Source: a virus | Taxonomy: Duplodnaviria; Heunggongvirae; Uroviricota; Caudoviricetes | Virus record (IMG/VR): IMGVR_UViG_3300029288_003766 | Coordinates: 153,787 to 214,968 of that record | Length of the DNA: 61,182 nucleotides | Reading direction: 5' to 3' (one strand) | Shown: one piece after another, positions 1 through 61,182 of the stretch | How the letters are laid out: every line of letters begins with the position of its first letter | How positions within the stretch are numbered: position 1 is the stretch's first letter | Program-made: the position numbers and the translations under genes | The notes under the pieces: generated by a model | Seen by the model: the letters and a program-made list of their open reading frames with translations, nothing else | The model's database searches: none | Told to the model about the DNA's origin: nothing

Positions 1-436
1 GAAAAAGTTCCAGTTCTTAGATTTTGTTGAAAAAGCTAACGTGTCCATCATCAACCAGACGTTACGTGCAATTTGTAACTTCTTGGTAGTTGGTAGCAAC
101 ACCGCACGTTTAATTCGCCAGTTGGATCCTCATTTCAAACCAGCTGCTGGATTAGATAGCTTAGTTCCAACAGGTCCTTATGAACTTGGTACTTTGGACG
201 GAAGATTAGTTATCCACGATCCATTACTTGGTGTCAACCAGATTCTGTTTGGTTTCAAGGGTGATAACTATCTTTTCGCAGGTCTGTTATTTGCTCCTTA
301 TATTCCTTTGTTTGCAACCCCAACCTTAGTTACAGCTGATTTAAAGGCACAGAAAGGTTTCTTGAGTTCTGCAGGGTATAAAATTTGCAATCCGGGAATG
401 TTTTGTAATGGAACTATTAATTATGGTTCATTATAA
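1..436 (+). CDS. Major capsid protein (T4 gp23-like), 3' part; unspliced form ends at 436 (...SSAGYKICNPGMFCNGTINYGSL)
   Basis: Frame is open from position 2 (KKFQFLDFVEKANVSIINQTLRAICNFLVVG...GFKGDNYLFAGLLFAPYIPL). This resembles the gp23 C-terminal motifs RGxxNF(I/L)(I/V) and GYKGxxxxxAGxxYAPYV. Neck and tail genes lie downstream. The 5' end is outside the window. Confidence 0.88.
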   Translation, partial: KKFQFLDFVEKANVSIINQTLRAICNFLVVGSNTARLIRQLDPHFKPAAGLDSLVPTGPYELGTLDGRLVIHDPLLGVNQILFGFKGDNYLFAGLLFAPYIPLFATPTLVTADLKAQKGFLSSAGYKICNPGMFCNGTINYGSL

Positions 437-684
437 TAACATTCTACTATTTGCTCTGCTAAAATCTGCTCAATTCGGTGGAACTCCTTTAAAAAGGACA
501 ATACCGAACCAGACTAATGGAAACATTAGAAATGGTGTAACGACTACGTTGAATCAGGTGACTGATTTGGCTACGGCAGACCTCAGAAATGAGTGAAGGT
601 ATAGTCTTAACTCTATAGTAATATAGAGAGGTAAGCAGAAATGACTTACCCGCCTTAGAAATAAGGTTAACAAGTAAAAGATTG
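378..684 (+). mobile_element. Group I self-splicing intron (IA-like, no endonuclease ORF) in the major capsid gene
   Basis: P1: exon GCAGGGU(371-377) pairs with IGS GCUCUGC(453-459), with a U.G wobble at the splice site. P3 UCUGC465-469/GCAGA576-580; P4 UUCGGU474-479/ACCGAA503-508; P5 485-498; P6a CUAAUG-GAAA-CAUUAG 514-529; P7 GACUA542-546/UAGUC602-606; P7.1 552-567; P8 582-593; P9 611-628 plus two further hairpins; terminal G684. Joining T377 to A685 restores the frame (GGG TAT AAA GTT GTA AAC). Confidence 0.9.
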
Positions 685-743
685 ATAAAGTTGTAAACCC
701 AGGTATGTTCTGTCAAGGAACAATGAACTACGGTTCTCTTTAA
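685..743 (+). CDS. Exon 2 of major capsid gene (Y)KVVNPGMFCQGTMNYGSL*
   Basis: Matches the unspliced C-terminus at 380-436 in 14/18 aa, with the stop at the equivalent position. In frame after the predicted splicing. Confidence 0.85.
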
Positions 744-780
744 CTTATAACAATAAGTTTTAGCTAACTGACAATTTGGG

Positions 781-833
781 CTGGACAGAGGAGAGCACGG
801 TTACTATAAACGTAACCTTCTCCTCTGAGCCAG
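781..833 (+). terminator. Long stem-loop downstream of capsid gene (terminator, processing or stabilising hairpin)
   Basis: CAGAGGAGA786-794/TCTCCTCTG819-827, GGTTAC799-804/GTAACC812-817, CTGG/CCAG closing. No strong U-tract. Confidence 0.5.
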
Positions 834-842
834 TAATTAAAA

Positions 843-850
843 TATAAATA
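843..850 (+). promoter_or_regulatory. Possible T4-type late promoter TATAAATA
   Basis: Exact T4 late-promoter octamer 17 nt upstream of the ATG at 868. The AT-rich context makes a chance match possible. Confidence 0.3.
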
Positions 851-867
851 AAATAAGGATAGTTTAA

Positions 868-1752
868 ATGAGCTTAGAAGTTGACATAACGGAAATTAAA
901 ACATTGATTGAGCAAACCGACAAGTTTGTGTGCAATCAGTGTGGGCAGGAGTTTATGACAAAAACCGGCTATACTGAGCATATTACAAAGAAGCACTCTG
1001 GTAAGACATATGATTTATCAAACCACAAGCTAGGTTGTCTTTGTTCATTTTGTAAAGATAAACACGGTGAGAATAATCCATTTTTTGGTAGGAAACATTC
1101 AGAAGATACTATAAAGAAACAATCTATTGCTAGGAAGGATAAGAGCTATGAAGAAATTTATGGGGGAGAAGATGGCCAAGTAATGAGAGATGTAAGAGGA
1201 CATCAAATGACTCGTCAACAGCAAGATCCTGCTTGGAAAGAAAAAACAAGTAATAGTTTATCTAAGGCGTTAACTGGTAAACCAAAGTCAGCTGCACACA
1301 AGCAGAAGCTTAGTGATGTATGGGATATTGGTCATACAGCTGAAGTAATCAATAAGATGGGCAAGGCATCAAGATCTAAATATATGAAAGGATATTTTAC
1401 GTCGGTAATGAACCAGCGTGATATTTATTTTCAGTCTTCATATGAGCTTTATACTTATATATGTTTGGAGCACGATGAACAAGTACAGAGTTATGAGAGA
1501 TGCTCCTTTAAAGTTTTTTACTTGTTTGATGGTAAGATGAAGAGGCATGTTCCAGATATTGAAATTCATTATAAAGATGGTTCTATTAAGGTTCTTGAAA
1601 TCAAACCAGCTAAATTTTTGACTAACCCTGAAATTACGGCAAAAAGATTAGCGGGTGAAAAATATTGTGAAGAACACGGGATATCCTATGAAATGCATAC
1701 AGAAGAGGAAATCCAACGTATATTAGATAAGAGGCATTTAAATGACGATTAA
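868..1752 (+). CDS. Free-standing endonuclease: C2H2 zinc finger + NUMOD3 + TnsA-N/gp4-like PD-(D/E)XK domain
   Basis: CNQC...HITKKH; NPFFGRKHSEDT (NUMOD3); FQSSYE...HVPDIEIHYKDGSIKVLEIKP. Confidence 0.75.
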   Translation: MSLEVDITEIKTLIEQTDKFVCNQCGQEFMTKTGYTEHITKKHSGKTYDLSNHKLGCLCSFCKDKHGENNPFFGRKHSEDTIKKQSIARKDKSYEEIYGGEDGQVMRDVRGHQMTRQQQDPAWKEKTSNSLSKALTGKPKSAAHKQKLSDVWDIGHTAEVINKMGKASRSKYMKGYFTSVMNQRDIYFQSSYELYTYICLEHDEQVQSYERCSFKVFYLFDGKMKRHVPDIEIHYKDGSIKVLEIKPAKFLTNPEITAKRLAGEKYCEEHGISYEMHTEEEIQRILDKRHLNDD

Positions 1753-2662
1753 TGACATACTTTTGTGGGTAAGGCAAGAATTTGAGCCTGTAGAACTGGC
1801 TACAACTGATGAAACTATCATTCAGATTATTGCCAACGCTATACGGTATTGGAACACTCATAGCGCTTTTCCCATTTGTCGTATGTTTCCGGCTACAATT
1901 GGTACGATAAGTGTGCCGATGACACCTGACTATAAGAATGTAGTTCAGGTTTACCCGGCAACAACACCTGATTGGGTATTACAAAATTATCCTCTTTGGT
2001 CTTTACTAGGTATTACTATTATAGATAACTTAACTTCGGACTTAATAATGCTTTCAGAAGCATTTAGAAATTATAGATATTATATGGGTACTGATTTTAA
2101 ATTTCATTATGAAAAATCGGACAACCCAACTGTTGGCGGAACTTTATATTTATCAAATTTACCCGGTCCTACATCAACCATAGCTGTTGTTGGTACGAAG
2201 AGAATAGTTACTGATGAGGTTACTGTTCCCATACAACCAGGAAATTCTGGGGTATTTCAATTTTATCCCATAGTTCCTTTATCGTTAACAATTACAGACG
2301 GGAACATGACTTTTACTGACAATGGTTTGGGTGTTTTAATAGGTTCTATATCAGGGTACAGTGGCACAATAGACTATACTACAGGAGCCTGGTCTACTAC
2401 ATATCTTTTTTCATCTGCTAGTAGTGCTGCCACATACGAGTTTAATGAGGATATAAAGAGTGAATATATACTTACTTTTCTACTTTATTATGTTAAGGCC
2501 TTGACGAAGATGGCTGAGGGGAATGTTTTGAGAAAAGTAGAAGCAGTTGAGATTAGGAATGATGGTCAGCAATTATATACTGAAGGAAAAGATGAAAAGT
2601 TGGAACTAGAGAAGAAACTAAATGTTGAAGGCCGCTGGCTTTCATTCGTAAAACGGTTCTAA
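1742..2662 (+). CDS. Neck protein (T4 gp13-like) with inserted beta-rich domain
   Basis: N-terminal VELATTDETIIQIIANAIRYW and C-terminal YVKALTKMAEG...NDGQQLYTEGKDEKLELE resemble gp13. Located after the capsid gene. Confidence 0.7.
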   Translation: MTINDILLWVRQEFEPVELATTDETIIQIIANAIRYWNTHSAFPICRMFPATIGTISVPMTPDYKNVVQVYPATTPDWVLQNYPLWSLLGITIIDNLTSDLIMLSEAFRNYRYYMGTDFKFHYEKSDNPTVGGTLYLSNLPGPTSTIAVVGTKRIVTDEVTVPIQPGNSGVFQFYPIVPLSLTITDGNMTFTDNGLGVLIGSISGYSGTIDYTTGAWSTTYLFSSASSAATYEFNEDIKSEYILTFLLYYVKALTKMAEGNVLRKVEAVEIRNDGQQLYTEGKDEKLELEKKLNVEGRWLSFVKRF

Positions 2663-2663
2663 T

Positions 2664-2957
2664 ATGAATATAGACCTTAACTTACTATGCCTTGAGACTG
2701 CTGATTTAGTAACAATCAAGGAATTGATGAAGAAGAGAGATCCCGATTCTAAAGAGGTTGTTAAATTTACAAAGGATTATGGTTTGGGAACTCCTGAATG
2801 GCAGAGCGCGATGATTAGAAGAATAAATAATAAAGTTAAGCAGAATAAAGAACTTACTGATATAGACAAAACATTTATTCATTTACAAAATGAGCATAAC
2901 AAATGGGTATTGGATCAGCTAAAGTCTATGGGTATCCAATCTATTTGTATGAACTAA
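2664..2957 (+). CDS. Hypothetical protein, paralog of next gene
   Basis: Shares EVxxxxKxYGxGxxxWQxAMIxRIxxKxxxNxxLTxxD...HN...LxxxG with 2960-3238. Confidence 0.75.
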   Translation: MNIDLNLLCLETADLVTIKELMKKRDPDSKEVVKFTKDYGLGTPEWQSAMIRRINNKVKQNKELTDIDKTFIHLQNEHNKWVLDQLKSMGIQSICMN

Positions 2958-2959
2958 CA

Positions 2960-3238
2960 ATGGAATTTTATGAGTGTTTTGAGTACATAAAAAAAGATAT
3001 AAATCTATTTGAGGCTTTGGACGCTGATCAACAAGAGGTAGCTAATTATTCCAAGCAATATGGCTTTGGGTCCATAGCTTGGCAGAAGGCTATGATCACC
3101 AGGATTAAGAGGAAGCTGTCCAATAATGAACCTCTGACAGGTCTAGATGATGTTTTTATTGAAACTATGGCAATACACAACCAAAGGCTTATGGATGAAC
3201 TTAAGGCCTGCGGGTTAGAGAGGTTTGATCTTAATTAG
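2960..3238 (+). CDS. Hypothetical protein, paralog of previous gene
   Basis: Start moved to ATG 2960 (MEFYECFEYIKKD), just after the previous stop. Paralogy as above. Confidence 0.75.
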   Translation: MEFYECFEYIKKDINLFEALDADQQEVANYSKQYGFGSIAWQKAMITRIKRKLSNNEPLTGLDDVFIETMAIHNQRLMDELKACGLERFDLN

Positions 3239-4192
3239 ATGTATAGCACATTGATTGAGCAAATAATCCAAGAACTGGCATACAATGGAATAATGAGGAA
3301 ACAGGCCTCTATCGGTAAGCTATTTCCAACATTTCCCGCAAGAGTACGAGCCGTTGCCGCAGCTGGGGGTGCAACACTTACTGAGCAGTTACCAGAAACA
3401 TGGCATTTTAAGGTTCCATCATCGGGCAAAAGCAATAATGGTGTGGATTACGATGTATATATAAGGTTTGCTAATCTTGATGAAATGATAAAAAAATATG
3501 CTCCAGATAGAAGACTTTGGAATAAGGCCGGAAGTTTTGTGGATTATAGATTATTAGCATCTGAGATCCTTAACAATATCGATATTGAAACTGATTGTTC
3601 ATGCCCCGCTGATTTGTACTATGGGGCGGAATATATTAAGACACAACGGACTGCCCAGTATGGTAGGCAAGAGAACAGGCCACCTAAGATTAGAAACCCA
3701 CATCAGTATGGTGCTCTATGTAAACATGGTGAACTTGTATTTGAAGTGTTGCCAGCTTATACCACTACATTTGCGTCATTTCTAAAAAGATATTGGTCAG
3801 AGGAAGTTGTAGATGCTATAGAGCTTTCAAAGAAAGAGTTAACTGGTATTAAGGGTGGAGCCGAAGAATTAGGACGTAAGAGAAGAGAACGTCCTGTGCA
3901 TTATGGAAGAGGTGGTAAGGAAGTTCCATTAGGGGCTGCCCCTGAGAGAGAAGTTCCTGTTGGTGAGGTTCCCGAAGAGGGTGAAGAAGTTGCTACAGCT
4001 GAACCTATGGAAGGTCCTGAACTGGGTGGTGGACCCGAGGCTCCTGCTACAAGAACTGGTAAGCGTGTTACTAAACTTGGTACGAAGGGAGCAAATGTGG
4101 GAACTCCAAGATCTACTAAGCCAGGTACTAAACCAGTAGGACAAGGAAATATAAAAGCAACTCGACCTAATACTAAACGAGGCACAAAATAA
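3239..4192 (+). CDS. SWIM-like zinc-finger protein with acidic then basic low-complexity tail
   Basis: DCSCPADLYYG...RNP...GALCKH (CxC...CKH). Confidence 0.6.
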   Translation: MYSTLIEQIIQELAYNGIMRKQASIGKLFPTFPARVRAVAAAGGATLTEQLPETWHFKVPSSGKSNNGVDYDVYIRFANLDEMIKKYAPDRRLWNKAGSFVDYRLLASEILNNIDIETDCSCPADLYYGAEYIKTQRTAQYGRQENRPPKIRNPHQYGALCKHGELVFEVLPAYTTTFASFLKRYWSEEVVDAIELSKKELTGIKGGAEELGRKRRERPVHYGRGGKEVPLGAAPEREVPVGEVPEEGEEVATAEPMEGPELGGGPEAPATRTGKRVTKLGTKGANVGTPRSTKPGTKPVGQGNIKATRPNTKRGTK

Positions 4193-4989
4193 TGAGTAAA
4201 TATACAGATATAATAGAGCAAGTTAAACGAGAGATAAAAGAAGATGGGGTAGGCGGCACAAATGCTGGAGCAATGTCGACTGGTGTAGTAGGCCCGACTA
4301 CAGCACAAGATGGTAATACTTCCATTGATTATATCCCGGGCGGGTTTACCAGCAAGAAGAAAATGAAGCGTACTTTGGGCAAGGAACAAGATAATGGAAA
4401 GGTGGAAGTTATCGAGCAGCGATCTGAACTCATCCATAATCTTTACTCTAAGCTGACTAGGGTTTTAACTATTGATTTACGGGAAAATAAACAGATTAAG
4501 AGAACGATTCATCTATTGAACTATTGGTTATCTTTATTTCCTCAATCAAAATATTTGCCAATTTCAAGTCCTGTTGCTGTTAATCTTGGAAGTTACGATA
4601 GGAGCATAAGAGAACTTATTGATAGGATAAAGAATATCTATTCGGATGATGTAGGCAACCTTGAAATGCTTATGGCAAATATTAGACAAGATATGCCGCT
4701 CAACGCCTATGAGCCTTTTGCCGAGTTTGATTATGTGATAGGTGTCAGAGTTCAGTCACAATATAACGGGATAGTAATGATAATGGAACTTACGGTTAAC
4801 TTGGCAATGGTTCCAACACAATCAATATACATAGAATCATCTGAGGTATTAGATGAGATTGAATCTTATAGGACTATAAAAGTTCTTAACGATATGGTTT
4901 TCCCAATTGGGCAAATGTTTCAACCAAGTATTTTTCATAATATCAAGGATATAATTGATGATTTAAACGAAGAACCAAAGGAGAAATGA
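4192..4989 (+). CDS. Hypothetical protein (possible head-internal protein)
   Basis: Translationally coupled ORF with an N-terminal leader ending IKE. Confidence 0.65.
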   Translation: MSKYTDIIEQVKREIKEDGVGGTNAGAMSTGVVGPTTAQDGNTSIDYIPGGFTSKKKMKRTLGKEQDNGKVEVIEQRSELIHNLYSKLTRVLTIDLRENKQIKRTIHLLNYWLSLFPQSKYLPISSPVAVNLGSYDRSIRELIDRIKNIYSDDVGNLEMLMANIRQDMPLNAYEPFAEFDYVIGVRVQSQYNGIVMIMELTVNLAMVPTQSIYIESSEVLDEIESYRTIKVLNDMVFPIGQMFQPSIFHNIKDIIDDLNEEPKEK

Positions 4990-5123
4990 TGAATAGTTTT
5001 GATGATTTTGTAAAGAATATAAAGAAAGATTTAGAAGAAAAAGAGCAAGTAGAGCAGAAAAATAAACAAACACCAAATTCGCTGAATGAAACTAAACCTA
5101 AAAAGGAAGAGAATGCGAATTAA
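4986..5123 (+). CDS. Small 45-aa charged protein (not in ORF track)
   Basis: ATGA overlap with the previous stop, AAGGAG upstream; MMNSFDDFVKNIKKDLEEKEQ... Confidence 0.6.
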   Translation: MMNSFDDFVKNIKKDLEEKEQVEQKNKQTPNSLNETKPKKEENAN

Positions 5124-5952
5124 TCAATTGTTTGAAGAACTTAAAAAAATTGATTTGGCGGAGAGAGAAGTACTCGACAAAGGCCAAGGTCTAGATCCGT
5201 TACTCGAGGAATTTGTCTATGATGTTACATCCCTTCCAGAGGAAGCAAAGATAAAGAGGATTAGGCAGATCTCTGATTATTATAATGAGATCTACTCAAG
5301 ATCAGGAAGAGTTGATGTTGCCTACCTTGAAACTAGAAAATGGGCAATGAAAATATATGTGCAACATCATATCCAGAAAAGAAGAAAAGAATTGGGGTTG
5401 AAAGAAAGTAGATTGGGGGACTCATTTCCAGATAATAGTTTTGTAGATATTAGAGGTATAGAGAATCAACTTGTTCAAGATGAGGTAGTTTTTAAAGGAA
5501 ACGGATTAGATTTTTCTGCTAAAGAAGAAGCTGATGAATTTTTAGGTAAACGAGGATATTCTGTGGGTAAGATGCAGGGGGATGATCCTATAGGTATTAA
5601 GGTGGGGGAGTATAATATTGAAAAATGGAGGAATCTTGACCCTGATGAAAGAAATTTCTTAGATGGGATTATATATTCAGAGGACTTCAGATTCAAACCT
5701 GTTCATATTTATTTTTTTACAACTAGAAAAAATGAAAGTTTGGAAAATACAGAAGATGATTTCAATAAGATTTTAAACGATAACCCGGGTGCTAACGCAA
5801 TCAAATGTAGCAAATGCGGTGAGATACTCCTTAACTTTGGAGGTCCTGGGGTAAGACATTGGGCGCATACTGTATGTTCTGATTGTAGAAGATCTTTAGG
5901 TGAGTCTAAATTTAAGGTCTCTCCACGACCTAAAATAAAGAGGAGAAATTAA
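5113..5952 (+). CDS. Hypothetical multi-module protein with C-terminal CxxC...CxxC zinc ribbon
   Basis: Start probably ATG 5113 (MRINQLFEE). CSKC...CSDC near the C-terminus. Confidence 0.65.
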   Translation: MRINQLFEELKKIDLAEREVLDKGQGLDPLLEEFVYDVTSLPEEAKIKRIRQISDYYNEIYSRSGRVDVAYLETRKWAMKIYVQHHIQKRRKELGLKESRLGDSFPDNSFVDIRGIENQLVQDEVVFKGNGLDFSAKEEADEFLGKRGYSVGKMQGDDPIGIKVGEYNIEKWRNLDPDERNFLDGIIYSEDFRFKPVHIYFFTTRKNESLENTEDDFNKILNDNPGANAIKCSKCGEILLNFGGPGVRHWAHTVCSDCRRSLGESKFKVSPRPKIKRRN

Positions 5953-6480
5953 ATGGGTGAAAAAGAAATCAGAGCGGTCGTCGAATCTACCGAAAAAGAG
6001 TTCGAAAAAAAGAAAGTAGAACAACGGAAAGAAGCAATAAAGGAAATTGTTCAACGGACACTAGAAAGGATTGATGAGTTGGACAATAGAATCAAAGGAC
6101 TGGAAGAGGAGAAGCGTATTTTAAAGCTTGACATCGAGGATATGAAAAACGGGAAACTTGATTTGATTGAGGAGAGACAGAGAAAAAGTGAGAAGGCCCG
6201 TAATACTTCCTTGGTGATAATCAAGGAGGTGCATAAGGAGTATATTCCAACACCTTGGTACCAGCCATACTATATTCAACCGAATCCAATTGTATGGCCG
6301 GAGCCAGTTATTTGGTGTAATGGTACGACGTTAGGTGCGACTTATAGCAATGCGGGTACGATAACAAATAGCGCCTCTTCGTGCAACCTTTCTGATGGGT
6401 TAACCTTTACTTGTTCAGCAGTAAGGGATAATACTGTGGGTACGTACGAGATAAGTGGTCACATCGTTAATCTGAGATAG
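5953..6480 (+). CDS. Hypothetical coiled-coil protein
   Basis: AGGAG RBS; heptad-like E/K-rich N-terminal half. Confidence 0.7.
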   Translation: MGEKEIRAVVESTEKEFEKKKVEQRKEAIKEIVQRTLERIDELDNRIKGLEEEKRILKLDIEDMKNGKLDLIEERQRKSEKARNTSLVIIKEVHKEYIPTPWYQPYYIQPNPIVWPEPVIWCNGTTLGATYSNAGTITNSASSCNLSDGLTFTCSAVRDNTVGTYEISGHIVNLR

Positions 6481-6544
6481 TAAAACAAAGGAAAGGCCGT
6501 GGAGAGACTTTTTAATTTTTTAACAATAATAAGGAGGAACAAAA

Positions 6545-7987
6545 ATGGGTAAAGATTTAGTAAACGATCTTTTTCGTTTTATAAAAAGCGATGAGAGTAC
6601 AAGTTTTGAGAAATTAAAGGAAGCAACGGACGCAGCTTACGCAAATGTGGGGAAAGAGAACTCTGATATATTGAAAGAGCATGATGAATTAATGCAAGGA
6701 TCTTCTTTCACCTCTAGGATGCCTCAACTGCCAGAAGGAAAACTTCCAGCTGATCCTTCTCAAGCAACTCCGGACCAGATCCAAACATTGGCTGAGGAGA
6801 AAAAAGAAGAAGTGGCTATAAAAACTGCTAACGCTGGAGTTACTGAAGACCCAGAAAAGAGTCGTATTCAACAGGATATGGATAAGGCTACCCCCGATGT
6901 GGATAAGAAATCTGACTTTAAAGTTGCCGCAAAAGTTGAGACAGCTAAGAAGGTAGAACCCACAATAACCGGTGTAGAGAAAGATTCAGATAAGGAACTG
7001 AAGGATGAGAAGAACAATCCTAAAGTTGGGGAAGGAAAACTTCCAGCTGATCCTTCTCAAGCAACTCCGGACCAGATCCAAACATTGGCTGAGGAGAGAA
7101 CATTGGTAACAGTCTCAGATGAGAACGTTGCTAAAGATATTGCAAGTAAATATCCTGGTGGAAGAATAGTTCCTGACAATGAGAAGAAACAGTTTGTGGT
7201 AATGGTTCAGGAGAAGCAGATAAAAGAAGAGACTACAACTGAACCTAAGGGTGCAGCAATCAGTGCTGGGGAAGTTCCTGGGGTAAAAGATGAGAAGGAC
7301 AGCAAACTTACAGGTGTATCAAAGAGTGACCCAAAGGAACCTTCAATCAAGTCAGCTGAGGCTAACGTTGGTAAAGAACCTAAAGATCCCCAGGTTGGTG
7401 ACAAAGGTGCATCAACTGCTAAACAAGATGCTCCTACAGACCAAAAGATTGATCCAGGTACAACAACAGTTACAAACCAGGACGCTGCTAAAGTGTCTGG
7501 TGGTAACAAAACTACTGAACCTGAGAAGCCGGTGATTAAGGACACAAACTCAGTAGCCGGGACAGACGCCAAGAAAGAAGATAAATTAACTCCTGAATCA
7601 AAAATAAAAGAAGACACAGAAGTTACAGTTAAGTCGGAAGATCAGACTGCAACTATATCTATGACTCCAACTGGAACTAATGTTTCAACTTCAGCAACTC
7701 CTACTGAAACTCCCGCTGATGTACTTCCTGCAACTACAGAAGAACCAGCTGATAATACAGAAGAAGCTACAGAAGATGAAGAGCCTGAAATTTCAGATGA
7801 GGAATCTGAAGAGATGGCTGAGAGAATCTTTGTGAGTGAATATCTTTCCGGTCTTGGAGAAGCAAAGTTGACGGAGAAACAAAAACTTTTCATCTCTGAA
7901 ACAAAAGCTAAGAAAATAAGCAAAAAGAATAAGGAAAAGATTGAGAAGAAGTTGAAAGCATTGAGAGACAAAAAGGAGAAGAAATAG
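6545..7987 (+). CDS. E/K/T/P-rich low-complexity protein, probable prohead core/scaffold or internal head protein
   Basis: Strong RBS AAGGAGG, disordered composition, many (I/L)xE motifs, internal exact repeat. Confidence 0.6.
   Translation: MGKDLVNDLFRFIKSDESTSFEKLKEATDAAYANVGKENSDILKEHDELMQGSSFTSRMPQLPEGKLPADPSQATPDQIQTLAEEKKEEVAIKTANAGVTEDPEKSRIQQDMDKATPDVDKKSDFKVAAKVETAKKVEPTITGVEKDSDKELKDEKNNPKVGEGKLPADPSQATPDQIQTLAEERTLVTVSDENVAKDIASKYPGGRIVPDNEKKQFVVMVQEKQIKEETTTEPKGAAISAGEVPGVKDEKDSKLTGVSKSDPKEPSIKSAEANVGKEPKDPQVGDKGASTAKQDAPTDQKIDPGTTTVTNQDAAKVSGGNKTTEPEKPVIKDTNSVAGTDAKKEDKLTPESKIKEDTEVTVKSEDQTATISMTPTGTNVSTSATPTETPADVLPATTEEPADNTEEATEDEEPEISDEESEEMAERIFVSEYLSGLGEAKLTEKQKLFISETKAKKISKKNKEKIEKKLKALRDKKEKK
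6734..7097 (+). repeat. Exact 67-bp direct repeat (6734-6800 and 7031-7097) encoding EGKLPADPSQATPDQIQTLAEE
   Basis: Direct base-by-base comparison. Confidence 0.95.
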
Positions 7988-8051
7988 TATCTTTTAAAAA
8001 TAAATTAGAAAAAGTGTTGGATGTAGAACACTCTAAATAAGGAGATAAAAA

Positions 8052-8669
8052 ATGGATTTACACAAGTTAATAAATGAAACGATGAAGATTCACGAAGAAT
8101 ATCGTAGTGAAGACCAGGAAGCGGGACAAGAACCCGCGGTATCACCAGAAACTTCAGAGGTTACACCAGAAATAGATCAGGGCCTAGAAGGCACTCCTGA
8201 AGTAAACCAAGCTCCTGAAATAACTCCTGAGTTGATTGAGCAACTAGCAATTGAAATCCCTGAGTTAAAAGATGTTGATCAAGAAGAGTTGTTGAAGGGC
8301 TTAGAAGCTGAGATGGAACATTTTGACACTGTGGGTGGTGATATGAATATAGTTGCTAAGATTACTCTTGATCACATCAATGAATTTCCTGGTCAGAGCT
8401 ATTACACAGCATTAGAGCAGTTAGAGTCTGAGTTAAGTAATGCTGAAGGTCAAGGAGTTGTTGAAGAGCCTATTACTGAACCTACACCAGAACCCGAGGT
8501 TTCAACCGAGGAGCCTGTAGAAGAACCTATGGCAGTTGAATCAAAAACTACAGAGGCTAAAGTTTCAGAGGAAACAGTTGCGATGGGTAAAGCAGCTATT
8601 GCTAAGGAAACTAAAATGGCAGAAGAAGAGGTGGATAAAGGTAAAGCAGCAAACGAACCAGTGAAGTAG
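8052..8669 (+). CDS. Acidic protein with DUF5661-like core
   Basis: GLEAEMEH...AKITLDHINEFP...YYTALEQLE flanked by E/P-rich tails. Confidence 0.65.
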   Translation: MDLHKLINETMKIHEEYRSEDQEAGQEPAVSPETSEVTPEIDQGLEGTPEVNQAPEITPELIEQLAIEIPELKDVDQEELLKGLEAEMEHFDTVGGDMNIVAKITLDHINEFPGQSYYTALEQLESELSNAEGQGVVEEPITEPTPEPEVSTEEPVEEPMAVESKTTEAKVSEETVAMGKAAIAKETKMAEEEVDKGKAANEPVK

Positions 8670-8675
8670 CAAATC

Positions 8676-8705
8676 ACCCCTACAATACCCTTATTTAGGG
8701 CGTAA
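8676..8705 (+). repeat. Intergenic hairpin element, copy 1 (27/30 identical to 47069-47098)
   Basis: ACCCCTACAATACCCTTATTTAGGGCGTAA; CCCTA/TAGGG and AATA/TATT stem. Confidence 0.75.
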
Positions 8706-8762
8706 TCAGGCCTAATTTGAATGATTTAAGCTAAAATGGTGAAAGATACTAACTGAGGTGGT

Positions 8763-9287
8763 ATGAGAGAACTAATTGAACAAGTCCAACGTGAAACAGA
8801 GAGGATTAATGAAGTGTCGTGGCAGCAGGCGGTAGGGACTGCGGCACTTGCTGGTATGATAGCTACTGGGGTACCAAACCCTGCTTTGGCAAAGACTCCT
8901 CATCATTATGTGACCCCCAATAAGCATTATTCTGATGGTGATTACATTAATGCTGTTGTTGGTGAGGCATCAATGGCTGGATATCAGGGTATGTTAGATG
9001 TTGCTTGTGCTCTTAGAAATAGGATAAAGGATCCTTATCATGCAAAAGATCCTCTTCACCAGGTGTTTGGTTACAATGCGGCTCATAATAAGAAAGAGAC
9101 CAAAGAAACATGGGAAACGGCTAAGAAAGCTTGGAAGGACTCGGCTAACCAAGATACAGTTAATGGCGCAATAATTTGGGGCAACGCAAATGATGTGAAA
9201 ATATTTAAGAGGAGTGGCTGGTTCAAAAATGTTGAACTTGTTAAGACAGCAGAAGGTCATTCATTCTTTAGAATTAAAAAGCATTAA
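8763..9287 (+). CDS. SleB-like cell wall hydrolase (Hydrolase_2)
   Basis: AVVGEASMAGYQGMLDVACALRNR matches the SleB pattern xEAxgexxxGxxAVaxVixNR; ends GHSFF. Confidence 0.75.
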   Translation: MRELIEQVQRETERINEVSWQQAVGTAALAGMIATGVPNPALAKTPHHYVTPNKHYSDGDYINAVVGEASMAGYQGMLDVACALRNRIKDPYHAKDPLHQVFGYNAAHNKKETKETWETAKKAWKDSANQDTVNGAIIWGNANDVKIFKRSGWFKNVELVKTAEGHSFFRIKKH

Positions 9288-9290
9288 AAT

Positions 9291-9926
9291 ATGAATAACT
9301 ACGGTTATATTTATAAGACTACTAATTTATTGAATAACAAAGTATATGTTGGTCAAAAGAAAGGTAAATTTGACCCAGATTATTTTGGTAGTGGCGTTAT
9401 CATTAAACAAGCTATTCAGAAAAATGGAAGAGTAAATTTTACTGTAATTATTATAAAGAATGCTGTTACTAAAGAAGAAGCTGATTTGCTAGAAAAGAAG
9501 TATATTGCTGATCATAGGCAAGCTTTAGGAAGATGGAATGTATATAATATTGCCGGGGGCGGTGATGGTGGTTATAATGGCGGTAACGGATTTAAAGGTC
9601 ACACGCATACAGAGGAAGCTAAAGAATTAAATCGACAATCTCATTTAGGTAAAAAACAAACAGAAGAACATAGAGAGAAAAATCGGTTGGGCCATCTGGG
9701 GAAAAATAAAGGTGTGAAACGAGGTCCTCATTCAAAAGAATCAAATGAAAAAAGAAGATTATCTATGTTAGGAAAGAACATAGGTAAGAAGTCAATAGAA
9801 ACTAGAATGAAGATGAGCCAAGCACATTTAGGTAAAAAACGTGATCCACATTCTTTTGAAAGCAAAGAAAAAATAAGATTATCAATAACAAAATGGTGGA
9901 AAGATAGAAAAATAGAGAAGATATAA
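9291..9926 (+). CDS. GIY-YIG homing endonuclease with NUMOD3 repeats
   Basis: GYIYKTTNLLNNKVYVGQ, YFGSG, YNIAGGGDGG, repeated HTEE/HLGKK. Confidence 0.88.
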   Translation: MNNYGYIYKTTNLLNNKVYVGQKKGKFDPDYFGSGVIIKQAIQKNGRVNFTVIIIKNAVTKEEADLLEKKYIADHRQALGRWNVYNIAGGGDGGYNGGNGFKGHTHTEEAKELNRQSHLGKKQTEEHREKNRLGHLGKNKGVKRGPHSKESNEKRRLSMLGKNIGKKSIETRMKMSQAHLGKKRDPHSFESKEKIRLSITKWWKDRKIEKI

Positions 9927-9963
9927 GGTTAGGTACCACATTTTTTAGGAGGATACGATAACG

Positions 9964-10392
9964 ATGTCAAGTAGAATAATTGAAATAATAAAAGAAAATA
10001 GCAAAAAAATAGAAAAAGCTACTAATAGATTAGATTGTTTAGCTACGTTGTTTAACGCTCCCGAATCTAAATTTACAACAAAAAATGGCGGATTTTGTTA
10101 TGAGGATAATATTGAAGCATCAACTGTATTTCAAACAGAAGATACTACTGTTACTCTTGCAATATGGAAGAAGGCTCAGGCTGTCTACCCAGTACATTGC
10201 CATAAAGATAGTGTAGAGTACCTAATGGTAATTAAAGGTAGTTTTCTGTTAAAGTTTGGTGGAGCGGTTAGAATTATGAGTAAAGGTGAATGTGCGTCTA
10301 TTCCAGCTGGAGTAGATCATACGGTTACTTCATTAGAAGGCGATTCACAGATGCTAGCTGTCTGTATTCCGCCTGAAATTGCTTATCAATAA
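9964..10392 (+). CDS. Cupin-domain protein
   Basis: PVHCHKDSVEYLMVIKG...GECASIPAGVDH (both cupin motifs). Confidence 0.8.
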   Translation: MSSRIIEIIKENSKKIEKATNRLDCLATLFNAPESKFTTKNGGFCYEDNIEASTVFQTEDTTVTLAIWKKAQAVYPVHCHKDSVEYLMVIKGSFLLKFGGAVRIMSKGECASIPAGVDHTVTSLEGDSQMLAVCIPPEIAYQ

Positions 10393-10458
10393 AAGTCAGG
10401 TGTGGTAATTTACAATTACATTTATAAAATTATTACTTACAAATAAGGAATACAACAT

Positions 10459-10929
10459 ATGTCTGAAATTTCAAAAGAAGAACTCTTAGCTTTTACGGAA
10501 TCAAATTCTAAGTCAGCACTTGCATTAGAGAAGGTTGCGGATAGGCTACAGGATATACTACATAATCAAGAAAAGATTATAGGTACTCTTACTAGTGACA
10601 CGTTGGTTAACAAAATATCTGATACAGTTTCTGCTGCGACTTTGGAGCGGCTAGAGCAATCAAATAAAGAGATTAATGAAACGCTCACAACGAGATTGCC
10701 GGGGACCTTGATGGAGAAAATAAACAACAGCGCTATGGCCAAGGATATTGAACATTTTAAACTTTTTATTGGTGCTACTGGTCTAATCATAGTAATTGCT
10801 GTGGTTGTCCTAAAATTTTTATTTGGAACACCAACACTAACACATGACCAAGTTAAACAAATAATCAGTCAATATCAGAACCAAAATCAAGCTGTTATAC
10901 AAGCCCAGCCTGTGGGGGTAAATAAATAA
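10459..10929 (+). CDS. Coiled-coil protein with a single transmembrane segment
   Basis: LFIGATGLIIVIAVVVLKFLFG. Confidence 0.65.
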   Translation: MSEISKEELLAFTESNSKSALALEKVADRLQDILHNQEKIIGTLTSDTLVNKISDTVSAATLERLEQSNKEINETLTTRLPGTLMEKINNSAMAKDIEHFKLFIGATGLIIVIAVVVLKFLFGTPTLTHDQVKQIISQYQNQNQAVIQAQPVGVNK

Positions 10930-11381
10930 TGAGTGGGATAATACCAATCCAGACGGTGAACGCATTTAGGGGGTTCAATGACTTAGCAATAGATTTATAT
11001 GGTATTGGGTGCACTTTATATGTTCCTCTAAATTTGACATCATTGGATCCAAACGACGCATATACTAATCCATCAGAAATATTATATAAGGAGTATACTG
11101 ATCAGAAGGTGTGGATTAAGTGGGCCGTAAAAGATCTACATAGGTTAAGAAAGTTAGGTATCTTTTCAGAGAATGAGGCACCAATTATTGGATACTTTAA
11201 GAATGACCCAGAAGTAATTGTTCAGAGTTATATTAAAATTCCTGTCCAATATATTCCAGATAAGTTTGACACTGATGAGTTTGAAATTGTAGATGCTTTA
11301 CTAAAAGGTACCTACGACGCGGAAATTCTTAGACCTTATAAACTTGCGCCGCGTCGTGCAAAAAACAGAAATATCATGTAA
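10929..11381 (+). CDS. Neck/head-closure protein (gp14-like)
   Basis: DLAIDLYGIGCTLYVP resembles the gp14 N-terminus; synteny before terminator and sheath. Confidence 0.5.
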   Translation: MSGIIPIQTVNAFRGFNDLAIDLYGIGCTLYVPLNLTSLDPNDAYTNPSEILYKEYTDQKVWIKWAVKDLHRLRKLGIFSENEAPIIGYFKNDPEVIVQSYIKIPVQYIPDKFDTDEFEIVDALLKGTYDAEILRPYKLAPRRAKNRNIM

Positions 11382-11392
11382 AGGAGTAAAAT

Positions 11393-11605
11393 ATGGGTTC
11401 AGTAATTAGGAAGATAAAGAATGTTTCTGATTGTCAAATACCGGTTCAGGTTGATCCGTTTACAACAGTATTTCTACCTAAAAATGGTATGTTAGAGAAT
11501 AAGACAGTGTATAACCTAGCATCAATAAGAAAGTTCTGTGAAATTGAAGAGGATCTAGGAGAAATTTCACCCGTGCGAGAAGGTAAACAACAACTTTATG
11601 ATTAA
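11393..11605 (+). CDS. Hypothetical protein
   Basis: AAGGAG RBS; fills the gap in the operon. Confidence 0.65.
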   Translation: MGSVIRKIKNVSDCQIPVQVDPFTTVFLPKNGMLENKTVYNLASIRKFCEIEEDLGEISPVREGKQQLYD

Positions 11606-11849
11606 TATGCCGAATAAGAAGAACAACTTTGACGCTAAAGAAGCTGCCTGTGCTTTACTAGCTAATAAACTATATAATGATTATGTTGAAGTATCTAGCG
11701 TAATTTGTGGTGTTGAGGTTGAACATTTTGCTGAGGATTGGATTGCGAAGAATTTAGATGAATCAGATAAGTTAATGTCTAGATCTATTTGGAGATATTT
11801 TCTAAAACATTTAACAGAACACAGCAACGGTGGGTGTGATGGCGGATAA
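11598..11849 (+). CDS. Hypothetical protein
   Basis: Overlapping/coupled ORF in the operon. Confidence 0.55.
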   Translation: MINMPNKKNNFDAKEAACALLANKLYNDYVEVSSVICGVEVEHFAEDWIAKNLDESDKLMSRSIWRYFLKHLTEHSNGGCDGG

Positions 11850-12507
11850 TTCATCTTTCATACATATCATTGATGACGCTTTAAAAATAGCGGTCTTCCA
11901 AAGATTTGACGAGTATTTTGGGCTGACAAACATAAAAAACGATATTGTCTTTCAACCAAGATCTATCCAAGAAAGGAAAATTGCTGAGAAGCGCGGAGAA
12001 TTATCGGTTGAGTTTATGGGGCTTTGGAGGCCTCACATCGCTCCTGATTGGTCGCGCCAAAGAACACCACTTGCTCGAGACGGGATTATGCTTGAGTATA
12101 CAGATAGCAACAAGACATCAATCGTTACTGTTAAAGCAGTTCCCGCCGCTTTTGATTATGAGCTACGTTTTTGGTCTAGGGATTTGAACTCATTAACTCT
12201 TGCTACGGAATCATATATTAAATGGGCACAAGATTTACCAAATCTGGTTGTATATTATGATGACTCATATGAAATGGATTTTTATTTAAGATTTGGTGAC
12301 ATTGTTGATGAAACCGATTTCAACATTTATGAAAAAGGTTTGTATTATGTGCATATGATGCCTATAAAACTTGAGGGTTGGGTACTCACATCAATTGAAT
12401 CAAAGACTATTTTAACAATATATTTAGACGTTTTTTTGAGACAATTTATATCGGGTCAAACAGAAGATATTCTAATTTCAGAATATGTCATTACAGCAAC
12501 ATCGTAA
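11839..12507 (+). CDS. Tail terminator/sheath stabiliser (gp15-like)
   Basis: AVPAAFDYELRFWSRD resembles the gp15 PVPYxxxFELxIxTR segment; immediately upstream of the sheath gene. Confidence 0.6.
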   Translation: MADNSSFIHIIDDALKIAVFQRFDEYFGLTNIKNDIVFQPRSIQERKIAEKRGELSVEFMGLWRPHIAPDWSRQRTPLARDGIMLEYTDSNKTSIVTVKAVPAAFDYELRFWSRDLNSLTLATESYIKWAQDLPNLVVYYDDSYEMDFYLRFGDIVDETDFNIYEKGLYYVHMMPIKLEGWVLTSIESKTILTIYLDVFLRQFISGQTEDILISEYVITATS

Positions 12508-12527
12508 TGTAAAAAGGAGGACATAAT

Positions 12528-14156
12528 ATGTCAAGTTTTTACCTTTCACCTGGGGTGTATTCCACAGAAACAGATTATTCAGACGTAATTAACAGTATTG
12601 CGACAACATCAGCAGGTATTGCTTTTTATTCCACAAAAGGCAGTACGACGGGAATTATGTTGATGACGAATACACAACAGTTTATTGCTGAATATGGTGA
12701 ACCTGTTTTAGGTAATCCAGGACACTACTCAGCATTAGCTTATCTACAAAATGGTAAGCAGCTGTATTGTTACAGAGTTCAAAGTGGTGCTTTATATGGT
12801 GGTGTAGATATTAAAACCGCAATTAGTGCACAAGCAAACGCGGCAATAAGTGTGGGTGTAGCCACTCCTGATTTTGTTTTAACATCTGGGCAAGATAACC
12901 TTTTCCAGATCTACGGAGCTAACCCAGGAACTTGGAACAATAATATTGGTATTAGATTTGCTAATATCAATACAGGTCCAAATTTAAACGACTACGCATT
13001 TGATATACAAGTTTATTACTACGCAGACGGCGCGTATACTCAAGTAGAAAGCTGGACTGTATCTAGAAAACACCAATTGGATGGATATGGAAGACAGCAG
13101 TATTTGGAAACGGTGATCAACGGATTTAGCAGCTATATTGTTGTTGCAGATAGCACTTACTCAGATGATACATTGCCTAAAGCCCAAGCAACAACATTAG
13201 CTTTGGCTGAGGGTAGTAATGGTACAGATCTTATTAGTAACTTCTCAGCTGCTCCTTTTATTAGTGGTTGGGATGAGTTTGAGAATCCTGATGTTGTTGA
13301 TATACGAGTATTAATTAACGCCGGGCAAACGGACACATCTGTTCAGGCAGAAATAATTGATATTGCTGAAGCAAGAAAAGATTGTATTGCTATAATTGAT
13401 ATGGATTCTGCTCAAACTACTTCGGTAACGTCAATGGTTAACTGGAGAAATAATACATTAAATGAAAACTCGAGCTACGCTGCTTTATATGCGCCAATGG
13501 TAAAGGACTATGATTCCTATAACGACACAATAGTATACTTACCAGGATCAGGATATATAGCATCTCAGTTTGCATACAATGACTATATTGCTGATGTGTG
13601 GTATGCGCCTGCCGGTTTAAACAGAGGTATATTAAATGTATTAAGTATATGTGATCAAAACGGAGATAGGTTGGTATTTACTGAGGGTGAACGGGACTCA
13701 TTATACGTTGCACAAATAAATCCATTACAGGTATTTAGTGGATCAGGAAACGTTATTTGGGGCCAGAAAACCTTAACAACTAAATCTTCAGCTTTGGATA
13801 GAGTAAATGTTAGAAGGTTGCTTATTATCCTTGAGAAAACAATGTCTGTATCATTAAGACAGTTTGTATTTGAACCTAATAGTGAATTTACACGGTTCAG
13901 AATAACAGCTATGCTTGACACATATCTTGATTTATTGTCTGCAAAGGGTGCTTTCCAAACAGAGTTGGGTGATAAGGGGTACTTAGTAGTATGTGATACA
14001 ACAAACAACACTCCAGCAACAATTGACAGAAATGAGCTTCACGTAGATGTTTACGTTAAACCATCTAGGGCAGCAGAATTTATTCATCTTAACACAATTG
14101 TTACAACTACCGGGGTACAATTTAGCGAATTAATTGCCCAAGGTAATATACTTTAA
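12528..14156 (+). CDS. Contractile tail sheath protein (gp18-like)
   Basis: YLSPGVYSTETD, WYAPAGLNRG, INP, WGQKTL, SALDRVNVRRLL, VFEPN, KPSRAAEFI. Confidence 0.97.
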   Translation: MSSFYLSPGVYSTETDYSDVINSIATTSAGIAFYSTKGSTTGIMLMTNTQQFIAEYGEPVLGNPGHYSALAYLQNGKQLYCYRVQSGALYGGVDIKTAISAQANAAISVGVATPDFVLTSGQDNLFQIYGANPGTWNNNIGIRFANINTGPNLNDYAFDIQVYYYADGAYTQVESWTVSRKHQLDGYGRQQYLETVINGFSSYIVVADSTYSDDTLPKAQATTLALAEGSNGTDLISNFSAAPFISGWDEFENPDVVDIRVLINAGQTDTSVQAEIIDIAEARKDCIAIIDMDSAQTTSVTSMVNWRNNTLNENSSYAALYAPMVKDYDSYNDTIVYLPGSGYIASQFAYNDYIADVWYAPAGLNRGILNVLSICDQNGDRLVFTEGERDSLYVAQINPLQVFSGSGNVIWGQKTLTTKSSALDRVNVRRLLIILEKTMSVSLRQFVFEPNSEFTRFRITAMLDTYLDLLSAKGAFQTELGDKGYLVVCDTTNNTPATIDRNELHVDVYVKPSRAAEFIHLNTIVTTTGVQFSELIAQGNIL

Positions 14157-14191
14157 CGCAACTAACCGTCCATAAACAAGGAGGTTTTTAG

Positions 14192-14710
14192 ATGGCAAAT
14201 AATATGAGTACAGATTCTTTAAAGGCAAACTTAACTAACCCAGCTCGTGATTATATGTGGAACGTTATGGTTCCTGTGCCTATCGGTAATGGAGATACAA
14301 CTACATACACACTTCGTGCGCAGTCATCTACAATTCCGGGAAGGTCTAACGAACCTATTACCATACCTTTTATGCAAACAGCAGGTATTCAGGTAGCTGG
14401 AAAATTGGCATATCCTCATACTTGGGCGTGCACTTTTATTGAAGGTGAGGACAAGAAGGTATTTGATGCTATGTATTCTTGGCAACAGGATATAGTTAAT
14501 GATGTTTTTGGTGTAGGTGTAGGTGATCCATTATATAAAACTGATGTGTACATTACTCTACTTACGACAGCGGGTGACACATTTATGAAGATTAAAATAA
14601 AAGGTGCTTGGGTTCAGAATATGGGTGATGTAGCATTAGCATACGCAAGTAATGATACTATTAAATACAGTGTAACATTTGCGTATGATAGTTGGGAAGA
14701 TGCTACCTAA
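14192..14710 (+). CDS. Tail tube protein (gp19-like)
   Basis: Follows the sheath; PARDY, AQSSTIPG, GAWVQNMGDVALAY...VTFAYDSW. Confidence 0.88.
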   Translation: MANNMSTDSLKANLTNPARDYMWNVMVPVPIGNGDTTTYTLRAQSSTIPGRSNEPITIPFMQTAGIQVAGKLAYPHTWACTFIEGEDKKVFDAMYSWQQDIVNDVFGVGVGDPLYKTDVYITLLTTAGDTFMKIKIKGAWVQNMGDVALAYASNDTIKYSVTFAYDSWEDAT

Positions 14711-14721
14711 TAGAGGATAAA

Positions 14722-15282
14722 ATGGCAAATCTACCAACAATTGGGCAGTTTGTTAGTCAACCTACTAGTTTTATTTTGAGCAAACTACGTTTCCAGAGGA
14801 ACTACCTCTGGGACGTAGTTATGCCTGATATTGGAACGATTGCTGGCCTTAACGTACATGGTTTAGAGGGTCTTGCTATTGGTCAACTTGTTCAATCAGT
14901 TCAGTTTGGCGATTATAGTATGGATTCACCAACTGTTATGCGAGTAGGACCATATCAGGCGTCGTTTGCTGGAATGCTAACAGTAGATAAAATTCAGATG
15001 ACTTTTTTAAAGACTCAACCTGACGCTGTATCAGCATATTTTAACAGTTGGAAGAAACTTATAGTTGATGATCAAGGTTTATTTCAACCCAAATCAAAGT
15101 ATCAGAAAACTTTATACATTCGATTTTTAGATTCTTCAGGAATAGCTTTTGGTAGATATAAATTGATTGGTGTTTTTCCCACTAGATTTCCAGTGTACCA
15201 ACAGTTAGATTACAACGAAAACTCAGTGACGAAAATTCTAATTGGTTTTACTGTGGATAAGATCGAATACAACTTTCTTTAG
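14722..15282 (+). CDS. Tail-tube-like baseplate/tube initiator (gp54/gp48-like)
   Basis: Tube-fold motifs (YFNSWKKLI, YKLIGVFP, LDYNEN). Start ATG 14722 after GAGG. Confidence 0.65.
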   Translation: MANLPTIGQFVSQPTSFILSKLRFQRNYLWDVVMPDIGTIAGLNVHGLEGLAIGQLVQSVQFGDYSMDSPTVMRVGPYQASFAGMLTVDKIQMTFLKTQPDAVSAYFNSWKKLIVDDQGLFQPKSKYQKTLYIRFLDSSGIAFGRYKLIGVFPTRFPVYQQLDYNENSVTKILIGFTVDKIEYNFL

Positions 15283-15290
15283 GATAATCA

Positions 15291-15551
15291 ATGAGTGATA
15301 TAGAAAAATTTATTTCATACATTAAAAAGGATACTGAAAGTATAAAGGAGGCGCAAACACGCAGAGAGCCGATTAAAAATTTTTCTGGCAAGATAATCGC
15401 ATATATTGTTTATAGGGATAACGGTGATCAGGAACTTACGGAATTTACAGGTAAGGTTTTGGGTAGATATGTTTCAAAGAGTAACATGACTCATGATTTC
15501 TACGGTAAAATTCTTGGCCAGGGAAATATATTAACAAGTTTGTTAAGGTAA
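15291..15551 (+). CDS. Hypothetical protein with three xxFxGK(I/V)(I/L) repeats
   Basis: NFSGKII, EFTGKVL, DFYGKIL; N-terminal leader ending IKE. Confidence 0.65.
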   Translation: MSDIEKFISYIKKDTESIKEAQTRREPIKNFSGKIIAYIVYRDNGDQELTEFTGKVLGRYVSKSNMTHDFYGKILGQGNILTSLLR

Positions 15552-15605
15552 CACGATTTTTAGTGTGGTACTTTTTCCTAACAAAAAGAAAAGAGGAGAA
15601 AAGAG

Positions 15606-16367
15606 ATGACAGAGTATACATATTTTGATATTAAATTACCTTCGAAGTGTTTAGTTTACCCCGGAGTAGACCCCACCCAAATTAAGATTAGATCCTTAAA
15701 AGGCGAGGATGAAAAATTGATCGCTGAAATAGGTTCTGATAATTTTGATAAGAAATATAACTTAGTTTTAAACAGAGTTCTAAAAGGAATCGATCCTCTT
15801 AAGCTAACCCTTGGTGATAGATTCTTTTTAGTTTTATGGGAGACAATTCACTCCTACTCAAAGGATATTCCAATAGAACATGAGTGCGGAAACTGTTGGC
15901 AAAAGTCTGAATATAATGTTGATCTTTCAAAACTTGAACTAATTGAGATTCCTGATGGTTATACAGAACCTTGTGATATTACGTTACCAAAATCGGGGAG
16001 TGTTGTAAAGTTACGGCTGCTTCGAATAAAAGATTTGATTGATATAAATGAAGCTGAGAAGCTTGGCCAGAACACTTGGCTTTATAGACCCGCGTTAAGT
16101 ATTATTGATGAACGGTCTCTAGCTGACAAGTTAGATTATTTAAGTAAGATGGATACACAGGACCTGGAGTATATTAGAGGTTTCCAAGATGTGTTTGAAC
16201 ATGGAGTTAAGATGGAAACTACTTATACCTGCCCAAAGTGCGGAGGTACTGGTGCTATGCCAGTTCCCTTTCGCTATGAGCTCCTTCTTTCGTTTGGGGA
16301 GATCCTTAAGAGACGTGTTGGAGATGCAATTCGTGCTCATGTATTATCTCCACATGTCAGTAAGTGA
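15606..16367 (+). CDS. Baseplate hub assembly protein/chaperone (gp26-like)
   Basis: IKLPS, IRSLKGEDEKL, LTLGDRFFL, CGNC, CPKCG. Confidence 0.8.
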   Translation: MTEYTYFDIKLPSKCLVYPGVDPTQIKIRSLKGEDEKLIAEIGSDNFDKKYNLVLNRVLKGIDPLKLTLGDRFFLVLWETIHSYSKDIPIEHECGNCWQKSEYNVDLSKLELIEIPDGYTEPCDITLPKSGSVVKLRLLRIKDLIDINEAEKLGQNTWLYRPALSIIDERSLADKLDYLSKMDTQDLEYIRGFQDVFEHGVKMETTYTCPKCGGTGAMPVPFRYELLLSFGEILKRRVGDAIRAHVLSPHVSK

Positions 16368-16473
16368 TTATGATTCTAACGATGTAAAGGATAACGAATG
16401 GATATACGCAAGGCTTGCAGAACAGAAGAGGAAGGAAATACCCAATAACTTGAGGACTACAAATGCAAATTGA
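16270..16473 (+). CDS. gp51-like small tail assembly chaperone in the +1 frame (frameshift product or internal start)
   Basis: LEMQFVLMYYLHMSVSDYDSNDVKDNEWIYARL resembles the small chaperones preceding tape-measure genes; overlaps the gp26-like 3' end. Confidence 0.6.
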   Translation, partial: FAMSSFFRLGRSLRDVLEMQFVLMYYLHMSVSDYDSNDVKDNEWIYARLAEQKRKEIPNNLRTTNAN

Positions 16474-18196
16474 AGCTAATAGATACTTAACGAAGAGAGA
16501 AGTTGAATTCCTAAAGTCATATAAAGAAAAGATTCAACGATTTGTAATTCCTTTTTATGTTGAGCTTGAAAGAACATATGCTTTACAACCAGGGTCATCA
16601 CTTAGCTACGAAACTAGCACCGAAAGACGAACTTCATCTCAGTTAGTTGAGAGTATAAATAAGTTACTTCAAACAGGACGTGGAGATGAAGCTACTATAG
16701 TTTCTATTTATAAGCAGGCTAATGAGTCTGTTCAGCACTTAAAATTTTACCAAGATCAAGCTAAGAAGGATAATGAGTTAAATTTACGACTGCGTGAGGT
16801 AAGTCAAAAAACTAAAACTGACTTAGATAAGTTAATACAAGAGCAGGGTCGAATTACTAATAGATTTGAGAAGTTGAATCAAAAAGATTCTGTAGGGGAG
16901 ACTGCGCTTTGGGCTGGTCTTTTCTTTGCTGCTGCTCCCCTAGCTGTAGCAGCTAAACCTCTTTGGGATATAGGAAAGTATGCATACGGGAAAATAAAAG
17001 ATCGTAATTTAAGAAAACAAGCTGAACGATTTTCTCTAAAAGATGTTGCAAAAAGTAAAACTGAATCTCTACCTTCAGTACAATCAGGTTTGCCTGGTAT
17101 TGGCCAAACAGATGATATAGATGGAGGTGTTAATTGGCCTGGGCGCGATCCAAGGACTGGACGATATATAAGTCGAAAATCAAGACCTGGTATACCAATT
17201 GCTGGTTCTACTGATTTAAAAAAGACTATTCTGGGTGACGCTGTTAATTTAGGTTTGAATAAATTTTTTACAACTTCCGCCTATAAAGTTAAATGGACTA
17301 AAGAATTGCTCGAAGCAGTTCAGGGTAAAGGTCCAACTCCAAAAGATGAACGTAAAAAGGCTGGTATAAGTGGTCTAGGTGGATTGGGTAATATATTTAA
17401 AGGCCTAGGGAGTATGGTTGTTGGTGCAATGAAGTTGATTGGACCAGCTCTTGCTGTAGCTGCAGCAGCATATGGAGGTTGGAAAGTTGGGAGGTGGCTT
17501 GGTGAGAATGTCAAGTGGGGTGGCAAAAGCCTCGATCAGCACGTGGAGAGTGGCATTCTTGGGATGATAGGTGGAGATGTTAATGATCGACTTAGAAGGA
17601 AGATCCCTGGGACTAAGAGTCCATTAGCACGTAGAGCTCTTGAGTTGCAAGTTGAAAAAGGTATGAGTGTAGAAGATTCTATAGCTCTGGCTCAGGTTGA
17701 GTTGGGAAAAGTTACACCTAAGGAGGCCGCGGAGAGGAAAATTGCGAAAGAACGATCTGCCAATCTTGGGGCTGCTCCAAAGGATGTAGGATCTCCTGGG
17801 TTTGATGTACTCGGTGCAGCGTCTAAGATGGCACCTATGGTTGAATCACTTGCATCTGGAATTGAAACTGGAGAAACCCTGGGAGAAAAAAAGTCAACAA
17901 TTGAAGATTTAGAATCTATTGATTTTATGAAAGCATCTGAGGAAAATTTACAGGGTATTACTAGTCGTTTGAATAAAGAACTAGAAAAAATTCCGATTGA
18001 GGAAATGGGTTCAAAGTTAGAGAAAACTTTGTCTGACGTTATGGGAAAATTGGAAGCTACAATGGGTGATGTTGGAGATACATTAAAAGCAGGATCTAAA
18101 ACTACCTCTCAAAAGTTGCCTAGTGGTTATGATGCAAATAACACAAGAAACCCAATTCTTTCTTCTTTAGGCGCGGGACTTCTTGATATAGCATAA
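16463..18196 (+). CDS. Tape-measure/baseplate hub protein (gp29-like)
   Basis: Helical protein with A/G-rich hydrophobic stretches; follows the chaperones. Confidence 0.6.
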   Translation: MQIEANRYLTKREVEFLKSYKEKIQRFVIPFYVELERTYALQPGSSLSYETSTERRTSSQLVESINKLLQTGRGDEATIVSIYKQANESVQHLKFYQDQAKKDNELNLRLREVSQKTKTDLDKLIQEQGRITNRFEKLNQKDSVGETALWAGLFFAAAPLAVAAKPLWDIGKYAYGKIKDRNLRKQAERFSLKDVAKSKTESLPSVQSGLPGIGQTDDIDGGVNWPGRDPRTGRYISRKSRPGIPIAGSTDLKKTILGDAVNLGLNKFFTTSAYKVKWTKELLEAVQGKGPTPKDERKKAGISGLGGLGNIFKGLGSMVVGAMKLIGPALAVAAAAYGGWKVGRWLGENVKWGGKSLDQHVESGILGMIGGDVNDRLRRKIPGTKSPLARRALELQVEKGMSVEDSIALAQVELGKVTPKEAAERKIAKERSANLGAAPKDVGSPGFDVLGAASKMAPMVESLASGIETGETLGEKKSTIEDLESIDFMKASEENLQGITSRLNKELEKIPIEEMGSKLEKTLSDVMGKLEATMGDVGDTLKAGSKTTSQKLPSGYDANNTRNPILSSLGAGLLDIA

Positions 18197-18204
18197 GGAG
18201 CAAC

Positions 18205-19050
18205 ATGGCAATAACAACAACTAGTATCAATTTTAAAAACGCAGCTTCATCAATATTGAACGCTGTTTCCTCTGTTCTACCAGTAGTTTGTGGTGTGCCT
18301 GAGAGTTTATTGAATAGTGTAAGCCCCAGGTATGTTGTTACATTAGTGGCTACATTAGGTAGTTTGACTAACCGTTCTGGATCAAGCCGAAATACGACTT
18401 CGAATTCATTCACTGTTTACGGATACCTACAAGACAAGATTACCTTGAATGCTAGCGCTGATTGGCAAGGATTAACTCAAAGTATGCCTAGCGGTATACA
18501 AGAAGCTTTACGAGCTGGTAATACACTTGGTCAGGCTTTTTTAAATCGGACTACAGTAACTACGTTGCAAACTCGTAGGATATGGATGGGTTCTTCACCT
18601 ATTAGTGTTACGATGAAATTAAAGTTTGAGGCTTTTAACGATGTCGAGAGGGAGGTTGTTCTTCCTTGCACACTTCTTCAAGGTTTACTTCTCCCAAGAG
18701 GAGGTATAGGTAACACAATTGGGCTAATCCCACCGGGTCCTAGTCCTTTTAATGTAAATCTAAAAGGTGAATCTGAAAGTGAACGTAATGAAAATATTAC
18801 ACTTGATGTTGGTGGAGGATTTTTAAAATTTCCTAGCGTAATAGTTAAAGATGTTCAAGTTACGTATGAAAATAGAATGAGTGAAAATGGCCCTATTGGA
18901 GCAGAGGTAGTTTTAGTTATAGAAACCTACCAGATGCTTACTCGGGAAGATCTACTTGAAGTTATTAATCAACCTATGATTTCAACAACTGGTGGATCTT
19001 TTGGGCAGGGGAGCACTTCGGGTAGTGCAGAGGCGGGAGGTAACATATAA
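18205..19050 (+). CDS. Baseplate tube-cap protein (gp48-like)
   Basis: IWMGSSPISVTMKLKF, LIPPGP, VIVKDVQVTY, PIGAEVVL; lies between tape measure and gp53-like. Confidence 0.5.
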   Translation: MAITTTSINFKNAASSILNAVSSVLPVVCGVPESLLNSVSPRYVVTLVATLGSLTNRSGSSRNTTSNSFTVYGYLQDKITLNASADWQGLTQSMPSGIQEALRAGNTLGQAFLNRTTVTTLQTRRIWMGSSPISVTMKLKFEAFNDVEREVVLPCTLLQGLLLPRGGIGNTIGLIPPGPSPFNVNLKGESESERNENITLDVGGGFLKFPSVIVKDVQVTYENRMSENGPIGAEVVLVIETYQMLTREDLLEVINQPMISTTGGSFGQGSTSGSAEAGGNI

Positions 19051-19355
19051 TGAATAGGACTTTATTTTTCGATAAAATAACAGTTGATAGTATTGAAGAA
19101 TATGACTATCTACACAACAGTCTTTCTCGGTTTACAATGAATTATCCTGTATCTTATTATAGAATTCTTGAATCCGAAGTAATGCGTCCCGATCTTATAA
19201 GTTACAGATGCTATGAAACAGTGGACTTTTGGTGGATTATCCTTTATGTGAATGATATTCAAGATCCGTTGAACGATCTTACAAGTGGAACAGTTATTAA
19301 AATACCGAACATTTTGGACATTTATGAGTTTTATAAAAAATATTCAATGAGATAA
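19050..19355 (+). CDS. Baseplate wedge protein (gp53-like, LysM-like)
   Basis: RPDLISYRCYETVDFWWIILYVNDIQDP...GTVIKIP. Confidence 0.85.
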   Translation: MNRTLFFDKITVDSIEEYDYLHNSLSRFTMNYPVSYYRILESEVMRPDLISYRCYETVDFWWIILYVNDIQDPLNDLTSGTVIKIPNILDIYEFYKKYSMR

Positions 19356-19372
19356 ATGATTGGTAATCATAT

Positions 19373-20155
19373 ATGGATGATGTGGTGATCTACGGACAAG
19401 TATACAAAATAACTAATGATATAAATAACAAAGTCTATATTGGTCAGACGATAACTATTTTGGGGTCGCGTTTGAAGCAGCATATAAAAGAGGCAATTAA
19501 ATTTAGTAATTGTGGTAGTCTTCTCTATAAGGCGATTAGAAAGTATGGTAAAGAGAGCTTTACTATCATTCAGATAGGCCAAGCAATAGATAAGAAGTCA
19601 CTAGATATACTTGAACGTTATTATGTAGCATTTTATAGAAAGTTACTTGGCAGAGGTAATGTTTACAATATTACTGATGGTGGCGAAGGTAATGGTGGAT
19701 GCTTGAAGAATATTCCATTATCTGAAGAGCATAAAAAGAATATTGGAAAGGCTCTTGAAGGTAAGCATAAGTCTGAAGAACATAAAAAGAAGTTACGTGA
19801 GTGTAAAACCGAGGAGTATAAACAACAGTTTAAAGAATCTACGCATACGCCCGAAGTAAACTCAAAGAGAGTCAAAACTCGTAAGGAGAGTGGTAAACCT
19901 TGGCATTCTGAAGAGACAAAACAACATATGAGACATTCTCATGCCAAACACCCAGAAGGTTGCCAATGTATCAGTTGTCGAGCTGAAAGAGGAGAATTAA
20001 AAAGCGAGGATAATAGTATGTTTGGTAAGCATTACATTACGATTTACAACAGTGCAATAAACAAGGAAAAACGGATTGAACCTATCTTGCTTTCTGAATA
20101 TTTTGGCAAAGGTTGGGTTAGAGGTAGACGGCCTCGAAATATTTCTACTAGCTAG
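19373..20155 (+). CDS. GIY-YIG homing endonuclease with NUMOD3
   Basis: VYKITNDINNKVYIGQT, LYKAIRKYGKESF, YNITDGGEG. Confidence 0.88.
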   Translation: MDDVVIYGQVYKITNDINNKVYIGQTITILGSRLKQHIKEAIKFSNCGSLLYKAIRKYGKESFTIIQIGQAIDKKSLDILERYYVAFYRKLLGRGNVYNITDGGEGNGGCLKNIPLSEEHKKNIGKALEGKHKSEEHKKKLRECKTEEYKQQFKESTHTPEVNSKRVKTRKESGKPWHSEETKQHMRHSHAKHPEGCQCISCRAERGELKSEDNSMFGKHYITIYNSAINKEKRIEPILLSEYFGKGWVRGRRPRNISTS

Positions 20156-20167
20156 GAGTGAATTAAG

Positions 20168-21352
20168 GTGCTGGGAAACTATTACTTGTTAGTTCGGTTC
20201 GGTGAGACAGTTATTCCGATAACTACATCAACTCTTCGAGAGCTTACGATAGTTCAGGATTACAATAAGTTCTTACCTGAGATTAGGTTAAGGATTGATG
20301 ACGCTACAGGAATACTTACACATATAGCGCCCTTTGATAAAAATTTGAGTAGAGTTTATGTTGAGTTTGCTCTTAATTCTGATACTACTGACAAAAATGC
20401 AATGACGTTTTTAGTGTATATTCGGGAGCCTAGTGGTACTCAATCTACTCCTGCAGGTGAGTATGATATTACTGGGTTTCTTGATGTTAACAAAATATTT
20501 ACCCCAGATTACACTAGAGGATTTGACGGTAGTATAAAAACTAATCTTGAAAGTATTGCTACGGACGAGTTGAAGATTAGTAAAACAGATGTTAGCACAT
20601 CAGTTGATTATGAAAAAAATCTAATTCAACCTACTTGGACAAATGCTCAATTTTTAAACTATCTAAAAGATAACTTGATTGGCCAGAATGGTGACTGGGG
20701 GTACAAGTGTTTTGTGAAGGTATACAAACAAAAATCTACATTTGTCTTTCGATCAGTTTCAGAGATGATAGAGGATCAAGTAGTATATAAGTTTATGCTT
20801 TATGACAAACCGTATGAGGATAGGAACCCTATTTTGGAATATTACATTTATGACAATTATAAAATATACGGAGTTTTTGGGGCTATGCAACAAAAATATT
20901 CTTACTTTAACTTTGACACGGGAGCATTGGTTGATGATGAAGAAGATGTTCAAAGTTATATGTCTCTTTCAGACTACTTTTTAATAGATGGTGGTGACAC
21001 AACGGATAGTAATGAAATACAGTCTACGGGGAGGTCAAATGATTTTACCTCTGACTTTAAAGGCCGCGTAAAATCGAACTATGGTAATCGTTTGGTTAGT
21101 TTAGCAAAAATATGGATAACTACAAAAGGTATGCCAAACATTGCTCCGGGGCAGACAGTCCAGCTATTTTTTCCACATGGGTCTATGGGTAAGAATCTAT
21201 ACAGTTACCAATATAGCGGATACTGGCTTTGCGAACGCGTGGTGCATAATTTTGGTGATATATTTTTGACAAAACTACTTTTAACACGGCAGGGAATTGA
21301 TACTGATAAATCAACATCATTATTAAAAGCTACTAAAACAAAGAGCAAATAG
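20168..21352 (+). CDS. Baseplate hub protein (gp27/gpD-like)
   Basis: Upstream of the spike; GMPNIAPGQTV, YSGYWLCERVVHNF. Confidence 0.7.
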   Translation: MLGNYYLLVRFGETVIPITTSTLRELTIVQDYNKFLPEIRLRIDDATGILTHIAPFDKNLSRVYVEFALNSDTTDKNAMTFLVYIREPSGTQSTPAGEYDITGFLDVNKIFTPDYTRGFDGSIKTNLESIATDELKISKTDVSTSVDYEKNLIQPTWTNAQFLNYLKDNLIGQNGDWGYKCFVKVYKQKSTFVFRSVSEMIEDQVVYKFMLYDKPYEDRNPILEYYIYDNYKIYGVFGAMQQKYSYFNFDTGALVDDEEDVQSYMSLSDYFLIDGGDTTDSNEIQSTGRSNDFTSDFKGRVKSNYGNRLVSLAKIWITTKGMPNIAPGQTVQLFFPHGSMGKNLYSYQYSGYWLCERVVHNFGDIFLTKLLLTRQGIDTDKSTSLLKATKTKSK

Positions 21353-21889
21353 ATGGTACAGAATCAAAAGTTGGGAGTAACCGGATTAACACTACATAAT
21401 GATAAGTTGTGGGGCTTTTACCGCGCTACTGTAAAAAGTGTTACTGACCCTAAGCAGCAGGGTCGTATTAAGGCCGAGGTTATTCCATACTTTGTCGATA
21501 TTGAGACTACGTTGCTACCTTGGGCAGTTCCCGCTTCTCCACTTAAAAGTGGATCGGGTGTCGGAACAGGAAGCTTTGATGTCCCCGATGTTAACTCTAT
21601 GGTTTGGGTGTTTTTTGAAATGGGTGATATTTACCAACCCGTCTATATTGCTAATGCTTCTGATGGTGTTCATGGTTTGCCTACTTTTCGGACAACGAAT
21701 TATCCCAACAGAAGAGGGTGGAAAACAAGTAGTGGAATTGAATTTTATACAGATGACACAGATGAGTCTGTTACCCTAATCCATCCTTCAGGAACGACAG
21801 TTGTTATAGATGTGGACGGGAATGTAACGTTAACTAGCACAGGAGTAGTGACTATTACAGGAGACCAGATACAATTAAATCCCGTGTAG
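21353..21889 (+). CDS. Baseplate spike (gp5/gpV OB-fold), no lysozyme domain
   Basis: YRATVKSVTDPKQQGRIK, LPWAVP, VPDVNSMVWVFFEMGD, HPSGT. Confidence 0.9.
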   Translation: MVQNQKLGVTGLTLHNDKLWGFYRATVKSVTDPKQQGRIKAEVIPYFVDIETTLLPWAVPASPLKSGSGVGTGSFDVPDVNSMVWVFFEMGDIYQPVYIANASDGVHGLPTFRTTNYPNRRGWKTSSGIEFYTDDTDESVTLIHPSGTTVVIDVDGNVTLTSTGVVTITGDQIQLNPV

Positions 21890-21901
21890 AATGGAGTAAA
21901 A

Positions 21902-22564
21902 ATGTCAACAATTGCACACAAAAATTTAACAGGAACTGATTTACATTCAATGACAACGGATGGTTCTACTAATCCTACTAACATTCTCTCTCACGGCGAT
22001 TTTGATTACTGGACGAATGGTGCTGCTTATGCTCCTGATTCATGGACATTATCGGGTTCGGGGGCAAGTGTAGCAAGAGAAGGAACAATAATCAAATTAG
22101 GTACTTATTCTGTTAAAGTCACAAGATCAGGGGCTGATTGTAACATATACCAATATGGGCATACTGAAAGAGGTATTAATTATTGGAAAGGAAGAACAGT
22201 AAGTTTAGGATGTTGGGTTTACGCAACGGTAGCAAGCACTACTCGAGTTTCAATTTCCGACGCCGTTGACGCAACATATTCTTCTTACCATACAGGTAAT
22301 TCTATTTGGCAATGGTTATCTTTAACTCATACTATGAACGCGAGTGCGACCAGAATGCAGATAAGTTTGGAAGTTAATACAACCAATACTTCCGGTTATT
22401 TTGATGGCGCAATTGCAGTAGAGGGCAACAGTGTATTTTCTTTTAGTTCAAAACCATTAGGCAATCCTACTATAGTTCCTGGTAGTGGATTTACTTTAAA
22501 GACAACGCAATATGTCGGTGTATATATAGATGGTGTTTATTACAAAATAGCACTCATAAACTAA
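21902..22564 (+). CDS. Virion protein with CBM4/9-like carbohydrate-binding domain
   Basis: NILSHGDFDYWT...PDSW...WQWLSLT...YFDG pattern. Confidence 0.55.
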   Translation: MSTIAHKNLTGTDLHSMTTDGSTNPTNILSHGDFDYWTNGAAYAPDSWTLSGSGASVAREGTIIKLGTYSVKVTRSGADCNIYQYGHTERGINYWKGRTVSLGCWVYATVASTTRVSISDAVDATYSSYHTGNSIWQWLSLTHTMNASATRMQISLEVNTTNTSGYFDGAIAVEGNSVFSFSSKPLGNPTIVPGSGFTLKTTQYVGVYIDGVYYKIALIN

Positions 22565-22566
22565 CT

Positions 22567-22995
22567 ATGAAGTACGTAATAGATGATTTAGGAAATCAAG
22601 TTATTGACGATTCAGGAAATCAAGTAGTAGCGTCAATACGAACTATAGCTTTGTTAGGTGATCCTTCAGATCATGGCGGAATAGTAACTACAAGTAACCA
22701 GGATGGTACTTTAATACTAGTTGTCCAAGATATTCAAGGTGGTCCGAGTTCAGGTTTGATGTATGCAGATTTTGAGTTTGGTGGTTTTGCTGAAGAATCT
22801 AATGTTAGTAATGGTACGGAAGTTGCAGTAGAAGGCGCTGAACATCGATGCCCTGTTATTGGTCACGGTACAACAACTATTACAGCAGTTACGACTAAGA
22901 GTTATCATAATGGCAAATTAATACTTACTGAGGATGCCGTTGCGGGCTGCGGCGCTAGGCTTACACCACCCGATAGGAGTGTTTACATAGAATGA
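22567..22995 (+). CDS. PAAR-like spike tip protein with N-terminal repeat and internal insertion
   Basis: ALLGDPSDHGG, HRCPVIGHG, DAVAGCGARL. Confidence 0.75.
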   Translation: MKYVIDDLGNQVIDDSGNQVVASIRTIALLGDPSDHGGIVTTSNQDGTLILVVQDIQGGPSSGLMYADFEFGGFAEESNVSNGTEVAVEGAEHRCPVIGHGTTTITAVTTKSYHNGKLILTEDAVAGCGARLTPPDRSVYIE

Positions 22996-24047
22996 GTGTT
23001 TTTCTGAGATCAAATTTTGGATATGGGTTTCTTGCCAGTAGTTTAGGCGTGGCGGATGTTCAAATGACGTTGGACGCCGGCCATTTACTTCCTATAATAG
23101 CTGGAAGTTTTCGAGTGGTGATTTGGAACTGTTTGAGCTATCCCAATCCAATTACTGATCCTAACATGGAAATTGTTACTGCTTCTTACAGTGGAACAGT
23201 TAATGTTTATAATATAACTCGTGCCCAAGAAAGCACTACTCAACATACACATACTATCAATAGTAAGGTAGCAATGACGTATACTGCTGGTGTCTCTTCA
23301 GCCGACTTGTATGTTATAGGAACAAAGGAAGTCGACGAAACTGGTATTGGATCAGGTAAATGTTTATACTATAACAGCACCACTGGGTATATTCAATATA
23401 CTAATCTAACAGGTGGTGGTGATATGCTTAAGAGTATTTATGATCCTGATGCTGACGGAGTAATTATTCCACCACAAGTTGATATATCGGGTTTTCTGGG
23501 GTCTTACGCAGAATATAGTATCGAGAATGATGCCGTAAATAAAAAACTAAGATTAGTGGGGGATGTAGCAAGTCCTGGAAACAGTAAAGTATATGGTACA
23601 AGTATCGGCGGGGTGCGAGGCTGGCAAAGTTTTTCTCTAGCAGGATCAATTGCTGCTGCTTTTAGCGGAGGAACTGCCAATATTGCTGTGGGAACGCAGG
23701 CCTGGGTGTATGTTCCTTATAATTGCACGGTAACAGGATGGACGATTTTAGCTGATAGAGCAGCTAGTGCTCCTGCTGTAGGTACCAACACTATGACAGT
23801 TGATATATGGAAAAGTACATATGCTGACTATCCTCCTACTGCTGCTGATAAGATTTCAGGGAGTGAAAGTCCTTATTTAAGTGCTACTTTACTTTTTCAA
23901 ATGAAAAAAAATCAAGATACAAGTTTATCTACGTGGTCGACAACGAGTATAAGTGCTGGTGATGTAGTATTATTTAACGTTACAACTAACATGGGGGCAC
24001 TTGCTCCACGTCAATGTGTTGTTAGTTTAGAGGTAACTAAAACATGA
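22992..24047 (+). CDS. Tail fibre/appendage-associated protein
   Basis: EIVTA...ITRAQEST and GGGDMLKSIYDPDADG motifs typical of phage fibres; C-terminal beta-sandwich. Confidence 0.55.
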   Translation: MSVFLRSNFGYGFLASSLGVADVQMTLDAGHLLPIIAGSFRVVIWNCLSYPNPITDPNMEIVTASYSGTVNVYNITRAQESTTQHTHTINSKVAMTYTAGVSSADLYVIGTKEVDETGIGSGKCLYYNSTTGYIQYTNLTGGGDMLKSIYDPDADGVIIPPQVDISGFLGSYAEYSIENDAVNKKLRLVGDVASPGNSKVYGTSIGGVRGWQSFSLAGSIAAAFSGGTANIAVGTQAWVYVPYNCTVTGWTILADRAASAPAVGTNTMTVDIWKSTYADYPPTAADKISGSESPYLSATLLFQMKKNQDTSLSTWSTTSISAGDVVLFNVTTNMGALAPRQCVVSLEVTKT

Positions 24048-26257
24048 GTATTTGGTATGTAGATTATGTAAATGGTGATGATACAAACGGTGGGACTAGT
24101 TGGGCTGATGCAGTAAAAACTATTCAGGGCGTTACTGCGGCGATGTTAAATCCAGGAGATGAAGTTAGGATAGCCAAGTCACCTGATCCAACTTCTTTAG
24201 GTCAAAATGCTACATTTGTAAAAGATTCTAAAACAACGATACTAACATCTTCCGTTACTGTTAACATTTGTGATTGTGATAACAGCTGGACAGATTCTTC
24301 AGGGATTACATCAACTATTGATACAAGTAAGTATAGAGAGGGACTAGGTAGTGTGCGAATTAAACAAACAGGTAGTTTTACTACAGGATTAGCTTCATAT
24401 TTTTCATTTGACGAAACTGATTTTTCAGGTTACACCCAAGTAAGTTTTTGGATAAATAGTGGGTATACAATTACCAGTTCAAAACTTAGTTTAAGGTTAT
24501 GCTCTGATTCAAATGGAGCAGTAACTGTTAATACTATTCCTATTCCATCGGTTCCAGCAACACTTAATTTAACAACTTGGATACCTATTACCGTCGAAAC
24601 AGGTTCTGCGTTATCAAGTAGTGTAAAATCAATAGCTTTATACGTTGATGATTCTGTGGCATCTATGGATTTTTATCTTGATAACATTATTGCATGTAAA
24701 AGCTCTGTTGAACCAGATAGTTTAACTCTTTCCTCGTTAATAGGAATTGATCCAGATTTGGGGGAAACATGGTATGGAATACGAAGCATAAATGGAACCA
24801 CAGTTATTTTTGACGAATCGACTCGAACTTATACTGGTCCTACTGAGGGAAATGGATCAAGAATAGATGGTATTTATGAGATATTTAAACGAGAGACGAT
24901 ACAGACAGGTTATGGCTCTACTTCCCAACAAACTCAAGATTCAGGCATCAGTGGTAACTTGATTGCTTATTCGGGTGGTTGGAATACTACTCTTTCTTAT
25001 GATAACCAGGATGGTGAAACTTGGTACGATGGTTCAAACTGTGTTGCTAATGGGTTAAATATAGGTAATGGAACATTTACTTATTATGTTTCAATTGACA
25101 AACTTTCATTTGTTAGATACTCGACTGGTCTTTACATGCTTAGATGCTTCAATTGTTTAATAAATAATATGGCAGTTGGTAATAATATTCGTGGAATCTA
25201 CGTAATGGGCAACTATAATCAGTTTATCAATATTGATACTCAAAAGAATGAAATTGAGAGTGCAGTATTGGATTCTTGCAGCTATAGCACATTTTCCAAT
25301 ATACGAATCAGAAGTTCAGTTGCTCAAGGATTAGAGACCCGCAGTATAATTACTGCTTGTATTTTTAGCAATCTGGAAGCAAGTAGTATTCAATCGGACC
25401 CGGGGTCTTCTTATTATGGACTTGATTTATCTAATGTATATCTTTGTTCGTTTGATGGATTAAACGCATATGATAATACTAACGCCGGGCTGTCACAAAC
25501 TACTTGTTTTAACAATAGTATTTCTAATGCATCATTCAGCGGAAATGGTATTGATATCTATATATATAGTGATTCTTATGGTCTACTAATCTCAAATGCT
25601 TCTTTAAGTTCAACCACTCAGGTAGATTTTGGATCAATAAAGTTTTCTTCAGTAGTTAACGTTTCGCGTTTGGGTCAAACACCCGGTAGGTATAAAACTT
25701 GGCAATCCTATTCTGATGGTTCTACCGGTGTCTGTGGAACCATCTCTGATCAAATTACTGGTGGTCAAGACGCTGCTTGGGCATATGGAGGAGAAGGCAC
25801 TTGTGCTTATTTTACCCCCAACTCAGTTGTTGATCCATTAGTATGGGAATTCTACGTTCCTGTAACAGCTGCCACAGACTTTCAAGTAAACTTCTGGCAC
25901 AGAATAACATTAGGTTTTGGCGGTTCAATGGATGTTACAATTTATGATAGTAATGATAACGCCACAAAACTTCTTGATTCCGAAAGTGTTGATTTAAACC
26001 TTGGTGAATCTAGTAACGATTGGAATGAGTATACTTCTACAACATGCACTCCAACAGATACTGGTTTTTGTAGAGTGCATATAGAATTTCTAAATGGTTC
26101 AACTTCAGCAACAATAGGAAGTGTTGGTGTAGATAATGTAAGAGTTACACCAGTAGTTAACGATGATTTTGGAAGTATGGATAGATGGCTAGAAGGCCTG
26201 CCTCCTAAGTATATGACAGATGGAACAATAAAGTATGGAGCAGCTTTTAGCTCATAA
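24044..26257 (+). CDS. Right-handed beta-helix (pectin-lyase-like) tailspike-like protein
   Basis: WYVDYVNGDDTNGGTSWADAVKTI start; N/S/C-rich beta-helix-like repeats; CBM-like segments. Confidence 0.65.
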   Translation: MSIWYVDYVNGDDTNGGTSWADAVKTIQGVTAAMLNPGDEVRIAKSPDPTSLGQNATFVKDSKTTILTSSVTVNICDCDNSWTDSSGITSTIDTSKYREGLGSVRIKQTGSFTTGLASYFSFDETDFSGYTQVSFWINSGYTITSSKLSLRLCSDSNGAVTVNTIPIPSVPATLNLTTWIPITVETGSALSSSVKSIALYVDDSVASMDFYLDNIIACKSSVEPDSLTLSSLIGIDPDLGETWYGIRSINGTTVIFDESTRTYTGPTEGNGSRIDGIYEIFKRETIQTGYGSTSQQTQDSGISGNLIAYSGGWNTTLSYDNQDGETWYDGSNCVANGLNIGNGTFTYYVSIDKLSFVRYSTGLYMLRCFNCLINNMAVGNNIRGIYVMGNYNQFINIDTQKNEIESAVLDSCSYSTFSNIRIRSSVAQGLETRSIITACIFSNLEASSIQSDPGSSYYGLDLSNVYLCSFDGLNAYDNTNAGLSQTTCFNNSISNASFSGNGIDIYIYSDSYGLLISNASLSSTTQVDFGSIKFSSVVNVSRLGQTPGRYKTWQSYSDGSTGVCGTISDQITGGQDAAWAYGGEGTCAYFTPNSVVDPLVWEFYVPVTAATDFQVNFWHRITLGFGGSMDVTIYDSNDNATKLLDSESVDLNLGESSNDWNEYTSTTCTPTDTGFCRVHIEFLNGSTSATIGSVGVDNVRVTPVVNDDFGSMDRWLEGLPPKYMTDGTIKYGAAFSS

Positions 26258-26268
26258 ACGGAGTACAT

Positions 26269-26658
26269 ATGGCAAATAATGTAAATCCAATAATCTGGAG
26301 TGACCTCTCACCCCAGTTGGTCCCCGATACCCATGGTGGATTAAAACTTGATATTAACGTAGATGCAGTTAAAGGATCTATTGACAACATAATTAGAACG
26401 AGCCCCGGAGAACGCATTTTCGAACCAACGTTTGCACTCGGATTAAAAAATCTTCTTTTTGAACCAATTAATAATACATTGCTTAATAGATTTGCTGCAG
26501 AAATAAAAAACAAAGTTGAGGTTTGGGACCCCCGGGTAAATGTAGAGGGTGTAGATTTTAAATTAGATCCAGATAACAATTATGTTTCTTTGACGGTTAG
26601 ATTTAATATTGTGGGGTATGTTCAATCGTTTAGCACTACAACTACTATTACAGAGTAA
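26269..26658 (+). CDS. Baseplate wedge protein (gp25-like)
   Basis: SIDNIIRTSPGERIFEPTF, LLFEP, WDPRV. Confidence 0.93.
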   Translation: MANNVNPIIWSDLSPQLVPDTHGGLKLDINVDAVKGSIDNIIRTSPGERIFEPTFALGLKNLLFEPINNTLLNRFAAEIKNKVEVWDPRVNVEGVDFKLDPDNNYVSLTVRFNIVGYVQSFSTTTTITE

Positions 26659-26667
26659 GGAGTATAT

Positions 26668-28368
26668 ATGTCAACAGATAAGATATCATTCGTAGATTAT
26701 GATTATGACAATTTAGTATCTGAATTACAACAGCTTCTTGCCGCTCAGGATGCTTGGAAGGATATGTACAAAAGTTCTACAGGACAGATGCTTCTTGAAC
26801 TGTTTGCTGCTGTTGGTAATTTAGTTTTATATTATATAGAAAGAAGGGCCGAAGAGGGATATATTGCTACAGCACAAAATTATTCATCAATTGTAAATTT
26901 AGCCCGATTATTAAACTATATACCGAGTAGAAACGTTTCTTCAACTGGAACGTTGACATTTACCCTTGATACTGCTCACACAAGTTTGGTTCTAATTCCA
27001 AAATGGACATCTGTTTCTTCTAGTAGTTATAGTTTTGTTACTACATCTGATGCTGTAATTTTGGTGGGCAGTACAACCATAGATGTTACGGGAATTCAGG
27101 GTGTGTTAACTACTGTATCATATATCTCTAACGGATCTACATCGCAAGAATATAACATAGACAGTACACAGGTTGAGGACACCAACGTATATGTATATGT
27201 TGATAACGTATTGTGGACACAAGTAAGTTCATTTATTAGTTCAACAAATATATCGACGGAATATGTTCTTCGTCCAGAATTGGATGGAACAATTACAATA
27301 GTTTTTGGAAATGGTGTGTTTGGGCAATCTCCTTCATTAGGTTCATCGGTAGTTGTAAAATATGTAAAATCAGATGGTACATCAAGTAATGTTTACTCTA
27401 CAGGTTTAATAACCACCATTAATTCTACTATTTATGACTCAACCGGAGCTACAGTAAATGATATAAATGTTACCAATAGTACAACATTTCTTGGTGGTGA
27501 TGACGCTGAAACATCGGAAGAGATTAGAGCAAACGCTCCAAGTGTGTTTGCTACAGGGGATCGAGCTGTTACCAAAAGCGATTTTGAGGCCTTAATACAT
27601 GCGTATTCTGGAGTGGGTGATTGTATTGTTTATGGTGAGAATGACTTAACTCCGCCAAATTATGCGATGTACAATCAAGTTAGGATTACTGTAATTTTGG
27701 ATGATTGGATTTTACCGTCAACTACTTTTGAAAATAATCTTAGTACATATTTATACGAAAAATCTTTAATTACTGTTAGATATTCATATGTTGACCCAAC
27801 AATCATCTACGTTGTTCCTTGTTTAACTATAAAATTAGTTTCATCCGCCTCAATTACATTGGTTCAGAATTTAGTTGAAACTGCGATTCAGAATCAATTT
27901 GTGCTTGGAACTACAACCACATTGGGCCAGTCAGTGTATCTGTCTGATATTATATCAGTAATTGAAGATATATCAGGAGTAAATCATTGTCATGCAACAT
28001 TAAAACTACAACAAGATTTGGATCAAGGATATTCTTCGTTATATACCTATGCTGCAACAACTAATTTACTTTCTGTTCTCACTGAAACTATTGAGTTGTG
28101 GATTGATGATACAAAGATTGCAATTGATGACGGAGCGGGTAACTGGACTGATTTAAGTTCCACATACACAATTACAGGGGGGGCAAACTATACTACAGGT
28201 CTTGTGGGGGCGAATATTTCACCTGCTCCTGTTGCCGGTTCTTCAATTTATATACGATATCAACAGGATAACTCTGGAGAATCAACTGATTCCGCAGGAG
28301 ATTTATTATTGTCTCAAAGTCAAATTTGTAGATTAGAGGAAACTGTATATGATTACATTGGATATTAA
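26668..28368 (+). CDS. Baseplate wedge protein (gp6/baseplate J-like)
   Basis: DYDYDNL, ARLLNYIP, FGNGVFG, GGDDAETSEEIR, DRAVTKSDF. Confidence 0.9.
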   Translation: MSTDKISFVDYDYDNLVSELQQLLAAQDAWKDMYKSSTGQMLLELFAAVGNLVLYYIERRAEEGYIATAQNYSSIVNLARLLNYIPSRNVSSTGTLTFTLDTAHTSLVLIPKWTSVSSSSYSFVTTSDAVILVGSTTIDVTGIQGVLTTVSYISNGSTSQEYNIDSTQVEDTNVYVYVDNVLWTQVSSFISSTNISTEYVLRPELDGTITIVFGNGVFGQSPSLGSSVVVKYVKSDGTSSNVYSTGLITTINSTIYDSTGATVNDINVTNSTTFLGGDDAETSEEIRANAPSVFATGDRAVTKSDFEALIHAYSGVGDCIVYGENDLTPPNYAMYNQVRITVILDDWILPSTTFENNLSTYLYEKSLITVRYSYVDPTIIYVVPCLTIKLVSSASITLVQNLVETAIQNQFVLGTTTTLGQSVYLSDIISVIEDISGVNHCHATLKLQQDLDQGYSSLYTYAATTNLLSVLTETIELWIDDTKIAIDDGAGNWTDLSSTYTITGGANYTTGLVGANISPAPVAGSSIYIRYQQDNSGESTDSAGDLLLSQSQICRLEETVYDYIGY

Positions 28369-28381
28369 CTAGGAGGGTACT

Positions 28382-28876
28382 GTGATTAAGCAATATTGGA
28401 ATATTCGGCACATTCGTAACGGAGAAGTAATTTGGCAAGAGGAATATAAACATAACGCTATAGCTGATGAGGGCGCTGAGGCAATACTTGAGGTGTTTTA
28501 CAGGGCAAGTACAGCATACGCACCAGCTACTTTTTATGTTAGGCTATGCGATGATACTTTAGTTGTTAGTGATACATTGTCTAGTGTTCAAAACGAACCT
28601 TCCGGTAATGGATATGCGGCTCAAGAGGTTACACGGGATACAACAGGATTTCCTATGAAAGATGTTGCAAGTAACGGTAATCAACGACTAACGAGTAAAA
28701 CAGTTACTTTTACGGCGAGTGGGGGGAGCATTGGACCTGTGACAACAGCATACATAGCGACAACTTCCGATAACACAGGTAAACTGATTGGTTATCTACC
28801 ATTAAGTATGCAACGAACAGTATTAAATGGGGATGCAATGGAGTATGAGTTCTTTGCTGAGGAAGGTAACTCATAA
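28382..28876 (+). CDS. Baseplate/tail-associated structural protein
   Basis: GTG start after AGGAGG; beta-rich EPSGNGYA...VTFTASGG pattern common in tail modules. Confidence 0.6.
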   Translation: MIKQYWNIRHIRNGEVIWQEEYKHNAIADEGAEAILEVFYRASTAYAPATFYVRLCDDTLVVSDTLSSVQNEPSGNGYAAQEVTRDTTGFPMKDVASNGNQRLTSKTVTFTASGGSIGPVTTAYIATTSDNTGKLIGYLPLSMQRTVLNGDAMEYEFFAEEGNS

Positions 28877-28894
28877 AGCGGAAGGATAAATAAT

Positions 28895-30412
28895 ATGTCA
28901 GAGAGATGGTCGGCGAATAAATTATATTTTGATGAAGCATCCAGAGGAATTAGCGGTGGCGTTTACTCCGATGACTCCAAGAATTGGGATGCAGATGCTG
29001 CGTCTATAATCTTGTGTCTCAGCCACCTTATAGAGAACAAAAACAAACTTATATTCCGCGAATCAGGAACGCTACGTTGTAAAACACAATTTGTAGGTAT
29101 TGAAGATTATTCAAACTATGTTGATCTCATAAAGCTCGTTCCAGAAAAGTTTCGAGGATCAACAGCTCTTCAAGAGTTGTTGTATGTTTTTGGTTTGGAA
29201 TCTGGAAGCTGGATAGGAAAGATAAATGATTTACAATCTATAATTGATAAGTATCAAGTAGGCGACGATTATATTCAATATTTAGCTGATTTGGTTGGGC
29301 TTCAGTTTATAGTCACACCAGCAACTACTCTTGAAGATAAACGACGCCAGTTAATTCAAGTTATTGATTGGTACAAAATGAAGGGAACATATGAAGCATT
29401 ACAAGTTATACAATATACGTTAGATCTAAATATCAATCTTTGGGATATGTACACGAATGACTATTCAACATTTGTTCCAGTTCCTTGGTACACAGGAAAG
29501 ATAAATACTAATCCCACTGGAAGTGTAACAACCGAAGCGATTACGGGGACCTCTGGTACGTTTTTGAAAACTCCAATAGTTTTGGGATCTGTGGTGTTAA
29601 CAAATGGAACAGAAACATTTACAGATGTAGTTACCCCAGGAACATTAGTGTCTTCACTTTCCGCAGGCAACTCAGGTACTGTTACTTCTGGTGGTGTTTG
29701 GTCTGTGACTGGTTGGACAGGAGTTGGTTCAAGAATGGCTACGTATAAGTTTTCTATGGGGTTAGATTATTATAAATCTCCACACTTTGGTATTGAAGTG
29801 TGTCTTAACCAAGTATATGGCTCTGCTTCAGCCTCATACTTGTTTGATGGAGACGAGACATATACTAGTTTGGTTAATTATGTAGAGAGAGTTAGACCTA
29901 TAAATGTAGTTCCACATTATACTATCTTTCTAAATCCTGTTACTACACAATCTGGAGCAGTTTATATGGTTGATGGTAATATTTATACAATAGCGTTAGG
30001 TGACTGGACACCTAGTCAAGTAAACTACGATGATGCTACTAGTGCGGGAGCAATAAATAAGTATGATAATAATCAATACTATGATTATACAACATTAGGT
30101 TTTTATAATAATATTACTATATGGGGAATTGGCACAGGTAACAAAAACGTAATACCTGATTCTAGTTTTACAATGGAAAACCCCGTCCTAACTAACTTTG
30201 GTGGTTCCATTAATGCACCTATTACTGTTAATGTACAAAATACGTATGTTGATTTTAGTTTTCAGTTACCTAGTACGTTAACAAATACTTCTTTATCAGA
30301 GTTAGGTTTATACTATGCTGATGGGACGACAATAATGTTAGGTTGTACCTTTCCAAATATTGATTTAGTTTCGGGTATCGCATTACGAGTACTTATTAGA
30401 GTTTACTACTAA
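28895..30412 (+). CDS. Baseplate protein (P2 gpI/gp7-like)
   Basis: YIQYLADLVG, WYKMKGT, ERVRPINV, ELGLY; follows the J-like gene. Confidence 0.7.
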   Translation: MSERWSANKLYFDEASRGISGGVYSDDSKNWDADAASIILCLSHLIENKNKLIFRESGTLRCKTQFVGIEDYSNYVDLIKLVPEKFRGSTALQELLYVFGLESGSWIGKINDLQSIIDKYQVGDDYIQYLADLVGLQFIVTPATTLEDKRRQLIQVIDWYKMKGTYEALQVIQYTLDLNINLWDMYTNDYSTFVPVPWYTGKINTNPTGSVTTEAITGTSGTFLKTPIVLGSVVLTNGTETFTDVVTPGTLVSSLSAGNSGTVTSGGVWSVTGWTGVGSRMATYKFSMGLDYYKSPHFGIEVCLNQVYGSASASYLFDGDETYTSLVNYVERVRPINVVPHYTIFLNPVTTQSGAVYMVDGNIYTIALGDWTPSQVNYDDATSAGAINKYDNNQYYDYTTLGFYNNITIWGIGTGNKNVIPDSSFTMENPVLTNFGGSINAPITVNVQNTYVDFSFQLPSTLTNTSLSELGLYYADGTTIMLGCTFPNIDLVSGIALRVLIRVYY

Positions 30413-30478
30413 AATGAAAAGAATTGAAAGATAAAACTACTTTGATAACTAAGTTGAAAAAGTTTAACAATGGAGGAA

Positions 30479-31654
30479 ATGATGCCAATAGACACAGGGA
30501 ACCAGACAGTTCATATTAAGTATTTTGACCCATTAATAAATACAGCTGGAAACTTTATAGCGTTGGATGTAAGGAAACCAGGTATTTACAGTGGCGGTTA
30601 CTTAACACGTGTAAGTGACATAAGTGTATCGTTATCTACCTTAGCTTGTGAAATCGCTGATTCAGGTGTAACAGGTAATCAGGTTAGAATTACAACTGGA
30701 GCAGCTGTATCAATAACGGTAGCTGTAGCTACTCCGTTAGTTGTTTTGCGTTGGACATATACTGGAAGTGCTACTGCTGACTACATGGATTTTGTTGCTG
30801 TTGCAGATGGAAATCAGTTACCAACCGATGTTGTAGTCGGATTGTGTACTTTTTCTGGTTCAACCCTAACTGGTTTTGATTACACTGATAGAACGAATCC
30901 TAATGTTATGGATTTATTTTTGAAAGTTGAACCAACCAGTCCAGCATCAATGTACTTGCGTGTTAGATCAGGACGAGTAAACTATGGAAGTGCTAATTAT
31001 GATATTGTTGATCAAAGTACTTCTGTATTTTCCGCCCCAGGAAGTGGAAGCAGAATTGATCTTGTTCAAGTTAGTACAAGTGGTGTTGTAACACTAACTA
31101 CCGGAGTAGCATCAGCAACACCTTCAGCTCCAAGCTATGGAAACTTAGTTACATTAGCTGAAATTACTATTGCTTCGGGTGCAACTACTCTTACTGCTTC
31201 TAATATAAAGGATGTAAGAAATTATGTAGGTAACTCTTTTTCGAATGCTGTTCTAACCTCGGGGAATCAAACAATTGCTGATGTGAAGACATTTACTTCA
31301 TTCCCTGTTGGACCATCAACTATTCCCACTACTGACTATCAGCTTACCAACAAGAAAGATGTTGATGCTAAAACAGCGATGGGAACTTGGGCCGCACGGA
31401 GTGCAAATACTGTCTACACTGAGACAACAGGTGGGTTTGTTGTTGGGTCTATAACTAAGAGTGACAACAGTAATGCTTTTGTAACAATGCAAACTCCGAG
31501 TGGAACAATTAGACAAAAAATAGGAGCTTACCCTTATGGAAGCTATAACTACTTACCAATAAGTTGTCCAGTTAAAAAAAGTAACACTTGGCAGCTTGTT
31601 ACTTCAGGAGTAATTACTGTAGATTATCTATACTTTCTTCCGTTAGGTACATAG
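30479..31654 (+). CDS. Tail fibre protein
   Basis: SRIDLV, LAEITI, NIKDVR, GNQTIADVKTF fibre motifs. Start ATG 30479 or 30482 after GGAGG. Confidence 0.7.
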   Translation: MMPIDTGNQTVHIKYFDPLINTAGNFIALDVRKPGIYSGGYLTRVSDISVSLSTLACEIADSGVTGNQVRITTGAAVSITVAVATPLVVLRWTYTGSATADYMDFVAVADGNQLPTDVVVGLCTFSGSTLTGFDYTDRTNPNVMDLFLKVEPTSPASMYLRVRSGRVNYGSANYDIVDQSTSVFSAPGSGSRIDLVQVSTSGVVTLTTGVASATPSAPSYGNLVTLAEITIASGATTLTASNIKDVRNYVGNSFSNAVLTSGNQTIADVKTFTSFPVGPSTIPTTDYQLTNKKDVDAKTAMGTWAARSANTVYTETTGGFVVGSITKSDNSNAFVTMQTPSGTIRQKIGAYPYGSYNYLPISCPVKKSNTWQLVTSGVITVDYLYFLPLGT

Positions 31655-31669
31655 TTAAAGGGAGGTTGT

Positions 31670-32731
31670 ATGATTCGACTTTTTCGTCCTTATGTACCTC
31701 AAGAAGGAATTGGAGAAGTAGTTCGGGTTTTGGAATCAGACATAATTGGCCAAGGGCCTAAAGTTGATCAATTTGAGAGAGACTTTTCAAACTTATTCGA
31801 TGTTAAGTATCCCGTATCTGTAAATTCGGGTTCGTCTGCTTTAGAAATGGCATATGATCTTATTGGCCTTAAAAAAGGTGATGAGGTAATTACAACTCCA
31901 CTCACTTGTTCGGCTACAAACATTTTCCTTGCTCGTAGAGGTGTTAAACTAGTGTGGGCTGATATATTGCCTGATACATTATGTATTGATCCTTTGGACG
32001 TACACGCCAAAATAACTAGCAAGACTAAGGCTGTTGTACAAGTTCACCTTGGTGGTCTCCGTGCTGATGTGGGGAGAATCCACATTCCAGTTATTTCTGA
32101 TGCTGCTCAGGCATTAGGAGTCTTTACAGGAGATTATACTTGTTGCTCATTTCAGGCGATTAAGCACATTACTACAGGTGATGGAGGTATGGTTACTTGT
32201 CCAGATGAAGAAACATACAAAAAAGCTAAGACCATGCGCTGGTTCGGTATCGACCGGGAAAGAAAACTTCCCGAGGGTTGGGAGAATTATCGGATGCGTA
32301 TGATGAGTTTTGATCTTGAAATGCTTGGGGCTAAGCGGCATATGAATGATATTGCGGCTACATTAGGAATTGCTGGTCTTCACAATTATAACAGGATGAT
32401 GAAACATCGTTCTGATTTATTTGATATATACCGAGAAGAGTTATCAAAGGTTGATGGTATTAAATTACTTGATTGTAAAGGAAATACCCATTGGTTAGCT
32501 ACAGTATTAGTAGAACGTCGTGATGATTTTGCTAGAAACCTTTGGGAGCATAATATAGAATCGAATATAGTTCAAGTTCGAAACGACGGGTACACAGTAT
32601 TCGGAGGCAAGAAAGCTGATCTGCCAGTGATGAATATGGTTGAAGATAAATATATTTCTCTTCCCATTGGAATGCATGTAAGCGCAGACGACGTTCGCCT
32701 CATAACAGATATCATAAAGAAGGGATGGTAA
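31670..32731 (+). CDS. DegT/DnrJ/EryC1/StrS PLP-dependent sugar aminotransferase
   Basis: GPKVDQFE, VNSGSSAL, SDAAQALG, SFQAIKHITTGDGG (catalytic Lys). Confidence 0.95.
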   Translation: MIRLFRPYVPQEGIGEVVRVLESDIIGQGPKVDQFERDFSNLFDVKYPVSVNSGSSALEMAYDLIGLKKGDEVITTPLTCSATNIFLARRGVKLVWADILPDTLCIDPLDVHAKITSKTKAVVQVHLGGLRADVGRIHIPVISDAAQALGVFTGDYTCCSFQAIKHITTGDGGMVTCPDEETYKKAKTMRWFGIDRERKLPEGWENYRMRMMSFDLEMLGAKRHMNDIAATLGIAGLHNYNRMMKHRSDLFDIYREELSKVDGIKLLDCKGNTHWLATVLVERRDDFARNLWEHNIESNIVQVRNDGYTVFGGKKADLPVMNMVEDKYISLPIGMHVSADDVRLITDIIKKGW

Positions 32732-32734
32732 TCA

Positions 32735-35611
32735 ATGGCGAAATGCCCAGTTTGCGGGATAGATATTCCACATTGGAATTCTGAAAGTGTCCCTAGTGGA
32801 CACTTAATAGTTTCAAAATCTGCAGTAGACAGTCACATTCATGTACATGGTAATCTTGAGAATAAGCTTCTTATGCGTGAACTTCTTGAGACTGCCCAAA
32901 CCGAATGTCATTTTGATCTCTCATCAAAAAATACGCTTACCCATAAAGAATATATTTTTCATAACAGACAACGTATTGGCGATATGCTTATGTTCACTTG
33001 TGGCATTCGTGATTTCAAACTAGCCTACCCAGAAGCAAAAGTAGGCGTGGTTGGTACAGCTATGCATATTTGGGATAACAGCCCATATATCACTCCAGAT
33101 CTTTGTATAAAACCTTCAGAATTTGAATCAGTAATAGGCGGTGATTTAATAAAAGAAGCATCTTCTGAGCGGATGTTAATAAAAATAGGCCCGAGTAGAC
33201 TCACTAATTCCAGCAATCGTATTGACTGGCACTTTGCTAATGCGTTTAGAGTATCAATGGAAGACGCATTGCACATTCATATTCCTCAAGGAGAGTCACG
33301 ACCGGATATTTGGTTTACAGAAGATGAATATAACGCTCCGCGTGTAGACTCCCGTCCTTATTGGATTATTTGTGTAAATGGTGAATTGGGTTGGGGCTGC
33401 AAGATGTACCCGTTTGATCGTTGGCAAGAGTTTGTAAGTCAAAATCCTGATGTTGTTTTTTATCAAATAGGAGCAAAAGGAGACAAATCTCTAAGGCTTA
33501 AAGGTGATAACATAGTTGATTATGTTGGGAAGACAGAAGACAAAAATACAGGAGTTAGAGACTTATTCAAATTATTTCTTAACGCCGAAGGGTCAATTGG
33601 ATTAGTTAGTTTCCATATGCATCTTTCTGGAGCTTTACACAAACCCGCAATTATAGTAGCGGGTGCTCGTGAGCCTGTATCATTTACTCAATATGCAGGT
33701 CATCGTTATATGGCTACAGACGGCTGTTTGCCTTGTGGCGTAAAAGCTTGTTGGCACTGTGATATAAATAATTGCAAGAATCTTGTACACATTAATCATT
33801 GTGATCCTATGAGTGGTTCAGATTTGGCCAAAACTGAAGATTATAGTGAAAAAGTTCCCAAATGTGTGGATATGATCACTCCAGAGGACCTGACTCGGGC
33901 GTTAAATATGTATTATATAGGTAGACGATTAAAAAAAGATGTACCAAGTGCTAAATCAAAGTTAAACAATATAATTAAGGGTCCTTCAATTATAGCAGCG
34001 TCAGCAATTCAGGAAGTTCCTCAAGGACCAAAGGTTGATATATCCAAGTATGGAATAGAATGGGGAGGAAGTGGTATCACGGATAGAGATTGGGACTTTA
34101 TGCGAAGTACTATTGAAAAAAATAATGTTAAGACAGTACTTGAGTTTGGAACAGGTTTGCCTACTCTATTGATGAATGATCTGGGGCTAAAAGTTGTTAC
34201 TTATGAAACTACACAGAGTTTGATAGATCAAATAAAGAAACTAAATCCAAATATAGATATTAGACTATGGGATGGTAAAAACTTATTAGAATTTTCAGAT
34301 AAATATGATATGGCATTTGTAGATGGTCCGGCGGGTGGAGCTAACAGAGAACAATCGACCAAAATAGCATCTGAAGTAGCTGACGTAGTAATAATTCATG
34401 ACGCTGGACGGGAGAACGAACGAAAGTGGCAGGATAAGTATATTAAGGGTAAATTTGATGGACCGGGAAAGGGTGGCCACAGATGTCACGTATGGATCAA
34501 AAAAGACTACTCTAATATAGGAGTAGGAAACAGTGATAGTCAACCTACAATATCAACAAATTCTGATGATGTTCTGTGTGTTATTGAGAATAAACCTCTG
34601 AAAGAACATCCTATTTCTAACAAAACTGGAAAGTATATTAAGTTTGTAAGTACGGCACGAGGCTGGGGTGGTTGCGCACGTTCTATTACTACAATAATGA
34701 AGATGCTTTTGGACGCTGGTCATCGAGTAGAATTTATACCATTTCGTAATAGCGTGGGAAGTCAGGAGTTTAAGCATTGTCTTTCAACAAGTCTACAAGA
34801 TGTTAAAGTATCGTTAGATTACACTACCTTAAAAGAGCAATGTGATGTTTTGGTAGTATATGCTGATGATTATGTGTGGGAGTTCAAAACATCAGAAGTA
34901 GCGGATATTTTTTCCGAGATAGCAGCTGATCATAAAGTTATGGTTGTCAACTACCGAATAGGTAGTATTGGTATCACACCTTGGACACAGGGTTGGGATA
35001 AATATTTGTTCTTAAATAGTAATCAAGAGAATGAACTTCTTAAACTTTGCCCTCAAGCATCAACTCGTGTTCTTTCTCCCTGTGCGGATCTCACAGACTT
35101 TTTAGAAGTGCAGCCAAATTATGATGGCCCAATTAGAATCGTACGGCACAACTCTCAAGGTGATACAAAGTTTGCTAAAGACTGCGGAAATGAAATACAA
35201 GCAATGCTTAATTGCCGCCAGGATCTGGGGATAAAGATGATGCCTGGTCCTAGCTTTGTAGCAGAGACTGATCGTTTTAAGAAGGTTCCAAAGAATGATC
35301 CTCCTATTCCTCAATTTTTGGGAACTGGAAATCTTTTTTGGTACTCCCTACCTCAAGGATATATGGATGCTGGTCCACGCGTAGTTATTGAAGCTATGGC
35401 TGCTGGTTTGCCAGTACTTGCTGACAATTGGGGTGGCACAGTGGATAGAGTGACCCCAGAAACAGGCTGGATTTGTAATACTAAAGAACAGATGGTTGAT
35501 ATAGTTAAGAATATAACTACTGAAGAACTACGAACAAAAGGCATTGCAGCCAAAGAACGAGCTAAACAGGAATTTGTAGCTAATAATTGGATAAAGGAGA
35601 TTATTGAATGA
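32735..35611 (+). CDS. Three-domain fusion: GT9-like glycosyltransferase + class I SAM methyltransferase + GT4-like glycosyltransferase
   Basis: RIGDMLM...SFHMHLSGALHKP (GT9-like); VLEFGTG...YDMAFVDG...IIHD (Methyltransf_24-like); RVVIEAMAAGLPVLAD (GT4-like). Confidence 0.78.
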   Translation: MAKCPVCGIDIPHWNSESVPSGHLIVSKSAVDSHIHVHGNLENKLLMRELLETAQTECHFDLSSKNTLTHKEYIFHNRQRIGDMLMFTCGIRDFKLAYPEAKVGVVGTAMHIWDNSPYITPDLCIKPSEFESVIGGDLIKEASSERMLIKIGPSRLTNSSNRIDWHFANAFRVSMEDALHIHIPQGESRPDIWFTEDEYNAPRVDSRPYWIICVNGELGWGCKMYPFDRWQEFVSQNPDVVFYQIGAKGDKSLRLKGDNIVDYVGKTEDKNTGVRDLFKLFLNAEGSIGLVSFHMHLSGALHKPAIIVAGAREPVSFTQYAGHRYMATDGCLPCGVKACWHCDINNCKNLVHINHCDPMSGSDLAKTEDYSEKVPKCVDMITPEDLTRALNMYYIGRRLKKDVPSAKSKLNNIIKGPSIIAASAIQEVPQGPKVDISKYGIEWGGSGITDRDWDFMRSTIEKNNVKTVLEFGTGLPTLLMNDLGLKVVTYETTQSLIDQIKKLNPNIDIRLWDGKNLLEFSDKYDMAFVDGPAGGANREQSTKIASEVADVVIIHDAGRENERKWQDKYIKGKFDGPGKGGHRCHVWIKKDYSNIGVGNSDSQPTISTNSDDVLCVIENKPLKEHPISNKTGKYIKFVSTARGWGGCARSITTIMKMLLDAGHRVEFIPFRNSVGSQEFKHCLSTSLQDVKVSLDYTTLKEQCDVLVVYADDYVWEFKTSEVADIFSEIAADHKVMVVNYRIGSIGITPWTQGWDKYLFLNSNQENELLKLCPQASTRVLSPCADLTDFLEVQPNYDGPIRIVRHNSQGDTKFAKDCGNEIQAMLNCRQDLGIKMMPGPSFVAETDRFKKVPKNDPPIPQFLGTGNLFWYSLPQGYMDAGPRVVIEAMAAGLPVLADNWGGTVDRVTPETGWICNTKEQMVDIVKNITTEELRTKGIAAKERAKQEFVANNWIKEIIE

Positions 35612-36177
35612 TTTCTTTAGAGAAATTTATTGAGCATGTATCAAATGATAGAATAGATATATGTAGACAAGAAAGTGTAATTCGTGATGGTCATGCTTGG
35701 TGTGCTGATTGGTGGACGATAGAAATGGGAAGATATTTTTTACTTGGTGAAGATGAATATAGAAAACAAAAGTCAGAGTTTCTGGAGCACAATAGTTTAG
35801 AAACTAAAGATGAAATTATTAATGAATTTGAACATAAAAAATTGATGCTTAAAGTATTAGAAAGTCACAAAGATTTTTCAGACAAGGTTTTGTTTTGTGA
35901 AGTTGGTAGGGGATTGGATATAGTTTTAACAAGCGCAATAAAGAATTGGAGTAAAATAACTTGTTATGATGGCAATAATTTTGTTGTTGAAAAAACAGCA
36001 CAATTATTTCCAGAAGCCGAGTGTATATGTGAAAATACATATAGATATTTTGAGAATCTTATGATCGATGAATCAACTATCTTGATTGCTCATCATACAA
36101 GAATAGGCAACAAAGAAAAAGAGATTATCAAGAAAAATAGTAATATTTTAGCTATTATCAACGGAGAACTGCTATGA
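35608..36177 (+). CDS. Hypothetical protein, possible degenerate SAM-binding fold
   Basis: Coupled ORF; VLFCEVGRGLD...ITCYD. Confidence 0.5.
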   Translation: MISLEKFIEHVSNDRIDICRQESVIRDGHAWCADWWTIEMGRYFLLGEDEYRKQKSEFLEHNSLETKDEIINEFEHKKLMLKVLESHKDFSDKVLFCEVGRGLDIVLTSAIKNWSKITCYDGNNFVVEKTAQLFPEAECICENTYRYFENLMIDESTILIAHHTRIGNKEKEIIKKNSNILAIINGELL

Positions 36178-37175
36178 AACGAGTACTTATAACAGGTGGT
36201 TGCGGTTTTTTAGGTGCACATCTAATTGAACATATAGTTGAAAATACCGATTGGGAAATAGTTATATTAGATAGACTATCTTATGCTTCAAATATGCATA
36301 GTGTTACTGGTGTTGAACTGCTTGAAGAAGTTACAGATAGTAAGAAAGAGTATCTTTCGCGCATTTCATTTATTTGGCATGATTTAGCTGCATCTATGGA
36401 TCACCTAAAATTACCGGATTTTGATTATGTTGTACATCTGGCTGCTGAAACCCATGTAGATAGAAGCACAGAAGATTCGAGACAGTTTGTTTGTAGTAAT
36501 GTTTTAGGTACCGCAAATCTTTTAGAATATTTGAGAAGAAAACAATCTAATATCAAAAAGATAATTAATTTCAGTACCGATGAGGTATATGGTGCTGCTG
36601 ATGTTGGGGTAGCATATAAAGAGTTTGATTGCCTGCGTCCTTCTAATCCCTATAGTGCTGCTAAGGCTGGACAGGATATGATAGCCTATAGTTTTGCACA
36701 TGCTTATCAAATGCCTATACTTACAACTCGTTGTATGAATATGTTTGGTGAAAGACAAAATCACGAGAAGTTTATACCAAAAACACTAAGAAGTATTATA
36801 AGTGGTGAAAAAGTCATTCTGCATGGTAGTCCTAATCTTTCAAGTTCAAGATTTTGGATTCACGCTCGCAACGTATCTGATGCGGTTATTTACCTACTTA
36901 CTCACGATACAGAGATAAATGATATGTTTCATATCGCAGGTATAGAATTCACAGTATATGAAATAGCAATGAAGATTCAAGAGATACTAAATATTAAATT
37001 TGATATAGAATGGGTTGATTTTCAAACTGCAAGGCCTGGTTGTGATGCTCGATATGCACTTGATGGTTCTAAACTAGAGCGTTTTGGCTGGAAACAACCT
37101 ATTAGCTTTGAAGATTCTTTTATAAAGACAATAAAATGGATGTATAGTTTTGATCACAGGAAGTGGTTATTATAA
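36174..37175 (+). CDS. rfbB: NDP-glucose 4,6-dehydratase (RmlB/RfbB-like)
   Basis: TGGCGFLG, HLAAETHVDRS, STDEVYG, PSNPYSAAK, EKFIP. Confidence 0.9.
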   Translation: MKRVLITGGCGFLGAHLIEHIVENTDWEIVILDRLSYASNMHSVTGVELLEEVTDSKKEYLSRISFIWHDLAASMDHLKLPDFDYVVHLAAETHVDRSTEDSRQFVCSNVLGTANLLEYLRRKQSNIKKIINFSTDEVYGAADVGVAYKEFDCLRPSNPYSAAKAGQDMIAYSFAHAYQMPILTTRCMNMFGERQNHEKFIPKTLRSIISGEKVILHGSPNLSSSRFWIHARNVSDAVIYLLTHDTEINDMFHIAGIEFTVYEIAMKIQEILNIKFDIEWVDFQTARPGCDARYALDGSKLERFGWKQPISFEDSFIKTIKWMYSFDHRKWLL

Positions 37176-37188
37176 CTGGAGGAAATAA

Positions 37189-37854
37189 ATGCAAGATCAA
37201 GATACGCAGCATATGGATAAGGGCATCGTTGATGCGTTTCATATTGAGTGGGAGAACAGTCGGGCGTATGAACAACAGCGTTGGTTGGGAGTACCAATTT
37301 GGAAGAACCCTTTTGATGCTTTTGCCCTACAGGATATTATCTTCAAGGTGCGGCCAGATTATATTATTGAAACCGGAACAGCTTATGGCGGATCAGCACT
37401 CTTTTTTGGAAGCATCCTTGAGATGATTGGGCATGGTAAGGTGCTTACTATAGACAACGCTCCTAAGGTCTGGCCAGTAAATGATATAGCGGTGCGTATC
37501 AAGGAACGTAGAATTACCGCGTTTATAGATAGTAGTGTAAACCCGGATCTTATTAACCTCATATATGGTATTGGAGAGAATAGTATGTGTATGGTGGTGT
37601 TAGACTCATGGCATTGCAAGGATCATGTGCTGCAGGAGCTAAAGCTTTATTCTAAGCTGGTTCCAGTGGGATCTTACATTATCGTTGAGGATACGCACGT
37701 GTCCGGGCACCCGGTTGAGTGGAAATGGGGTGATGGCCCTTATGAGGCAGTGCAGGATTTCCTTAAAGAGAATGATGGCTTTGAGATTGATACCCAATAT
37801 GAATCACTTGGGTTTACTAATAATCCTTCAGGATACCTAAGGAGAATCAAATGA
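37189..37854 (+). CDS. CmcI/rhamnosyl O-methyltransferase family protein
   Basis: WLGVPIWKNPFD, RPDYIIETGTAYGGSA, VVLDSWH, YIIVEDT, NPSGYL. Confidence 0.9.
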   Translation: MQDQDTQHMDKGIVDAFHIEWENSRAYEQQRWLGVPIWKNPFDAFALQDIIFKVRPDYIIETGTAYGGSALFFGSILEMIGHGKVLTIDNAPKVWPVNDIAVRIKERRITAFIDSSVNPDLINLIYGIGENSMCMVVLDSWHCKDHVLQELKLYSKLVPVGSYIIVEDTHVSGHPVEWKWGDGPYEAVQDFLKENDGFEIDTQYESLGFTNNPSGYLRRIK

Positions 37855-38891
37855 AGTTCAAAATTGGGTTTTTCTGTGAAGAAAGTGGCTCAAGTATGAT
37901 CATTGATTTATTTCAGGATGCGCTTGGAAATCACCCTGCAGTAGAGAGTGTTGATTGGGAGTGGGTGTTTCCTAGATTTGGTAAAGATGTATTAACCAGA
38001 GTTGGGGCACAATATCTTATAGATAATATAAAGAAATATGATCTGATTTTCATCAATCTTGATGTTATACCATCTAGATTGAAGCTATTCAATGATCTGA
38101 ACCTATGGGATAAGATCATCATCTATGATATAAAAGACAATCAGATACTATTTGATCCCGTCACTGGTGAGGTTAGCAATGAATGGGTTAGTAAGCCTCT
38201 GATGTATATTAAGCGTTCTTGGGAAGAGTATTATTTACCCGTCAACAGGGAGAAGATGATTCCTCTAGATTTTGCGGTTCTGGATGCATATTTAGACGTT
38301 TTGCCTATCAATTACTATGATCGCCGGGATCTATCGATTACCAATACCCTGATACAGGGAAAAAGGCCCGGGTGCCCGCGTGATATTATAACAGAGAAGA
38401 TTAAGAGCTTCAACTGGCCAATCATAAATGATGATATAACACAACTGACGTTGTTTTATTCCATAGGCTGGCAGAGCTCTTGGAGGCATGTGGGTTATAG
38501 GGCGGAGTTAAGTCCGGCTGCCCCTCTTATTAATTGGTGGTATGTCTATATGCATATGCTTAGTAGGACTAAGATCCTATTCACGGGAGCATCTCATTCA
38601 GCTATGGGAGATACTAGGACATGGGAGGCGTTCAGCCGCGGACCATTGGTGTTTGTAGATCACATATCTATTCCACAGCCTAACCCTATGATTGCTGGAG
38701 AACATTACATTAAGATTGATATTAATGATACAGATAAAATGATTCAACAAACACTAGAATTATTAAAAGACGAAACTGAAAGGGCAAGGATAGCTAAGGC
38801 TGGGCATGAACATGCTATTAAGTATCATTCAAGCAAGGCTAGAGTAGATTATGTTATGGAAGAGGTAATCAAGAGATGGGTGAATAGATGA
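37851..38891 (+). CDS. Glycosyltransferase (GT-B, Glyco_trans_1_2/CgeB-like)
   Basis: DTRTWEAF...GEHYI...ERARIAKAGHEHAIKYH. Confidence 0.7.
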   Translation: MKFKIGFFCEESGSSMIIDLFQDALGNHPAVESVDWEWVFPRFGKDVLTRVGAQYLIDNIKKYDLIFINLDVIPSRLKLFNDLNLWDKIIIYDIKDNQILFDPVTGEVSNEWVSKPLMYIKRSWEEYYLPVNREKMIPLDFAVLDAYLDVLPINYYDRRDLSITNTLIQGKRPGCPRDIITEKIKSFNWPIINDDITQLTLFYSIGWQSSWRHVGYRAELSPAAPLINWWYVYMHMLSRTKILFTGASHSAMGDTRTWEAFSRGPLVFVDHISIPQPNPMIAGEHYIKIDINDTDKMIQQTLELLKDETERARIAKAGHEHAIKYHSSKARVDYVMEEVIKRWVNR

Positions 38892-39511
38892 GCGGTCGGG
38901 CGCAGGAAATATATGAATCTATAACAAAAAATAAGGAGGCAAATTGGCAAGGAATGGCTATGGTCGGAATGTTGGCTGATTTTACCTTACATTTTGCTAG
39001 CGGAGTAATCATAGAAATAGGTATGGGAGAGAGTTCAGTATACTTAAATATGGTAGGTGCTAAATATGACCGACAAGCTTTTCATTGTGATATTCAAGGA
39101 CATGGGTTTGAGGAAGCTCTAAATGTCCCCGGGTATTTTAGGGAGGATAAATCTAAGTGTGTTATTTATATTGGGTCTTCTGATTCCTTTTTCCAGAGCG
39201 TGGATATACCACCAGTGGCGTTTGCCTTCATAGATGGAGATCACAGGTATGATCAGGTTAAGAAAGATTTCTTTAGTATAAACAATCTGCTGCAAGATAA
39301 TGGTATGATCCTCATGCACGATACTTACCCGCCGGATGATGATTATCTGCCGGAGAACTTATGCGGTTCTTCTTATAAGTTTCGTCAGGAGTTGGAAAAG
39401 GATAATAGATTTGATGTCTTTACATTCCCATTATCAGCGGCCAAGGGAGTAGGATTAACAATGTGCAGGCGCAGAGGGTTAAATTTGCCTTTTTACCAAC
39501 AAGGAGGATAA
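38888..39511 (+). CDS. Class I SAM methyltransferase (Methyltransf_24-like)
   Basis: IIEIGMG, AFIDGDHRY...DF, GMILMHD. Confidence 0.85.
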   Translation: MSGRAQEIYESITKNKEANWQGMAMVGMLADFTLHFASGVIIEIGMGESSVYLNMVGAKYDRQAFHCDIQGHGFEEALNVPGYFREDKSKCVIYIGSSDSFFQSVDIPPVAFAFIDGDHRYDQVKKDFFSINNLLQDNGMILMHDTYPPDDDYLPENLCGSSYKFRQELEKDNRFDVFTFPLSAAKGVGLTMCRRRGLNLPFYQQGG

Positions 39512-39512
39512 T

Positions 39513-40430
39513 ATCGGACTCACTAGAAAAGATTTAGAGGGAAATTTAAGTGAACAAGATAGAAAAGATATTGAGGCGTGGTTAGCGCGTTGTTCTAGCA
39601 ACGATCTCTGGGCTCAAAAAATATTCCGTAAAGTAGGAATTTTGGTAACTTCACATGTATCTAACCGGCCATATCTCAAAGCCTGTATAGAGAGCCATAA
39701 AAAGCTGGGGTACTATATTTGCCTTGCTTATGATAATTATTTCGATCCTGAGCGGGATATTGATTCAAATTCCCTCATGGTGCCTAAGGATATTATGGTC
39801 GACGTAGACACGTTTTTCATGCCACACCATCAGGTATGGGGAGGGGTTCTGTATCCCTACTTCTGGGCTATTAAGTGGGGGTGTGCATTGCTGCAGGATT
39901 TCGAATATATCTACTGTACTAACGGTGATTTCATAATGGAGAAACCAGAGAACTTCCCCGAGTTATTAAGCTTGATAGGAGACGCTGATTTTATGGGTTG
40001 CGGCCCAGATAATGATAAGATGGTTAATACCGCAGCATTTATTGCAAAAAGCTCAGCCTTCAAGAAAATCATCCAGCATTTCCAAGACCATTTTATACCT
40101 TTTGATGTATATGAAAAATACACGCAGGATATCGGAAATGCTGAGGGTCGCTTTGCCCGGGCGATAAGGGATTTGGGCTTAAAGATCAAGACTGTTGAGC
40201 CGCCGATGAATGAACAGTTGCATGTGAAGGGGATAGGCACTTGGTATAATATTGTTGGCCTCAGGCATATCCACGGTGAATTAAGTTACGCTTACCGGTA
40301 TAAAGGAATACCGCCGGAACCGAAATATCTTGATGAGAGGTATCTTTGCAGTCAGGATTGGGAATTTGCCAATTTATATGAAAAAACAGGAGATCCAAAA
40401 GTTTTGGAACCTTGGTATGCAAAAGGCTAA
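39513..40430 (+). CDS. Putative glycosyltransferase-like protein; probable non-canonical ATC start
   Basis: Frame is open upstream of TTG 39642. AAGGAGG at 39501-39507 is followed by in-frame ATC at 39513. VGILVTSH...YLKACIES...YIYCTNGD is GT-A-like. Confidence 0.55.
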   Translation: MGLTRKDLEGNLSEQDRKDIEAWLARCSSNDLWAQKIFRKVGILVTSHVSNRPYLKACIESHKKLGYYICLAYDNYFDPERDIDSNSLMVPKDIMVDVDTFFMPHHQVWGGVLYPYFWAIKWGCALLQDFEYIYCTNGDFIMEKPENFPELLSLIGDADFMGCGPDNDKMVNTAAFIAKSSAFKKIIQHFQDHFIPFDVYEKYTQDIGNAEGRFARAIRDLGLKIKTVEPPMNEQLHVKGIGTWYNIVGLRHIHGELSYAYRYKGIPPEPKYLDERYLCSQDWEFANLYEKTGDPKVLEPWYAKG

Positions 40431-40525
40431 TTTTGATTATATTTATAAAATAGTAAATAAGATGGGTTGTACTTATAACCCTTCTGGATATCTTCGGAGA
40501 ATAACCTAAATAGATAGGCAAATAA

Positions 40526-43500
40526 ATGTCCACTGAAACCTTCACAACTTCTGGATCTTGGCATTGCCCCGACGGAGTAACCTCAGTCAGTGTACAATGT
40601 TGGGGTGGTGGTGCGTCGGGTGGTGGGAGTACTGCTACAAAACCTGGGGCGGGGAATAGTGAGGGCGGTGGTGGTGGTGGCGGTGCTTATGTAATTAAAA
40701 ATCTTGCCGTCACTCCGGGGAATAACTACACTTATACTGTTGCAGCAGCAGTTAGTGGCAAGTTAGGTGCCGCAGGAACCAATGGTAACCCTACTTGGTT
40801 TTCTTCAAATGATGCAAGTGGAGCTGTTGCTGCAGGTGGAACAAATGGGAAGTTTGTGCTTAATGGCCAGGGTGCTGGTGGTGCAGGAGGAACAACGGCA
40901 GCCTCTTATGGGGATACAGAATACGCAGGAGGTAATGGTGCTACTGGTGTAGCTTCAGGAATTAACGGCGGTGGCGGCGGCGGTGGTGCTGGTTCAACTG
41001 GAGCTGGAGGTAATGCAGGAGCACCGCCAGCTGCTGGTTCAGGCACGGCAGCAGGTGGAGGTAATGGGGGAGCTGGAGGTACCACAAATGCTAATGGCTC
41101 TGGGGGAAGTGTTTATGGCGGTGGCGGCGGCGGTAGTGGGAGTTACCAACTTTTAGCAGGTAGTACCTCACACACAGGTGGTGCTGGTGCTGCCGGAAAG
41201 ATTATAATAACATATACGGCGTCTAGTTCATCTTCATCTAGCAGTTCACGATCAAGTTCATCTAGCAGTTCAAGATCCAGCAGCAGTTCTTCAAGCTCAT
41301 CATCTTCATCTAGTTCTCGATCATCCAGTTCATCATCTTCTAGTTCTAATTCGTCATCAAGTTCATCAAGTTCACGATCCTCTTCGAGCTCATCATCATC
41401 TAGTAGCAGATCATCATCTAGTTCAAGCTCATCATCACGATCATCAAGTTCGTCAAGCTCGTCCTCATCATCTTTAAGCTCGTCGTCAAGTTCCTCGTCA
41501 TCGAGTAGTAGTAAATCATCAAGTTCTTCAAGTAGTTCTTATAATCCCGATTACAAACACACTTTTGATACTAAAGCATACGAAGAAGACATAAGTGGTA
41601 ATCCTACAACTTTGCCCTATACTTGTGGAGCTGGTTCAACTGTGTTAATAGTAGGTTTGGGATATTATAATGACATCGACGGAACTCCCCGGTCAGGCGG
41701 TGCACCAACATACAATGGTGTTGTAATGACCCAAGCTGATCAAACCAGAAGTATAAACGATTACTTTTTTAGTGAAATTTGGTACCTTCTTTCCCCAACC
41801 ACAGGAAGTTCAAAAACTATAAGTATCCCTAATAGTTCTGAACTAAGCTTAAATGTTATAGCTTCATCTTACAAAGCTCCTTCAGGGTATACATCAGTCT
41901 ATTCAGCATCTAATGGATATTCTGGAACTGATGCTACTCCTTCAACTTCCGTTAGCGTGCCAGTCAACGCAGGAGATGTTGTTGTTGATATTATAAAGTA
42001 CAACTCAGGCACTGAGACAGGCAACAAAACCTTGCTTTATACTATTGATGTTTCAACTAGTTCACAATATGATATACCTAATTTTTCTGGAACAGATACT
42101 TTCACTTGGACTGACTCTTATCAGATAGCATATTATGCTACTTGTGTTGTAGTAATTACTCTACAGGCTTCATCTAGTTCATCCAGCTCATCATCACGAT
42201 CCTCAAGTTCATCATCCTCATCTAGTAGCTGTCGTTCTTCGTCAAGTTCGAGCTCATCATCTTCTAGTTCATCTAGTAGATCTTCTAGTAGTTCAAGTAG
42301 TAGTAGCTCACGAAGCTCTAGTTCGTCTAGTTCCAGCTCAAGTAGGTCTTCATCCTCTTCAAGCTCTAGTTCATCAAGTTCACGATCATCTTCGAGTTCT
42401 AGCTCATCTAGTTCACGAAGCTCTAGTAGTTCCAGTAGTAGTAGTTCGAGGAGTTCTAGTTCAAAATCAAGTTCATCGAGTTCATCTAGCAGCCAATCAT
42501 CTAGTAGCTCGTCTAGTTCATCATCACGATCAAGCTCATCTAGTTCATCTTCTTCAAGATCATCATCAAGCTCCAGTTCATCAAGTTCACGATCATCTAG
42601 TAGCTCATCAAGCTCTAGTTCGTCAAGTAGTAGATCAAGTTCAAGCTCTAGTTCATCAAGTAGTAGGTCGTCCAGTTCATCTAGTAGTAGTTCGATATCT
42701 TCTTCGAGTAGTTCTACATATGCTGCCGATAAACTAGAAACACTTGTAGATGATTTTAACGGAACGGTTATAGATCCTAATAAGTGGGTTGTTGGAGTAA
42801 CACCACCAAATACTGTAATTGAAGAAAATCAAGAGTTAAAAATATATGTTGAGGGAGGTGCTGCTGGGATTATTAGTAAAAATTACTACGATTTAACTGG
42901 ATCTTATGGTTATCTTCAAATTGTTGACATAGGCGGTGGTGGCTTTGGGGAAGCACCGCGCGATCTATTTGCAATAGAATCGGCTAACGGAGACTATTAC
43001 CTTGATTGGACAGTCTTTGATTATTCAATAAATGCTATGAATACTGGTGATACTCTTTGGTCAGATACGTATAATTCAAGTGTTCATAAGTATGTACGAA
43101 TTCGTGAGTCGGGGGGTACTATTTATTGGGACTACTCAGCTAATGGTCTCTCTTGGACAAATGTTGCAAGTACAAGCGTATATTTTGATATAGCAGCAGT
43201 TAATGTATATATTCTTAACGTATATGTTGATGAAGCGTCTACTTTTATTATTGATGATTTTAATATTATAGGAGGTTCATCGTCTAGTTCAAGCTCATCA
43301 TCACGATCCTCTTCATCAAGTAGCTCATCAAGTAGTAGTTCACGAAGCTCTAGCTCGTCTAGTTCAAGTTCCAGTAGGTCCTCATCGTCATCCAGTTCCA
43401 GTTCTTCATCTTCAAGGTCGTCATCTTCATCCAGCTCATCTAGTTCACGAAGTTCCAGTAGTTCCAGTAGCAGCAGTTCTCGAAGTTCAAGCTCTTCAAG

Positions 43501-46500
43501 TAGTAGCTCACGATCATCAAGTTCTTCCAGTTCTAGTTCATCACGAAGTTCTAGCTCGTCATCTTCTTCAAGCAGTAGATCATCCAGTTCGTCTTCATCT
43601 AGTAGTAGCTCAAGTCGTTCTAGTAGTTCAAGCAGCTCATCTAGTTCTAAATCATCTTCGTCTTCCAGTTCATCAAGTAGCAGATCAAGTTCATCATCCA
43701 GCAGTAGTAGTAAATCATCATCTAGTTCTAGTTCGAGATCAAGTTCTTCGAGTTCGTCAAGTAGTCGAAGTTCTAGTTCTTTCAGTTCGTCTTCATCCCG
43801 ATCAAGTTCATCAAGCTCGTCCTCATCAAGATCATCTTCCAGCTCTAGTTCGTCGTCTTCAAAATCGTCTAGTAGCTCATCCAGTTCTCGAAGTTCTAGC
43901 TCCTCATCTTCTAGCTCTAAATCCTCTTCGAGTAGTTCATCAAGTTCTAGTCGTTCATCGTCATCGTCTAGTAGTAGCCGATCTAGTTCATCCTCATCAA
44001 GTAGCAGGTCGTCTTCATCTTCTTCAAGTTCAAGTAATTCGTCGTCATCAAGTAGTTCAAGAAGCAGCTCTTCCAGCAGTTCGTCAAGCAGATCATCCAG
44101 CTCTTCCAGCAGTTCGTCTCGATCTAGCTCTTCTAGTAGTTCACGATCTAGTTCATCAAGTTCGTCTTCATCACGCTCATCAAGCTCCTCTAGTAGCAGG
44201 TCATCAAGTTCATCAAGTAGTAGTTCACGATCTTCTAGCTCATCAAGCTCTAGTTCGTCTAGTAGCCGATCATCATCAAGTTCTAGTTCATCTAGCAGCA
44301 AGTCATCATCGAGTTCTAGCTCGTCAAGCAAATCATCGAGTTCGTCTAGTTCAAGATCATCATCATCATCTAGCTCATCTAGTAAGTCGTCATCTTCGTC
44401 CAGTTCATCTAGTAGCCGTTCTTCTTCATCAAGTAGTTCAAGCTCGTCACGATCAAGTTCGAGCTCATCCAGTTCTCGCTCGTCATCAAGTTCCAGTTCA
44501 TCATCAAGCTCTAGTCGTTCGTCGTCTTCATCAAGCAGTAAATCGAGTTCTAGTTCAAGTTCATCCTCTTATTCATCTAGTAGTTCATCATCTAGATCTA
44601 GTTCGTCAAGTAGTAGCTCGTCAAAATCTTCTTCGAGCTCTAGTTCATCAAGTAGCAAATCATCCAGTAGTTCATCATCCTCAAGTTCAAGATCAAGTTC
44701 GTCAAGTAGTAGCTCGTCAAAGTCCTCATCATCAAGTAGTTCACGATCTAGTTCATCAAGTTCGTCTTCATCTCGATCATCAAGTAGTTCGTCTAGTTAT
44801 TCTTCTAGTTCGTCATCATCACGTTCTTCAAGCTCTTCATCCTCTAGTTCTTCAAGTAGTCGATCGTCTTCAAGTTCCAGTTCGTCTTCAAAATCATCAT
44901 CTTCTAGTAGCTGTAGTTCGTCAAGTAGTAAATCAAGTTCTAGCTCGTCTAGTAGTAAGTCATCAAGTTCATCAAGTTCATCTTCAAAATCGTCATCTAG
45001 TTCAAGTTCATCAAGTAATTCATCTAGCTCATCATCTTCACGATCTTCATCTTCAAGCAGTTCATCAAGTAATTCTTCATCCAGTTCTTCTTCATCTAGT
45101 AGCAGATCATCCTCATCATCTAGTTCAAGTTCATCGCGTTCTAGTTCATCATCGTCTAGTTCTAATTCATCATCCAGTTCATCTTCAAGCTCTAGTTGGT
45201 CATCATCATCTTCTAGCAGCCTATCAAGCTCTAGTTCTAGTTCATCATCATATTCATCAAGTAGCTCATCTTCAAAATCATCATCAAGTTCTAGTTCATC
45301 AAGCCTGTCATCATCTAGTTCCAGCTCATCAAGTAGCAGGTCATCAAGTAGCTCATCATCTTCTAGTTCAAGATCAAGCTCATCGAGCAGCTCTTCATCA
45401 AAGTCTTCATCATCATCTAGTTCAAGATCAAGTTCTTCAAGCTCATCCAGTTCTCAATCATCGAGCAGTTCATCTAGTTCATCATCACGATCTTCTAGTT
45501 CATCAAGCTCAAGTTCTTCAAGCAGTAAATCTTCATCATCTAGTAGCTCTAGTTCTTCAAGTAGCCGATCAAGCTCTTCATCATCTAGCAGTAATTCATC
45601 AAGTTCATCCAGCTCATCATCAAAATCTTCTTCCAGCTCAAGTTCCTCTAGCAGTAGATCATCAAGCAGCTCATCGTCTTCTAGTTCATCAAGTTCACGG
45701 TCTTCTTCTAGTTCTAGTTCATCAAGTTCACGGTCTTCTTCTAGTTCTAGTTCATCAAGTTCACGGTCTTCTTCTAGTTCTAGTTCATCAAGTTCACGGT
45801 CTTCTTCTAGTTCAAGTAGCTCATCACAATCAAGTTCATCTTCAAGCTCAAGATCTAGCTCCTCTTCATCAAGCAGTAGTTTTAGTTCATCTTCAAGTAG
45901 CAGTTCACAAAGTTCTAGCTCATCTAGTTCAAGCTCATCGAGTAGCAGGTCTTCTAGTTCCTCAAGCTCACAAAGCTCTAGTTCATCAAGCTCTAGTTCT
46001 TCATCATCGCATTCATCTAGTTCTTCGTCAAGCTCATCATCGCATTCATCTAGTTCTTCGTCAAGCTCATCATCGCGTTCATCTTCTAGCTCTAGTTCTA
46101 GTTCATCAAAATCATCTTCAAGTTCTAGTTCATCATCATCACGGTCAAGCAGCTCGTCTTCTTCATCGTCTAGTTCCTCAAAATCATCTTCTTCTAGCTC
46201 AAGTTCATCTTCAAGATCTTCATCTAGTTCATCAAGCTCCAGTTCATCAAGCCGATCAAGTTCATCATCATCTTCTTCTAGTTCGTGGTCAAGTAGTTCA
46301 TCATCATCTAGCTCATCATCAAGCAGTAAATCATCATCCAGTTCAAGCTCATCAAGCTCATCAAGTTGGTCAAGCTCATCATCTTCTTGTTCAAGTTCGT
46401 GTTCGAGCAGTTCATCTAGTTATTCAAGCTCCAGTTCTTCGTCAAAATCTAGTTCGTCTAGTTCTTCCAGTCGATCTAGTTCGTCCAGCAGTTCATGCTC

Positions 46501-46729
46501 ATCCAGTTCAAGTAGCAGCTCTTTTTCACTTAACAAATCGGCAACAGAAACTATATCAGTATATAGTTTATTAGAAAGAGAAAAGTTTTTATCAAGTATA
46601 TTAGAGAGAGAAAATACCTTGTCAAGCAGAATAGAAAAAGAAAATAACTTAATAAGTAGGATAGAAAAAGATAAATTATTAACAAGTAAGATAGATAAAG
46701 AAGAGGTTTTAAACAACCTTACTAATTAG
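40526..46729 (+). CDS. Giant 2067-aa serine-rich protein: Gly-rich domain, two globular beta domains, three poly-Ser tracts, C-terminal 10-aa repeats
   Basis: Uninterrupted 6.2-kb ORF. N-terminal TFTTSGSW..PDGVTSVSVQCWGGG is a glycine-rich phage-fibre-type domain. Ser tracts of 106, 182 and 1082 aa. Confidence 0.9.
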   Translation: MSTETFTTSGSWHCPDGVTSVSVQCWGGGASGGGSTATKPGAGNSEGGGGGGGAYVIKNLAVTPGNNYTYTVAAAVSGKLGAAGTNGNPTWFSSNDASGAVAAGGTNGKFVLNGQGAGGAGGTTAASYGDTEYAGGNGATGVASGINGGGGGGGAGSTGAGGNAGAPPAAGSGTAAGGGNGGAGGTTNANGSGGSVYGGGGGGSGSYQLLAGSTSHTGGAGAAGKIIITYTASSSSSSSSSRSSSSSSSRSSSSSSSSSSSSSSRSSSSSSSSSNSSSSSSSSRSSSSSSSSSSRSSSSSSSSSRSSSSSSSSSSSLSSSSSSSSSSSSKSSSSSSSSYNPDYKHTFDTKAYEEDISGNPTTLPYTCGAGSTVLIVGLGYYNDIDGTPRSGGAPTYNGVVMTQADQTRSINDYFFSEIWYLLSPTTGSSKTISIPNSSELSLNVIASSYKAPSGYTSVYSASNGYSGTDATPSTSVSVPVNAGDVVVDIIKYNSGTETGNKTLLYTIDVSTSSQYDIPNFSGTDTFTWTDSYQIAYYATCVVVITLQASSSSSSSSSRSSSSSSSSSSCRSSSSSSSSSSSSSSRSSSSSSSSSSRSSSSSSSSSSRSSSSSSSSSSSSRSSSSSSSSSSRSSSSSSSSSSRSSSSKSSSSSSSSSQSSSSSSSSSSRSSSSSSSSSRSSSSSSSSSSRSSSSSSSSSSSSSRSSSSSSSSSSRSSSSSSSSSISSSSSSTYAADKLETLVDDFNGTVIDPNKWVVGVTPPNTVIEENQELKIYVEGGAAGIISKNYYDLTGSYGYLQIVDIGGGGFGEAPRDLFAIESANGDYYLDWTVFDYSINAMNTGDTLWSDTYNSSVHKYVRIRESGGTIYWDYSANGLSWTNVASTSVYFDIAAVNVYILNVYVDEASTFIIDDFNIIGGSSSSSSSSSRSSSSSSSSSSSSRSSSSSSSSSSRSSSSSSSSSSSSRSSSSSSSSSSRSSSSSSSSSSRSSSSSSSSSRSSSSSSSSSSRSSSSSSSSSSRSSSSSSSSSSSSRSSSSSSSSSSKSSSSSSSSSSRSSSSSSSSSKSSSSSSSRSSSSSSSSSRSSSSFSSSSSRSSSSSSSSSRSSSSSSSSSSKSSSSSSSSRSSSSSSSSSKSSSSSSSSSSRSSSSSSSSRSSSSSSSSRSSSSSSSSSNSSSSSSSRSSSSSSSSSRSSSSSSSSSRSSSSSSSRSSSSSSSSSRSSSSSSSRSSSSSSSSSRSSSSSSSSSSSSRSSSSSSSSSSKSSSSSSSSSKSSSSSSSRSSSSSSSSSKSSSSSSSSSSRSSSSSSSSSSRSSSSSSSSRSSSSSSSSSSSSRSSSSSSSKSSSSSSSSSYSSSSSSSRSSSSSSSSSKSSSSSSSSSSKSSSSSSSSSSRSSSSSSSSSKSSSSSSSRSSSSSSSSSRSSSSSSSYSSSSSSSRSSSSSSSSSSSSRSSSSSSSSSKSSSSSSCSSSSSKSSSSSSSSKSSSSSSSSSKSSSSSSSSSNSSSSSSSRSSSSSSSSSNSSSSSSSSSSRSSSSSSSSSSRSSSSSSSSNSSSSSSSSSSWSSSSSSSLSSSSSSSSSYSSSSSSSKSSSSSSSSSLSSSSSSSSSSRSSSSSSSSSSRSSSSSSSSSKSSSSSSSRSSSSSSSSSQSSSSSSSSSSRSSSSSSSSSSSSKSSSSSSSSSSSSRSSSSSSSSNSSSSSSSSSKSSSSSSSSSSRSSSSSSSSSSSSSRSSSSSSSSSSRSSSSSSSSSSRSSSSSSSSSSRSSSSSSSSSQSSSSSSSRSSSSSSSSSFSSSSSSSSQSSSSSSSSSSSSRSSSSSSSQSSSSSSSSSSSSHSSSSSSSSSSHSSSSSSSSSSRSSSSSSSSSSKSSSSSSSSSSRSSSSSSSSSSSSKSSSSSSSSSSRSSSSSSSSSSSSRSSSSSSSSSSWSSSSSSSSSSSSSKSSSSSSSSSSSSWSSSSSSCSSSCSSSSSSYSSSSSSSKSSSSSSSSRSSSSSSSCSSSSSSSSFSLNKSATETISVYSLLEREKFLSSILERENTLSSRIEKENNLISRIEKDKLLTSKIDKEEVLNNLTN
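41222..41539 (+). repeat. Poly-Ser tract 1 (106 codons)
   Basis: Mixed TCN/AGY codons with periodic R/K. Confidence 0.9.
42170..42715 (+). repeat. Poly-Ser tract 2 (182 codons)
   Basis: Mixed TCN/AGY codons with periodic R/K. Confidence 0.9.
43277..46522 (+). repeat. Poly-Ser tract 3 (1082 codons)
   Basis: Ser runs punctuated mostly by R/K. Includes exact 33-bp tandem units (4 copies at 45680-45811; 2 copies at 46001-46066). Confidence 0.9.
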
Positions 46730-46740
46730 GAGGTGATTAA

Positions 46741-47058
46741 ATGAGTATAGTCAAACATTATATTAATGAAATTGGTTTAAATATTCTTTTGGACTGTGGT
46801 ATAGATGTTTCATCTGCCTCTGTAACTAAAATGGAAGTTTCTTTACCAGATGGCACAAGAAAAGAGTGGGCTGCTAATGTATGGACCTTATATGGTAAGT
46901 CAAATTATTTACTGTATACAACCATAGATAGCGATTTAGTCCAAATAGGGCTGTATAAGATTCAAGCGTATATAAAAAAGACTGATGGCTCAGGGAACAT
47001 AATATGGGAAGCATTAGGAGAAACAGCTATGTTCACCATATATAATAGGTTCAAATAA
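46741..47058 (+). CDS. Small BppU-N-like virion adaptor protein
   Basis: PDGTRKEWAA...YTT..DL.Q.G.YKIQAY pattern typical of small Ig-like phage adaptor proteins; AGGAGGT RBS. Confidence 0.55.
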   Translation: MSIVKHYINEIGLNILLDCGIDVSSASVTKMEVSLPDGTRKEWAANVWTLYGKSNYLLYTTIDSDLVQIGLYKIQAYIKKTDGSGNIIWEALGETAMFTIYNRFK

Positions 47059-47068
47059 GGCCTAAAAT

Positions 47069-47098
47069 ACCCCTAGAATACCTTTATTTAGGGCATAA
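47069..47098 (+). repeat. Intergenic hairpin element, copy 2 (27/30 identical to 8676-8705)
   Basis: ACCCCTAGAATACCTTTATTTAGGGCATAA. Confidence 0.75.
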
Positions 47099-47197
47099 AT
47101 GAGAGAAGGCTTAATAAATATGTTTTTTAAGTTGTTAATACACTTATGAGACTTATATGTATTATATGAGAAGAACAATCGGATTTTTATGTCTATT

Positions 47198-47265
47198 AAG
47201 GCACCTAGAGGGTCAGATAAACCTTTTATCCGTTTGTCTCTTCTCAGCCCAAAGGGTGCCTTTTT
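47198..47265 (+). promoter_or_regulatory. Structured leader/terminator-like element
   Basis: AAGGCACC47198-47205/GGTGCCTT47255-47262 followed by Ts, enclosing an inner stem AGATAAAC/GTTTGTCT. Confidence 0.4.
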
Positions 47266-47287
47266 ATATAAGTTAAGGAGAAATAAA

Positions 47288-47905
47288 TTGTCTTTTATAA
47301 TATGTAGTTATTATACCCAAAACACAGAATATGAAGAAGTTGCTAGGAATTATTTGATAAAATCCTTATCAGCATTTCCTAATCTTAAATCAGATGTGAG
47401 AGGCGTTGAAAATCTTCATAGCTGGGCAAAAAATACTTCATACAAAGCACAATTTATTATTGATATGTTGGAACAGCATACAGAGAACATAATATTTGTC
47501 GATTGTGATGCTGAGATTATTTCTTACCCTGAGTTGTTTGATAATATACCTAATAAATATAATTTTGCGGCGCACACGCTCGATAGAAATAAGTTTTACG
47601 GAGTTAATTTTGATGAAAATCATTCTAAAGAGCTTTTGTCTGGAACACTTTTTATCCGTAACTGTAAAGAAAATAAAAGTATTGTGCAGGAATGGAACAC
47701 CACAGTAAAGATGTTCCCGCAAATTTGGGAGCAGCAGATCTTGGCAAAAGTTTTAGAAAAGAATAATGTGGATATATTTAATTTACCAAATTCTTACTGC
47801 AGAATTCTAACGCTTCCAAATGGTAAGGAACCTAATGAAAAATGTGATAACCCCGTAATTGTACATCATCAGATAAGCAGAAGTTTACGCGGGAAGGTGA
47901 AATAA
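47288..47905 (+). CDS. Nucleotide-diphospho-sugar transferase (GT-A, DxD)
   Basis: TTG start after AAGGAG; SYKAQFI, IIFVDCDA, LLSGTLF, WEQQIL, VIVHHQISR. Confidence 0.75.
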   Translation: MSFIICSYYTQNTEYEEVARNYLIKSLSAFPNLKSDVRGVENLHSWAKNTSYKAQFIIDMLEQHTENIIFVDCDAEIISYPELFDNIPNKYNFAAHTLDRNKFYGVNFDENHSKELLSGTLFIRNCKENKSIVQEWNTTVKMFPQIWEQQILAKVLEKNNVDIFNLPNSYCRILTLPNGKEPNEKCDNPVIVHHQISRSLRGKVK

Positions 47906-48675
47906 TGCCCGGATATACAATCACTCCACAACGAGTGCCTATTATTAAAGAAAATTATAAACAAAATATTATTATGGCAAAGAGCAACCACTCCTACACT
48001 ACCAATAGGAAAATTATAGAGAAGTTTAATAGTAATAGTTGGCTTGGTAAAAGATGTTTTATTATAGGAGGTGGGGAAAGCTTAAAAGGATTTGATTTTA
48101 ACAGATTAGATAATGAGCTTACTATAGGTATCAATAAAGTTTTTAAATTTTATCCTAATTCTACTATAAACTATTCTATGGACTCTACTTTATATAACCA
48201 AATTCGACAGGGGGATTTAGATCGGCCGGGTGAACCTAAACTATCAGTTTTTTGGGATAATTATAAAGGTACTAGAGTGTTTTTAACCCCAATGGAGCGG
48301 AAACAATTTGGGCAGGATGTTTATTTAGTTAGAAGAGAGCTACATCTTGCTGTGAACATAGGGGATCTTGACAAAGGAATATTTGGAGGAAACAACTCCG
48401 GCACAGGAGCAATAACCTTAGCTATTGCGCTTGGAGCGCAGAATATATTCCTGTTGGGGTATGATATGAAAGCTGTGAATCAAACCCATTTCCACGAGGG
48501 GTACGAAAAGAGAGATTTGAAGGAATTTAATAAAAAGTTGAATGAGTACCGTGATGATATAACAAAAATCTGCCCATTGTTAAGAACGGTGGGAGTTAAC
48601 GTAGTCAATCTTAACCCTAATAGCGATCTCAAATGCTTTCCGTTTGCTAAATTTGATGATGTAATAAAGGAGTAG
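47905..48675 (+). CDS. Maf/DUF115 (MptE-like, sialyltransferase-like fold) protein
   Basis: RCFIIGGGESL, TIGINK, NSG..AI.LAIALGAQNIFLLGYDM, THFH. Confidence 0.75.
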   Translation: MPGYTITPQRVPIIKENYKQNIIMAKSNHSYTTNRKIIEKFNSNSWLGKRCFIIGGGESLKGFDFNRLDNELTIGINKVFKFYPNSTINYSMDSTLYNQIRQGDLDRPGEPKLSVFWDNYKGTRVFLTPMERKQFGQDVYLVRRELHLAVNIGDLDKGIFGGNNSGTGAITLAIALGAQNIFLLGYDMKAVNQTHFHEGYEKRDLKEFNKKLNEYRDDITKICPLLRTVGVNVVNLNPNSDLKCFPFAKFDDVIKE

Positions 48676-48679
48676 TACG

Positions 48680-49099
48680 GTGCCAACTTACCAGAATGTA
48701 TCTACAGTACCACAATATATAAATGGGAAGGTTGTTGATCCTGGAAAAGAGATCTGTTCATTAGCGTATTATGATGAAAATATAATAAAACTTTTGAAAG
48801 TTAGTGATAAGCCTTTTTATAACCCCATTATCTTGTCTGAAAAATATGACAAAAATATTATTGTTCAGATACCTACGCGAGATCATTTAGGTGTATATTT
48901 AAGTAAGTACACAATTCATTTTTGTGTTAAGAAAGGTAATGTTAAAATTTGGTATAATAGTAGGGAAAATGATCCTTGTTTACATTTGTATACAGATGCT
49001 CGTTGGAACACCCGTGTATTTGAAAGAAATATTGACAAAATTTGTGTTGATGGAATGGATAATTTTGAATTATGGGTGATTGTGGAACAGCTCCCGTAG
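48680..49099 (+). CDS. Hypothetical protein
   Basis: GTG start after AAGGAG. Confidence 0.65.
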   Translation: MPTYQNVSTVPQYINGKVVDPGKEICSLAYYDENIIKLLKVSDKPFYNPIILSEKYDKNIIVQIPTRDHLGVYLSKYTIHFCVKKGNVKIWYNSRENDPCLHLYTDARWNTRVFERNIDKICVDGMDNFELWVIVEQLP

Positions 49100-49125
49100 A
49101 ACAAGTTAAAATAGAATAATAAACT

Positions 49126-49911
49126 ATGAATAAATATGGTTATGTATATTTAACAATTAATTTGCTAGATGGTAAAGTTTATGTCGGAAAACGGCGGGGC
49201 AACTTTAAACCTCGTTATTTTGGAAGTGGCACATATCTTAAAAGAGCTCTTAAAAAATATGGTAGAGATAATTTTATAGTTAAGCCTATAGAATATAGTA
49301 ATAATAAAATTGATTTATGTACATTGGAGATAAGGTACATAGCAGAATATAAAAATTGTTTAGGAAAAGACGGGATGTACAATATAACTCCTGGTGGTGA
49401 CGGAGGGATTGGTATAAAATCGCATAAGCTTAATTGTACTTGTAAAGTTTGTAAATCAACTAAGGGATTATTAACCGGGAAAAATAGCTCTAGGTGGGGG
49501 AAGCATAATTCTGATTATCAGAAGAAAGCTGTTAGTAAAGCTCTAACAGGATGTTGTCGTTCAGAAGAAACAAAAGAATTAAACCGCATAGCGCATAGAG
49601 GCAAAAAACAATCATCTGAAACAATTGCAAAAAGAATGGCAACCAAAGCTGCTAATCATATTAGTACTAAGGTTACTGTAATTTGTAAGTGGTGTCAAAA
49701 AGAGTTCAAAGTTTCACCTAATAAGATTCATAATAATCGGGGAATATATTGTTCTCTAAAATGTAAATATAATGGTGTTACTAAAATTAAAATTAGATTA
49801 CGTTGTAAAACTTGCGGGAAGGAATTTAAAGTTTTTCCATCTGTGATTAGGTATAATAAAGGAAAGTATTGCTCTAATAAATGTAGGTTTACGGGGTATA
49901 AAAGAAGTTGA
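49126..49911 (+). CDS. GIY-YIG homing endonuclease with NUMOD3 and two C-terminal zinc-ribbon repeats
   Basis: GYVYLTINLLDGKVYVGK, YFGSG, YNITPGGDGG; two CxxC.KEFKV.P...G.YCS.KC repeats. Confidence 0.88.
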   Translation: MNKYGYVYLTINLLDGKVYVGKRRGNFKPRYFGSGTYLKRALKKYGRDNFIVKPIEYSNNKIDLCTLEIRYIAEYKNCLGKDGMYNITPGGDGGIGIKSHKLNCTCKVCKSTKGLLTGKNSSRWGKHNSDYQKKAVSKALTGCCRSEETKELNRIAHRGKKQSSETIAKRMATKAANHISTKVTVICKWCQKEFKVSPNKIHNNRGIYCSLKCKYNGVTKIKIRLRCKTCGKEFKVFPSVIRYNKGKYCSNKCRFTGYKRS

Positions 49912-49920
49912 GGTAGAGAT

Positions 49921-50247
49921 ATGTGGGGGGTAATTAATAAATTTAGAGAAGCTAACGGTCGACCACCAATTCAATATTGTGACGCATTAGTTTCTGATTA
50001 TTGCAAGATGCATTGTTTAGCAATGGCTAGAGAAGGAAGAATATTCCATGCTCCAGATTGTTATTTAGGTGTTTGGCAAGAAGCTATCTGTAATATCGGA
50101 TATGATAATTTTTGGAAAGACAAGGCGATTTTTGATGTATTAGGATCGAGCGCTGAACACGCTGATATTTTACTTAATTGCAATATTATCGCTCTTAGTT
50201 ACTATATTGAAAATTGGAGAGTTTATATTTGCATCAGAGGACGTTGA
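49921..50247 (+). CDS. CAP/SCP-domain-like protein
   Basis: INKFREANGRPP...HCLAMA...FH...SSAEHADILL. Confidence 0.6.
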   Translation: MWGVINKFREANGRPPIQYCDALVSDYCKMHCLAMAREGRIFHAPDCYLGVWQEAICNIGYDNFWKDKAIFDVLGSSAEHADILLNCNIIALSYYIENWRVYICIRGR

Positions 50248-50263
50248 TTATAACGATAATTTT

Positions 50264-51100
50264 ATGAATAAAAGAGTTTTTTCTAATGAACATAGGAAAA
50301 AGATTAGCTTAGCTCTTACTGGAAGAAATAAGCCTGAAGATGTAAAACAAAAGCTGAGTAAAAGTTTAATTAAATATTTTATTGACTACCCAGAAGCACG
50401 AATACTAAGTGGAAGTTCTATGAGAGGTAAACATCATAGTGCAGCAACAAAAAAGAAGATTAGTGACGGTAATAAGGGTAAGAAAATAACTAAAAGATCA
50501 ATAGAAAAGCGTATTGAAACTAGACGTAAGAGGTTCAATGGAAAATACTTCTCTGATCGAGGATATAAAAATATGTATAATTCTAAACGATCAGAGAAGA
50601 TATTAAAATCTAGAAGAAATAATGGTCTACCTTGGCATTCTAAAAAATCTACAGAGAAGATGTCAAAATCACATAAAAAACGCCTTAAAAATCCCAAATA
50701 TAGAGTGAAAATTTCTAAATTAGTAAAGAAAACTTGGAAAAATTATACTAAGGATCAAAAACACGATAGGCTAGCCAAAATGATTAGAAGTTCAGGAAAA
50801 AGACCAAATAAATGTGAAATAGTAGTAAATACTATTTTAAACAATTTATATCCAGGAGAATATAAATATGTTGGTGATGGTAAAGTTTGGATTGGTAATG
50901 CTAACCCCGATTTTATGAATGTAAACGGACAAAAGAAAGTAATAGAATTTTTTGGAGAGTTTTATCATAAATCTTCTGATGAGGAACTTAGACGTTGTCT
51001 TTTTGAAAAATATGGATTTAAATGTTTAGTAATTTGGGGAAAAGATTTGCGCTCTAATAATAAGTTAAGAAATAAAATAATTAAATTCCACATAGCTTAG
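50264..51100 (+). CDS. NUMOD3 + Vsr/DUF559-like (Hef-type) endonuclease
   Basis: RGKHHSAATKKKIS; PNKCE, NPDF...KKVIEFFGEFYH, GFKCLVIW. Confidence 0.8.
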   Translation: MNKRVFSNEHRKKISLALTGRNKPEDVKQKLSKSLIKYFIDYPEARILSGSSMRGKHHSAATKKKISDGNKGKKITKRSIEKRIETRRKRFNGKYFSDRGYKNMYNSKRSEKILKSRRNNGLPWHSKKSTEKMSKSHKKRLKNPKYRVKISKLVKKTWKNYTKDQKHDRLAKMIRSSGKRPNKCEIVVNTILNNLYPGEYKYVGDGKVWIGNANPDFMNVNGQKKVIEFFGEFYHKSSDEELRRCLFEKYGFKCLVIWGKDLRSNNKLRNKIIKFHIA

Positions 51101-51136
51101 ATAAACGGGGGAAATAAATGGAGGAAAAAGTAATAA

Positions 51137-51346
51137 ATGATTAAATTATCTACTAAAACTATCCTAAAAAATATTATAGATAGTGTTATAGCAGAATGGC
51201 AGCAAAAGCTGCCCGATAAGAAGCTTGATGATTATGATAATTGGCGTTTGGATATATTAGATAGAATAGATTTTCAATTAAAAAAACAGAATATTTCATT
51301 GGATGAGCTTATAGTTGATTCCACAGACAAAAGTAACGACAAATAA
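51137..51346 (+). CDS. Hypothetical protein
   Basis: Short ORF in the operon. Confidence 0.55.
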   Translation: MIKLSTKTILKNIIDSVIAEWQQKLPDKKLDDYDNWRLDILDRIDFQLKKQNISLDELIVDSTDKSNDK

Positions 51347-51358
51347 AAAGGAGGAAAT

Positions 51359-51487
51359 ATGTTTACATTGTTAAAGGTTACAATTTTTAATGCTGGTTTC
51401 TGGATTGGAGGAGCTTTATTTGCTTTGGCCGAGGCCGGATGGCTTTATTATAATGGTAGTACTCTTATCTGGAAAAAGAAGAAGTAA
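51359..51487 (+). CDS. 42-aa hydrophobic peptide ending KKKK (not in ORF track)
   Basis: AAGGAGG RBS; MFTLLKVTIFNAGFWIGGALFALAEAGWLYYNGSTLIWKKKK. Confidence 0.65.
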   Translation: MFTLLKVTIFNAGFWIGGALFALAEAGWLYYNGSTLIWKKKK

Positions 51488-51500
51488 GTATAGTAATTGG

Positions 51501-51530
51501 CGAGGCTAGTGTTTATACCCACTAGCCTCG
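51501..51530 (+). terminator. 11-bp perfect hairpin
   Basis: CGAGGCTAGTG / CACTAGCCTCG; weak U-tract. Confidence 0.55.
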
Positions 51531-51547
51531 TTACTCAAGGAGGAAAA

Positions 51548-52075
51548 ATGCGTAGAAGAGGAGAGGTGTTTACATTTACAGTATTGGTGATAGCGTGTGC
51601 TGCTGCTTTCTTATTCGGCTCGGTAAATAACCCAATTAAAAGTCTCTTTGGAATTGGAAACAGCGGTAATAAGACCAAACAGACAGTTACTATCAAAACT
51701 GAAAGTAAACCCATAATAGTCAAGGGTGACGATGGTAAGACATATGTTCTGCAGATGACTAAGAGTGAGAAGTCAACTCTGAGCACCAACGAAGAGCCAA
51801 AATTAACATTATGGCAAAAGTTACTAGTCTTGCCTCGCTTGTGGCTTATCTTAATGATCCTGGGAATATTCTTCCCACCTGTTGCAGCTATAATGCATAT
51901 TATAAACCAGAAGCTTTTGGGTGAGACAAAGAAGATCGTAGGTGGAGTTGAGGAATCCTTGAAAAATCTTGATGCTAAGAATCCCGAAGCTAAACAGGAA
52001 GTTTTGGATACTCTTTCCAAAAAATATGACGGTTCAACAAAGCTTCTTGTTTCTAAGATAAAGAGTAAATTATAA
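51548..52075 (+). CDS. Two-TM membrane protein
   Basis: ATG 51548 after AAGGAGG; hydrophobic segments VFTFTVLVIACAAAFLFG and LWLILMILGIFFPPVAAI. Confidence 0.7.
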   Translation: MRRRGEVFTFTVLVIACAAAFLFGSVNNPIKSLFGIGNSGNKTKQTVTIKTESKPIIVKGDDGKTYVLQMTKSEKSTLSTNEEPKLTLWQKLLVLPRLWLILMILGIFFPPVAAIMHIINQKLLGETKKIVGGVEESLKNLDAKNPEAKQEVLDTLSKKYDGSTKLLVSKIKSKL

Positions 52076-52079
52076 CAAA

Positions 52080-52556
52080 ATGAAAACCAAACTGAGAGCA
52101 TTTATATACCTTGTGGCAAGCATCGCTTCTGGGATCCTTTACCGTTGTGGTGGTGCTGGGAAGCCGTATAACACAAAATATCGTGATTTAGGCGTTCCTA
52201 CAGTAGCAACCCTATATCTACTTACCCTAGGCCTAAAGTCATCACTATGGGGCGTTTGGGGGCTTTTGGGGGCATATTTAGTGGCCTTTGGGTTACTTTT
52301 CGGGGCCTTGACAACTTATTGGAAGAAAAAAGGGGCTCCTGCCTTGTGGTGGAATTGGTTGCTTACCGGGCTTGGGTATTCTCTTGCTGCCTTACCTATT
52401 GCTTTTGTTACTGGGCATTGGGTGGGTTTCGGGATACGTTGTTTTGTGCTTACAGGCTTGACAGTTCTATGGTCAGAGATTATCGATAATGTGGTTGTTG
52501 AGGAATTCGGGCGAGGTTTTCTGATTGTTTCAACTTTGCCACTTTTGTTAATATAG
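52080..52556 (+). CDS. Multi-pass membrane protein
   Basis: Several hydrophobic segments; YRCGG...KYRDLGVP. Confidence 0.75.
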   Translation: MKTKLRAFIYLVASIASGILYRCGGAGKPYNTKYRDLGVPTVATLYLLTLGLKSSLWGVWGLLGAYLVAFGLLFGALTTYWKKKGAPALWWNWLLTGLGYSLAALPIAFVTGHWVGFGIRCFVLTGLTVLWSEIIDNVVVEEFGRGFLIVSTLPLLLI

Positions 52557-52676
52557 ACATTTATTTTTTGTTTAGTTTTCATTACGTAGACTTATATCTA
52601 TTAATAGAGGGGTAATTGTTACAAAAAGTAGTAATTCCTATCTTTACCTTTGATCCTACTAATGGGGAGGGCTGCA

Positions 52677-52844
52677 GTGAAAGTATTTATCAACGATCTC
52701 AATTACAAAACCAATAAAAAACGAATCCTAGTGGAAGTCAAACTGATTAAAGAGTTTGCTACAACTTTGTTGGTCCGACTTGATAATGGCAAAGAAATAA
52801 TCCGTAAAAAGAACCGCGACCTGCCTATTGAGGAAAAGGTGTAA
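52677..52844 (+). CDS. Small basic hypothetical protein
   Basis: GTG start after GGAGG. Confidence 0.55.
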   Translation: MKVFINDLNYKTNKKRILVEVKLIKEFATTLLVRLDNGKEIIRKKNRDLPIEEKV

Positions 52845-52848
52845 AGAT

Positions 52849-53676
52849 ATGTTCACGATAACCTTCCCCCAAAATACTGGCCAGCGGTACTACGGAATCC
52901 ATTATCTCTATGTCCTCAATATACTAAAACACCTGAATTGTAAAATTAACTTTCAGGAAGGCTTAGATGTCGACATAACTAGTTTTAGATGTATCATAGA
53001 TAATAAGACATTTATTTTTGATTTTAGTGATAGTTTAGAAACAAGATATCTAGGCAATTACCCAATTTTTAAGTTTCACACAAAAATTACTGATCTGGGT
53101 AAAGTAATACCCTTCCCTCCTGTAAGCTTCTACGATTGGCAACAATATAATTGGTTATCAAAACAGATCTATTATATTCCCATAATAAGTTTTGACATAA
53201 GTTGTAGGCAAAGGCCCTACGCCGGGGCGTTGGAAAGAAGAATCAAGGTTCAAAAAATGTTGAATGATGCTTTTCCTAATATTGGGTATGCTCCTGAGGA
53301 AGGTTGCCATGTTCTTACTGATCTTATAGATCAAGTAAAATACTGGAGAGAAATAAATGAGATAGATTGTGCGGTATTTGTGCCTGGCCAGAATGAGCAT
53401 ATTCTTGATCGTGGCAATTTGCAATATTTAGCGTTTGGTTGTTATACTATTTCTCCTGATTTGCCTGAAGTCTTACCTTTTAATAGGGCATTAGTTCCAG
53501 GTGTTCATTATGCTCGATGTAAAGATGACTATTCTGATCTGATAGATATTATAATGAGGAAGAGGATTAATTCTAATCCAACCTCATATAAAAAAATTGG
53601 TGATAATGCAAAACAATTATTTCAAGAGACTTGCACACCAAAAGCGGTGGGGGAATGGATCAAAAAACATCTATAA
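52849..53676 (+). CDS. Glycosyltransferase-like protein (GT-B, GT90/Glyco_trans_1_2-like)
   Basis: VFVPG...DRG.LQYLAFG..TISP...PGVHY..CKDDYSDL...KIGDNAK. Confidence 0.65.
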   Translation: MFTITFPQNTGQRYYGIHYLYVLNILKHLNCKINFQEGLDVDITSFRCIIDNKTFIFDFSDSLETRYLGNYPIFKFHTKITDLGKVIPFPPVSFYDWQQYNWLSKQIYYIPIISFDISCRQRPYAGALERRIKVQKMLNDAFPNIGYAPEEGCHVLTDLIDQVKYWREINEIDCAVFVPGQNEHILDRGNLQYLAFGCYTISPDLPEVLPFNRALVPGVHYARCKDDYSDLIDIIMRKRINSNPTSYKKIGDNAKQLFQETCTPKAVGEWIKKHL

Positions 53677-54461
53677 AGGTAAGTTTAATACTTCCAACAT
53701 TCAGACGGCCGCATTTGCTAGATTTGGGATTGCATTCTATTTCGGTATATAAGCGTAATTTTCCATTGGAGATAGTTGTAGTAAATGATGGAATAGAGGA
53801 TGAAACCAAGAATATATGTGATAAATATAGTAGTATGTTAGATATCAAATATTACTTTTCTGGGCAACGGAATGCACAAGAAATCAAAACACGGTGCCCA
53901 GCCTGGGCTATAAATATAGGAGTTAAGAAATGCTCAGGTTATATAATTGTGTTGAGCTGCCCTGAGGTTTGGCACCTGAACGATAGCTTAAACTATATTG
54001 TTGATCCTATAATAAATATGAAAGAAAGGATTATGACCACACCAAACACTATGTATTATGATGATAAGAATCACATGGTGCCGATACTCCAGAAGAACAT
54101 AAATACAGTGATAACTCCTGAAATGTTGAATAGTTTGGTTGTAGGTGGCAAAGGAATACCTGCCTTAAGAATGCCATTTCTTATGGGTATGTGTAAAAAT
54201 GAGTTTATAAGTATAGGCGGCTATGATGAAGATTTCATTGGGTATGCTTGTGATGATAATGATTTTGCAGATAGGATTGCTGGGAATGGTGTTAAGTTAT
54301 TACGAACACCCGCAGAGATAATCCACCTTTATCATACTGGAACTAATACTGGGCTATCACACGCAGATAATCCTGCATGGATTTACAACAACACATTATG
54401 GAGGAGTCGAAAAGGAATTTTCAAAAGAAACCAGGGAAGAGATTGGGGGATGTTGGAATAG
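53655..54461 (+). CDS. GT2 glycosyltransferase, paralog A
   Basis: SLILPTFRR, EIVVVNDG, AINIG, GGYDEDFIGYACDDND, HLYH. Confidence 0.88.
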   Translation: MDQKTSIKVSLILPTFRRPHLLDLGLHSISVYKRNFPLEIVVVNDGIEDETKNICDKYSSMLDIKYYFSGQRNAQEIKTRCPAWAINIGVKKCSGYIIVLSCPEVWHLNDSLNYIVDPIINMKERIMTTPNTMYYDDKNHMVPILQKNINTVITPEMLNSLVVGGKGIPALRMPFLMGMCKNEFISIGGYDEDFIGYACDDNDFADRIAGNGVKLLRTPAEIIHLYHTGTNTGLSHADNPAWIYNNTLWRSRKGIFKRNQGRDWGMLE

Positions 54462-54508
54462 ATACCTACGCTCAAAATTATATTAAAAAGAGACGAGAAA
54501 ACCACGGT

Positions 54509-55315
54509 ATGGAAACTGAAAAATTAGTTAGTTTGATATTGCCTTGTTTTAGAAGAGCAGATTTATTAGATTTAGGATTGTATTCTATTTCTACTTATAT
54601 AGATACTCTTACTTTTCCATTAGAAATAATAGTAATTAATGATGGAATAGAAGATGAAACTAAGAGCATATGTGATAAATATAATAATAAATTGAATATC
54701 AAATATTACTTTTCCGGGCAGAGAAACTCTACTGAAATTAAACCTAGGTGTCCGGCTTGGGCTATAAATATAGGGGTTAAGAAGTGCTCAGGAGATATAA
54801 TTGTGCTGAGCTGCCCTGAGGTTTGGCATGTTAATGATGCTTTAAATCTTATAATTGCACCTATTCTTACTTCCGATGATCGAATTATGACTACAGTAAG
54901 ACAGGTACATTTTGATGATAGAAATTATCTGTTGCCTCTTCTTCAGGCGAACAGAAACATTGTTGTCTCAAAAAATATTTTAAATAACCTAGTTATAGGA
55001 AATAAAGGAAACCTCGCAGCTCAAATGCCGTTTTTACTGGGCTTACCCACACAAGAATTTTTGGATATAGGCGGCTATGATGAAGATTTCATTGGGTACG
55101 CCGGAGATGATAACGATTTTATTTACAGGTTGTTGGACAATGGTATTCGTCAACTTCGTACTAACGCTGACATAGTTCATCTTTATCATGGTGGTAGTAA
55201 TATCAATCCAGGATTCCATCATGACAACCCATCTTGGGTATATAATTGGAATTTATTTACAAGTAGAAGAGGAATAATTAAAAGAAATGTTGGTAGATCT
55301 TGGGGTGCATTGTGA
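54509..55315 (+). CDS. GT2 glycosyltransferase, paralog B
   Basis: Same motifs, with long identical stretches shared with paralog A (IKYYFSGQRN, RCPAWAINIGVKKCSG). Start position uncertain. Confidence 0.88.
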   Translation: METEKLVSLILPCFRRADLLDLGLYSISTYIDTLTFPLEIIVINDGIEDETKSICDKYNNKLNIKYYFSGQRNSTEIKPRCPAWAINIGVKKCSGDIIVLSCPEVWHVNDALNLIIAPILTSDDRIMTTVRQVHFDDRNYLLPLLQANRNIVVSKNILNNLVIGNKGNLAAQMPFLLGLPTQEFLDIGGYDEDFIGYAGDDNDFIYRLLDNGIRQLRTNADIVHLYHGGSNINPGFHHDNPSWVYNWNLFTSRRGIIKRNVGRSWGAL

Positions 55316-57627
55316 AAAAATTAGCTTTTGTGTATCTAAATGGTGAAAAAAATGTAGGTAGAGGTGCCGGTTATATGGCTTCTGTAATACTTGATGCTGG
55401 ATATGATCTTGATTTTTTTGACACTGTTTATATATCTCTACAAGAAGTATCTTATAAAATAGCAAAGGGAGATTATGGTATATTGTTAATTTCTTCATCT
55501 ACACTTTTTTATAAACAAGCTGTTGAGTTGTCAAAGTTAGTTAAATCAGCTATTAATATCCCAATTCTTTTAGGAGGGGCACATTCTACAATATTACGAG
55601 AAAAAATATTAAAAGAATGCAACGAAATAGATTATATTTGTGTAGGAGAGGGGGAAGAATTTATTTTAGATTTTTTAAAAAACTATGGCACAGATAAGTT
55701 GTTCACTGTTAAAAATTTGGGATATCGGATTCATCTTACTGGAGAAGAAATTACACTTAACTCAATTAGAGAATGCACAGACTTATCAAAATTACCTAAA
55801 TTCAGATATGATTTATTTTTACCACAATCTGTTGTTTTAAATTCCCCCCTACCAGGATTTTGTTATGTTTTTTCAACTAGGGGCTGCCCATATAATTGTT
55901 CTTATTGCCTTGATGGGGATACTATCATTTCTATAAGTAATGGGGGTAATAAAAAAATAAAAGATATTAAAATTGGTGATAAAGTTATGTCATTTGATGA
56001 AACAAAAAATAAATTAGTTGAGAATATTGTTATTGATACAATGAAAAGAAAAGTTGATGATATATTAACAGTCGAAATGGAGGAGGGTAATAAATTAACT
56101 ATAACTTCGAATCATGAAGTTTACACCCCGAACGGTTGGTTAGAAATAGGTAAATTAAAAATAGGTGATGAAATTTTACTGATAGATTATAAAGATAAAA
56201 TATCATTTCAAAAAACATACTATAATCCAGCTAAATACCCTGAAGTAAGAAAGAAAATTAGTAAAACTCTTTTATTACAAAGTATTAAGTTATCAAAACG
56301 TTTAAAACTTCGATGGGATAACGGAACTATGAAAGTATCTAAGATGTCTAGTAGAGCTAAGAAGAAATTATCTAATTTAATGAAAAATAATAATCCTATG
56401 AAAAATAAAACAACTGCGGATAAAGTTAGTAAAACATTGATAGAAAAATATAAAAATGAAATACATCCAAATAAAAGTAGAAAGAGACCTGATTTCTCTA
56501 ATTATTTATTAAAACATAACCCAATGAAAGATCCCATAATTGCTAATAATCCTGAACGTATAAAAAAGATTAGTTTATCTTTAGGCGGAACCGGAATACC
56601 TTATGAATTAAGAGAATATCCTAGTATTTTTTCTAATGATTTAAAAGAAAAGATACGAGAACGTGATGATCGAAAATGTCAACTATGCGGTAAGTTGGAG
56701 TATCATTGTGAAAATAAATTAACAATTCATCATATAGATTATGATAAGAAAAATAATAAAGAATGTAATTTAATAACTTTATGTGTAGGCTGTAATACTA
56801 AGGTTAACACTAAACGTGATTATTGGGAAAGTTATTTTAAAGAAAAAATGTTGAAGTATCAAAATTGCCCGCATTTTGTTAAAATTAAATCAATTTATAA
56901 AAAATCGGGAGAAACTATGGTGTATAATTTTGAGTGCGAACATAATAATAATTATTTTGCAAATTATATGTTAGTCCATAATTGTTGTAATAGCTACTAT
57001 CTTTCTATGTATAAAAAAGGATTTTTAAGAAAAAGAAGTGTAAATAGTGTAATTGATGAATTAAAGTATTTGAAGGAAAATTACCCGGTTAAGATTTTTT
57101 ATTTTGGTGATGAGATGATTTTATTTGATAAAGACTATGTAACCGAATTGTTTACTAGAGTTAAAGACGAAATAGGCCTTCCTTATGGTTGTATGGCTCG
57201 TGTAGAAAATGTTAACACCGAAATAGTTGAATTGTTTAAGAGTACTGGATGTAGGTATGTTGGTATGGGAATAGAATGTGGTGATGAACAGTTTAGAAAA
57301 GAATTTCTTAACAGACACATGTCAAATGAAAAAATAATTGAAGCGTTTAGAATGTTGAGAACAATTCCAAATATTATGCTTACTTCATATAATATGCGTG
57401 GATATCCTGTTCCCTATGATGACAGATTATTATTAGAAACTAAAAAATTAAATGATGTAGTTAAGCCTGATATTATGCAAGTTTCGCTGTTTTTTCCTTT
57501 TCCCGGGACAAAGTTATACGACTACTGTGTAGAAAATGATCTAATAGATTATAGTAAATTAAACGGAGTAACCGATTATTTTGCTCAATCTGTTTTAAAG
57601 GTGAAAAATAATGTGGTATCTAAATAA
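55312..57627 (+). CDS. B12-binding radical SAM protein (class B methyltransferase-like) containing an intein
   Basis: ILLGGAH, DYICVGEGE, TRGCPYNCSY[intein]C, RSVNSVIDE, GIECG, FPFPGT. GTG start overlaps the previous TGA. Confidence 0.9.
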   Translation: MKKLAFVYLNGEKNVGRGAGYMASVILDAGYDLDFFDTVYISLQEVSYKIAKGDYGILLISSSTLFYKQAVELSKLVKSAINIPILLGGAHSTILREKILKECNEIDYICVGEGEEFILDFLKNYGTDKLFTVKNLGYRIHLTGEEITLNSIRECTDLSKLPKFRYDLFLPQSVVLNSPLPGFCYVFSTRGCPYNCSYCLDGDTIISISNGGNKKIKDIKIGDKVMSFDETKNKLVENIVIDTMKRKVDDILTVEMEEGNKLTITSNHEVYTPNGWLEIGKLKIGDEILLIDYKDKISFQKTYYNPAKYPEVRKKISKTLLLQSIKLSKRLKLRWDNGTMKVSKMSSRAKKKLSNLMKNNNPMKNKTTADKVSKTLIEKYKNEIHPNKSRKRPDFSNYLLKHNPMKDPIIANNPERIKKISLSLGGTGIPYELREYPSIFSNDLKEKIRERDDRKCQLCGKLEYHCENKLTIHHIDYDKKNNKECNLITLCVGCNTKVNTKRDYWESYFKEKMLKYQNCPHFVKIKSIYKKSGETMVYNFECEHNNNYFANYMLVHNCCNSYYLSMYKKGFLRKRSVNSVIDELKYLKENYPVKIFYFGDEMILFDKDYVTELFTRVKDEIGLPYGCMARVENVNTEIVELFKSTGCRYVGMGIECGDEQFRKEFLNRHMSNEKIIEAFRMLRTIPNIMLTSYNMRGYPVPYDDRLLLETKKLNDVVKPDIMQVSLFFPFPGTKLYDYCVENDLIDYSKLNGVTDYFAQSVLKVKNNVVSK
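55906..56982 (+). mobile_element. Intein (359 aa) with HNH endonuclease
   Basis: Starts CLDGDT; block B TSNHEVYT; ends VYNFECEHNNNYFANYMLVHN followed by +1 Cys. Internal CQLCG...IHHIDYDKKNN...NLITLCVGCN. Confidence 0.93.
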
Positions 57628-58921
57628 AATTCCAAAAATATTACATGTGTATTTTGGTGGTGATACATTATCATACGCTCGATATATGACTGTTGAATCG
57701 TTTAGGAAGTACAATGACTGGGAAATACGATTTTACTACCCGCAATACCCATCAAAGTTAAAAAGCTGGACTAGTTTTGAACAAAAGTATGAACTAAATG
57801 TTACAGATTATTTTCCCTGTTTGCGTAGACAGGGTGTGCAATTTATTCCTATTGACTTTAATGTATTTGGTATAGACAACACTATTTCTGAAGTGTACAA
57901 GTCGGATTTTTTACGTTGGTATCTTTTATCATCTGTAGGTGGTTTATGGTCTGACATGGACATACTTTATTTTAAATCAATAGATAATCTAAGCTTTAAT
58001 ACTCCAGAAAATTCTTTACTGGATACAGGAGTTTGTATTTGTGAATATGGCCATTCTATTGGATTTATGTTATCATCTAAATATAATTTCTACTATAAAT
58101 ATATTTGGGATAGAGCAAAAAAATCTTGGAATAGTAATAATTATCAATGTATTGGATCTATTCTCTCAAATAGGTTATTTCCCACAATAGAATCTATTAC
58201 AAACATTATTCCTTCCCTAAAACCTGTAAATATTCCTATGGATGCTGTTTATGCGTATAATGCTGCTGATATACAAAGTATGTACCAATCTACAAATATG
58301 AGTAAATTTACTCCATCATCTATAGGACTACACTGGTATGCTGGGCATACTTTAGCTGGAGAATTTCTTAAAAAAACTAATGGGGGTGTCAATATTTGTG
58401 ATACTTGTTTACCAGGTAAAATAATTAAATCTATAAACAGCACAAGTTTGCCTACATTTATAAATAGTTGTATTGAGACTAGTGATAGTGTGCTAGATCT
58501 GGGTTGTGGTGACAAACAAATAATTAATACTATAAATGGAAACCATACTACTGTAGATATTTGGGAACCGTTTAATCCTACTATACTTTGGGATTTAACT
58601 AAACTTCCTCTACCTTTTTCTGACAATATGTATGATGTTACTTTATTATTAGATGTTATAGAGCATTTACCAAAAGAAAGAGGTAAAAAATTATTAGAGG
58701 AAGTTAAGAGAGTGACAAGAAAGAAAATTATATTATTTACTCCCTTATGGTGGACAGAGAATTTATATTATATGAACAATGCTAGTTCTATTTACTATGG
58801 CAATCCTTATGAGAGGCATCTAAGTCTCTGGAATAGAGGAGATTTTGAAGATTGGCATGAAATTCGGGAACTAGATTTTATCGGTGATTATTATTTAGGA
58901 GTGTGGGATAAACATGAGTAA
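57611..58921 (+). CDS. GT32-like (DxD) glycosyltransferase fused to a SAM methyltransferase
   Basis: KIPKILHVYF, KSDFLRWYLL...GGLWSDMD; VLDLGCG, YDVTLLLDVIEHL. Confidence 0.8.
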   Translation: MWYLNKIPKILHVYFGGDTLSYARYMTVESFRKYNDWEIRFYYPQYPSKLKSWTSFEQKYELNVTDYFPCLRRQGVQFIPIDFNVFGIDNTISEVYKSDFLRWYLLSSVGGLWSDMDILYFKSIDNLSFNTPENSLLDTGVCICEYGHSIGFMLSSKYNFYYKYIWDRAKKSWNSNNYQCIGSILSNRLFPTIESITNIIPSLKPVNIPMDAVYAYNAADIQSMYQSTNMSKFTPSSIGLHWYAGHTLAGEFLKKTNGGVNICDTCLPGKIIKSINSTSLPTFINSCIETSDSVLDLGCGDKQIINTINGNHTTVDIWEPFNPTILWDLTKLPLPFSDNMYDVTLLLDVIEHLPKERGKKLLEEVKRVTRKKIILFTPLWWTENLYYMNNASSIYYGNPYERHLSLWNRGDFEDWHEIRELDFIGDYYLGVWDKHE

Positions 58922-59999
58922 AGATTTACAATTAATAGAATTTCCTCATGAACAAATATTTGTAACCGGTGTATCCGGTTCGGGCAAGACATATTATGCT
59001 AAAGAATATGCAAAGAAATATAGTTCAATAAAATATATTGATTATGACAAACTATATGGTTCTTCTATGTTGGAAGGTAGAGCAGAAAGAATTATTTCAC
59101 AGTTAAATAGCAGATTTATTGTAGATGGTATTCCTGTTAGTACGAGTATGGTTACAGATGAACTTATTCCTTTTTTTAATTATACTAAAACAAATACATT
59201 AAAAATAGTATGTTTATTTTGTTCAAATAAAGATAGGTGGCTTTATAGAATCCACAATAAGTTTGGTTTTGAAAAATCTAAAAGTGGTTTATTTAGGTAT
59301 TTATTTCTTTTCTATACAAAAGTTATTCTGATGATCCAAAATTTAGATATTGTTTTTTATGATACTTTTACTAATGAGTATACTAGTCTAGAAGAAATGA
59401 ATAAGAGGATGTTTTGGGTACATTGTGAGTATGTTAAACCTACAAAATCTTTTATACAAAATTGGATTGATAATCATACTTACACAGCTATTCCATCTTA
59501 TCAAGATATTGAGTGTATTAATTACGAAGGCCCATCTAAATCTTTTCAATCCTGGAGAAATATTCAAAAGCTTACTGAAAATATTTTAACTTTTAAGGAC
59601 AAGTACATAATAGATTTAGGTTGTTTCCATGGTTATTTTTCTTTTAAGGCCAAACAAGCGGGGGCTTCAAAAGTATTAGGGTTAGATAAATTACATCAAG
59701 CTATATCTTTTGCAAATAGTCTTCAACAATATAATGAAATTGAAGTACTTTTTGATATTTGGGAGTCTGGAGAAAAAATACCCGAATGTGACATTTTATT
59801 TTTATTAAATGCTCTACATCATTTTTCTCAACCAAGGGAAACTCTAAAAAACATGCAAAAATGTTCTTGGGCGATTTTTGAAGTTAATGAAAACCAAATA
59901 AATATGATTAAGGAGTATTTTACTATTATAAACGAAATACAATCTCACAGATCTAATAGAAAGATTTTATTAACACAACCTAATTTTGGAGTTAAATAA
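58914..59999 (+). CDS. P-loop kinase fused to a SAM methyltransferase
   Basis: VTGVSGSGKT; IIDLGCFHGYFSF. Confidence 0.75.
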   Translation: MSKDLQLIEFPHEQIFVTGVSGSGKTYYAKEYAKKYSSIKYIDYDKLYGSSMLEGRAERIISQLNSRFIVDGIPVSTSMVTDELIPFFNYTKTNTLKIVCLFCSNKDRWLYRIHNKFGFEKSKSGLFRYLFLFYTKVILMIQNLDIVFYDTFTNEYTSLEEMNKRMFWVHCEYVKPTKSFIQNWIDNHTYTAIPSYQDIECINYEGPSKSFQSWRNIQKLTENILTFKDKYIIDLGCFHGYFSFKAKQAGASKVLGLDKLHQAISFANSLQQYNEIEVLFDIWESGEKIPECDILFLLNALHHFSQPRETLKNMQKCSWAIFEVNENQINMIKEYFTIINEIQSHRSNRKILLTQPNFGVK

Positions 60000-60643
60000 T
60001 GGAGTCTGAAATTTTGGTGCAATTAAATACAGATATTAAAAATAATTTAATTCAACACTTTACTATAACGCCCGATAAAAGATTAATACCTGAACAAAGT
60101 TATACAGTAAATTCTTTTTTAAAATCTGGAATCTTAAATAATACTCTAGGAAAGAGGGTTTTAGATATTGGTTGTAACATTGGACAATTTAGTTTTTTTG
60201 CTAAGCAAGCAGGAGCTAAGTACGTTTTAGGAATAGATATAATTAAAAATAAAGAATTTATAGACTTAGCTAACAGGATTAAAAATTTTTTAAATTTAGA
60301 TGTTAATTTTAAATGTATCGATGTTTCTGATGATCTTCTATTAGAAGGTAGGTTTGATATAATTTTATGTATGTCGGTATATCATTATATGTACCACCAA
60401 TACAGAAGCCACGATAAAATATTTAAAATATTTTCTCAAATGTGTAATGAAGTATATTGGGAAAATCCTTGGGGTATGGAAGATAAATCTTGTAGTAAAC
60501 TATTTAATGTAGGTATGCCAGAAGAAATTCCCAATTATACTAAAGAAAAAATATTAGAAGCAGCTTCAACATATTTTAATTATAAATATTTAGGGCTACA
60601 CGGGGGCAAAACGAGGCATACTTTGTACATGAGGAAAAAATGA
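59999..60643 (+). CDS. Class I SAM methyltransferase
   Basis: GKRVLDIGCNIGQFSF, VLGID, FDIILCMSVYH. Confidence 0.85.
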   Translation: MESEILVQLNTDIKNNLIQHFTITPDKRLIPEQSYTVNSFLKSGILNNTLGKRVLDIGCNIGQFSFFAKQAGAKYVLGIDIIKNKEFIDLANRIKNFLNLDVNFKCIDVSDDLLLEGRFDIILCMSVYHYMYHQYRSHDKIFKIFSQMCNEVYWENPWGMEDKSCSKLFNVGMPEEIPNYTKEKILEAASTYFNYKYLGLHGGKTRHTLYMRKK

Positions 60644-61182
60644 ATAATTATAAAGTAATAGATACTATATATACTAACCCTATTACCCATACTGTAGTTC
60701 AAAAAGTTGAAAAAGAAGGAAGAATATATGTTCTTAAGATACACCATATTCCAGATATGACAGATATTGGGTATATAAAAAGTTTTAATACTACTTATAG
60801 AGTATGTTACCCCCTAATTAAAGATATAGAAGGAATAATAATTTTATATGACACTTGGGTAGAAGATGATAAATATTACGTTTTGATGGAATATTTAGAA
60901 GATTATATCCCCCTAACTTCTAAATTTTTAAATAGTTACGCTCTTAAATATGGAGATTTGACTCTTTTTAATTTTAAGAAAGAAATAGGTTTAAAAGTTA
61001 TGGGTGTTTTGGGGAGAGTTTATTGTGCTAAGGTATGTATTGTAGATATTTCTTTTGGAAATATTTTTATTCACCCTATAACTAAAAAAATAAAACTAGT
61101 AGATATAGAACCTTCAATACCTATACCTAAAAATATAAAAGAAATGTGTGAGTTATGGAAAACTGATGAATATTTAACTCAC
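60640..61182 (+). CDS. Protein-kinase-like fold protein, partial (runs off window; not in ORF track)
   Basis: ATG 60640; IYVLK, YVLMEYL, IVDISFGNIF (catalytic-loop-like DxxxxN), KIKLVDIE (DFG-like). Confidence 0.65.
   Translation, partial: MNNYKVIDTIYTNPITHTVVQKVEKEGRIYVLKIHHIPDMTDIGYIKSFNTTYRVCYPLIKDIEGIIILYDTWVEDDKYYVLMEYLEDYIPLTSKFLNSYALKYGDLTLFNFKKEIGLKVMGVLGRVYCAKVCIVDISFGNIFIHPITKKIKLVDIEPSIPIPKNIKEMCELWKTDEYLTH

Follow-up and report, generated by a model that had tools for sequence, protein, structure and literature searches.

A group I intron near the end of a phage major capsid gene carries a spare in-frame copy of the exon that follows it

Results

The capsid locus and its surroundings

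The window, by which we mean the whole stretch of 61,182 nucleotides that was analysed, is the last 61 kb of a virus record of 214,968 bp. It begins within a major capsid gene of the gp23 type (PF07068, E 2e-13; phrog_138), which has its start 1,036 nt before the window (at G000:152750) and of which the 3' part of exon 1 occupies positions 1..377 on the plus strand. Read straight through without splicing, the gene is an intact ORF of 490 aa with its stop codon at 434-436. The HMM match of the protein to the solved gp23 ends at profile position 442 of 482. No close cultured relative was found, the best phage record being 27% identical, and matches of cultured phages to the intron described below covered no more than 35% of the query. 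The sequencing runs that match the stretch are all of DNA and are labelled as landfill and groundwater metagenomes.

Two features follow the capsid gene on the plus strand. A long hairpin at 779..830 (fold energy of -29.4 kcal/mol) has a loop motif that is also found 3' of the stop codon in six intronless relatives and occurs eight times in the genome. It is possibly a late promoter or a protein-binding site; a scan for promoters and terminators gave no signal above chance. Further downstream, at 868..1752, lies a free-standing endonuclease ORF with zinc finger-like, NUMOD3 and TnsA-like nuclease domains (PF07460, PF08722, phrog_15427 and atlas matches), a possible homing partner of the intron as judged by its domains and position.

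Elsewhere in the genome, outside the window, G000:C1:5547-18024 has a cluster of 32 tRNA genes together with a tmRNA gene of the phage (14460-14851), which points to a bacterial host. A 43% relative of the capsid protein (L435:2501-3982) is encoded on a 179 kb contig in a bin of Candidatus Borrarchaeum, an Asgard archaeon; this contig may be a virus of Candidatus Borrarchaeum or a misbinned phage.

A group I intron 19 codons from the end of the gene

By sequence tests, the element at 378..684 (plus strand) is a complete group I intron of 307 nt, positioned 19 codons from the end of the capsid gene. It matched RF00028 over 406-628 with 63.8 bits (E 2e-15; family cut-off of 50). The fast-filter Rfam scan of the whole window failed to detect it, and no Rfam family besides the intron was matched in positions 1-2000. 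In covariance-model and core-pattern scans it was the sole group I intron found in the genome, and there is no endonuclease ORF within its 307 nt.

In the fold, P1 is formed by the end of exon 1 (371..377) and the internal guide sequence (453..459, both on the plus strand), the latter located 16 nt past the stop codon of the spare copy described below. All seven positions pair, and the U377-G453 pair marks U377 as the predicted 5' splice site. The ribozyme core (465..666, plus strand) consists of P3 (465-469/576-580), P4 (475-480/502-507), P5, P6, P6a, P7 (542-546/602-606), P7.1, P7.2, P8, P9, P9.1 and P9.2, and all 61 pairs of these twelve assigned helices are standard in the window. When the same pairs were examined in eight related introns, 91% of the cells paired and both sides of the pair had changed in 38 of the 61. 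The resulting covariation of 0.56 is far above that of shuffled and slid controls (at most 0.21 for the slid ones), for a core structure that was taken from the window and is hence biased in the window's favour. The full group I core, the guide sequence and the splice sites U377 and G684 that a sequence-only reading of this DNA had proposed are thus well founded. We take the intron to belong to subgroup IA, the criterion being two extra helices, P7.1 and P7.2, located between P7 and P3, both of which are present (547-575 and 552-567, respectively).

The predicted 3' splice site follows G684 (684..684, plus strand), which is aligned with the terminal G of seven related introns and restores the reading frame. 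Joining of U377 to A685, the junction that this reading had expected, would restore the frame inside a Tyr codon, and intronless relatives are colinear across the junction. Exon 2 (685..743, plus strand) encodes a family-like capsid C-terminus. The candidate P10 duplex between the guide sequence and exon 2 is weak (-3.5 kcal/mol).

The intron opens with a spare copy of exon 2

The first 59 nt of the intron extend the capsid frame up to its stop codon, and this segment (378..436, plus strand), located in the P1 loop, is a spare in-frame copy of exon 2 with 18 sense codons and a TAA at 434-436. Compared with exon 2, five codons are identical, nine differ synonymously and four non-synonymously, with the stop kept (pN/pS of 0.19, binomial P 6e-4); the nine and four changes counted in the sequence-only reading were reproduced exactly. 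As translated, the unspliced and the predicted spliced messages each code for a capsid protein of full length. Exon 2 is 76-78% identical to the ends of intronless relatives with the same tail, whereas the copy is 61-63% identical to them. The copy contains an extra Cys that occurs in none of the 115 family proteins.

The P1 loop spans 379-451 and is 73 nt long, and the earlier description of a loop whose reading frame continues the capsid gene to position 436 holds. Most of the loop is a 22-bp hairpin at 395..445 on the plus strand (z-score of the MFE fold of -4.87, central pairing probability of 0.96), in which the spare copy and the linker past its stop are folded back on each other, bringing together the end of the exon and the guide sequence. 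The window hairpin depends in part on this post-stop linker.

Given the metagenomic origin of the record, and a divergence between the two tails that is about that between two related phages, one might suspect an assembly chimera of two such phages. This explanation, which the sequence-only reading had itself raised, is effectively refuted. A contig from run X2, which belongs to a different study, covers 193-837 with no differences, and the arrangement is therefore not an assembly artefact. In addition, pairing of the guide sequence spans the copy, and the same layout exists in seven other phages. A contig from run X1, possibly the source run, covers 58-1800. The layout conceals the intron from annotation, as the gene is called as an intact ORF; databases consequently carry the spare tail (P0002, P0008 and P0009) and lack the intron.

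The layout recurs in related and unrelated capsid genes

A comparison of relatives with and without the intron, suggested in the sequence-only reading, revealed the same layout in six related phages (L041, L018, L021, L005, L049 and L059), at five sites including that of the window. With the window, this amounts to 7 of about 76 distinct 3' ends of the capsid clade, a number made up of 42 intronless ends, 26 more without a copy (counted by hand), L014, which has introns and no copy, and the seven with copies. Most related capsid genes have no intron at their 3' end. On the capsid tree, the seven copy-bearing loci require seven changes, at least five of which are forced by well-supported branches; the placement of L049 was disregarded, its row having been badly extracted (very long branch, odd composition).

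The copy-bearing introns of the capsid clade differ in structure. In L041 (and in L064-L066), the intron is at the window's site, and exon 2 of L041 is broken by two further introns and is still in frame. The core most similar to that of the window (73%) belongs to L018, where the predicted splice site is 7 nt further downstream and the copy has the extra Cys that is absent from the other six copies. The shared Cys and the shift suggest that the splice site moved inside the spare copy (L018:2360-2700). The introns of L021 and L005 are at two other sites, and the L005 core, with a score of 56.8 bits, is without P7.1 and P7.2 by inspection. In L049 and L059 the copy is 44 codons long and the ribozyme contains an endonuclease-like ORF; these two introns were unscored by Rfam and were recognised by their core motifs, guide sequence and terminal G. 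Their NUMOD3 ORF continues in frame through the ribozyme core into exon 2 (L049:2005-3138 and L059:2565-3578), and this reading frame is a predicted fusion of an endonuclease with a capsid tail.

A motif scan of viral contigs found the same layout in an unrelated capsid family (L113/L193; 72.4 bits). Here the copy and the exon differ at 13 synonymous codons, with one codon changed and two identical, and the L113 copy is without a Pro that its compared relatives retain. The L113 intron, like those of L049 and L059, has an endonuclease ORF inside it. Every copy ends in the same final residues as its own exon 2, whereas the intronless relatives have 28 different 5-residue tails in 42 ends. The distance from the spare stop to the guide sequence is about 25 nt or less throughout.

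The layout is rare overall. The screen for it in other genes gave L113/L193 as the one new case among 126 distinct cores (123 loci, with flanks for 80). For a second intron type, there was no case among 124 cores (75 with full flanks), and the top score came from two similar tandem introns. Another phage (L384) was seen to have two near-identical group I introns in tandem in one gene. The relatives of L113 yielded nothing beyond four copies of the same element, and 34 further capsid loci yielded no new case except L424 and L425, which have the same element as L059.

L014 serves as a control, as it has an intron of the same type at the L049 site with no copy. Introns without a copy have a stop within a few codons, with the exception of one mid-gene intron. 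No copy is present in at least four introns located up to about 50 codons from the gene end, two in L014 and two in the L041/L064 gene; hence a copy is not required. A fifth near-terminal intron, the last in the L041/L064-L066 gene, begins with four hydrophobic residues that mimic the last exon, which itself encodes five. Group I introns are numerous in this capsid gene (L041:560-1500 and L064-L066), with seven or more Rfam matches in L065, and its shortest exons have 17-18 nt. For the mid-gene intron at L065:1699-2000, the assigned 5' U and terminal G gave no obvious in-frame junction.

Selection on the two tails

Pooled over seven loci, the pN/pS of copy versus exon was 0.17, with L041 omitted on account of its split exon 2. 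Within one genome, such a low ratio is no proof of present selection since the two tails could derive from two diverged phages, and a comparison between genomes is needed. Between the spare copies of L049 and L059 there are 22 synonymous and 3 non-synonymous codon differences (P 3e-11); the corresponding numbers for their exon 2s are 27 and 6. Both copies have a Pro-to-Ser change found in none of 116 family proteins, which makes their common origin likely, and as the differences between the copies are mostly synonymous, selection on the copy has continued after its origin. The window and L018 copies differ at six synonymous and two non-synonymous codons. The copies of the window and L041, which share a site, differ at one synonymous and seven non-synonymous of 13 codons, and this is not a purifying pattern. 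The earlier suggestion that both tails are under protein-level selection is borne out for the copies and exon 2s of L049 and L059; the within-genome dN/dS is insufficient alone. Free decay of the copy in relatives, which the same reading had considered damaging to its proposal, is likewise not seen between L049 and L059.

Exon 2 scored above the copy on the profile of 115 family proteins at all five loci that were scored. The residues at which copy and exon differ vary by locus, with only 1 of 44 in L059, 1 of 16 in L113, and other positions elsewhere. By codon usage, exon 2 does not stand out as the tail that is mainly translated (39 versus 40 in the pooled data, 2 versus 7 in the window), and codon bias was therefore dropped as a proof that exon 2 is the main product.

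We also considered that the copy might be kept for the structure of the RNA, as a P1 extension or a P10 mimic, or might have been recoded against the endonuclease or against recombinational deletion, with its protein product unneeded. The extended P1 hairpin that the copy forms in the window and in L021 would fit such a role, as would the L113 copy, which matches its exon at only 2 of 15 synonymous codons. Against it, conservation is at the amino-acid level and third positions are free. Neither variant of recoding is supported. The share of identical codons (54 of 135, or 0.40) equals the intronless background of 0.39-0.43 and shows no excess that would be expected from active recoding against self-cleavage or deletion. 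Recoding for hairpin formation was rejected because at seven of eight loci the copies alone are no stabler than 42 or 47 natural gene ends. This explanation appears very improbable to us.

A swap of codon patterns between the L049 and L059 copies was examined and found too weak (20/40 versus 19/41 and 11/38). There is no more than a hint of gene conversion between copy and exon: five of six codons are identical at the three residues where L049 and L059 differ in both tails.

Discussion

Ribosomes, P1 folding and a fail-safe tail

As far as the sequences go, the architecture is real, recurring and under selection. According to two reviews (PMC3073962 and PMC3984707), an in-frame stop directly after the 5' junction is present in most group I introns, and ribosomes can arrive there before the intron has folded. 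In phage introns this stop presumably exists because translation is coupled to transcription. In our folding model, the U377-G453 pairing probability was 0.87 with the core kept out of competition, and it fell to 0.07 when 422-451 was blocked, the block being the footprint of a ribosome that terminates at the spare stop. The proposal of the sequence-only reading that ribosomes entering the P1 loop would compete with P1 folding is thus plausible within this model.

When the core was free to compete, a fold predicted to switch splicing off, in which the end of the exon pairs with the 5' strand of P3, was formed with a probability of 0.6-0.7, against 0.23-0.35 for P1, in a model that is unable to form the P3/P7 pseudoknot. 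In this fold 371-375 pairs with 465-469 and copy bases 387-390 pair with the guide at 451-454; it is not evident in L041. The guide sequence and the P3 strand have a 6-nt repeat in common.

Taken at face value, the latter result speaks for an escaped intron, in which the spare tail is the main product while the ribozyme and exon 2 persist as a unit that is either young or spread by neighbouring endonucleases. The endonuclease ORFs beside or inside several copy-bearing introns and the pooled codon usage, which shows no preference for exon 2, point in the same direction. However, the fold is favoured by a model without the pseudoknot, in which taking the core out of competition raises P1 to 0.87. 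Furthermore, exon 2 is under selection in L049 and L059 and is the more family-like tail at five of five loci, saturation at synonymous sites between the two tails shows that the units are not young, and none of the eight copy-bearing elements has a decayed ribozyme or a broken exon 2 (L049 and L059 being judged by core motifs only). We regard an escaped intron as unlikely.

The alternative fold also bears on a regulated switch, by which splicing would select between two functionally different capsid C-termini, one with the extra Cys for instance, to give mixed or condition-specific shells. Both tails are conserved and four residues differ between them, the Cys is common to the window and L018 copies, and the region of the Cys codon (387-390) is the part of the copy that pairs with the guide in the predicted fold of the window. 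However, the guide-pairing bases are missing from the L041 copy at the same site, the differences between copy and exon are inconsistent across loci, neither the other six copies nor the 115 family proteins have the Cys, the copy fits the family less well at all five loci, and the Rfam search of 1-2000 matched only the intron family. The two-isoform switch, which the sequence-only reading had offered as one of two options, consequently has little in its favour, and we find it quite unlikely.

The other option of that reading, an intron that insures itself against failed splicing, fares better, given the layout at five sites and in an unrelated capsid and the protein-level selection on related spare copies. 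We think it probable, although far from certain, that the spare copy is a fail-safe, second-best tail for ribosomes that pass the splice site ahead of intron folding. In a message translated as heavily as that of the capsid, much would be read before splicing, and the stop codon of an ordinary intron would then often produce a capsid subunit without its last conserved residues, which would be wasted or harmful. The copy would make this obligatory stop productive by yielding a full-length, probably second-best capsid protein, while splicing is predicted to join the family-like exon 2. If the copy were fully sufficient, the ribozyme should decay. The fail-safe model thus needs exon 2 to be the better tail, for which the profile scores are the support, and splicing is likely kept for that reason.

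The copy likely arose when the end of an allele without the intron was joined illegitimately, in a single event, to the P1 loop of an allele with it, probably in the course of endonuclease-driven repair in a co-infected cell. The guide sequence would fit the new junction at once.

A more elaborate possibility is that the intron acts as a sensor of translation load. Ribosome traffic would unfold P1 and set the spliced fraction, thereby producing two capsid forms in a controlled ratio, and the buffered splice site would let the intron slide. Such sliding to new sites is suggested by the 7 nt that separate the splice sites of the related window and L018 introns, but as a whole we hold this idea to be quite unlikely.

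Significance and comparison with known systems

Group I introns are thought to persist because their splicing is obligatory and precise. What we describe is a recurring design in the gene of the main virion structural protein, in which splicing would be optional and is apparently kept all the same. The design lends itself to a natural test of a long-standing question, namely how much message is translated unspliced under coupled transcription and translation, and at what cost, because the two products differ by peptides that can be counted by mass spectrometry. In the full-text literature covered, mostly openly available papers and among them PMC11835236, no description of the spare-copy layout was found.

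The window intron resembles the phage IA introns of T4 td, nrdB and nrdD and those of Bastillevirinae and Jug in its U-G splice site in P1, P3-P9 core and terminal G, as well as in the extra helices between P7 and P3, the insertion in an essential gene and the in-frame stop in the 5' end of the intron (PMC3073962, PMC11878797 and PMC12880540). Unlike in these introns, the stop in the window is preceded by a complete copy of the coding sequence that remains, a feature that the consulted parts of these three sources do not describe.

The intron without an ORF and the endonuclease gene 124 nt past its host gene are reminiscent of a collaborative homing pair, a concept for which we refer to PMC2988022 and PMC10448857. 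A similar endonuclease ORF occupies the same place in L018, which has the intron. However, similar genes also follow the intronless capsid genes of L002 and L044 and there is none at that place in L041, and the putative pair is known here by gene order and domains.

The allosteric c-di-GMP intron and the IStrons of C. difficile are also group I introns with alternative RNA outcomes or reduced harm to the host gene, as related in the consulted sections of PMC3984707. The window intron differs in having neither an aptamer nor an IS transposase: no IS605-type transposase gene was found in its 3' part, and 630-684 has no room for an ORF. What it offers as the alternative is a second coding tail.

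A parallel in arrangement comes from the mORFs of fungal mitochondria (Allomyces macrogynus atp6; Glomus atp6, atp9, cox2 and nad3), where, according to PMC3630166, a mobile element is found between synonymously diverged copies of a C-terminus, the first of which is in frame. The atp6 copies are 63.5% identical in DNA and 91% in protein. In that account, however, the insert is an endonuclease ORF with no splicing described, and the native end is cut off, those of atp6 and cox2 not being in the mRNA. In the window, by contrast, a ribozyme lies between the two copies and is predicted to rejoin the downstream end, and exon 2 is under selection in relatives. The capsid introns connect self-splicing introns with the fungal mitochondrial endonuclease elements that replace a C-terminus.
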